Part shown: positions 1 to 64,000 of the stretch, one piece after another
How positions within the stretch are numbered: position 1 is the stretch's first letter
Layout: the number at the start of each line of letters is the position of its first letter
Assembly: GCF_033153115.1 (NCBI RefSeq)
Contig: NW_026889763.1
Span: 15,934,001 to 15,998,000, forward strand
Length of the DNA: 64,000 nt
Direction: 5' to 3'
Origin: Saccostrea echinata
Lineage: Eukaryota
Notes under the pieces: generated by a model
Told to the model about the DNA's origin: nothing
Seen by the model: only the letters and a program-made list of their open reading frames with translations
Database searches by the model: none
Translations under genes and position numbers: made by a program

Positions 1-1443
1 TCGAAAGTTGCCAGACCCTCCACCCGACCCCCTCCTCAGAATCAAATGGTGGTCCCCTTAATCGATTCAGCAAAATCCAATAATTCAGATATCTAATTCT
101 GTGGTTTATGATAGCTACAGCGCTAGCTCAACTATCTTTTTAAAAGATAAGCTTGTTATAATCTACGCTGTAGCGCACTTGCAGTTTCATCCCAAAGTAA
201 CTAATCAGCCCGTGGGCTAACTAATAAATGACCAAATAGTGGCATGTCTCAGATATTCGTTAATCTGTAGTATTTGGTTATGAAATTTGAGAAAGTCAAC
301 TGTACATCTTGTATAATGAAGTATAGCAACTATGTCGCTCCTTGATGACGGAAACGTTTAGCGCCTCTCCTGCATATACGTTCCATAGATATTGATTGCT
401 TTTTGAAAAGCTATTACTTGTTGTACGCTTAAGGATGCTCTTAACACTGCTCCATGAAGAGTTCTAATTACCTGGTAGATTTATGCAGTTAGAGTGATCT
501 GCCCTTTGATGAACAAAGGAAGAAGTGAAAATCTACAGTAAGTGACATGATTTGAAGTAGATTATTGTATTCTTAACATTACATTAGACCAAGATAAAGT
601 AATTAAAACATTATATGTATGTATGCTTTGGTCTGAATTTGATAATAACGATTCATTACGCATTCATGTGAAAATGGATATTTTGTTTCCGGGGGGGGGG
701 GGTGAAAATATTTTCCATTGATTTTTTTTTTATGAAAAACTTAAGTTTTACCAAAATTATAGAGTCATCTGTCTTTGTTTTCTGAAATAAATTACATTTT
801 GTGAAAATTCATATAAATATCTATATAAATATGAAAAATCATTCAAATATATTAACTTTAAAAAGTTGACTTGGAGGTAGGCGGCATAACAATATTATCG
901 TTCGTTGTTCTTAAAATAATTTTATCTACATCAGAGGAGGATCTAAGCTTTGACACCAACAGACTAGCTGAAGAAAAAAAATCTCTCAATTTATTAACTT
1001 GGCTTTAGAATTACTATTTAATAGCACATTTTTAACGAATAACCGAGTAAATAAATATAAAGTCGATGGTCAGTATGACCGAGCGATAGTCGAGTACTCG
1101 AATACTCTTTGACATTTTTAATCAATGCACATTAAGGGGCAGGTGCGCGTTGCTACAAATCAATTAGAATGATCTCGCGACGTGCTATCATTATGTGCAC
1201 AATGTACGTGAAAGTTTTATACTGCTTATATTAGTGAGAACACTGATGTTTCTTGAATTACTTTTTTTTATTTGAAAACAAACTTTATAATAGTTAATGA
1301 GAAATAGTATAATTTAAAATTTAAAGAAATTTTTTTCAAATTTCTTAGTTTGATGAAATATTTTTATATGTTTAGTGAATGTCTTTTATTTTCATATTTG
1401 GCACTGAAATACGTGTGCATGGAGTTTAATTTCCTAAAGCCTA

Positions 1444-1483
<40 letters not shown>

Positions 1484-2780
1484 ACTTTAGCGCATAAAAT
1501 TCAGCGGGACTACACTGGTTAAGCGCATTTCCAACATAAGATACGACTTTTCAATCTATACAATCAAATGAATATTTATTTATTTATCTTTTTTATTTTT
1601 TCAGCATCCACAGTTGCATTTTAATTTTTAAAATTACTTTTATAAAAAAAAAAAAAAAAAAAGAGAGAGACCTATTATTCGATTTACCTCAATGATCACA
1701 ACGAGTTCGTGTGTACCCAAAACACAGTCCTTGAACTGACAAACGCCCTTCCCTTTGAGATAAGTTAAGTGTTAAGCTATGATATGACAGGATTAAATAC
1801 ATTAATCACCTGATAAATAAAAATATGTGGCTTCAAGGGAGACAAGTGCCAAAACAACAATCGGTCCTATATTCATGAATTTTATCATATACAAAGAGAT
1901 ATCAAGTCTATAATTATATATCAGATAGATATCAATCTATTTATAGAACAACCTCATGCATCACACCTCCAAATACCACATTCTATCGCAAAGGGATTAA
2001 TATGTTAGGGACCTTTTTGATCCACTGTCTATCAGTCCTCTATGGCACTGTCTAATACTAGTACACGATTCTCAAATGAGTAATAAATTGTAAGGAAGTT
2101 CTGAACTAGTTTTCAAAAACAATGGTTTAACAATCTGTAAAGAAAATGAATAAAAATAATAATTAAAAAAAAAGAGTATACAAATTAATAAAGTTTTAAA
2201 ATTTATATATAAATTGATGAATAAAATCATTAATTTTAATTAATAATGTAGCAGACTTTAACTATACATGCATTAATACTAGTATGTCAATGCTTAAGTC
2301 ATGAATTAATGAAGTTAAGTAAATTCGGTATGACACCAAATCGATCAGAGTCAAGAAATATTGCTCAAAATTTTCTTCAAATAATTTTTTTTAAAACAAA
2401 TCCTTTCCTGTGATATTTGAAATATTACATGAATTAGATTAGATCTGTAACCAGAAAGAAGAAAACGTGGACTGGATATAGCATTTAGAAATCATATGAT
2501 CGTTAACGCAAATATTTGTTTGCATGAATTATAGTTCATCCAACTGACGCAAAACAAACACTGAGTACTTGATGCAGTTCTAACGCACGAAATTTACCTA
2601 ATAAATCCCTCACCCAGCCACTTTTCATGTCCCTAAAACTTGGTTTTTACAAAACGTTCGAGATAAGGGTATAAAATTTTTACCTGTTGGGTTTTCTTTC
2701 AAATAATCAATTTTTGCGCGTGCAGAAATTTCCGTATTTTGCCTAGATAGGATAACTATTTATATAAGTAATTTTTTCCC

Positions 2781-2824
<44 letters not shown>

Positions 2825-2905
2825 TTAATTTTTTTTTTTACAAAGTATATTTTACAGATATAGAATCAAAGACGAGCAGAAATTAAAATATATAAATATA
2901 CTTAC

Positions 2906-3067
2906 ACTTGTACCTGAGCCACTGATCGTGTATGTATACCCGGGTTTTAGTTTTCATACAACCCGTACAGTTATACATCTTTTTCTCGGCATTAGCACAG
3001 AATTCCCGGGCCCCTTGATTGAACACATTACATTGGTAACAGTTGATGGTGCCGCCTATTGTACATT
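2906..3067 (-). CDS. Ly6/uPAR three-finger (quiver/sleepless-like) protein, exon 2
   Basis: TTCAG acceptor with matching phase 1. Translates ECTIGGTINCYQCNVFNQGAREFCANAEKKMYNCTGCMKTKTRVYIHDQWLRYK and ends at a GTAAG donor. The CYQC and C-x2-CxK spacing is typical of LU/quiver domains. Later exons were not confidently found. Confidence 0.7.
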
Positions 3068-3303
3068 CTGAAATATGAAATGAAATTTTATTATATTTGA
3101 ATTAACCGAGCCGGGCGGTGAAGGAAAAAGGATCCCAAAAGTTATTTTACAGCTTTAGACAGACATTAATTAAATGAAAGGAAAAAAAAGAAAATTGATT
3201 TGGAAAAAGATAATTAATTGAATTAAAAGGAGGGAGAAAGGATCAACCAATTTAAAAAAAAAAAGGCAAGAAAACGCATATTTAGATTAGCAAAATAACT
3301 TAC

Positions 3304-3367
3304 CGGCAAAAGTAAATAGTGTACATCCTATAAAAAGAGTAATCCAGGAGATTCGAACCGAATTCAT
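3304..3367 (-). CDS. Ly6/uPAR three-finger (quiver/sleepless-like) protein, exon 1 (signal peptide)
   Basis: ATG at 3367 gives MNSVRISWITLFIGCTLFTFA+G, a hydrophobic signal-like peptide, followed by a GTAAG donor (phase 1). Confidence 0.7.
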
Positions 3368-3880
3368 TTCCTTTAAATGATTTCAAAATTTGTTTTTCAT
3401 GCCTCTGAAATTACGATAACACACACCATCCAATATCACGTTCCGTCGTTCTCGTGCGCATCTCGGAGCGCAGGGTGTAGTGCCTGATGTCACCTGTACA
3501 AGTATGGTGCATAAAAGATGACATTAATTACGTGAAAACGATTATTAATTTCATTAAGGGATACAGTGGTTAGGCGAAAGTGTATAGTTTATGAGTATCT
3601 CTATAATATAAAGCATCTTGTGTACAGTGTATGTATACAGTCACATATAAAATATCCTATGCCTTCAAGATTCTGTTGTCGGTCGTGGGTACTTTTTTGG
3701 TTGGCTAAGATGATATCAAGGTCCTCACTTGGTTTCTAGAAAGGAAGGAGTGCGGGGGGGGGGGGGTCTATGAGGGATATCTGTCCTCTAAGCAAGATTT
3801 ATATTTGTATAAATAGTTGTCATTTTTGGTGAGTTTGGTACACTCTAAAGACTTTTTTCAAATATAAATAATCAAACTTT

Positions 3881-3954
3881 CGCAGAGGAAGATGGCGACA
3901 GCTTGTTGAAGCCTTATGTCCCATAGGGGACGAAGAGAATAAGTAAGTAAGTAA
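3881..3954 (+). mobile_element. 3' terminal fragment of an RTE-clade LINE
   Basis: Encodes RGRWRQLVEALCP, typical of the RTE ORF C-terminus, followed by a short hairpin and a (TAAG)n tail. Confidence 0.6.
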
Positions 3955-4913
3955 ACTTTAGCAGAATAACATTAAACAATTGAACATTACTTTAAAAGAA
4001 TTGCTTTACAAGTTTTTTTTTTTTTTTTTAAAAATTAATTATTATTTAAGGTTTGTGATCCCCCCCCTTTTCTTCCTTCGATAGCATTGGAATAACTTGA
4101 ATATATGCTTTGGTAAAAATGAGAAAGAAAAGTTTTTATACATATAGATTTTACTCTAAAGTATAGCTCATTTTTCATCCAAACAGACTTTTTTTTCCTA
4201 AGGAAAACTGTTTCATTTACCATTCTGTATATCTTTATGTGTCTTCTGAATATCACAGTCTTTATCCCGGTATCTAGTTCATATTCAATTTTTTTTTTCT
4301 AAAATGTTTCGGAGAAACTAAGTGTGTGTGAAATGATACGTATGCCCGAACGTTGTCCCCTACTAACTGATCAATACCGTGACTAATCAATGAAAATTCG
4401 GTTATCTCGGGGCTTATTTCCTCCTCGTAATAATTAAACGAAAACAAACTCCGAATTTTCCTTTAACAGAAGCTGGTAAATGTTCGGATTGATACTGTTA
4501 ATTGTTGGCATCAAGAAATATAGACATTCAATTACTGTTTATAGACAGTTGTCCAACATGAAACCATTGCTGATGCAATATATTTTCTGTTAAGTACAGT
4601 GTTTATTTTGCCTTGGTTCCCGATATCACTTCGGCTCTTATCATTATTTATCGACGTATCTGGTTGCGTCACTATTTACCAAAAAAAATACCAATGTTGC
4701 CTAGAAAAGTTGTACAGGTCAATTCCCCTGTTGACATGCAATGAATAATTAGTGAAGTCATGAAAAACTCCCTTAGTTTTTAAAATATTATTGAATAGAA
4801 ATTCTTAAAATAAAAAGTGTATGTACGTATATGACTATGCGTCGATTTTTTAATGCCTCTTCTATAGATATTTCGGCTAATATAAGATTCTATATTCATC
4901 AAATATCCTTTAT

Positions 4914-5352
4914 TAATGACTCTTTAGGTAATGAGGAGTCTTGATTCAGTTCTTGTTTAATGACTCTTTAGGTAATGAGGAGTCTTGATTCAGTTCTTGT
5001 TTAGTGACTCTTTAGATAATGAGGAGTCTTGATTCAGTTCTTGTTTAATGACTCTTTAGGTAATGAAGAGTCTTGATTCAGTTCTTGTTTAATGACTCTT
5101 TAGGTAATGAGGAGTCTCGATTCAGTTCTTGTTTAACGACTCTTTAGATAATGAGGAGTCTCGATTCAGTTCTTGTTTAACGACTCTTTAGGTAATGAGG
5201 AGTCTCGATTCAGTTCTTGTTTAACGACTCTTTAGGTAATGAGGAGTCTCGATTCAGTTCTTGTTTAAGGACTCTTTAGGTAATGAGGAGTCTTGATTCA
5301 GTTCTTGTTTGATGACTCTTTAGGTAATGAGGAGTCTTGATTCAGTTCTTGC
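4914..5352. repeat. 44-bp minisatellite, ~10 copies
   Basis: Unit TAATGACTCTTTAGGTAATGAGGAGTCTTGATTCAGTTCTTGTT, near-identical copies, with an internal GACTC...GAGTC inverted repeat. Confidence 0.95.
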
Positions 5353-6408
5353 ATACAGACAAGTTTCCTGTTTGATCTTTGAAATTCATGCGATTTCTTT
5401 CTTCAGGAAATTTTCACGGAAATTCAATAAATTTCTTGGAGAGTGTTCTTTATTAGTCAAGTGATATTTTTTATTACAAATATTTTACAACCACTTCTTT
5501 CTAGAATGTATCTCCTTTTTTTAAAAAAAAAAAATAAATTGATATATTTACGTTCACCGAATGTTTTTCTTTTATTTCTTACGNNNNNNNNNNNNNNNNN
5601 NNNNNNNNNNNNNNNNNNNNNNNNNNNNNNNNNNNNNNNNNNNNNNNNNNNNNNNNNNNNNNNNNNNNNNNNNNNNNNNNNNNNNNNNNNNNNNNNNNNN
5701 NNNNNNNNNNNNNNNNAAAATAAAACAATAAAATGTCCAAACTCGATTTGTTTTTGTTTTTTTTTTCAACCAAATGCATTAATACAATACATCACAGGAG
5801 TAAATTTAAAAAAAGTATTACTATAGTAATATTATAGTATTACGTTTTTTTTAAATTGAAAATTTTGGTAAAATTGATAAGTATGCAAACTCCTGTGATT
5901 TGACTATATCGCAACAAAAGGGGGATCGGCCTTTCAGTGAAGATTTGCATGTAGTATAAGTTTATGTTTGGGAAAAAAGGGGGTATACACACCACCCCCC
6001 CCCCCCACCCCCTATACTTCGTGCCTGTGTCTGTAATATTAATGACAGAGTCAAGTATACTAAGTTATGGTTTATAAGAATTTTACTCAAATGATTTATA
6101 AGTCCAGCCAACACTACTGGTTTCTATACATGAGGGTTTTTTTTTTTGGGGGGGGGGGGGGAGGTTGTCACGAAATTGCAAGAAATATATAATATATAAA
6201 TCATTTAGGCCTAACTTAATGAAATGCATGAATAAATATATAAATTAATTGTTTTCCATTTTCATAATTGTATCTTAAGCATGCTCAAGATGAACTCTAT
6301 CTACATTCTACAATGATCCGCTCCGATTGCAACCTTTCATTATTCCGGGATCGGGATACCTTAAAAATCCAAATTACTTCAACAACAAACCCGATTTTTC
6401 CTTGAAAA

Positions 6409-6465
6409 ATGATCTCTTTACATCGACAAATCCTTTTCAAAATAAAGTTAAACAAACCTGTTTCG
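6409..6465 (+). CDS. NDUFV3: NADH dehydrogenase flavoprotein 3 (NDUFV3), exon 1 (mitochondrial presequence)
   Basis: MISLHRQILFKIKLNKPVS is basic with no acidic residues. The phase-0 GTAAG donor is compatible with exon 2. Confidence 0.7.
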
Positions 6466-6594
6466 GTAAGATGTTTACTTGTATTGTAATTAAAAAATGT
6501 TTCATAGCTATAAAATTTATTTTAAGTCATGTGGGTAATGTAAAGCAAATTATTATATTGATTAAAATGGGTCATTTGTTTCGTTCGAATTTCC

Positions 6595-7160
6595 TCAGTT
6601 TTGCCTTTCTGTACAGTCAAGTGACCTGTTGCTATCTGTGTTCGTCCATCGTACGTCTTCCGTTAACAATTGAATGATTTAAGCTTTTTTTCAAACCGCT
6701 GAACCAATTTCAACCAATATTGGTAATAGTATCTATGGGCTAAGAGGAAGAAAAATATGTGAATTTCATGCCCCCCCCCCCCTTTGGTCTGAGAGGTGAG
6801 ACCAAAATCCATCAAAATTAGTGCAATCTCCTATTTCTCCTCTACTCCTGGACCCGAAGCAGTCAAACTGTTGCATGATTGCACTGAGCCTTCTACCAGA
6901 ATTATGAAATTCATATTCATGGCCCCAGAGTCATGGGTTATGGTATTAGGGTGGGAATCAATAGATCATTCAATAGATCATATTGTGATATAGTGATCCT
7001 CGTTTTTCCCCTTGTATGTTTAGCAGACAAACTAAGCGCATAGTTCTGATGCACAAGAGTGCCTCGATCTCCAAATTTTTGAAAAATGTGGCCCCTGGAT
7101 CAGGGGTTCTTGTGTTAGGGCAGGGCTCTATTGATTCTTTAGAGAAATGCATTAGGCCAC
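6595..7160 (+). mobile_element. Degenerate Helentron-associated (HINE-like) element with satellite-like monomers
   Basis: GTCC/CGTC-type microsatellite after a GTGACCT motif, followed by degenerate monomers. A related block recurs at about 8060-8150. Confidence 0.4.
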
Positions 7161-8320
7161 AGGTTTTTTATGTCTTAGTTTACGGATCTGCCGACTCTAA
7201 TATTGGAGGAATTAGAAAGAAAATAAAATGCAAATTTCCTACTGTTTTTAATTCTGGCAACTTAATTCAACTAGCATTTGTTTTAATTTTGCAGAAACAC
7301 TTACTATTGCTATACATGTATATTTAAGAAAATAATATTGTTTAGAAAAATTATTTATATTAACAGTATTTGAAATAACCGTGCACCCAACTGCCCGAGA
7401 CGCACAAATTTTGCAGCGGGTTAACAAATATGCAAGTATTGACACCCAGCTGGACAAGTTAAAATTTTCCATAATTAAAATTCACATATTAATTTGATAA
7501 TTAAATCTCTTTCTTGTCAACTAATAGTATCGGTAGCAAAGTGTAACAAGCCAAGAGGAAGAATTCATTAGTCTATAGATTCTGTTTCAAAGTTATGGTG
7601 ACCTGGTTCCAGTCACATAATCGTTAAAAACAAATTTATAACAAAAGACAATTATTTTCTTGGGCTAGTAGATCTTTGGCAGGGCTGACAACTTTTACCA
7701 GCAGTCAGTCCAGCATGTCTGGCTTATTTTGCAGTGAGTTTCAAACACTGATATTAATAAAAATACATGTATACAATGCATTTTCTTTATAATGATCAAT
7801 CATGAATGAATTAAAAAAATAAATGTTCATCTGTTTGATATGATGCATGTTGACCATTTTTTACCTAGATTTGAATTGGAACTTAATATTACTATTTAAT
7901 GAATTCATCTCACTTTTTTGTTTGTTTTTATAATGTAAAAAATTGAGGTGCTTAGTTGTGGGCGTATATGCAAGACTCCCAGATTTTTCCAGATAGGGCT
8001 CCATTAATCACATACAAAAATGCATTAATTCTTTGAAAACTTTCAGAATCTCTGCTCTTGAGTATTTAGCAGACAAACTAAGTGCATAGTAATTGTGAAA
8101 TCAAGGCCCAAGAGACAGAGGTTCTGGAGTAAGGGTGGGGCTCTATCATGAACATGTATTAAAATATTTATGCTGCTTCAAGAGAAGTTATTCCCCTACG
8201 TTATTCAATACAGTATTATGATAATCAATGTAAATAATGTACTTGATAGGTAGATTGAATAAAAAATACAAGGATTTGTAAAATGTAATATAAAAATTAC
8301 TTTCATAGTTTTTAATAATG

Positions 8321-8556
8321 ATTTGTTTGTTTGTTTATTGTTTAACGTCCCTCTCGAGAATTTTTCACTCATATGGAGACGCCACCACTTGCCGGTGGAG
8401 AGCTGCAAATTTTGACCTATACTCGGCACTTAGGACCATTGAGCAGTGAGGGATCTTTTTTCGTGTTAGCACCTACTGGGACACGGGAGCTCGGTTTATA
8501 CGGTCTCATCCGAAGGACTGGTCTCCACGTCCCACAGTGGGATTCGAACCCGCGAC
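8321..8556 (-). mobile_element. tRNA-derived SINE with Deu(Nin) domain
   Basis: On the - strand: B box GGTTCGAATCCC, then CCTTCGGATGAGACC (Deu-domain-like), the tail GAGTGAAAAATTCTCGAG and (CAAA)n. Homologous to 42840-43156. Confidence 0.8.
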
Positions 8557-9167
8557 ATATTTTAATAATGAAGTTGACTTTTAAATACTAGTAATTGATG
8601 AATGAAAATGAGACGGAAATACCTTATATATGTACATTAAATATTATTCTAAGTCCAAGAGAGGCCAATATGGTATGAGGATAATGCTGATTGATTGTGT
8701 TCCATTAATTGTGATAGAGTGCAGATTGCACTGGCACATACAGGCAAGTTCTTGAGGTGTTGCTGATTACCAGACTAACTACATGTATTTCATTGACCAC
8801 TGATCATTCTTTTTCTCTTGTTTCATAATTATTTACCATTTCGTGGATTCTTAAGTTACAGGGTATTATATAGTAAAAACTTACAATGCAGAAAAACTTA
8901 TGCCCCTTAGTGAATTTACACTGCTGTAGATTATTATTGCTATATTATATGATGTATGGCTCCTCTTGGTTTCCAGAAATCACTAGAATGAGCTCTGGAG
9001 TCTGAATCATGCATCAGATTTGTTCCAGAAAGGAACATGCACGAAAATCACGAGAGCAACTTCCCCCTGTAATATAGTTTTCTTATACGCTAATAAATTT
9101 TACATATTCTGCTATATTAAAGGGTTTTTATCACGTATCTAAATTTCTTAAAAATGAAACACTTTTA

Positions 9168-11902
9168 TATCCTCTGTCATTCAGTGTAACGGTATCTCAA
9201 AATGCTCCATGTAACCATACAGAGGTAGGAAGTAAAGATCAATCAAGTGTGAAGTTATGGTGTGCGAACAAAGCAGACGATTTTCGAGCTAGTATAGACC
9301 GGTATAAATCTACAACCACCAAAATTGAAGAAGAAATCGGGGATCTAATGAATTTAGAAAATGGTCTGGAAAAAGAGCATTTGAACAGTGTAATGTCAAA
9401 AATCTGCAATGTGTTTCTAAGCGCAGCCAAAGAATCATTTGGGATTAAACATGAAATAAAAAGCACAAAGAAAAAATCCGAAAAACCATGGTTTAATCGT
9501 TATTGTAGAACGGCGAGGAAAAAATTTCACTTAGCTAAACGTATGCATAATAGAATTAAAACCCAAGATTTTAGAGAAAATCTAAAAATAGCTAGCAAAG
9601 AATATAAAAATGTAATGGATTTATCAATAAACGACTATAGACAAGATCTCTCTCAGAAAATTAAAAGATTGCGAACAAACAACACAAAGGAATACTGGAA
9701 AATATTAAATAGCCAAAATAAAAATAACAAATGTACAGCTGATTTAAATAATCTGTATACTTTTTTCAAAAATATTAATGAAGCCGATTTAGACGAAACT
9801 GATTCTGAAATCAACATCACTGAACAAAGTAGATATAATGAAATACTTGATTGTCCAATTTCGCAAGATGAAATTTTGGCCGCCGTAAAAGACCTAAAAA
9901 ACAACAAATCTCCCGGAAGTGACCATATTCTTAATGAACATATTAGTACCACTATTTCACTGTTTCTGTCTTTATACGAGAAACTGTTTAATCTCATTTT
10001 TAACTCTGGGATAGTACCGGAAGAATGGCTTATAGGCATTGTAAAACCTATTTATAAAAATAAAGGAGATCCAACACAACCCGAGAACTATCGCCCGATC
10101 ACATTGTTGAGTTGCCTTGGGAAACTTTTCACTAGTATTTTGAAAAAACGATTAGAAATATATGCAGAAAATGTCAGTCTGATTAACGAAAGTCAAACAG
10201 GTTTCAGAAAAGGGTACTCTACATTAGATAATATATTGATTTTGCATTTTCTGTCACAAGCACTTATAAATAGCAAAAAAAAGTTATATTGTGCGTTCAT
10301 CGACTTTAAACAGGCTTTTGATACTGTTTGGAGAGGTGGTCTTTGGTATAAATTATTTTCAAATGGTGTTAGTGGGAAATGTTTTACTTACATTAGAAAT
10401 ATGTATGCAGGTATAAAATCAAGAATAAATGTGGATGGTGTGTCTTCTGAATATTTCACCTGCAATGTCGGAGTCAGACAAGGCGAAAATCTATCACCTT
10501 TTTTATTTTCTCTGTATATCAATGACTTAGAAAATTATCTTACAGAAAGGAATGTTAATGGCTTACAGAATTTGTCTAAAGAGATTGAAGATGATCTTAC
10601 CGTTTTTATCAAACTGTTTATATTATTTTATGCAGATGATACTGTTATTTTGTCTGAAACTGCAAATGATCTACAACATGCATTAAATGAATTTTCTGCA
10701 TATTGTAAAACATGGAAACTCCATGTTAATGTCAATAAAACAAAAATTGTCATTTTTTCAAAAGGACCATCACCCAAACATACATTTAAATACAACAACG
10801 ATGTTTTAGAAACTGTAAAAGATTTCAATTACTTAGGTATTTTATTCTCAAGATCAGGGTCATTTTCAAAGGCTAAGAAACACTTATGTAATCAAGCACA
10901 AAAGGCAATGTACGGAATTATAAGAAAAATTCGTTTATATAATCTACCTTTTGATTGTCAGCTAGATCTATTTGATAAAGTTGTTGTTCCTGTTTTGTTA
11001 TATGGGTGCGAAATATGGGGATTTGAAAATATTGATATTATTGAACGTTTACATTTAAGATTTTTGAAATATATTTTAAACCTAAAATCTAGTACACCGA
11101 GTTTTATGGTATACGGGGAGACTGGACGTTACCCGATGTACGTACGCATTTATACAAGAATGATATCTTTCTGGGGGAAACTGTTACATGGAAATGAGAA
11201 TAAGATTTGTAGAATTATTTATTTACACCTTTATAATAAATATACCAAAAATGGAATCAATAATCCATGGATATCTTGCATACAGAATATTCTTAACACT
11301 GCAGGACTATGTAATGTTTGGAATGATCAAAATTTTCATAGTGTTAAATGGATTGCGACTGCAATAAACCAAAAGCTTAAAGACCAATTTTTACAAAAAT
11401 GGTATAGTGATATGAATAATTCCAGTAAAGGTATTACATATAGAATTTTTAAAACAAAGTTTGAATGTGAAAAATACTTAACTATTTTACCAAGAAAATT
11501 TAGAAATATCTTTTCAAAATTCAGAACAAGTAACCATCGTCTTCCCATAGAGGTGGGTAGATGGAATAATGTTGAAAGAAATGAAAGAGTGTGCTATTTA
11601 TGTAATAATAATCAAATTGGAGACGAATTTCATTACTTACTGGAATGTAATGTATTTTGTAATATTCGAAAAGATTTTCTGTTAAAGAAATACTATGTAC
11701 ATCCAAATATTATAAAATTCTGTAATTTAATGACAAATACTGACCCAGCATTCTTAAGAAAATTGTGTATATTTATCATCAAAATTTTTGACACTGTCTG
11801 TCCTCCTGTAATCTCTGCTCGTCCATAATTATTGTAAATATGTATATATGTACCTCTTGTACCATTCATATGGTTTTTGAGAGAATAAATGAATGAATGA
11901 AT
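9168..11902 (+). mobile_element. 5'-truncated non-LTR retrotransposon (RTE-X-like) in NDUFV3 intron 1
   Basis: The frame is open from about 9168 (PLSFSV, the likely last remnant of the endonuclease). The 3' UTR has AATAAA and a (TGAA)n tail at 11884-11902. Clade assignment is from recalled motifs, not a search. Confidence 0.9.
9249..11828 (+). CDS. LINE ORF2 reverse transcriptase with C-terminal zinc knuckle (endonuclease missing)
   Basis: Uninterrupted 859-aa ORF with KSPG, ENYRPITLLSCLGK, QTGFR, FIDFKQAFD, GVRQGENLSP, YADD, YLG and C-x2-C...H-x4-C. Confidence 0.95.
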   Translation: MKLWCANKADDFRASIDRYKSTTTKIEEEIGDLMNLENGLEKEHLNSVMSKICNVFLSAAKESFGIKHEIKSTKKKSEKPWFNRYCRTARKKFHLAKRMHNRIKTQDFRENLKIASKEYKNVMDLSINDYRQDLSQKIKRLRTNNTKEYWKILNSQNKNNKCTADLNNLYTFFKNINEADLDETDSEINITEQSRYNEILDCPISQDEILAAVKDLKNNKSPGSDHILNEHISTTISLFLSLYEKLFNLIFNSGIVPEEWLIGIVKPIYKNKGDPTQPENYRPITLLSCLGKLFTSILKKRLEIYAENVSLINESQTGFRKGYSTLDNILILHFLSQALINSKKKLYCAFIDFKQAFDTVWRGGLWYKLFSNGVSGKCFTYIRNMYAGIKSRINVDGVSSEYFTCNVGVRQGENLSPFLFSLYINDLENYLTERNVNGLQNLSKEIEDDLTVFIKLFILFYADDTVILSETANDLQHALNEFSAYCKTWKLHVNVNKTKIVIFSKGPSPKHTFKYNNDVLETVKDFNYLGILFSRSGSFSKAKKHLCNQAQKAMYGIIRKIRLYNLPFDCQLDLFDKVVVPVLLYGCEIWGFENIDIIERLHLRFLKYILNLKSSTPSFMVYGETGRYPMYVRIYTRMISFWGKLLHGNENKICRIIYLHLYNKYTKNGINNPWISCIQNILNTAGLCNVWNDQNFHSVKWIATAINQKLKDQFLQKWYSDMNNSSKGITYRIFKTKFECEKYLTILPRKFRNIFSKFRTSNHRLPIEVGRWNNVERNERVCYLCNNNQIGDEFHYLLECNVFCNIRKDFLLKKYYVHPNIIKFCNLMTNTDPAFLRKLCIFIIKIFDTVCPPVISARP

Positions 11903-12043
11903 ATATTCTTGAAACATATTATTATCGTTTAATTATGAAATAATGTTGAAAACGGCCGTAATTAGACGATAAAACGCCCGTAATATAGGGTCCTCGAAGT
12001 AAAAATCTCCACTAATTAGATAGGGGTCACGTGGTACTGAAAC

Positions 12044-12909
12044 GTCATAGGTGTCAATGGTCAATAGAACTCGTAAAGCTTATCGTAAAAAATATATATA
12101 TATATATTGAATAGATTTTTTCGCTAAATAAATAGAATACACAGTATGGCCGGTTGAAATTTTGACATAGACTAATTCCTTTGGTTATGGACGGTCAATC
12201 CTTTAGGTATGAACGTCTAGCAGAGAGAAATAACCCTAAAATATGCCAACAATTGGAGAGAGGTCACCGAATATGAAGCCGTTGACAACTCGGGACTTCA
12301 ACTAAATAGAACGGATTACTAAAGTTTAACTTCGTAAACATTTATAAATATGGGAATTTTAAATTCCTCTTCATTATTATTTTGATTAATCATAAATAAA
12401 TAAATACTGTATATCTTCTATCTGTTCTAGCAGTGAATATCATGTACTAGAAATGCCACTTCTTCAATGGCGCCGTACGCCATTACGAAAGTTCACAACA
12501 TTCCTACTAGATTCTGTGCGACTTTTAAAAAATGCGTGTTTGTCATTTATTTTTTTTTTTTTTAAAAAAGTATCTTTCCTTAAAATATTTTATAGGACAG
12601 AAGAAAAAAAATCGTGATCGATCGGGCATAAACGATTGTTCTGAATGGAGATAAACACCATCGCATTTGCAGAGAAAGGCCCCCCTTTTATCTCTCGACC
12701 AAGTCCAGGAAAATGTGGGGAAAAAATTCTTCCAAAAACCTTTCTTGTGCACATTTGCGCACCATAAAGCCATAAATTATACCTTACAAGTTGTCAATTA
12801 TTCAATTATCACTTAATTATTTTCTAACAGGTTTAAAAGACACAACAAATGAGCCCTTTTGTATACACAATAAGTACTTCGCTTGACCAGGATTGACACC
12901 TATGACGTC
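12044..12909. mobile_element. Probable non-autonomous DNA element with subterminal inverted repeats
   Basis: ACGTCATAGGTGTCAAT (about 12043) is inverted as ATTGACACCTATGACGT (about 12891). True ends and TSD not resolved. Confidence 0.45.
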
Positions 12910-13012
12910 AGAGCAATGGCGCGTAACATCGGCGATCAAAATATGCATATTGAGAAATTCAAACTTTGAATTAACTTGTATGACAGGTATAAGTTTAATC
13001 CTATAATTTCAG

Positions 13013-13106
13013 ACCAGTCTGATTCAACGTTTATCTGGTCAGAGTGGCAGCCCAGATGGACAGTCCACCAACGCACCACCCCCACAATCACCACCCCCTG
13101 CTGCAG
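13013..13106 (+). CDS. NDUFV3: NDUFV3 exon 2
   Basis: TTTCAG acceptor; TSLIQRLSGQSGSPDGQSTNAPPPQSPPPAA+G; GTAAG donor in phase 1. Confidence 0.8.
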
Positions 13107-13889
13107 GTAAGAATTTATGCAGTTACAAAGTAACTTGTTCTTAATCTTTTGTTAACATAGATTGTATATAGGTGTAAATACTTATAAATGAATTAATACA
13201 AATTTCAATTCTATAACCACTGTATCGGTAGTTTGGCATTTAGTGATGTAGGAAAAGTCAGATGTGAACCAACTTTTATACGCTTTTGAAAAATAACTGC
13301 AATTTCCGCGAACAACAACTCATGCGGATATTTATGGTCGCAAAACAGTAAGAAACAGGAAACCTTCAATCATCTTAAACATTATATGCTGCGGAGAGGT
13401 TATCAATGTCGATTCGCTACATTTTGTTGAGGGTAACATTGAAAATGTTCACCCCAAGAAAACCACTGTCAACCGAGGCACAGCATTTTCCCTAAATCAG
13501 GGGTGAAATTTTTCAATGTTAGGTTCAACTATATACAATACGAGAAATATTATAAATTTATTGGTCATTAATTCCCGACAGTCAACCTTTTTTTGCAATA
13601 TCGTCAAGTTATGATATGTTCTATCGCACTGGTGGGGGTGATTTCATCATTCAGAGCGTAAAGGTGTTATAAGTGTCCTCGACGAATCTTCAACTAATGT
13701 AATTTAAAGTATAATATTTTAAAAATATTACAAATAACTATTAGTTTACAGTAATTTTTCACAAGACTGAAGTTGTTTAAGTTACAACTGCTGTAATTTA
13801 ATCGTTTGTAGGTAACATCTTAAAAATCATAGCTATGGATATACCGAAAATCAACATGAAATTATTAGTTTATTTTTTGGTTTTAACAG

Positions 13890-14041
13890 AACCCAAGGCT
13901 GATTCAGACAACACCACATATAAAGTAAAAGAATATTACGGATACAATGCCTATTCATTTTACGACATTGACAAGGATATGTCGAAATTCAGGAACCCAC
14001 AGCCGTCAAAATACGCCTCACCGGAGCCTGCTAAACAATAG
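13890..14041 (+). CDS. NDUFV3: NDUFV3 exon 3 (conserved C-terminal domain)
   Basis: EPKADSDNTTYKVKEYYGYNAYSFYDIDKDMSKFRNPQPSK matches the NDUFV3 signature (DNTTYK...Y..Y.F.D....SKFR.PQPS). AATAAA at about 14108. Confidence 0.9.
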
Positions 14042-14418
14042 ACTAACAAGTATAGGATGGTGGAAAATCGGTTTTTTAGTTATGATTGTATGTTATGAAG
14101 ATTTGAAAATAAATTAATTCAAACTCAACCAGTTTGCTTATTAATCATTTCTTAATTGGTAGATTAAATTGATTATCTCAATCAAGAATTTTAGTTATGG
14201 TGAAGTACATGGGACCAAACGACTGATTAATACTGTAAATAGCTTATTTTGGCTTTTGGTTATTTTCGAGTTTTCTAAACAGTATCCATTTACACTCTGT
14301 TGTCGATTCAGATGGCCACTTCCTTTTACTAGTTTACAAAGTTTAATTCATTGTACACACTTAGCAGTTTCTACATCCGCAAAAATAGCATTTGCTATTG
14401 GTATCTGTAATAGTATTA

Positions 14419-14484
14419 CAGAGGGGAATTCGAAAAACTATAGCTAAATTTTAATTTAGCTATAGTTTTTCGAATATCCCTCTG
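14419..14484. repeat. ~66-bp palindrome
   Basis: CAGAGGGGAATTCGAAAAACTATAGCTAAAT...ATTTAGCTATAGTTTTTCGAATATCCCTCTG. Confidence 0.85.
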
Positions 14485-15309
14485 AATCTTTCCGCTTTTC
14501 CACCATATTTGCACATAATACATTCAGAACTAAGTGTGGTTTCCAATACATTCTAGGTAGGTTCTGCACCAGAAAAAAATATTGACTCAAACTCACTGAC
14601 TATTAATGAATCAGTGCAAGAGAATGTCCCAGTTTTTTAATCTGCACAAAGATGAAAATAACGAGAGAACGACTTTTTTATCCCTATATCAGTATCCCAA
14701 TGTTTTAAAATTACTTCAGCTCATTTCTCATCAGTTTCAGGGAACTTTTTCCCTACTCTCCATATTTTGTTAGTAGATTAAAAAAAACAACAACAACACA
14801 TAATTGTGTTCCTGCATATTGGCAGTGGAATTTAAACGGTAGCAAGATTTTTTTTGTAAATAAAAAAGATGTCATCCCCTTCCCAAATTGTAGCCGTTAC
14901 TCCCTGAAGAACCCAACCAAAAGTGTCTAATCTGTTCCATCCTCTCAAACAGGCCGAAGCTCTCTCCTGATAAATTGCTGTACGGACAAAAAAGATATGT
15001 GTGTATAGGACCCAAGACCTCAAAGTGTGCAATACAAGGTATAAAAGTGAAAGGTAAGCATAAAATAAATTGATGGAATCCCGGGTTAAACATTGCTCAT
15101 TTGAGAAAAAAAATGTGTCTTAGTATGAAATAATACACAATTTTTTTTTTACTTTCATGTGAAATGAATTCATTGGAACTCTGCGTAGGTGTCACTATAC
15201 CAACATTTTATCATGCAGGGTTTCATTAAATGAGAAAATGATATCAAGTAAAATAACCCTAAAATGACCTTGACATACATTCCAAGACGATAAAATCATG
15301 CACTTTCTT

Positions 15310-16114
15310 AAACTTTCATATTTGATAAAATTCAGGAACCCCACTTCATGCATTGAGGAGCATTTCTTACTAGATAAGACTTAAAATTTTCATATTTAAT
15401 AAAATTCAGGAACTCTACTTCGTGCATTGAGGAGCATATCTTATTAGATAAGATTTAAATTTTCATATTTGATAAAATTCAGGAACTTCACTTCGTGCAT
15501 TGAGGAGCATTTCTTACTAGATAAGATTTAAATTTTCATATTTGATAAAATTCAGGAACTCCACTTCATGCATTGAGGAGCATTTCTTACTAGATAAGAT
15601 TTAAAATTTTCATATTTGATAAAATTCAGGAACTCCACTTCGTGCATTGAGGAGCATTTCTTACTAGATAAGACTTAAAATTTTCATATTTAATAAAATT
15701 CAGGAACTCCACTTCGTGCATTGAGGAGCATTTCTTATTAGATAAGATTTAAATTTTCATATTTGATAAAATTCAGGAACTTCACTTCGTGCATTGAGGA
15801 GCATTTCTTACTAGATAAGATTTAAATTTTCATATTTGATAAAATTCAGGAACTCCACTTCATGCATTGAGGAGCATTTCTTACTAGATGAGACTTAAAA
15901 TTTTCATATTTGATAAAATTCAGGAACTCCACTTCATGCATTGAGGAGCATTTCTTACTAGATAAGATTTAAAATTTTCATATTTGATAAAATTCAGGAA
16001 CTCCACTTCGTGCATTGAGGAGCATTTCTTACTAAATAAGACTTAAAATTTTCATATTTGATAAAATCCAGGAACTCCACTTCGTTCATTGAGGAACATT
16101 TCTTACAGATAAGA
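15310..16114. repeat. 74-75-bp minisatellite, ~11 copies
   Basis: Unit AAATTTTCATATTTGATAAAATTCAGGAACTCCACTTCGTGCATTGAGGAGCATTTCTTACTAGATAAGATTTA. Confidence 0.95.
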
Positions 16115-16261
16115 CCGCATCCTTTATAAGGAGTTCCTCTTTCCTGATATTTTAGTCATAAAAACATAGAGGCAATCTGGGAAAATCTAGCCTGAAACTG
16201 TTTCTACAAAACACTGTAAACAAACTGTATTTTAATACGTACTGGTATTAGTCGACTTGTT

Positions 16262-17075
16262 TTAATATTCCTATGAAGCAGAATTTATTCAAAAACTTCT
16301 ACATGAGAAGAAAACACTTGTGGTGGCCTTCAACTCGACATATAGGCCTTCAACTCGACATTTAAATATATTGAAGATGTATTATCAATTAACAATGATA
16401 ACTTCCATTCATATGTCGACTCGATATCCCAGAGAACTTGAAATAAAATACACCATATAATCTGTCACATCTGTTTCATATTTGGATGTTTTACTGATTA
16501 TAAACGATAAGGACCCACTAACAGCTAAATTGTATGATAAACGAAATGACTTCAGCTTCTCCAACGTCAAATTACCTTATTTATGTAGTAATATCCCGCT
16601 ATCACCTGCATATGGTGTTTTTATCTTCAACTTATTCGATACTCAAGAACATGCTCCGAGTACGATCAATTTTTAAACCAAGGCAAGCTACTGACAGATA
16701 AGTTGATGTTACAGGGACTTCAACAACCTCGTTTAAAATCCCTAAAATTTCCTAAATTCTATGGTCGTTATAATGACCTTATTAACAAATATAACCTATC
16801 GTTGCGTCGTATTTTAGCTGACTTGTTTCATACCAATTGTTAGGCCTTTGTTTTTATACTTAATTTGACTACGGAATGTTCCGTCCTACCTGATCAATAT
16901 ATATAGGGCTCACGACGGGTGTGACCGATCAACAGGGGATCCTTTCTCCTTCTAGACACCCGATCCGACCTCTGGGATTTCCAGGGGTCCGTGTTTTATG
17001 CCCTCTTTACAGATTTGTATGGTTTATAGATTTTTTTTTTGATTGATCACTGTTCGTAATCTTCACCTTTTTCAT
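16262..17075 (+). mobile_element. Degenerate Penelope-like retroelement fragment (RT C-terminal half + 3' UTR)
   Basis: Frameshifted YSYEAEFIQKLL...AFNSTFKYIEDVLSINN (YIDD-like), LYDKRNDFSF...PYLCSNIPLSPAYGVF...QLIRY, KFYGRYNDL, followed by a conserved 3' motif at about 16905-17000. Confidence 0.8.
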
Positions 17076-17176
17076 ACATGTTCATTTCATCCACACAGCA
17101 ATAAAATATTGTCAATCAATGACACAAGGTATGTCAAAATTGAAATATAACACAGTTCTATATTGCAACCAATTTT

Positions 17177-17577
17177 TTACTCCAGCGGTTTCCCTCTCTT
17201 CGAGACTCCCTTTGATACTTTTCTTTTTGTAGCGACTTTGTCTATTTGTTCTGTGTTTTTAAGTCCTGTGTACAAAGATGTGTCGGGCTCGCTTGTTTTC
17301 CTCAAAGATTCGTACATATTTGTGTCCTTATCATCGTTATATGAAGGCTTCAGCGCCAGACTCTCATATTCATTCCCAACAACATGAGATTCAGCCGCCG
17401 TATTTATGACGGCAACATTGCCATAAAGTGCTACGCCGGATTCTTTTCGGATGTTATTATCGTAAATGTTGACGTCAGATTGATTTCCGTTATTCCCAAA
17501 GGCATTTTCGTACAGAGGGTCCTCCGTTACGCTAGGAGTGTAGGTCTGATTTGTGGTGGAAATGCCGTTAGATTCTG
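17177..17577 (-). CDS. Draper/MEGF10-like receptor, last exon (cytoplasmic tail)
   Basis: CAG acceptor in phase 1. The tail contains LYEN, IYDN, LYGN, YESL, YESL and SLYTGL; stop at 17177. Confidence 0.8.
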
Positions 17578-17865
17578 CTGCAATCATAAAGTACAAACAT
17601 TCATTATCAATACTGCATTCCAGGATTTCTTTATGGAACTGAATTTTCCTTACATAATATTTTGAAAATAATGACAGAAATATAAATTAGCTAGACATCA
17701 TCAATTTTTCGCGTTACTGAATTCAGTAGTAAATATTTACGTGCAGTCTAACTTTTAAACTCAATATAAGTAGTCTATGAACAAGCTTATTTAGAGAATT
17801 TGTGTTCCCCGATTAAGATAAAAAGAAGAGGGTGGAATATAAGGAAAATATGCAGATAGAGAAAG

Positions 17866-18738
17866 AACTAGAAATATCTCCATAGGACATGAATGCACCG
17901 TCGAGGGTATATTAGTACAGTTTCATGAGAGTATCTTGAAAAGTTTCTTTAAAATTGAAATTGAAAAAAAAAATGGATATAGATGATAAATTCTCATCAA
18001 ATTATGTATATAATACATAATGTGCATAAGCTTACTTAAAAATATCTTAAATGCTTTCTTTAAAACTAAGCAAAATGAAAAATTAAAAAAAGCGAGGTCA
18101 AAGTCAAAGGAAAGTTCAGGGTCAAAAGTTTTTGATGCAGTTGAATAGCTCTCACTTATACGTATCAGCATATTAAGTTTAATGAAAATATAATTAATTC
18201 AAAACTGAGCTTAAAACTAGTTTAAGAAAAGTTAAGTCAAAGGAAAGGTTAGAGTCAAAAAACAATGCAGTTGAAAAGCTTACATCAGTATGTATTCGTA
18301 TATGAAGTTTGATAGAAATATCTTGAATGGTTCTTAAAATTGAGCTAAACACAATTTCAAAAAAAAGAAGTGAGGTCAAGGTCAAAGGAAAGGTCAATGT
18401 AAAAAAAATGTTGATGCATTTGAATAGCGTACATGAGTGTGTATCATCATATGAAGCTTGTTTACACTATCTTGAATGATTTCTTTAAAACTGAGCTAAA
18501 CATTAATTCAAGAAAAGTGAGGTCAAGGTCAAAGGAAAAGTCAAGGTCAAAAAATGTTGATACAGTTGAATAGCAACCATCATTATCTATGAGCATATGA
18601 AGTTTGATAAAAAAATATTTTGAACAGATTCTTTGAAACTGAGCTAAACGTAAAGCGCGACGGAAGGAAGGATTGAAGGACGAAAGACGGACATGACAAA
18701 CTATATATTCCCCAGCCATATTCATGGTGGGGCATAAA
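17866..18738 (-). mobile_element. Helentron-associated interspersed element (HINE-like) with ~140-bp internal repeats
   Basis: Repeated GAGGTCAAGGTCAAAGGAAAG monomers, a GGAC/GGAA microsatellite, and the terminal hairpin CCCCCAGCCAT...ATGGTGGGG followed by CATAAA. Confidence 0.7.
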
Positions 18739-19104
18739 GAAAGGTCAACCTTGACCTTTCAGCTTTTACCCTTAAAGTCAATAAGGGTCTTTTTTAAGTA
18801 AAAGGAATTCATGACCTCAATACAAAATCTTACAAAGAACTAAAGTTATCACCTGAAACACATGCAATATAAAATTTGTGACCTTAGTCTTTGACCTTTT
18901 TACCCTCAAAATCAATAGGGGTCATTTTTTAAAAGTCATATTTACTGAAGGTTTAAAATTTCATTGCAAAGCTTCAATAAAGAACTTAAGTATTCACCAG
19001 GAAACCATTTAAAGCCAGATATAATTTTTTTTTTATTAATAAGTTATTGGGAGTTGCGATATAAAAGTTCATAGAAAAAAACTAAAGTTGTCATCTGGAA
19101 ACCA

Positions 19105-21432
19105 TTTTTAGCTCTACTGGTCAGAGACCAGAAGAGCTTATGCGATAGTAAGGTGTCCGTCATCCGTCCATCTGTCTGTCTGTCCGTCGTCTGTCTAGCT
19201 GTCTGTCTGTAAACAATTTTTCAAAATGCTACTCCGCATACAGTTTTGGTCTGATTTCAATATAACTTGGCACACAAGTAGACTACACTATGATACATAC
19301 AGTTGTAATTTAGTGCATCGGTTTTTGATTTCGATGTACGGTGTTGCCATGATTACTAAAGATAGAAATTTCTGTGAAATTCCTTTAAAACGCTACTCCT
19401 CCTACAGTTTTGTTCTGATTTCAATATAACTTGGCACACAAGCAGACTAAACTAAGATACATAATTTAGTGCATCGGTTTTTGATTTCGATGAACAGTGT
19501 TGCCATGGTTACTAATAATAAAAATTTCTTTGAAATTCCTGTAAGAGGCTACCCCTCCTACAATTTTGATCTGATTTCAATATAACTTGGCACACAAGTA
19601 GACTACACTAAGATAAATAATTTTGTGCATCAGTTTTTGATTTTCGATGAACGGTGTTGCCATGGTTACTAAAAATAGAAATTTCTGTGAAATTCCTTTA
19701 AAACGCTACTCCTCCTACAGTTGTCGTCTAATTTTAATCTAACTTGGCACACAAGTGGACTTCACTTTGATACATAATTTAGTGCATCGTTTTTTCATTT
19801 CGATGAACGGTGTTGCCATGGTTACTAAAAATAGAAATGTCTGTGAAATTCCTTAAAAACACTTCTCCTCTTACAGTTTTGGTCTGATTTTAATATAACT
19901 TGGCATGCAAGTAGACTACACACACTAAGATATGTAATTTAGTGCATCAGTTTTTGATTTCGATGAACGGTGTTGCCATGATTACCAAAAATAGAAATTA
20001 CTGTGAAATTGCTTTAAAACGCTACTCCTGCTACAATTTTGGTCTGCTTTTAATATAATTTGGCATACAAGAAGACTATACTAAGATACATAATTTAATG
20101 CATCGGTTTTTTCTTTCAATGAACAATGTTGCCATGGTTACTAAAAATAGAAATTTCTGTGAAATCCCTTTAAAACGTTACTCCTCCTACAGTTTTGGTC
20201 TGATTTCAATCTAATTTGGCACACATTTAGAATACACTACGATACATAATATGTATTTCGGTTTTTGATTTCAGTGAATGGTGTTGTCATGGTTACTAAA
20301 ATAGAAATTTCGGTGAAATACTTTCAAAACACTACTCCTCCTATAGCTTTCGTTTGATTTCAATATAACGTGGTACAGAAGTAGACTACATTAAGATTAG
20401 GGATGTCAATTTTACTCGGACAGCTTAGTCGAATAGTCGGAGGCTTTAGTCGAACGATAGTCGAGTACTCGTTGAAATTTGAATTAATTTTCATGTCATT
20501 TTTCCTAATTGTCTTTAACCCACTGCTAACATATACAATATTTAATCTACGCTATCACCATTATACAACAAATTATTGAATCGTTAACATTTATATAGTA
20601 ATAAATATATGTATCCAATGTATTTGACTTCAAATATAATATTTTTACTGCATATTTTATCAATATACAGAATATCAAATGCTCGCATTGATCCTTTCTT
20701 TTCATGATGCTAGTACATGTACCCGTTACTGATTTCTTACCTGAACCCATTTGGATTTGTCTTGTCAGTGACCCGTGATTGTTAAACAATTAAAGCGTAA
20801 CTCTTATAAAAACAAAGATAGCTTACGATGAATTTTATTATGAGATTCTTTTGCAAACAATCAATACAACTTTATAATTGATGATATTAATCACGCTCAT
20901 AACTCTTCCCCAATTTACATGTACATGTATTTACAAATATGTAATAGCTGTTTAATTATTCTTCATTAATTAATATGCATTATACGAGATCTTACAGAAT
21001 TGCAGGTTGAAACTTTACAATTTGGATCTGACATCTTTTAAAGTATGACAATGCATGTCTGCCGAACAAAAAAAAAATCCTTTGAAAAATTAGTGAAGAC
21101 CGGTTAAGCCTTTTCCTGGGTTTTACTCACGAGGACACTGAACACTGATACGTGTACGTTAATAAATCAACTGAGCAGATCCATTTTTTTTAAACCTCGA
21201 ATTTAAGTTTACTATTAAGTAGCAAATTTTTAACGAATAACCGTCTAAAAAAGTTTTAGTCGGTAGTCGGTATATGATCGAACGATAGTCGAGTACTCGA
21301 ATATTCGTTGACATCCCTAATTAAGATACATAATTCTATTTATTAATGCATGTTGCAAAGTTTCAAATCCAAGTGCTATTTTGTTATACGTACAGACCAG
21401 TAGAGCTACAGTCTCATCAGAGACTTCTGGTT
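19105..21432 (+). mobile_element. HINE-like element carrying a ~158-bp satellite array (~8 monomers)
   Basis: Subterminal IR AGCTCTACTGGTC / GACCAGTAGAGCT, a (GTCT/GTCC)n microsatellite, tandem monomers at 19225-20397, the 3' hairpin AGTCTC-ATCA-GAGACT, and T-rich flanks. Confidence 0.85.
20398..21319. mobile_element. hAT-type MITE (922 bp)
   Basis: TIR TAGGGATGTCAA / TTGACATCCCTA with an exact 8-bp TSD ATTAAGAT. A related end fragment lies at about 1010-1116. Confidence 0.9.
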
Positions 21433-21904
21433 GTTTTTGGGTTGTATGAATTTCTGACCTTGACCTATTGACTTAAAAAATCAGAAGGGTCTTTTTAAGT
21501 CACTAAAAGTTATGATATATATAGGGGGTTATAAAAATTCATCGCAAAATCTCAAAGGCTGTTTAAGATATCGTCCGGAAACGAAAGTGTTTCACACAGA
21601 CATAATGTATGAATTTCTGACTTTGACCTATGACCTTTTCACCTCAAAATGAAAAAGTTCATTCAGTAAAATTCAAAGAAAACTAAAATTATCATCAATG
21701 TTTTTGCAATATATGAATTTATGTCCTTGACCTTTGACTTTTTTTGACCTCAAATCAATAGGGATCTTTTTAAGCAATAGGGAGTAATTAAAATTTCATT
21801 GCAACAGCAAAGGCTTTTTGAGATATTGTTTGGAAACTGAAGTATTACATACAGACAGACAAACAGACAGATGGACAGACCCAAATATATATACAAAGAC
21901 ATAC

Positions 21905-21927
21905 CTTTGAGAATGTTCTTGACGAGT
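21905..21927 (-). CDS. Candidate 23-nt micro-exon of the Draper/MEGF10-like gene
   Basis: AG/GT bounded, encodes LVKNILK, and converts phase 2 to the phase 1 required by the last exon. Confidence 0.4.
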
Positions 21928-22039
21928 CTAAATAAATAAAAAAAAAATAGATACTGATTTTTAAGTCAATTTCTATATCTAGATATGTTTAACGTTGTAC
22001 TCATTAGCAAAATGCACCATTTAACATGATCTTTCATAC

Positions 22040-22096
22040 ACTCTGTCGATGCTTCTCGTTGAATAAATGTTACCATTCTGACTCAGAGAAACAATA
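22040..22096 (-). CDS. Candidate juxtamembrane exon of the Draper/MEGF10-like gene
   Basis: CAG/GTATG bounded, symmetric phase 2, encodes IVSLSQNGNIYSTRSIDR. Confidence 0.4.
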
Positions 22097-22486
22097 CTGC
22101 TTTAATAACTTGTTTCAAAATCGCAAAAAAGTCCCTTGATTGAGAGTACTTTTAAAAGCACCAAAGTAAAGGCTTTTGTTGCAAAATGGTAGAATATCGA
22201 TTTGCTGATTTTTTCATACATGTACTGATTCATTAATCTTAAATAACTTTTTTCATATTATTATTATTATCATTATCATTATTATTATTAATTTGCTTCT
22301 GACATCAAACATTAGAACATTAGAAGACATATTGAATCAACCGGAAGTCGCTGTATCCCATCTAAAGTCTTAAAATGTCGTGAGGTAATTTTCGAGACAT
22401 AAATGAGTTGTCTACAATGAAGAGACTTGACTAAAGACGTCTGGAACAATATAAGAAAAAAGTCTCCGGAAGCGAACTATGCCTCA

Positions 22487-22783
22487 TTAAAGTAGGTAAA
22501 TGATTAATAAATTAATAAAATATTGGCTTGAAGTGGGGGTGCCTGAAATTGAGTTAGGTACCTTGTGGTAAAAATAAGAAGGGGTTGCCCTGCATACGAA
22601 ACAATAAGTAGGGGTTGCCATACATACGAAAAAGTGCCTGTGATTTTCAGTGTAAAGAAAGTTTCTGAACACATTTTTACTAAAAATAGATCTGAAACGC
22701 TCTCGCAACACTCAAGCTAGTCAGGAAATTCTACTGAAAATTTTGAATGATATAAACTTCAAACTGTGCCTTTGCCCCTTTAA
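22487..22783. mobile_element. Possible Kolobok-type non-autonomous element
   Basis: TTAA-AG...CT-TTAA ends. The left end is repeated at about 28015-28150. Confidence 0.4.
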
Positions 22784-22956
22784 TGTAAGGCATGCTGATG
22801 TATGAATTTCGAAAATACTGATAAACTGAACTTTTGCAGGTCTATCTGCATGAGGAGAAAAAAGATAGTGGATTTTATTTATGTTTAACTATATGATGAT
22901 CTTGATATATAATACAGCTATAGGACTCGGCATTTAATGTGAATAACGCATTTTAC

Positions 22957-23083
22957 CTTTTCCTTTTAGACGTAATAACAAAAAGTACCACGCCTACTGC
23001 TGACGCAATCACAACTACCCCGACAACCAGCCCAATAACAATAGAAACCACCGGAGACGACGAAACTGGCTGTGGAACCACCA
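22957..23083 (-). CDS. Draper/MEGF10-like receptor, transmembrane exon
   Basis: VVPQPVSSSPVVSIVIGLVVGVVVIASAVGVVLFVITSKRK: a hydrophobic helix followed by a basic stop-transfer sequence. Confidence 0.9.
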
Positions 23084-23648
23084 CTTTAAAAATACAAGCA
23101 TAAACTATGTTTTATTTACATATACATGTATAACAAAATTTGACCTTTTAAATGCATCAAAATAAAAATGCGATTTACTTGCGTACTATCACTTATTTAA
23201 AATGTTTTATTTACAATGTATACGAAATCTCTGCATTTACACATACCTTCTACATACCCCTCAAAACAAAATTTGAAAGTTGAATAGATATTATAATGCA
23301 TTGGTTCTAGATCTTTGCTCGGATTTTTAAGCAGACTAAAGCTCTATTCTCCGAGAAAATTAGAACCGCCTTCAAATTTGCCTAGTCTGAGGGACCATCT
23401 GACAAATTCCTCACCTAATTTTATAATGGTTTTTACTTTTTCCATTAAAGCTCAATCCTTCTAAAAAGTAATTTTTCCAAAAAAAAGTCTTTGTTTCTTT
23501 CGAAATATTAATGCCAGATTGATGGAACAGACAGTAAGTCACTCAAATGGAAATATATCTTTAATTTTGTACATAAGGCCAATGTACTTTCTAAATGAAT
23601 GCTCAAATTCTATAGTGTAACAAGATTTTACAGAACAGCTAAACTAAC

Positions 23649-23786
23649 CTTCCACAGTGCAGTCATCCGACTCGTACCCACTTTTGCATGTGCACGCTCC
23701 TGATTTTTTGTCACAGTGAATGGTATTATTCATGTGACACTGACACTGCCCTAAACACTCTGATCCAAAGTGGTCATCATCACATT
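23649..23786 (-). CDS. Draper/MEGF10-like receptor, EGF exon 8
   Basis: ECDDDHFGSECLGQCQCHMNNTIHCDKKSGACTCKSGYESDDCTVE, phase 1-1. Confidence 0.9.
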
Positions 23787-23864
23787 CTGCACGAAAGTAT
23801 TAATATTCTAAGGTATTAACTTCAATAGCACATTACATCAACATAATATAAAATTTTATCCCAC

Positions 23865-23999
23865 CTGTGGAACAGTTTGTGCCTTTGTATCCGAGTTTAC
23901 AAATACACAGTCCGTCCGACTTCCGGCAGGTCCTAAACTGGTTCTCGTTACACCTGCACGTGCTCATACACTTATCCCCGAACGTTCCATCAGGGCACT
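23865..23999 (-). CDS. Draper/MEGF10-like receptor, EGF exon 7
   Basis: ECPDGTFGDKCMSTCRCNENQFRTCRKSDGLCICKLGYKGTNCST, phase 1-1. Confidence 0.9.
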
Positions 24000-24118
24000 C
24001 TGCAATGAAAATCCATTTAATTTCTTGCGGTTGATTTATTGGATATACCTGTTTATAGATATCGGGAAACAGTTTACCTTTTAACCTTATACTAGAAACC
24101 TGTAAAGTCAAGTCTTAC

Positions 24119-24253
24119 CCAACTGGCAGTTTTCTCCTGTAAAACCCGGCAGGCACGTGCACATTCCAGATTTAGGGTCACAACTCCGTGTATTTTCCGA
24201 CTTGCATGTGCAGTTGGAGGAACAATTTTGTCCATAGGTGTACCCGCTACAAT
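24119..24253 (-). CDS. Draper/MEGF10-like receptor, EGF exon 6
   Basis: DCSGYTYGQNCSSNCTCKSENTRSCDPKSGMCTCLPGFTGENCQL. Confidence 0.9.
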
Positions 24254-25926
24254 CTGGAAAAAAAAAACATTTGGCTTTAAATTCTAGGACACTTGAATTA
24301 GAAAGCAGCTATTCAGAGACAGAACATGAGAGAATATGTCGAGGAATAGCTGCAGAACTGTAGCGTTATGGTTTAATTTACATTTTAGTCTTTGACCATA
24401 AACTACAAAAGATATCAAGGGACAGTGCTCTAGGATATGCCAGTTAATCCAAATCAATGTCATCCGTATGTCAATATAAGTAGTTAATCCATATCAATGT
24501 TATCTGTATGTCAAATAAAATTTTGTTTTACTTGTACCTCTGTTTTTTTTTTTAAAGTCATACTCATTTGTAAACGTAACTTGTATTTCTCGACTAGCTA
24601 CAGAACTGTAGCGTTAATATGGTTTTATATTTTAGACTTTGACCATAACGCTACAGATATGATGCAATTTACGGCGCAAGATTTTCTGCGCAACGGCTGG
24701 GGATTCATGTATTTCTCCACTTTAGAGCATGGTCAATCAACTATCTTTTATTCCTTAATTCTAGGCATATTCTATTTCCAACCTTTTTTATTAAGGAATA
24801 AAGGGACTCAATGTAATGCCATATACATGTAAAGCTTCCTGGTGTAAGGGAGATAATTCAAATTACTCATCACCTCTGTATTGCCTATAGACTCAACATT
24901 ATTTTATGTTTTGTATTGCTGTATGTTTATGTATTTTCTTGTCCCCTTGAGCGTTTACAAATTATACTTGTATCTATGTTATGCCCCCAGTGGGACCATG
25001 ATTGGCAAATAAATTTTATTCTATTCTATATTACAGTATACTATAAAACTTTTGTTTAAATTAATTAGTGGAGAGTCTTCTAACTATGAGTTATAAGATT
25101 TGGTTTACAAACTCATGGAGCCACGGAACAACTGCTTTTATACATTTGATTATAGGCATTCTTCACTCCTTGTTCGTCCATCTCCTTTATGATTTTGCCA
25201 TGGGTAATTTTGCAGATATTTTCCAATCTACCCCCCGGGTTCTTAAACTTATTTTGCATTTAGATCTTACATAATTACAGGGGATCTGACACAGCCTTGT
25301 GCATGTCATTGTGCTCACTAATATCGGACTGCCAAACGTAAATTTTTAGAACTGCAAGAACAAAGGAATGACGACACAGCAATGTTTAAAATATTTTTTT
25401 TTGATGAAAACTCATTTTATTTTAAGAACAAGATATAAAGCAGCATTCACGATTTTTTTAAGAATGCTTCTTAAAAATGAAATCTGTGTTGGGGTAGGTC
25501 AAAAATTCAAAGTTTGACCATCCTACCGAGATGTTGAGTAAAGTAAGGAAGATTCTTGGATCGATGAGAAGATTTTCTATATGTCAATTTGTACGTGTAC
25601 GTGTGTACAATATTAATAGTCCTTAAGAATGAATTTTCTTCATTGCAATATATGTGTGGTACTTAATCTTTGAATAACTACTCGTGAATTATGAACCCAT
25701 TTTATGAGGACTTCGATTTATATTTTCAATTTATTTCACAATTTAATTATTGTTAGTGAACTAGATTTAGGACAACTGCTTGTGTATGGATTAATTTTAT
25801 AAATATTACCCTGCGCATGGGAATGTTGCCAAAATTGCTTAAAACAGTTCACAAATATAAAAAAAATCGTTTATCATAGATGAATGAGTAAATATTTTAC
25901 GGCTTTTACATACTTCTGTGACCTAC

Positions 25927-26061
25927 CATCTTGACACGAAGGTGGTTCATAGCCTGGACGGCATACACACTCGCCAGTAAAGGCACTGCAGCTACTGGCG
26001 TGACCCGTAGTACATTTACAACGCAAACTGCACCCAGATCCATAGTTAGGGAAAGCACACT
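25927..26061 (-). CDS. Draper/MEGF10-like receptor, EGF exon 5
   Basis: ECAFPNYGSGCSLRCKCTTGHASSCSAFTGECVCRPGYEPPSCQD. Confidence 0.9.
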
Positions 26062-26199
26062 CTGCAATTGACAGAAAGAATTACCTACATACCATTGCGC
26101 GATAAATTAATTAAATTTTCGACACGTATTCGTATTTTTTTAAAGAAGAGTAGAACTCTCAACCTTTTTAAAACAAATTATTTGCACACATTATTTGAC

Positions 26200-26665
26200 G
26201 CCGTAATTGTACGAAACAATGACATATGAAGATAACGAACAATAATCATGCTCAAAAGTCTATTGAAACAATGCAAATTGTGAGCAGAGCAAAATCAAAG
26301 AGATGGGATCAGGTGCCATGGACAAGTAAGCAATTCCTTTTGACCGCCTCTCTCCGTGCTCTTCATCATGATCGGGTAAACGGAGAACTCCATAATAAAG
26401 TCAGTAACAAAATAATGGCCTAACAATATGTTTGAAAGACGTCAGTCAACATTCGACCTAACAACAGGTCAATATTCGACCTAACAACAGGTCAACATTC
26501 GACCTAACAACAGATTCTATTTACAAACAAGGATATTGTACATGTAGATACCCAGGAATCATCAGCTTGTTAAAATACGAAGCTTGTTTCGTTTTAGGAA
26601 ATGTTCGTACGTAGAACATGCTCTTGCGTATCGAATCAACTGAGACATAAACACCCTATAAAGTT
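26200..26665 (-). mobile_element. Penelope-like element 3' fragment
   Basis: YRVFMSQLIRYARACSTYEHFLKR plus a degenerate copy of the 3' motif seen at 16905. Contains an internal 22-bp triplication at about 26445-26510. Confidence 0.7.
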
Positions 26666-27016
26666 GATAAAGGTATATTGCTACATAAAAAAACTCAACA
26701 ATTAACAAATTATCATGCTTGCTCAAGTCACCTTGAATTTGAAGAAAAATTAATACAATTTGAACATGCACATAAAGCAACTTAAGCCAATCCTGTGCAA
26801 ACTGTAGCACTATTCGAGGTACTTGCACATGATTTTTACGTTTGTAGACCTACAGACAATAATCTTACCAATGAAATACCACTACTGAATTGAATATCTT
26901 AATCTACTTACCTTGAAATACAAAACTTACTCTTGAAAATCTCTTATTTGCACCATCACAAAAAGAACATGACTCCCCCCCCCCCTCCCCAACCTCTCCC
27001 CTCCCTCACCACTTAC

Positions 27017-27157
27017 CCCTCGAACAATCCGCCTTAGGGTCGTATCCTAACCTGCAGTTGCAGGATCCATCCACATTACTACAAGGGGAGGCAGAATTTT
27101 TATCATCACATGTGCATGTCTTTGCACACCGAAGACCATACGTGTTGGTTGGGCAAC
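27017..27157 (-). CDS. Draper/MEGF10-like receptor, EGF exon 4
   Basis: CPTNTYGLRCAKTCTCDDKNSASPCSNVDGSCNCRLGYDPKADCSRG. Confidence 0.88.
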
Positions 27158-27301
27158 CTTAATGTTCAACATAATTCAAATCCTATACAAAACGCTTACA
27201 ATAGATTTAGGAAAAATTAAAGCGTTTGAAAACCAACAAAATCTTATTTTTAATTTTTAAAAAATCAATTTTTACTTTTTATGAAAACACTACGGACTTA
27301 C

Positions 27302-27433
27302 TTTTTTCACAGTTTGTTCCGTTGTATCCAGGTAAACACGTGCATGACCCACTGACAAAGTTACACGTGCTGGTTTGGTTCTTAAGACACGTGCACGACT
27401 TACACCCGTCTCCAAACGTGAAAGGTGAACACT
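27302..27433 (-). CDS. Draper/MEGF10-like receptor, EGF exon 3
   Basis: CSPFTFGDGCKSCTCLKNQTSTCNFVSGSCTCLPGYNGTNCEK. Confidence 0.9.
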
Positions 27434-28677
27434 CTGTAATAAAATGATATTATTCTAATAAATACTAAAATAGTTACCACATTTTGGTCAGTTATCTGTA
27501 AACTGTAAAACAAGGGAAGCAATTGTGATGCGATTGCATGAATATGTTAACTTATACTCTTTTAATGCCTTGAGAACGTGAACTGTCATCCAACGACAGC
27601 TAGAAATTGTGAACACTTTCAACCAAACATTTGTTAGATGTTAATGGTCAAGCTCCAGACAGCTCAGTATTAAGTTACGCTACAACTCCATATCATTATT
27701 ATTAGCATTATTCGTAGGGAAAGTAGTCCCGGAGAATTGACACTGTTTGGAATAGGGAAAGTAGTCCCGGAGAATTGACACTGTATGGAGTAGGATAAAA
27801 CCAAAGACTTCCGAGTATTCCATTCCGAGGTCTCTGGTTTTATCCTTCGTTTATAACCCCAACCGGAAGCTTTTGTATCTCATTCAAAGTCATATTTTGT
27901 ATCGAGGTAATATTCGAGGAAGAAATGAGTGGTTTACAAGAAAGAAGCTCGATCAGAGACGTCTGAAACGATTTAATTAACAAGAAAAAGTCTTTCGAAG
28001 CGAAAGATGTCATTTTAAAGTAGGTTAATGATTGATATATAGACAAAATACGAGCTTGAAGTGGAGGTGCCTGAAATTGAGTTAGGTACCTTGTGCTAAA
28101 AATAAGTAGAGGGTGCCCCGTATACGACGAAACAAGTGCCTGTGGCTTTCAACCTATAGTTTCGCACCATTGAAAAAGATTATCCTTTATCCTGTCTGAC
28201 GTTTCTGGAGACAGGCAATAAATAACGAGCACATTGTGCGCTAAAACGGGAGTTTTGTCTCAATTAAATATTGTATCATATATTAAAAACAATTATTGCT
28301 GTTTTTAAAGGGCTAGGTAAATATTGTACTTTTCGGGTGGCTAAATCATGGTATTGACCTCAAAAAACAGCAACAATGTTCTCGAAGCATGCGTGAGGTG
28401 TCCTCTGTATTTTGGTACAAACTAAAATTTTCTCCTCGACGCTTCCTATCAGATTTTGCAGCAACTTTAAAAAGTATCGCACTATTCTTGGGAAGCCTCG
28501 TGTGATGTTATTCGAAATTTTCTATGACATGGTTCACTAATCAACAATTAAAAAAAGGAAAGTTTCGAGCAAAGTGAGAGGGTGTCTTTGTAAAGCTTTT
28601 CCTCAATTATCTTTGAAACTCAGTGCGATTTATAATGCACAGTATTCGAAGTTGAAAATAAAATTCCTGTAGCTTAC

Positions 28678-28812
28678 TTTGTGCGCATGTGGATCCTGTG
28701 TAACCTGGCGAGCACGTGCACGCTCCTGTTATGTGGTGACATGACTTGAACTGCCCCGCTACGCAAGTGCAGCTTGACTTGCACCCTGCTCCAAAGGTCC
28801 CTGACGAACACT
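28678..28812 (-). CDS. Draper/MEGF10-like receptor, EGF exon 2
   Basis: ECSSGTFGAGCKSSCTCVAGQFKSCHHITGACTCSPGYTGSTCAQ. Confidence 0.9.
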
Positions 28813-29409
28813 CTAGATATAATGAAAGAGAGTTTGACTAATGAGGTTTTTTACTATATTTCTTGTCACAGACACTATAGCAGGAGCTTTATTAGACTAC
28901 CAGATAAAAAAAATGGTTTGGATGTACATGTATTTGCAATATATATCATAATTAAAAAAAGAATCTTAATCGTGCTGCAATAAGAAGTCTTTTTAAGAAA
29001 CATCCGCCTTAAATGTCATTTGGAGCTTATGAGACAGAAGCCTAAATTCCAAAAAACTTGCTGAACTTCTACATAACATTACACGCAAAGGAGGTCTTTT
29101 CCTCAAAGAAGGAGATTTCATGAAAATCCTAAATTAGAAACCACACCCTCTTAGAACAGCATATTGCCCCGAAATTACCAATTGATACTGCATTTCTTCA
29201 GTTATTCAAAGCCAGTCATATTCAAAGGGATCATTAAAATGTGCATGTGTAGGAGGATATCTGGGGAGTAGAAAGTGTGACATCCGGGCGGAGGGACGGA
29301 CAAAGGCAACAACAAGCAAATTCAAAGAATTGTGGTCCCCCGCTTTTGATGTCTTAGTGGTAGGGATGCAATTATTTATGGCATATTGTAACTGTCTTGT
29401 TTGTGTGTC

Positions 29410-30470
29410 CTTCAAACTTCTAGGTTAAGGTAATGAATTCAAAAATGATATAAAGTACCTTTCTGAAAGCTGTTGTCATAGATAATGCACATATAAAAAA
29501 TATGAAAGCCCTATATATTCTTTCATTCAAAAGTTTTTGCCAATGTAAAAAAGATGAAGACTGTAGGTTAAACTCTAAGGTCAAGGTCACGAGGTCAAAA
29601 ACCAGAGTACATTAGGATAAAGCACATGTCAAATATAAATACCCTATTTTCTCTCATTCAAAAGTTATCACCAATGTCAATTTTTTCGAAAATTTGGTCA
29701 AATTTCAAGGTAAAGGTCATGGGGTTAAAAATCACAGTACATTTGGAAAGTCTTGGCACTGGTAATGCACATGTCAAATATGAATGGCCTCTCTTCTCTC
29801 CTTCAAAATCTAGCAGCAATGATAATTTTTTTTAAAAATTAGGTTAAACTTCAAGGTCAGGGTCACATGGTCAAATATCATAGCACATTTCATTTTGAGA
29901 CTTCTTGTCTCAGGTAATGCACTTGTGAAATATAAACGCCCTATTTTCTCTCATTTAAAAGATATCACCAATGCTACTTTTTTAAATCAGGTCAAACTTC
30001 AAGGTCAAGGTTTATAAAATAAAAAAAAAATAAGGCATATTTGCAAAACTCCTGTGAAATGTAATACACATGTGAAATATGAATGCTCTATCCTCTCTCA
30101 TTCAAACGTTTAAACCAATGTTAAAATTTTGAAAAGGTCAAACTTCAAGGTCAAGGTCACAAAGTCAAAAATCATATAGTACATTTAGAAAGGTCTTGTC
30201 ACAGAAAATTACATGTGAAATATAGAAGCGGCTTCAAGCCCTATCTCTTCTCATTTAAAAGTTATGACTTAGGTAAAAGTAATGTTATTTTTTTTAAGTA
30301 GGTCAAAGTTCTTGGTCCAGGTCACGGGGTCAAAAAACATAAGATATTTGGAAAGGTCTTCTCACAGGTAATGTACATGTGAAATATGAAAATCCTACCT
30401 TTTCTCATTCAAAAGTTATGACCAAGGTTAAAGTTTTTGTGAAAGCGGAGGACAATAATATACTGAATAT
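29410..30470. mobile_element. HINE-like satellite array (AAGGTCAAGGTCAC monomers, ~120-140 bp)
   Basis: Degenerate tandem monomers similar to those at 52348-53378. Confidence 0.7.
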
Positions 30471-30487
30471 TGTCTGGGTGATCTGAC

Positions 30488-30622
30488 CTTGACTACAGGT
30501 GGAACCAGTATACCCGTCCTTACATCGACACGCTCCATTGATATTGTCACAGCTGAGTGATTTACTCTGGTCACATGCGCATTTCAAGGTACAGTTGGCT
30601 CCATACTGGAAATTAGTGCAAG
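30488..30622 (-). CDS. Draper/MEGF10-like receptor, EGF exon 1
   Basis: PCTNFQYGANCTLKCACDQSKSLSCDNINGACRCKDGYTGSTCSQ. Confidence 0.9.
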
Positions 30623-30937
30623 CTGAATAAAAAGTATAAAAATAAATAAAATTAATTTAAATATAATGAAATAAAAAGGTCTACATTTTTTTTTACATAA
30701 TATATCAAATATGTACATGTAATTGTTTTACTAATTTACTGGTCATTTGGCGTATTGTTTACTCGTATTTTCAAGAAACTTGTAGATGGTCGAGTTTGTT
30801 TAAATGTTGTCAAGATTCAATAAAAATTTATTTTCAGTAATGATATTCTTAAAAAGTGTCCCCAAATGGTAGTCAAATGGGCTTAAATCCACTTTTTTTT
30901 AAACTGTGCATTTGTTATGAAATTTCCTGTTACTGAC

Positions 30938-30999
30938 GTTTGCATGTTAGTCCCTTCGTTGAATTCGATACAAATCCAGTGCAACAAACGGTCACGTTC
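30938..30999 (-). CDS. Draper/MEGF10-like receptor, N-terminal CCxGF (EMI/NIM-like) exon
   Basis: NVTVCCTGFVSNSTKGLTCK, phase 2-1. The CCxGY/F motif is characteristic of the Nimrod/Draper superfamily. Confidence 0.75.
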
Positions 31000-32517
31000 C
31001 TGTAAAAATAAAATAGTGAGCATGTGAAAAGTGTTTCATGAAGATAACAGCCTTATTTTCTTAAACTTTTAATATTACGTTTAGAATGGATAGAACGTGT
31101 CGTGCCACCAACCATAGAGTACGTTAAAATTAACTTTTTTTTTTTTTTTTTTTTTTTGTAATTGCAGATATTCCCAATGGGAGATTGATCTAATCGTGAA
31201 AACATCTGTGCATTTGGGGGACCTCTTATTTCCTTCCCTTTTTTCCTTAGTGATTTATTTTGATTTTTCGGGTAAGACTAATTTGAGACAGGTTTAACTG
31301 TACTAGTTACAAAGATGTAATTACTTTGTAAGTTATTTTTGCTCTATACATGTATTTTAATTTTCACAGACAGAAAAAAAAGGTGGGAGTATTTGGCGTG
31401 TAATCTACAGAAATCAAATGATCGAATCATTCAAAGTTTAAATGTCCAAGTCAATGGTCGGCTGACCACAGCTGGGCAGAGTTTACTAAAGCAACGCAGA
31501 TAAGATTACATTGAATGAATTGTCAAAAAATATGAGATTTAGGTCTGCTTATATTTACATTACGATAATATATGTAACAGCTATCAAATTGAAGGTATAG
31601 TAAAATACGAATGTTTTAAAATTCTAGTGGGTAGGATTTACTAGTAATTGCTTTTGATCTCGGTGCAACAGAATCAAATTTTAACTTTAATTTAAAATTC
31701 TTTAAAAAATTGAAAATAGAATCAAACTGACAAAAGACTAGACTGTTTGTTTGTTTTGGGTTTTTTCCTTAAATAAACGCACCAAACGAGGATGGAACCT
31801 ACACATACCGATTCCTCAACGTCAAGGACAAGTAACGTATACCACCGTGCTATCGTCGCTGAACATACAGTAATATGGTTTTAAAACAATAATGAAGCAG
31901 AGCATTTCCACAATATTATTTTTTATGGTCTCGGGGTTGTCTCTCCATTATTTCTTTGAGTTAAAATGCACACAAATAATTTTCAAAGTCATGGAGCGAC
32001 GGCCCAGAGATAGCAAATTTATGAAAAACGTGTGTAAAAATGTAATATTTTGTACCACATAATTCATCTTACCATATTTCAAGGCATATTTGAGAAATTT
32101 AAAACACAATAACGGGAAAATATTTCCCCTTCATTTATCACAAGAACCCGAATTTTAAATAGAATGCTAAATTAATCTGAGTCGCATGAATGCTTTTCAA
32201 GTGCGCCCAGATTCCTGTCGAATCAATCAAAAGCGCCCTCATTCTTTGGAAAGAAAAGTGCTGCTTTATCTTTTCTGGGAAAAAAGCACCTATTGTTTAC
32301 TCTGTCAGTTCGTTCAACAATATACCAAATTCAGAAAATATCATACATTGCCTGGCTTTCGGACAAAAATGACGTCATTATCGAAAAAAAAGTGACAATT
32401 TTTGTGCAAGACTTTTCTCATGTAAAAGTATTGCAAGTCAAACGTTGCAGTATTCGATCTTTTCCATTTGCATTGTAAAATTTTGCAACGTTTGACATGC
32501 TATATGAAAGGTAAAAT

Positions 32518-32690
32518 TAACGAACACTGATTAATCTCAAAAATCCGGTAAACAAAATGAATCGTGAACAGGACAAATAGACGGACCTGGAAACACCATG
32601 CAGGGGTGGAATCAGGTGCCTAGGAGGAGTAAGCATCCCCAGTTGACCGGTCACACCCGCCCTGGGCCTTATGTATTGATCAGGTATATC
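32518..32690 (-). mobile_element. Penelope-like element 3' UTR fragment
   Basis: On the - strand: GCGGGTGTGACCGGTCAACTGGGGATGCTTACTCCTCCTAGGCACCTGATTCCACC, homologous to 16915-16975. Confidence 0.75.
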
Positions 32691-33085
32691 TAATACTCCT
32701 TTGTCAATTTTTAAATAACCTGGTAACGTAATAGAAACCATACATTGCAGTTTGTAAATGACTTCCGCCTCTAAAGGTTTTTGCTTTTTTTTCCAGAGCA
32801 GAATCATATATATACATGTATATGTAAAACATAAGAGAATAATAACCCCTTCACTCTATCTTTAAACACACACACACACACACACACACAACAGAGGGAA
32901 AGCGTATTTCCCTTGGCAGGATTTTGACAAAAGAATATTTTTTTTAAAATTTAGAACAAATTTTGATTTTTGGAATATGTTAAGCTTTTGAAAAATTTCC
33001 TTTACTGTTTTTAAGCTATATACACACTGTAACAATAAAATAAAATATCAAAATATTAAGACATCACCTTTATTGAGTTTCTTAT

Positions 33086-34230
33086 ATACATGTTGAACTT
33101 TGATATCTCGAACACTGATATCTCGAATACCATGGATATGTCGAAGTTGTTTGGAAGTCCCAACCACTTATTCTTTAAGCATTTTACCTATGATATCCAG
33201 GGTTGGCCGGGAAATACCAGTAGTGGGAATTACCAGTGGTAAATACCGGTATTTCCCGTCCCGGGAAATACTACAAATTTTCTCTAAACTGGGAAATATT
33301 GGGAAATACTGGGAAATACTACATTGTTAAACTTTTTATTTCTTTAATTCATTCAATTTTATACAAAATTCAGAAATAAAATAAATATAAAAATGGATAA
33401 TGAATAATATTGAATATGTCTCAAACTGCAATTTAACATAATTATTCAGAATCCAGGTCCTCCACCCATAAGGATGCATTCTGAAGCTGTTCACATTTCC
33501 TTGGCTGTATATTAAAAAACAAAATAGAAGTTTTCCAATTCAAGTTTCTTTTCAGTTTTGTAAAATTATCAAGTTTATTAATTATAAACCCAAGAACAAA
33601 ACACACTTGTTTTAATTTTTCTATAAACACTGTAGTTATTATAATCAATGATTATCATGTTGTTTTAACAAATTGCTCTGGACAGTTTTGTGCTCCTGTT
33701 TGAGATATAATTACCTTGAGTAGAACTGAAAAGCCTCTTCTTAGGTTTGATATTTACACCACACTCTACATTTAACAATGTTCTTAGAACCTTCTTTGGT
33801 TACATAAAAACCCAATAGGGATCTTTGGGTTCATTAAATGGAAGTTTATAGACTGATTATATCTGACTCAAACATGAATCAAATAAAACAAATGACACTT
33901 ATGACTGGTATATGAATATACTGTGTTATGATTATATTGAAAGAATTACTTGGACACCAGAAATTTTCAAATCAGAGACAGTGATACCAGGTAGATATCT
34001 TAGCCAATAAGGTGTTCTACATGTCAATACCCCCCACAAATATAATTAAAATTATGAAATACATAGGTATTTCTTTTTTCCCAGTATTTCCCGGGAAATA
34101 CCAGTAATTCCCGGTAATTACCAGTATTTCCCACCTTCCTGGGAAATATGAGTATTTCCCGGTTTTTTGCCAACCCTGATGATATCTCGAATCCTCGGAT
34201 ATCTCGAAGTTTTTTCTCGGTCCCATCGAG
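33086..34230. mobile_element. Tc1/mariner(pogo)-like MITE end with GATATCTCGAA subrepeats, interrupted by another MITE
   Basis: Begins TACATGTTGAACTTTGATATCTCGAAC, resumes after 34178, and runs into an N-gap. Confidence 0.55.
33198..34178. mobile_element. MITE with 8-bp TSD (hAT/P-like), 981 bp
   Basis: TIR CAGGGTTGGC / GCCAACCCTG, subterminal GGGAAATAC repeats at both ends, and an exact TSD ATGATATC. Confidence 0.9.
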
Positions 34231-36088
34231 NNNNNNNNNNNNNNNNNNNNNNNNNNNNNNNNNNNNNNNNNNNNNNNNNNNNNNNNNNNNNNNNNNNNNN
34301 NNNNNNNNNNNNNNNNNNNNNNNNNNNNNNNNNNNNNNNNNNNNNNNNNNNNNNNNNNNNNNTATAAACATTTTTAAGCTACATACCCATTCTGACATTC
34401 GGATTTCTGTGCCACAGAAAAGTATAAAAGTTCCACAACAATCAGAACACAAGCTTTTATCAACATTTTAATTGTCATTTTACAAGACGGAGGATGGTTT
34501 AACTTCCGGGATGAACGACAAATAACTTCTTGGTCATTTGCAAGTTTTAACTTCCTTTAGCACTAGGACATTCCCTCTTGAACCAGATAAGGGTTTGATT
34601 TGTTACATGGGTCATGATTTTAATTACTGTACATTACTTTTTATAAATATTCTATTATCACAGTCCTGAGAAAGATTTCCTTGTGTTGTATATGACATGC
34701 TTGGCTTGGGGGGCTCTCAGATACCGAATAATGATATCAGGCTTTATCTAACATTTATTTAAATATGCACTGTTATTTTCCTCAACTTAACGCTCAAGGC
34801 TAAGTTCTCACTTTAACCCACTTGAATAACTTTCGTGAATCGGGATGGGTACTAAATTTTGATGCACATACTGGTTTGTGAATGATAGATTCTGATTGGA
34901 TAATAGTCTAGTCACATGATTGACATGACACCGGTGCTCCACATTTTACTTTATAAAGATGAATTTATTTTCAAGTCTTTTTTATAGCCGTCCTTCTTAC
35001 GGAAAAAGTAGGATTCGGCATCCGAACCCCGATTTTGTATATATCCACACACCAACACCTACGCAGTGACTTATGCGAGTTTAGATCAGGTTCATACGAA
35101 AGTTTCACTTTTACGCCAGAAAGGCATTACCTTTGGTAATTTGAGGTCATTGGGTAATAATCTTATCAATACACTGGTGTTTTACATGATTTCCTTGACT
35201 AATTTTCACAAGAAACTTATTTAAAACATATACTTCAACCATATGCACGCTGAATTAAGGACTATATTACGCTACCGCAAAATCCGGATTAAGTTCCCAT
35301 CTTTAGTGCTATTATCAATACATAGTTTGAAATTAAAAGATATACACTCGGAAACCGACCTGCACATGAAGTAACAATTTTGACTTAATTATTCAATATT
35401 TCCATTTCTATTTGTTTTCTCTGTGATAACTCTTTGAAAGTTATAGTTGAGTTGATTTCTTGATCATTCTACCGGAATGTAAATTTCGCCAAGCGAAAGG
35501 TCAGGAGCTAAGAAGGCCTAATATGCATGCAATTCTCGTGCGGCTGTCTTGGTGTTTGACGTCAGTGGGCGGGGACTACTGAAATTGACATAGATAAGAT
35601 AAGATAAGATAAGATATGTTTTATTACTAATTCAGTGCCCAAATGAGCATAAAGAGAACAAACTTACAAGAGAAAGGCCTAAAATATAGTTGAAAGAAAA
35701 AGAGAGAAAGAAAAAAAAAATCATTTAGACATACATGCACCTATACAAACATATACATAAAANNNNNNNNNNNNNNNNNNNNNNNNNNNNNNNNNNNNNN
35801 NNNNNNNNNNNNNNNNNNNNNNNNNNNNNNNNNNNNNNNNNNNNNNNNNNNNNNNNNNNNNNNNNNNNNNNNNNNNNNNNNNNNNNNNNNNNNNNNNNNN
35901 NNNNNNNNNNNATCAACATTAAGATGACAATTAATGCACATGCATTTTCAAACTTAATGTTTATAAGATAGAATATAACAAAAATTTGACATATTGACAT
36001 ATGAGGCCTCGTGTAATTTAAATCGATTAGTCTACATTTTTAAAATATAAATTTACAATTTTATTTCACAATGAAATGGAAATATAAT

Positions 36089-36246
36089 GAATCACTGTCT
36101 AGTTAGTAGAGTATGCCAGGGACATCAACGATAGTTGGAAACGTGGGATAATTTATGCATAACGGGCTTCGCCCGTTATGCAAATTATCCCACGTTTCCA
36201 ACTATCGTTGATGCCCTGGCATACTCTACTAACTAGACAGTGATTC
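36089..36246. repeat. ~158-bp near-perfect foldback
   Basis: Arms of about 77 bp, GAATCACTGTCTAG...AACGGGC-TTC-GCCCGTT...CTAGACAGTGATTC. Confidence 0.95.
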
Positions 36247-48928: not shown

Positions 48929-49844
48929 CATGTACAATGCTACAAATGATATATCGACATACCCTACCCTAATTCGGTCGCTTTCGGGAAACTCCGCGCT
49001 GTTTGTAAACGAATGCGATTGTGATGTCATTTTTTACATGCTGAAAATCTACAATCAAATGCCGAGAAATTATTACATAAGAAATGAAAATCAAGTCCAA
49101 GAAAATAAATGACAAATGCACGTGATCTATTGTATCTATCATATTTTATGTGAAATCAGTAAGCACTTTTTTGCTTTATGCGCCTCGGTCAATATTGATA
49201 TTTTTCTGGTGAATAATAAACCATATTCACCATCAAAAGAGTCCATAATTGTATAATATTAACATAATTTTTTCTGTTGTTGATACTTTTCCTAAAATAC
49301 AATTTAATACTATTTTAAATCTTCAAAACTAATAATCTATGTTTACAAGTTTATGATGAAGGGAGAAAAAACTAAACTGTACAATAAATTCTAATAAATA
49401 CGTTAACATACTGTAGAGAGCCCTGGAGACGGAGTTAGGGTTCATTGAACGTAATGTACACGGATGTGATACGCGTTTTATTTATAGTAGTTTTGTATAA
49501 GCCCAATGACTGATTTTTTTCAAAAAATGTTTTAAAAACTGTTTAACTTCATTACGTACTGTAGCAAACAAGAAACAAACCAAAAAATAATTCAGAGAGT
49601 AACCTGGCGTGTTTTCCGCTTATGGTGGCGGAGTTTGGGTAGTAGGGGATAGCTGAAACAGCTCTACACATAATTATTAGGCGAATCTTTATATGACGTC
49701 ACAATAAAGTTACGTCATAGTAAAATGTAGACGAAGGGAAAAACTTACGCTGTGTATAAAGATTGTTTACTCGTTGCTATGCTCGCTACCACGTTCATCA
49801 AAAACAAAATTTCATCCAAAAGCACTGATTGCTCCGGCAGAGCT

Positions 49845-50007
49845 ATGGCTTACGGATTCCAAATGGACGGCATAACTCCTTATATGGGCAGCGATTTTGA
49901 GGTGAATCCAACCCTCTATGAACCTTGGGCAGATAGCGAGCAAATGGAGGATTTTCTGATCGAGAAGCTTGTAGGCCGAGTAATATTAGCAAGTATTCAG
50001 GACAAAG
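49845..50007 (+). CDS. Uncharacterised charged/coiled-coil protein, exon 1
   Basis: MAYGFQMDGITPYMGSDFEV...ASIQDK+G|GT in phase 1. An alternative in-frame ATG lies at 49779. Confidence 0.65.
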
Positions 50008-50587
50008 GTTATGGAATCAGTATGTGTTTATAAAATGTATTGATTTTATATCATTTTTACATATACGTGTAATTCTGTTACGAATTAATAGATTTTATTC
50101 ATTAGAATATTTGTATTTTTTAAACTTGCTCTATTTTTGATTTTGTTTAGCCCAGGCTCCCCTTTATTATATTATACCATATTATAATTTTGAAGCTAAA
50201 AATTTTGTAAAAAAGTTAAAAATAAATGAATCATCATTCTCTGATAATCAACAATTTGGTCATATTTTAATGTCGTACAAGTGTTTTCAATGATATATAA
50301 CAACGCAAGTATTATTCTTACAATAATTTTTTTATAGTTATAGAAATATTTTCTTTAAAATCTGCCTTTATAAGCTATCCACAGTTGGACACAAAAAGAA
50401 GACCACAACGTCGCAACGCTAACCCAAATAAATATGTTACTAAAAACTAAAATAAATTATTCCGGGACGGGGGTGCTTTGAACAAATGAAACCACTGCTA
50501 GGTACTTGAATTTTTATGAACAAATTGCAAGTTAAGCCCGAGAGTGAAAAATCCCCTTCTATACGTGTATATAAACTAACACCTGGC

Positions 50588-50626
<39 letters not shown>

Positions 50627-51512
50627 TTTTAGGGACTTTACAGGCCCTCAGATCCGCAAGATCCGCGCGCTCTAGCGCTTTAATTATTATCTACTTAGTA
50701 ATTAAATTTTAGGTGCCTGTGATGCAACAACTTTACAAGCATTTTATGATGAATGTAGTAAATCTCTGGTGTTCTTTACTGAGATCTACTTAAAGAGTCC
50801 CTTTATTTATATGCAAAATATAAAGTGAGGGAGGTAAGCCGGTAGAATGACCACACTACTTTGGAGTTGCTAGCATATAAAATTACTTATCGTGGTTTTC
50901 TGCATGTGTAAAATTTTGTACCCTATAGCCATAGTCCTCAGGACCATGCTCTGTACGCTACATAGGAATGACTACCTCAAATGATTTGATTTATCATGGC
51001 CTTGGTAGTGTCCTTGCCATTATCCGAAAGAATTCTTTTATTAAGATTTTTTCAATATACTGCTATATCCATGAAAACTGTGATCCCTTACTGGGGCCCC
51101 GCCCTATTTCTATTGTCAAAGAGTTTAGCAATTTGTAAAAATATACTTGTGAATGCTTGCACATTTTTAAATAATTAAATATGGCCCTTCGAATTCATAT
51201 ATACATGTATGTAAAAACTTATTGTGACCCCAGCTTAGCCATAAGATATGTTTTATGGTTGTTTTAAAGATTTTGAATCTACACGCAATAAGGCTCTTTT
51301 TTTAAGTTTTATCTTCTCTATTAACTAGGTGAATATTGATAAGAATACTTAAAAATAAGGTATCATTTTTAAACTTTAACGCAAGAAAGGAGCTTTGACA
51401 TGCTCGGGGTGAAGTCACTAGTGGAAGCTTAGGCGATGTAGGTTTTTATACTTTTTATGTTACCAAGAAAAAACGTCACATAAAATTAACATATAGTTCG
51501 TCTCTCTAACAG

Positions 51513-51729
51513 CTAGTGAAGAAGACGGCCGACTGATGACACATGAGGAGGCCTCTAACGATCTCAAAAGAATCCAGTCTCCTAGCAACAATAAACAACG
51601 GAACGCGCACAATCAAAAACAGGAAAAAAGATCAAAGAAAGGAAGAAAAGAAGAAAAGGAATGCGGCGTCACCATAAAAACTCCCCATCCAATTTATCCA
51701 CGTCTAAATTTATCACTACCCAATTTCAG
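51513..51729 (+). CDS. Uncharacterised protein, exon 2
   Basis: CAG acceptor; ASEEDGRLMTHEE...LSLPNF; phase 1-2. Confidence 0.7.
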
Positions 51730-52347
51730 GTACATGCATGATGTGTAAACCATCCACAGTGAATCCATAGTTAAAATACTATCTCGTCCTAGCGGAGATT
51801 CAATTTATATATATCTTTGACCGATGTCAGATTATTTTGTAGCTATTTCAAAGTTAGATGATAATAAGACATATAATGAAATATTTTCTCTAGACGTCGA
51901 TCTGAGACAAGTTTTACCCCTCCCCCCCCCCAAAAAAAAACTCGGAAGAATAAGGTGTAGAAAATGAAAATTTAAATTAGTTCCAAAATGTCGCAGATGT
52001 TTGAGTATTCTTAGGTTAAAAAAAAAGAAATGAGGGGTTAATCAACATCTGAAATTTAAATCCTTTGAAAGGAAAACTTGTTCGCTTTCTTAATTGTACA
52101 ACGATGTACTGTTTCACGGCCTATTCGCCCAGGTTCTTGAACTTAATATCAGGGGTAATCTCGTGTTTAACTCAGCATCCGTGGGCGAACTTGCTGAAAC
52201 ATCGTCGTTAAATATGCAAATTCGTCGATTATAGACAACCAGTCAGAAAGTTGGAACTCCTCAAATTTGAAAATAAGTTCCTTAGTTTGCTATATTTATA
52301 CTAATATCGCGACTCCCATTAAAACGTGCGGATTTTGTTTTAAAACA

Positions 52348-53378
52348 AACAAGATGTGTTTGTGAAACACTGATGCCCCCATATGGCAGCTTATGGCGAA
52401 GGTTAAAGTTTGTCAAATGCAAGTCAAACTCCAGGTCAAGAGATCAAAAATGTTGGTACCCAAAAAGGGACTTGTCTCGAGGATTATACCTTTGAAATAC
52501 GAAAGCCCTAGTATCAACCGTTGAAAAGTTATGGCGAAGGTTTAAGTTTTTTAAAAGTAAGTAAAATGGTAAGGTCAAGGTCAAATGGTGCCCAAGGGAA
52601 GGTCTTGTCACAAGTCAAATGTTATGGCCAAGGTTAAATTTTTTATAAGAAGGTCAGACTCCAAGGTCAATGTCAATGTCAAAATAGTTGGTATCCAAAG
52701 GAAGGCCTTGTCACAAGGAATACACATGTGAAGATGAAAGCCCTAACACAAACTGTTCAAAAGTTATGGCCAAGGTTAAAGTTTTTCAAAAGGAAATCAA
52801 ACTCCAAAGTCAAAGGGTCAAATTTGTTGGTATCTAAAGAAAGGTCTTGTCACAAGGAATACACATGTGAAGTAAGAAAACCCTAGCAGTAATTGTTCAA
52901 AAGCTATGGCCAAGGTTAAAGGTTTTTTTTCAAAATTAAAGTAGGTTAAACCCTTCAAAAGTTATGGACAAGGTTAAAGTTTTTTCAACAGTGGGTCAAA
53001 CCCCAAGGTCAAGGTCAAAGGGTCAAAGTTTTTGGTATCCAAAGAAAGGTCTTGGTACAAGAAATACATATATGAAGTTTGAAAAACCAAGCAGCAACTG
53101 TTTAAAAGTTATAACCAAGGTTAAAGTCTCATAAAATTTTGCAAAAGTGAGTCAAACTCAAAGGTCAAGGTCAAAAGGTCAAGTATTATGGTACCCAAGG
53201 AAAGGTCTTGTCACAAGAAATACAATTGTGAAGTATGAAAGCCATAGCTCCAACCAATCAAAAGTTACGGGCAAGGTTAAAGTTTTTGCCGACAAACAGA
53301 CAGACAGCTAGACAGACAGACGGACGGACAGGGCAACAACTATATGCCCCCGAATCTTCGATTACGGGGGCATAAAAA
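52348..53378 (-). mobile_element. HINE-like element with internal tandem monomers
   Basis: Subterminal ATGCCCCC, AAGGTCAAGGTCAA monomers, (GACA/GACG)n, and the terminal hairpin TATGCCCCCG...CGGGGGCATA. Confidence 0.85.
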
Positions 53379-53645
53379 AGACAAGCCGTACAAGTAACTG
53401 GCATCAAATACCAGTCAGGAATAATATAGTAGTACCTCTCTCAAACTGCTTACTGCACCGGTGAGTGGCAATCGGTGTATTAACTACGGAAAAGCGTTCG
53501 TCATTTGCCGAACATACATACGTAATGTAAACTGTAATTCGTTGATTTGCCATCGCGACTCTGTTCAGCAGCCAATCAAATGACTAGCGCATATTAATTT
53601 CATACGACGATATTTCAGCAAATTTTCCCACGGATGATGAGTAAA

Positions 53646-53797
53646 TATAGGATCTTCCATGGTTTGTGTGGTTGGATAAATTATTTTCTATCCAACAAGT
53701 TTTGTGTCATTATCCCCGAGCCTTGGCGAGGAGAAAAAAACACACAACGAGTTGGATAAAAAAATCCTATTCAACCAAAAACCATGGGAGATTCTTT
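53646..53797. repeat. Imperfect ~150-bp foldback
   Basis: GATCTTCCATGGTTT...TATCCAAC...(CCGAGCCTTGGCGAGG)...GTTGGATA...AAACCATGGGAGAT. Confidence 0.7.
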
Positions 53798-53828
53798 TCA
53801 TCACATGTTTTACACATAGCTAATATAT

Positions 53829-53886
53829 TGTAACAGGAAAGGAGAAAATGTATGGCTGGACCGGGAATCGAACCCAAACCATTACA
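53829..53886 (-). mobile_element. 58-bp internally deleted solo LTR of the tRNA-containing TRIM
   Basis: The - strand reads TGTAATGGTTTGGGTTCGATTCCCGGTCCAGCCATACATTTTCTCCTTTCCTGTTACA, flanked by a 4-bp TSD ATAT. Confidence 0.85.
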
Positions 53887-54368
53887 ATATGTTTTACACT
53901 GTTTATATATGAAAATCCACAATCTTTGACTCGATCGACACAAAGCCATTGTGACGTCAGAACCGGCGTGGATCCAAACGAGCTATATATCCAATGTATA
54001 AAGGAGTAAACATATGATAAAAGACGTGGGTATCCGACGATGCTTGTTCTCTGGCTCAAATAGTCCTTTTAATAAGTCTGATACAAATGAAGCTAAGAGC
54101 CACAACAATTTTGAATCTATATAACACATGTAAGGGCCTGCAATTTCGACTTCGTAGTAGACATATTATTCCTGCATTGGTAGCACAGACTTATCGACAG
54201 TTTGGATTTTCGGCGGACGGCTTTTCCTGCGTCACATCAAAGTCAAACATAATGTGTATTTTGCATCAAAGAATGTGTATGTTTTTAAAAAAAATGACTT
54301 GCTCTATATAAGGGCAAATTTCTAACAAATTTTCTGAAGGTATTTTTCCCCTTTAATTTCTGCATTAG

Positions 54369-54490
54369 GTATATGGTGATTAGTGAGGTGGAGTCCCGTG
54401 CGCGCGCAGTTCACGATTACTACGCCCATCAGTGGTATGGAGTAATGGAGGACAGGGTCCGTAGGTACGCAGACCTCATCAGAAGTTTAG
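54369..54490 (+). CDS. Uncharacterised protein, exon 3
   Basis: GC-rich island; YMVISEVESRARAVHDYYAHQWYGVMEDRVRRYADLIRSL; phase 2-1 exactly bridges exons 2 and 4. Confidence 0.72.
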
Positions 54491-55130
54491 GTAAACCTTT
54501 TTTTACAGTGTAATATTTCATCTGAAATTTCCTTGGAACTGAAAATTGTTATCATTTTTTTTTTGACAAATTTTATCTGAAACTCACACTTGATAAGGAT
54601 AAGATCGTTTGATTCTGAAGGGGGGAGGCTAACAAATAAATGCATGTTTACCTTAATGCCCTCAAAGGACAGCATATTTATTTCCAAGATGACGAGATTA
54701 GAAATAAAAGAAGTAACTGTCAAACTTGAAAACACAATTTTGTGGGGTGATAAAGATCACCAGTCTTGGTTAGAACTCTTTCTTCTTTCTTTCTTTCTTT
54801 ATTTATTTCTTTATGTATTTATTTATTTACTAGTATTTTGTTTATTTATTTATTTTTTGCTGGTGGAGAACATATTAATTATTTTCAAAGAAACAGATTT
54901 AATTATTTATTTCCGAAATTACTCTCTCCCCCACTTCAAAATCAAACCACTCTGAATATGACTATGCATTAAATCCTATAATATATAATTGATTTAGATA
55001 AATGCTCCCTCTAGAGGATTGAAGCTGGAAATACATGGCGTCTTTTTTTCCTTTGCTTTATATATTTTATATTCATATATACAGTTGGAATTCCTCCTTA
55101 ATATGTACATGATGCATAAAAATATTTCAG

Positions 55131-55219
55131 AGAGAGAAAAAAGACTGGAGGAAAAATTACAACAAGCCTTAGACGAAATTCATCAACAGCAGAAGGAAAA
55201 CGAGATCCTCAAGACTGAG
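55131..55219 (+). CDS. Uncharacterised protein, exon 4 (coiled coil)
   Basis: EREKRLEEKLQQALDEIHQQQKENEILKTE; TTTCAG/GTATG; phase 1-0. Confidence 0.78.
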
Positions 55220-55327
55220 GTATGAAATCTCTCTCGCTCTTTCTCACACCCACCCTTCCACCCACCCACATACACAAGACATTCACTGGATCAGTCTCTA
55301 GCATAATATTCATCTCTTACTTTCCAG

Positions 55328-56089
55328 ATTGAAAATATAAAGAAGTCAAGGAAACAGAGAAGAAAGGACGCGAAATTGCGAAGAATAAGAGATTTACACG
55401 GGGAAGGTGAACTAACCGATCTAATGATGGATGATCAGAAAGAAGAGAAACATCACGAAGGAGAAGTAACGTGTAAAGATAGAAATAAAGATAAAGCATA
55501 CAATCAGCAAAAGGGGGTCGGGAATGAAAATGGGGGAGTGGGGGAGGGCTCAAAGAAGAAGAAGAAAAATCGTAAACGAAGAAAGAGTAGAGCGGAAACA
55601 AATGGTGGATCAGGGTCAGATTTATTAGACCCCCGTGTAGAAAGTACAGAAAAGGCTAACATATGTAATAAGAACCAGCAATATGATGTCAGGAAACCGG
55701 AAATCGATTCGTTGATGGAGACTGTCATCAAAAATAATAATAAAGAAAACAGAGGATTAGAAAGTGAAAAATCACGGTCCGTTGGACCTGAGAAAGAGTT
55801 GGCCACCAGAGACCAAAAATGCAGTTCAGAGCAACTAAAGACAATGGAGGCTGTTATTAGTAAGATGATAGAAAAACTGTCTAAAACGACAGTGACAGGA
55901 AGAGTGAACGACGAGGAGAAAGAGGGAACATTTTACTCAGGGGAACCTGTTCAAGCCACTTTTGAGAAGTCAGAAAGTAAACCGAAAGGTCTATGTACTT
56001 CAAAGAAATTGCAAACCGGAAATGGAGATGAAAATGCCACAGAGGCAGGAAATGTGGATGAAAATATGGCGACTGCGTTGTATGAGTGA
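55328..56089 (+). CDS. Uncharacterised protein, exon 5 (K/E-rich, NLS-like KKKKKNRKRRK)
   Basis: TTCCAG acceptor in phase 0, in frame with ORF 55376-56089. Confidence 0.78.
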   Translation: MENIKKSRKQRRKDAKLRRIRDLHGEGELTDLMMDDQKEEKHHEGEVTCKDRNKDKAYNQQKGVGNENGGVGEGSKKKKKNRKRRKSRAETNGGSGSDLLDPRVESTEKANICNKNQQYDVRKPEIDSLMETVIKNNNKENRGLESEKSRSVGPEKELATRDQKCSSEQLKTMEAVISKMIEKLSKTTVTGRVNDEEKEGTFYSGEPVQATFEKSESKPKGLCTSKKLQTGNGDENATEAGNVDENMATALYE

Positions 56090-57521
56090 TAATGAATTTA
56101 ACGGATTTTTTTCTATAGTGTATTGCTGCTGCTTTATAGAACAAAAGATTTTTTTAAATCAAGTAATATATTTCTCTAAGTGTATAATTTAATTAATTCA
56201 TTTGATCATCCTTTTAATCACTTTTTTCATTCCTTGCTTAATTTCAACTAAGGAAATGTATAAAGTTTATAATGGTTCTAAGTTAATAAAATAATTTTCG
56301 ATGATTCTGTAGGCATTTATTTTTATGTAGGCGTTCCCTTTAGATGTGACGTTACGTTATATCGCTGTGACGTCACAAGTTACATTTTATTGAAAAATGT
56401 AATTACCTTTTTTATATTGAAAAATGCAATAACCTTTAGTATATATAGAAATTGCCCAACAATATTTGAATTAAACTAACAAGTTTCAATTTTTTTATTT
56501 TATTTTATTTTTTTTTAAATTTACAAAAGTCGGTGTCTTTCAGCATTGAATTATTATTTTTTGAAAGATGTAAGTCTCATAACTGCAACAGTATGTGCAA
56601 ACAAATTGAATAACGTACGTTTTAATTCAATGCTTATATATACATTTTTTAACCCCCTGCCTTGTCTGTAAATGTCATTAATATTTCAAAATCCCTGCAG
56701 TATCCTTCGGGTAAGTTACAATTAATGGAGAAACCATTACAACAGCTACTATCGTCAACCTGTTCAATCTGAGAATGAATTTTGATTTTTGAGTATGACT
56801 TTGTACGGCATTTACCGTTTGTGACGTCAAAATCATACTTTATATTGGTGTGTAAATCACACAGATTTGTCACGTAGGCATATTTCATGAAGTGCATTAA
56901 TGTTAAAAAGTTCACTGGGAAATGAGTTTGGTTGGTCACGGGATCAAATCCTGTGAAGCTGCGAATTGAAACGAAACACTCGCATATCAAAAATATTTCT
57001 GCTGTAAGTATTTGAAGACGATGACGTGAATGATTTTGGCAAGGATGCTTCGCCAGAAGCCATTTGTCATTTATTGACAAAAAAGAAAAAAAAGAAGAAG
57101 CCGACAGCGTATTGACGACTATTTTAATATAATAGTACCAGCATATTCCCCAGATGAGTTCTCACATTTTCGAATGCGTAGAGAGACTTTCGAGGCGATC
57201 ACAAATGAATACTAGCTGCAGAGCTACAGTTCTGCAGCTAAAATAAATGCTAGAATAGACAATTGAATAAATGCAGTACTCGGGCTTTTTACAACAGATC
57301 TTAAATTCCTTTTATATAGAAGATTTTGTGAATGTTCCCTTTAAAAAAATATAACAAACAAATAATTTACAAAGTTATCAAATTCTGATCTTAGATTTTT
57401 TGTGGAAAAGGCTGCAGCAGATCGCTAGACTTTGCATTGAAACATTTTATACAGGTGATTTTCTTATGTTAGTAATAATTTAAAATACATGTATACCTGT
57501 CTACAGACTTCCTCAACTTGC

Positions 57522-58553
57522 AGGAGAAAGTCCTGTCAGGGGCTAAAAAAACTTGGGTCGTGTCTTCGAAGGCGAAGACAATTTCAGGAGGGAGGAATGT
57601 AATGGTTTGGGTCATGGATATCGGCCTGGGTACATGTAGCTCAGTCGGTAGAGCACCTGACTAGTGATGTAGGGGACCCTGGCTCGATTACCGGTTCAGC
57701 CGTACACTTTCTCCTTTCCTCTTACAGATTTGGTGCCCTGACCAGGATGTGACAGTAGGTGAAAGACCTGCTGAGGGAAGAGCCTGGGTTGGTGTCGACG
57801 GGGGTCAAAGGCCTTTAAGGAGGGAGGAATGTGGCAGTCAGACAGGTTCGATCGCCGGTGGCCAGATAGTTCAGTTGGTAGAGCACTTGATTGGAGATTC
57901 AGGGGGTCCGGGTTCGAATCCCGGTCTGGCCCGTCTCATTTTTCTCCTTTCCTGTTACATTTGGTGCCGTGTCATGCCCTGGAATTGACAGGTGAAAGAC
58001 CTGCCAGGGAAGAGCCTGGGTTGTTGTCTTCGGGCGGGGGGGGGGGGGGGGGTCGAAGACCTTTTTCGGGGACCGAAGACATTTAGGGAAGGGGGAATGT
58101 GGCGGTCAGACGAGTTGTATCGCCAGTGGCCAGATTGCTCAGATGGTAAAGCACCTGACTGGAGATTCAGGGGCCGGGTCTGGTCCGTTGCATTTTTCTC
58201 CTCTCCTAATACAGGTGAAAGAACTATAAGAGAAGAGTCTGTCTAAGGGACGAGGATATCTAAAGAGGGAAGAATGTGGTGAATGTGGTGGTCAGCGCTA
58301 GTGGACTTAGGGGGGGCTTTTTTATTTAACCCAAATCAATTTTTGTGTCTTGTTTTTTTTTCCCTTTTTGTTAGATGTTTGGAGCTTCCAGAGGTTTCGC
58401 CAACTGGCCCTGGGCTTTGTCTTGGTACCACTAGTACTGGGTTCCTTTAAGGCGGTCTCCAGACCCCCAGCCTGTTGCCTTCTCTCTTTTTAAAGAAATA
58501 CTGAACCCACCACTGGTCAGGCAGGTTCGTTCGATGGCCAGATAGAGCACCTG
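57522..58553 (+). mobile_element. Tandem array of tRNA-containing TRIM LTR retroelements (Helenus-like)
   Basis: LTRs at 57598-57726, 57830-57959, 58098-58213 and ~58284-58553 (interrupted). Each is preceded by a PPT (AGGAGGGAGGAA-like); LTR1 and LTR2 are followed by a PBS TGGTGCC(G/C)TG. Pol III A/B boxes lie inside the LTRs. Confidence 0.88.
58293..58515. mobile_element. Non-autonomous DNA transposon (CAG...CTG) inserted in LTR4
   Basis: Splits TGTGGTGGT|...|GTCAGGCAGG with an apparent 2-bp TSD GT. Ends resemble those of 60196-60447. Confidence 0.6.
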
Positions 58554-58581
58554 TTTAGAATTTTGAAAGCATATTTGACTT

Positions 58582-58805
58582 CAGGCCCCAAGACCATAAA
58601 CTGAGAACAGACTTAAGTCAAAATTTCAAACCAATATAACTTTTGAAAATAATTTCGATAATGAAATAAAATTTTCATCTTATGTTTTAATTGGAACATT
58701 ATACAAACCTGCAAATTTTTAAGTATGTGTGTTAAATAAAACACAAGATATTCAAAATCAAAATTTTTACTTAAGTTTGTTCTCAGTTTATGGTCTCGAG
58801 GCCTG
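58582..58805. mobile_element. MITE with ~37-bp TIR (Harbinger-like GGCC termini)
   Basis: CAGGCCCCAAGACCATAAACTGAGAACAGACTTAAGT / ACTTAAGTTTGTTCTCAGTTTATGGTCTCGAGGCCTG. Confidence 0.8.
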
Positions 58806-59833
58806 GTCTGGTCCCTCGAAGTTCCTGTCACTCTTCTAAGGGAGTTTTAATATTGTAACAGGAAATAAAACTATAAAAAATAAAAATCATAAAAGGGCCA
58901 ACCTCATTCTGGACTCCAGTCTTAAAGCCTTATAAACCTCAAACACTGAAGTTTGAGGATAACGGACTCCTGAATGACATTGGGCCGATTATGCATTTTG
59001 TTTGTATATAGCACGGGATCTTTGGCTATGCAAGTGAGAGGACACGTCAAACATAACAACTCTTTAAATCCTTGAGCTTGGTCGGTGTGACCCAAGTCGA
59101 ATTTCTATTTACACGAAATGACTCTAGGATATTACATATTCCAAATGCCTTCAAGATCTGAGGACCATTCCTCACCAGAGCGGCTCACAGGTGTTGGGGA
59201 GTGGAGATGTTACCCAACCTGTATAACATGCAAGCAAGACAGTTACATTTCAGCTTTCCACTCTTTATTAAATTAAACACTCCATTTTTAAATATTTATA
59301 ATTGCAATAAATAATTTTACACACTATACTTAACATTCTAATAGATATTCCTACTTATAATATGAAATATTTTAACCTGTAAATAAAAAGAGCCACCTGA
59401 AAATATTATAATTTTACAAAAAAAAAAAAAAAAAAAAAAAAAAAACCGCGCAAGTCTACAAAACGATCTCACCTGTATAACATGCAACTAAGAAAGTCAC
59501 AATTCAGCTTTCCACTGAAATCGCGTCTGTCCTGGCCGCCTGTTTTATGCCTGAAGTCGTACATCCCCATATTTGTTATTCCTCCAAAATTTACAATAAC
59601 TACTTTTAATTTGAATTTTAATTACTATTATTCTCTCCTCCAACACTTTTTAATTTCCTAATGCACTTAAAAAAAATCATTTCCAATCTTTTGCATAATC
59701 TTTAAATTTTTTATTTGTTTCAGCTAATTTATACCAACAACTGCCCTCTGGTCACTTCAATACTACTGGTTGCTCCTTCATTCTAACCAAATATATCTTT
59801 TGATAAACAAGTAATTAAACAACCGCATTCCAA

Positions 59834-60004
59834 TGAATTATTTTCTTGGAACTGTACAGTTTAAACATGTTAAAAGGTCAAACCCTAGTGGCCAGCATCT
59901 ATGTTTATTTTTATCTTCAGAGCTAATCATTTTCTTGGAACCGTACAGGTTAAAAGGTCAAACCCTAGTGGTCAGCATCTATGTTTATTTTTATCTTCAG
60001 AGCT
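59834..60004. repeat. Direct tandem duplication of ~80-90 bp
   Basis: TTTTCTTGGAAC...GTTAAAAGGTCAAACCCTAGTGG...TTATCTTCAGAGCT occurs twice. Confidence 0.85.
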
Positions 60005-60087
60005 CGTATCTGTTAACTCTCTCCGCCAAATAGTGCCAATACACCAAAAATATGTAACTTTCTTATTTTTATGCATTTTGTTATGAT

Positions 60088-60143
60088 AGCTCTACCAACT
60101 GAGCTATCTTGTCACCGCCGATCGAACACGCCTGACCGCCATA
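60088..60143 (-). mobile_element. 5' fragment of a tRNA-containing LTR
   Basis: The - strand reads TATGGCGGTCAGGCGTGTTCGATCGGCGGTGACAAGATAGCTCAGTTGGTAGAGCT, matching the 5' half of LTR2/LTR3. Confidence 0.75.
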
Positions 60144-60195
60144 GTCATAATAGAAACTGCTGATGACTATAATTTGACCTCCAAAGGCACCCTCT

Positions 60196-60447
60196 CAGTG
60201 GCGGATCCAGGGTTCTTGAAAGGGGGCAACCAGTTGGGGGGGCGGATGTTGGTTCAGGAGATGAAGCCCCGGACGCTCTCGGGTTTTAGGAGGTTTATGG
60301 AACTTTTTTTTTACTTATTTTAATTTAGCTTTATTTTAGGTATAATTATTGCAATATCCCACACCAAAAGAATTGATTTATTAATCTTATGTATATTTTT
60401 GGTCACAAAAGGGGGCGAGACTCCTGGACCCCCTCTGAATCCGCCAG
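60196..60447. mobile_element. Non-autonomous DNA transposon just upstream of GCLC
   Basis: CAGTGGCGGATCCAG...CCCCCTCTGAATCCGCC termini with G/C-run subtermini. Confidence 0.7.
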
Positions 60448-60510
60448 CCCCCCCCCCCCCTTTTTAAATCATTTCAAGAACGACTTAACAATTTCAGCTC
60501 TTCATTCAAT

Positions 60511-60522
60511 TGCGCATGTGCA
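60511..60522. promoter_or_regulatory. NRF1-like site in the GCLC promoter
   Basis: TGCGCATGTGCA has 1 mismatch to TGCGCATGCGCA and lies about 125 bp upstream of the ATG. Confidence 0.35.
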
Positions 60523-60644
60523 TTGTCCCCTGTCAGCCACAATATAAACATTGGACCACGTTATTTACATTAACATGTTCACAGGATTGACATCGCCAGA
60601 CACTCGCGGAATTTAAAAATTTTGTCAATTTAATAGAAGGAAGA

Positions 60645-60794
60645 ATGGGTCTGCTATCTGAAGGTTCACCCCTTGACTGGACAGAGACGAAGGCGTATGC
60701 TGATCACGTGCGGAAACATGGCATCAGACAGTTTATAAATTTGTATCATAAACTCCAGGATAGGACCAAAGACGTTTTATACTGGGGAGATGAG
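60645..60794 (+). CDS. GCLC: Glutamate-cysteine ligase catalytic subunit, exon 1
   Basis: [50 protein letters not shown]|GTGAGT matches the conserved GCLC N-terminus, with the intron after WGDE. The rest lies beyond the window. Confidence 0.95.
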
Positions 60795-61751
60795 GTGAGT
60801 TTAGGTACACGGGGAAGGGGGGGGGGGGTTAGTAGGGCTATTTAAAAGATAAATAGTGAAATTCCCCTTGTAAGACAGACATAATGCATGATATGTGTGA
60901 ATTAGTTTGCTTATTGAGCAGGGCTAATATATAGAACATGATAATTGATAAAATGTACTTGACTAATGTTTTTTCTTACCCCAACCCTTAAAAACTGTAG
61001 ATAAGCTTAATTGATATGAACATCTGAACATAAATTGTAACATTGTCTATGGATCTCAAAGCATGTAAAGATCACATGTTTTATCAATAGATACAGTGTA
61101 TCTCTTATATTTGACATTTTAATTAAAAAAAAAAATATATACTAATTTATTTTAAACTGATTTAAAGTAATATGAAATATACTTTTTAGTTATCTGTATA
61201 CTGAAAGTAAATTTAGATTTATCAATGAAATCATTTGTTTGGTCCTTAATTCATCTTCAACAGCTGAATGTAAACATTGTAAAGATTCTGTATAAATCTT
61301 ATATACAGTGTCAGACTTGTTGGATTGCTTTGAAAGCTGATAAGTAGTAAACCTCATGTAAGATCTTGTTCTGTGTAAACAGTGCAGACAAAACATTATA
61401 ATTTTAATAAAATTATTATCACCATAACAGGAGAATGTCAAGTGTACAGTAAAAAAATTATTCAATAGACCTTTTAATATTACAGAATAAAACCAAAGGG
61501 ATAAGAAAGGCATATCCTATAATTCCTTGCCTTTATTAAATAACTTAATACAGACATTTGTAGGATGTATTATTTCTTATTTGTGTCTAAAGATTATAGT
61601 GACCTGCATGCTGTGTTAAATATAACCTGAAATTAAAGTCCATTATTGGAGAGTACTTATTATGTAATCCTTTTAAAGTATGCATCAAATGATATTCTAT
61701 ACTATATAATGTTTTAGAAAACAACAACTCTCTGACAATAGATGTAGTAAT

Positions 61752-62207
61752 CAGGGTTTGACATTAACTTTTACAAGTACTAGACCAGTCGGGCTACTTC
61801 CCATAATTTTTACTAGCCCTGACCATAAAATCACTAGCCCTGACAAAACTTGAAAATTTACTTCTTGTAATCGAGAATTTCAATGAGGTAACGTTTGAAA
61901 CCATATTTGATATGCGTGTCAATATTTTTGACAGACTGTTCGATAGTTGAGTTGGGTTCATCGGGACATTTGAGCATTATAAGCCTTAAAGAACATTCAA
62001 CAAACTTTAATAAAATAAGTAATCATAAATATTAATATATTAATTTTAAAATATACTATACGTAACTATTTATACCATATTGATACTGAACTACAGTAGT
62101 TTCGACCTCGACTTGTGTATTACAGACGTGGCTGTTACACGACCAGACTACTCATTTACTAGACTGGGTCGGTCGGTCGGACATGCCTTCGTTGGTGTCA
62201 AACCCTG
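61752..62207. mobile_element. MITE in GCLC intron 1
   Basis: TIR CAGGGTTTGACA / TGTCAAACCCTG, ACTAGCCC subrepeats, and a flanking GTAAT direct repeat. Confidence 0.8.
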
Positions 62208-64000
62208 GTAATATAGGATATAAATCAGTGCTGCAGGGAGTATAAATGTATAATGATCACAATATTGCAAAGCAAGAGTGTGCAGGTATAACTATACATA
62301 GCAGTGATTGTAGATAATGGAATATTTGATTGGTACTAGATGATTTTATTTTACACCCTGTTGACCAGGAATTGGAGCAGACGATTTATTCCAGGTCAGG
62401 GATAGTGTTAACATCACATATCCATTAATACATTTTCATTTACCATGCATACACTTCATGTGAAAGGTATTGTGAAATTTTGGCTGAAAAGTGTCAAGTT
62501 TCTAAACTGCTAGGTAAATATTGGACGATTTGCGGGCAACTAGATGATGAAAAAAAAGCACAAAAATAGTTTGATAAAGTCGTAGAACTTGTATCTTTAA
62601 TGGCATATGAATTGCATTTATTGCTAAAGAAGATCCTGTAAATAGCATGTATGACTTATCTTAATAACCTCAATGAGAAATGAGTGGGCTCCTAGTTAAT
62701 AACCGTATCAAACTTAAATATTTATTTCTTCAATGATCTTTATAATTTCAGTGGGTTTTTTTACAGTTCAATTTTAAAAATTACCAGTAAATGCTAAGGT
62801 ATTTTGACAAAACGATCTTGCTCAATGAATAAATTCTCAAAAACATGTTTACTGTTTAACTGTTTAAGTTTATTCATATTATTAATGAAATCTTTGATTT
62901 GAGAGCTTATTTACACAGCTTATAAAAATATTGTTTTTATCAAGCAGCAGGATATATCACTGATCCTTAAGAAATCTATTGATAAAAAAAGAATTTGTCA
63001 ACTTTGCACAAGATAATGAAATTTCTATCTGTTAATTTCCATCTACATGTATAACCATTAGTTTTACAAAGTTGACCAAGGTCCAGTTTGATCTTGTTGT
63101 ACTATAGTGAGAGATTTCTGAATCCTACTTCACTCACTTCCCCCCTACAAAAAGATAATGAAATTCATCATATTCTTAGAAGTAAATACACCGATTCTGC
63201 AAATTACGATATGGGTGATGTCATAAAATCCCATATCAATGACCGGCCTGAAAACTCAAATGATGTATCAAACCGGCATGCAAAAAACCATTTCAAACCA
63301 GAAGTTGCCTTTGTATAAAGTTCAAAAGTTAATTATCTTGATTTTATTAATATGTACCTGTAATGTATAATTATTTTACTAAAATTTATTGACTTGATTA
63401 AATTCTTTTTAAAAAAAAGTGACCTGAAATTTGCTCTATTGGTCAAGATTTTAAAGAAAAAAGTCTTATTAATGCACAAAACATTATGTGAACTCACTTA
63501 TTAAATTTTGTAAATATATGATGAATAGAATACCACATAACTAAAATGAATAGAATACTACATAACTAAAATCCATGGCATATCATATGTCATATAAACC
63601 CTCGGGCTGATATTGGGCCACTCAGACTAATATGACATATGTGGATTTCAGTATGTAATTAAATATTCTCTATGAATTACATTATTAATTAATTGATGTT
63701 ATGTATTTAATCTGTGTGAAGATTTAAATACATATTGTAGACAAACCTTGTTTTTTTTATCTGTTGTGTTTTAGGACATATTGAACATGTTGAATCACCA
63801 ACAGCACTGTACCATTTTTGTGTTATGTTCTAGAACTTTAACTCTATCAGGATTTTTAAAGACCATTCTTTCAATTTAGTAATATGCATAGATAAATTTA
63901 ACTTTCATTCAGTTTTTAAATACACCAAATTTTAATTTTTCAAGTAACCAATCCCTTTTTAACATGTTTAAGTGTCCAAAAGCACCTCTCCTTTTTTTTA

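What the first reader, a model, noticed from the sequence alone, without database searches (positions are those of the whole stretch)
57598..57959. Two different LTR types are mixed within one array
LTR1 begins TGTAATGGTTTGGGTCATGGATATCGGCCTGGGTACATGTAGCTCAG, whereas LTR2-4 begin TGTGGCRGTCAGACAGGTTCGATCGCCGGTGGCCAGATAG. Their 3' ends (TTTCTCCTTTCCTGTTACA) are shared. Each type also exists separately in this window with its own TSD: type 1 at 53829, type 2 at 48812. Normal reverse transcription makes the two LTRs identical. A mixed array therefore implies template switching between co-packaged subfamilies, recombination, or a stable heteromeric element (inference).
Basis: partly seen in the sequence, partly recalled or inferred. 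Interest (0 to 1): 0.7.

Follow-up and report, generated by a model that had tools for sequence, protein, structure and literature searches.

The report
Hybrid array of two Helenus families
This is a short tandem array of a known tiny oyster-type retrotransposon in which two related families are joined, and a copy of the host primer tRNA left at the joint suggests they were likely spliced together during reverse transcription rather than forming a fixed composite element.

Summary
Observation confirmed. The two LTR types (73% identical) are the known Helenus TRIM families A (Helenus-2_SaGl-like) and B (Helenus-1_SaGl-like), each normally with its own internal segment. The window array reads I(A)-A | I(B)-B-I(B)-B-I-B, an old, eroded copy without a recoverable TSD. 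The single switch lies in the primer-binding site. There the joint carries a 17/18 match to the 3' end of this genome's tRNA-His, where ordinary family PBSs have only a 9-10 nt run. The junction is not unique: 27 mixed loci were found, about 6% of arrays in a sample not chosen for mixing (8 of 144). Six of nine complete elements with different outer LTRs keep a perfect 4-bp TSD (null 1.3%). Orders vary (AB, BA, ABB, BABA, BBBA, ABAA), so there is no fixed composite unit. Best reading: cross-family plus-strand transfer between co-packaged RNAs that share one tRNA-His primer. Other mixed loci switch inside the tRNA-like LTR part. An intact Gypsy with the same PBS and a near-identical PPT is a candidate helper. 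Chimeric tandem TRIMs are reported in plants; earlier scan notes show Helenus elsewhere but not mixed arrays.

The parts
57485..57510 (+). Possible remnant of the 3' end and spacer of an upstream type-A LTR (inconclusive)
   Evidence: Local score 10 against the A 3' end and 5 against B; 1.6% of 4968 random window 32-mers score as well
57511..57597 (+). Type-A internal segment (I0), PBS deleted, ending in the PPT
   Evidence: Alignment to I0 of a pure A array, L114
57598..57726 (+). LTR1, type A (Helenus-2_SaGl-like), TG...CA, with a tRNA-like A-box/B-box part
   Evidence: 110/123 identical to the A copy, 92/126 to the B copy; A-type at the diagnostic columns
57727..57748 (+). A-type spacer followed by an 18-nt PBS that copies the tRNA-His 3' end: the family switch point
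   Evidence: 17/18 match to the complement of tRNA-His(GTG) plus CCA; A-type spacer then B-type body
57749..57829 (+). Type-B internal body ending in the PPT (57814-57829)
   Evidence: Whole segment 57727-57829 is 88/97 identical to the internal of pure B element L061
57830..57959 (+). LTR2, type B (Helenus-1_SaGl-like); tRNA-like part 57860-57932
   Evidence: 118/130 identical to the B copy; ARAGORN undetermined tRNA; Rfam RF00005 58.3 bits
57960..58097 (+). Type-B internal (I2) with the ordinary 10-nt-run PBS, an expanded G run and a duplicated 3' part
   Evidence: 91/102 identical to I2 of L030; PBS 12/18
58098..58213 (+). LTR3, type B, 14-nt deletion
   Evidence: 101/116 identical to the B copy and 84% to LTR2
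58214..58274 (+). Degraded type-B internal, PBS lost
   Evidence: 46/61 identical to I2
58284..58831 (+). LTR4, type B, in pieces (58284-58295, 58521-58553, weak 58802-58831) split by two insertions
   Evidence: 5' pieces 36/43 identical to B, 3' piece only 24/36; GGTCAG duplicated around the first insertion; inverted repeat 58582-58626/58761-58805
48812..48928 (+). Solo type-B LTR, TSD CATG
53829..53886 (-). Internally deleted solo type-A LTR, TSD ATAT
60089..60146 (-). 5' fragment of a type-B LTR
   Evidence: 83% complementary to 57827-57884

Best explanation
The array joins two co-resident Helenus TRIM families at the primer-binding site, and the joint was most likely made at the plus-strand transfer of reverse transcription, when a type-A plus-strand strong-stop DNA carrying an 18-nt copy of the shared tRNA-His primer landed on the minus strand of a co-packaged type-B RNA. 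Shown: family identity, the switch position, the tRNA copy, recurrence at other loci, TSDs around other mixed elements, and integrated dead-end products that contain mature-tRNA copies. Inferred: co-packaging in a Gypsy particle, the transfer step itself, integration of this copy as one unit, and array growth by priming at internal PBS/PPT sites. Because both families use the same tRNA, their plus-strand strong-stop ends would be identical while their own PBSs pair only 9-10 nt, so this transfer would discriminate poorly between families. A second class of mixed loci switches inside the tRNA-like LTR part and would come from minus-strand transfer or copy-choice.
For: (1) Across 256 de-duplicated clusters, the family switches at 28 of 239 typed LTR-to-internal junctions but at 1 of 257 typed internal-to-LTR (PPT) junctions, although the shared PPT block (15 nt) is longer than the shared PBS block (11 nt). 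The sample is enriched for PBS switches by targeted searches; the one targeted PPT-switch search gave 4 hits, of which at most one (L064) may be a switch. (2) In 22 of those 28 the spacer follows the upstream LTR, placing the crossover in the 11-nt PBS block (read by eye). (3) The window PBS matches tRNA-His at 17/18; ordinary A and B PBSs match 10/18 and 12/18. (4) A pattern symmetric for both heads after a long (A-type) spacer gave 19 hits, of which 5 were an A LTR followed by a B internal: 4 with the tRNA copy and 1 with the ordinary head, against 9 of 55 (16%) at B-B junctions in the unselected sample; binomial p = 0.003. (5) Six of 9 complete elements with unlike outer LTRs have a perfect 4-bp TSD and 2 more match 3/4; pure A 40 of 63, pure B 38 of 56; null 221 of 17292. 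(6) Seven hand-picked inserts of an LTR plus tRNA-His copy that then jumps to an LTR end, an LTR interior, the internal segment or an inverted LTR all carry 4-bp TSDs; the tRNA copy runs about 23-56 nt in five listed cases, begins with the complement of CCA that the four genes examined lack, and L004 holds a nearly whole tRNA-His with a G at -1 where those genes have A. (7) tRNA-to-internal joints have more than one breakpoint (L061 against L163 and L123), so they arose repeatedly.
Against: The window array has no readable TSD and is old (LTR2 against LTR3 84%), so its insertion as a unit is not shown. In the unselected sample only 2 of the 8 other mixed arrays switch cleanly at the PBS (L003, L322); 6 switch inside the LTR (L013, L179, L194, L217, L227, L313), which homology-driven DNA recombination could also give. 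L217 needs two crossovers and looks like a conversion patch. The tRNA-perfect internal also occurs in pure B arrays (16 junctions), so it may be inherited rather than made at this joint. Six of 28 switches lie in the last ~25 nt of the LTR, not the PBS. The second strand transfer is described as generally intramolecular in HIV-1 single-cycle studies (PMC5651808, abstract).
Confidence: 0.68

Rival explanations
1. The joint was inherited from a heteromeric master array that copies itself as a unit; for example B-I0-A acts as a composite LTR around the tRNA-perfect internal, giving B-A-B-A and, by LTR-LTR recombination, B-A solos.
For: B-I0-A-I1-B-I0-A occurs twice with perfect TSDs (L002, L003) and B-I0-A three times with 4/4 or 3/4 TSDs (L074, L258, L049). 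The two B-I0-A halves of L002 share 6 private alignment columns, as expected if they were copied from one template.
Against: At least eight different orders occur among 27 mixed loci. The L003 halves share only 1 private column, and the L002 variants are absent from L003. Mixed-array LTRs from different loci are no closer to each other (p-distance 0.169 A, 0.163 B) than to pure arrays (0.145) (low resolution on 125-bp LTRs). A-to-B joints carry different A spacers. The window order A-B-B-B is not B-A-B-A. The master's first joint would still need an origin.
Confidence: 0.14
2. Post-insertion ectopic recombination or gene conversion between dispersed A and B copies replaced part of an array, using the shared PBS, tRNA-like and LTR-end homologies.
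For: The families share 14 identity blocks of 6-15 nt. Within-LTR crossovers are spread over the tRNA-like part. L217 has a B patch in an otherwise A element with a TSD. Non-crossover conversion would keep TSDs. Inter-element recombination is the favoured model for plant multi-LTR Cassandra (PMC4079214, passages).
Against: It does not predict 28 switches at the LTR/PBS side against 1 at the longer PPT block, nor the excess of tRNA-perfect PBS at A-to-B joints. It cannot make mature-tRNA inserts. Crossover-type recombination loses the TSD (PMC1950507, part 1 of 2 read). Within-family donors at about 88% identity would be expected to outcompete donors at 73-82% (inference).
Confidence: 0.14
3. 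Nested insertion of a B array behind an A LTR, or a misassembly.
For: No independent read set spans this locus: the one run listed held 0.06 of the words and no piece bridged the array.
Against: LTR2 is preceded by its own internal segment and PPT, with no duplication at the joint. The units differ by 16-27% over about 700 bp in a 21-Mb contig. The same kinds of joint occur at 26 other loci.
Confidence: 0.03

Closest known systems
Helenus TRIMs (TRIMp3), bivalve families Helenus-1_SaGl and Helenus-2_SaGl (Kojima 2024, PMC10886601; parts 1-4 of 6 of the text, word-search passages, supplement part 1 and searched passages)
   Same: Type B and its internal read like Helenus-1_SaGl, type A and its internal like Helenus-2_SaGl (compared by eye with the supplement); tRNA-like LTR, PBS, PPT, about 355-360 bp, 4-bp TSD.
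   Different: The paper gives two-LTR families, mentions tandem arrays only for zebrafish LTR-11_DR, and its main text has no hit for 'chimer', 'mixed' or 'different LTR'. Here arrays mix two families and unlike outer LTRs carry TSDs.
Tandemly arrayed and chimeric TRIMs of plants (PMC4717578, PMC4079214, PMC7215508, PMC13570524; passages only)
   Same: LnIn-1 arrays with TSDs, most with three LTRs; sugar beet has two chimeric TRIM-08 elements with extra LTRs from TRIM-01 or TRIM-05.
   Different: In the passages seen these are ascribed to unequal recombination or unspecified template switching, with no mapping to the PBS and no tRNA footprint.
Template-switch complexes of Triticeae (Sabot and Schulman 2007, PMC1950507; part 1 of 2 read)
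   Same: Multi-LTR insertions with a TSD made during reverse transcription.
   Different: Their two outer LTRs are highly similar and the model is an inter-RNA first transfer; here outer LTRs can be of different families and many joints are at the PBS.
biv-TRIM (Satovic 2019, PMC6934838; parts 1-2 of 5 read)
   Same: Bivalve TRIM forming tandem arrays; in five C. edule elements left and right repeats fell in different clusters.
   Different: 202-218 bp repeats, no clear PBS, PPT GGGGAGA; not this element.
Intermolecular second-strand transfer in HIV-1 (PMC5651808, abstract only; review PMC6894440, passages)
   Same: Proposed transfer of plus-strand strong-stop DNA between molecules through the PBS.
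   Different: A retrovirus inferred from recombinant sequences; here non-coding elements, fossil insertions and two families.

Membership tests
Helenus TRIM | Short non-coding element, LTR-internal-LTR under 1 kb | tested here: met
   LTRs 116-130 bp, internals about 100 bp; pure two-LTR copies about 355-362 bp
Helenus TRIM | tRNA-derived sequence with A and B boxes inside the LTR | tested here: met
   57860-57932: ARAGORN undetermined tRNA, RF00005 E 1.2e-11; LTR1 and LTR3 were not called by either tool
Helenus TRIM | PBS complementary to a host tRNA 3' end, and a PPT | tested here: met
   tRNA-His(GTG) genes L290-L293; 17/18 at 57731-57748 and 10-12/18 in ordinary internals; PPT before each LTR
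Helenus TRIM | 4-bp TSD (animal Helenus) | tested here: met
   40 of 63 pure A and 38 of 56 pure B complete elements against a 1.3% null; both window solos; not readable for the window array
Helenus TRIM | RNA polymerase III transcription from the LTR | not testable with these tools
   No raw RNA reads were listed; also unvalidated in PMC10886601
Helenus TRIM | Mobilised in trans by a Gypsy element | tested here: inconclusive
   Intact Gypsy L334 with 18/18 tRNA-His PBS and a PPT one base from the TRIM PPT; dependence not shown
Canonical LTR element | Outer LTRs identical at insertion | tested here: not met
   Nine complete elements have A at one end and B at the other, 6 with a perfect TSD; the window LTR1 and LTR2 are 73% identical
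Fixed composite (heteromeric) transposing unit | One recurring LTR order with shared descent | tested here: not met
   Many orders among 27 mixed loci; no clustering of mixed-array LTRs; B-A-B-A twice, apparently independent
Tandemly arrayed TRIM | Three or more LTRs alternating with PBS/PPT-bearing internals | tested here: met
   Four LTRs and four internals in the window, two internals with the PBS lost

The most novel reading that the evidence does not exclude
Oyster Helenus families that share a weakly paired tRNA-His primer routinely swap strands at the plus-strand transfer, the step thought to guarantee identical LTRs; integrase accepts the unlike ends, internal PBS/PPT priming turns LTR-internal-LTR blocks into composite LTRs, and such swaps seed new LTR/internal pairings, leaving a genome-wide fossil record of intermolecular second-strand transfer.
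Probability: 0.4. Interest if true: 0.62.

Novelty: new variant of a known kind. Interest (0 to 1): 0.42.

Why it matters
The element family is described and multi-LTR TRIMs are common, so the array alone is ordinary. What adds value is the mechanism trace. If the reading holds, unlike LTRs flanked by a TSD can be born that way, which breaks LTR-divergence dating and LTR-pair annotation for these elements. It would show that two non-autonomous families share particles and a helper, and it names a testable Gypsy partner (L334). It also offers a route for LTR/internal reshuffling: in the published consensus set, Helenus-2_CGi and Helenus-2C_CGi have near-identical internals but A-like and B-like LTRs (by eye).

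Tried and rejected
Independent reads: one run was listed (share 0.06, RNA guessed, contigs only), with no RNA holder on record. Laying it gave only short repeat pieces and no bridge, so it is no evidence on assembly or expression. Upstream A-LTR remnant: inconclusive (1.6% null). TSD for the window array: not found; both ends are damaged. PPT-side switches: a targeted search gave 4 hits, of which three were B LTRs with start mutations or fragments and one (L064) is unresolved; the 100 listed of 267 PPT junctions showed no clear switch by eye. The PBS-head labels were wrong because of a script bug and were replaced from then on. The Fisher tests mix a targeted with an unselected sample and are not relied on. 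A single composite lineage was rejected. The Gypsy L334 shows no matching 4-bp TSD. PMC7750724 and PMC1170264 are not held, so any prior description there was not seen. Literature searches listed no paper on mixed Helenus arrays; only open-access full text is covered. The genome could not be scanned whole: only the first 100 of 232 PBS and 100 of 267 PPT pattern matches were listed.

Full report
Observation. The quoted sequences are present. LTR1 (57598-57726) and LTR2 (57830-57959) are 73% identical; against real pure copies from the same genome LTR1 is type A (89%) and LTR2 and LTR3 are type B (91%, 87%). Both solos have 4-bp TSDs: 48812-48928 (+, CATG) and 53829-53886 (-, ATAT, internally deleted). 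The array is larger than described. An A-type internal segment precedes LTR1, and LTR4 is split by two insertions. It reads I(A)-A | I(B)-B-I(B)-B-I-B with one family switch and no readable TSD.

Identity. The LTRs hold a tRNA-like unit and flank short internals with a PBS and PPT. By eye they match the published oyster families Helenus-2_SaGl (type A) and Helenus-1_SaGl (type B), each with its own internal segment (supplement of PMC10886601). The host is therefore inferred to be an oyster. These are members of a known kind.

Recurrence. Twelve searches of the own genome and six fetch calls gave 336 loci, reduced to 256 distinct clusters, 203 with two or more LTRs; 27 are mixed. That set is enriched by targeted searches. 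For a fair rate I used arrays picked by two family-neutral junction patterns (first 100 of 232 and first 100 of 267 matches): 145 arrays, 70 pure B, 65 pure A, 1 untyped and 9 mixed including the window, so 8 of 144 (5.6%) without it. Orders include AB, BA, ABB, BABA, BBBA and ABAA. Of 9 complete elements with A at one end and B at the other, 6 have a perfect 4-bp TSD and 2 match 3 of 4; pure A 40 of 63, pure B 38 of 56; shuffled flanks 221 of 17292. Unlike-ended elements thus keep TSDs as often as pure ones. Nested insertion and misassembly are very unlikely, though no read set spans the locus.

Where the switch lies. The internal body goes with the downstream LTR at 256 of 257 typed junctions, while the family changes at 28 of 239 typed LTR-to-internal junctions. 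The spacer between LTR and PBS differs between families, and in 22 of the 28 it follows the upstream LTR (by eye). That puts the crossover in the 11-nt shared PBS block, shorter than the 15-nt shared PPT block. The other 6 lie in the last ~25 nt of the LTR. A second class switches inside the tRNA-like part of an LTR: nine LTRs were aligned, seven A-to-B spread over the tRNA-like part and two B-to-A at its first bases. In the unselected sample this class is the commoner one (6 of 8 loci), which counts against a PBS-only story.

The tRNA footprint. Four tRNA-His(GTG) genes were examined. Ordinary A and B PBSs match the tRNA end in runs of 9 and 10 nt (10/18 and 12/18); the window joint matches 17/18. 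Eighteen bases is the length that plus-strand synthesis copies before the modified A58 (recalled, not from a call). This tRNA-perfect internal also occurs in pure B arrays (9 of 55 typed B-B junctions in the unselected sample). A pattern symmetric for both heads gave 19 hits, 5 of them an A LTR joined to a B internal, 4 with the tRNA copy (binomial p = 0.003). Either the copy was made at the joint or a perfect PBS is the better acceptor; both point to the PBS-mediated transfer.

Dead-end products. Seven hand-picked inserts consist of an LTR, spacer and tRNA-His copy that then jumps to an LTR end, an LTR interior, the internal segment or an inverted LTR, and all seven carry 4-bp TSDs. In L004 a nearly whole tRNA-His copy with G at -1, where the genes have A, links two B arrays. 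These show that mature tRNA was copied past the usual stop and that odd cDNAs were integrated. DNA recombination among genomic copies cannot make them.

Mechanism. Shown: the anatomy, switch sites, footprints, TSDs and recurrence. Inferred: A and B RNAs are packaged together; both prime on tRNA-His, so their plus-strand strong-stop ends are the same while their PBSs pair weakly; an A strong-stop strand transfers to a B minus strand and gives A-I(B)-B. RNAs with several PBS and PPT sites would extend arrays. Priming at an internal PPT or PBS would duplicate a B-I0-A block and give B-A-B-A (L002, L003), whose recombination would leave B-A solos (L049, L074, L258). The L002 halves share 6 private columns and the L003 halves 1. 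I put this at 0.68 for the window joint, against 0.14 for descent from a heteromeric master, 0.14 for DNA-level conversion and 0.03 for nesting or misassembly. Mixed-array LTRs do not cluster, so a dedicated composite family is not supported, with the caveat that 125-bp LTRs resolve little.

Candidate helper. The PBS search also hit two long elements. L334 has 936-bp LTRs with one mismatch, a 496-aa frame with a zinc knuckle and a 1321-aa frame with protease, RT, RNase H and integrase in Gypsy order, an 18/18 tRNA-His PBS, and a PPT one base from the TRIM PPT. Dependence is untested.

Comparison. Helenus is described as two-LTR families; its paper has no text hit for chimeric or mixed arrays. 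Plant TRIM arrays are common (PMC4717578, PMC4079214, PMC7215508; passages), and two cross-family chimeric TRIMs are reported in sugar beet (PMC13570524; passages). Triticeae template-switch complexes have similar outer LTRs (PMC1950507). Intermolecular second-strand transfer has been inferred for HIV-1 (PMC5651808; abstract). Six literature searches listed no paper on mixed Helenus arrays; two possibly relevant papers were not held. Two earlier scan notes concern Helenus-like elements in other genomes and not mixed arrays.

Verdict. A real, recurrent but minority variant of a known element, with an unusually clear reverse-transcription footprint; not a fixed composite transposon. New variant of a known kind; interest 0.42.

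Noticed in passing
L334 (G000:C16:15535800-15545700, minus strand): Young intact Gypsy element (936-bp LTRs, 1 mismatch; gag-like and pol frames open) with an 18/18 tRNA-His PBS and a near-identical PPT: candidate helper of both Helenus families.
   Followed up: partly
L335 (G000:C80:97500-107400, minus strand): Related long element with the same PBS and LTR end; its coding region is broken into several frames.
   Followed up: no
L004:1415-1486: A nearly whole tRNA-His copy with G at -1 joins two type-B arrays tail to tail.
   Followed up: partly
L008, L013, L015, L142, L171, L199, L323, L332: Elements with an inverted LTR at one end, seven of these eight with a perfect 4-bp TSD (L013 3/4), so inverted products are also integrated.
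   Followed up: no
L284, L313: B-to-A chimeric LTRs switch at the first bases of the tRNA-like unit, a hint of the transcription start.
   Followed up: partly
L295:802-1460: A type-A LTR followed by five tandem internal-segment hits, a satellite-like expansion.
   Followed up: no
window 60645-60794 (+): First exon of a glutamate-cysteine ligase gene (PDB 3ig5, E 1.7e-09), about 1.8 kb downstream of the last LTR4 piece.
   Followed up: partly
window 58296-58520 and 58582-58805: Two small insertions with inverted ends, probably non-autonomous DNA transposons, split LTR4.
   Followed up: no
window 10017-11180 and 43992-45164: Two inverted copies of a repeat of about 1.1 kb, 71-73% complementary.
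   Followed up: no
PMC10886601 supplement, Helenus-2_CGi and Helenus-2C_CGi: Near-identical internal segments paired with A-like and B-like LTRs, suggesting a past LTR swap fixed as a family (by eye).
   Followed up: no
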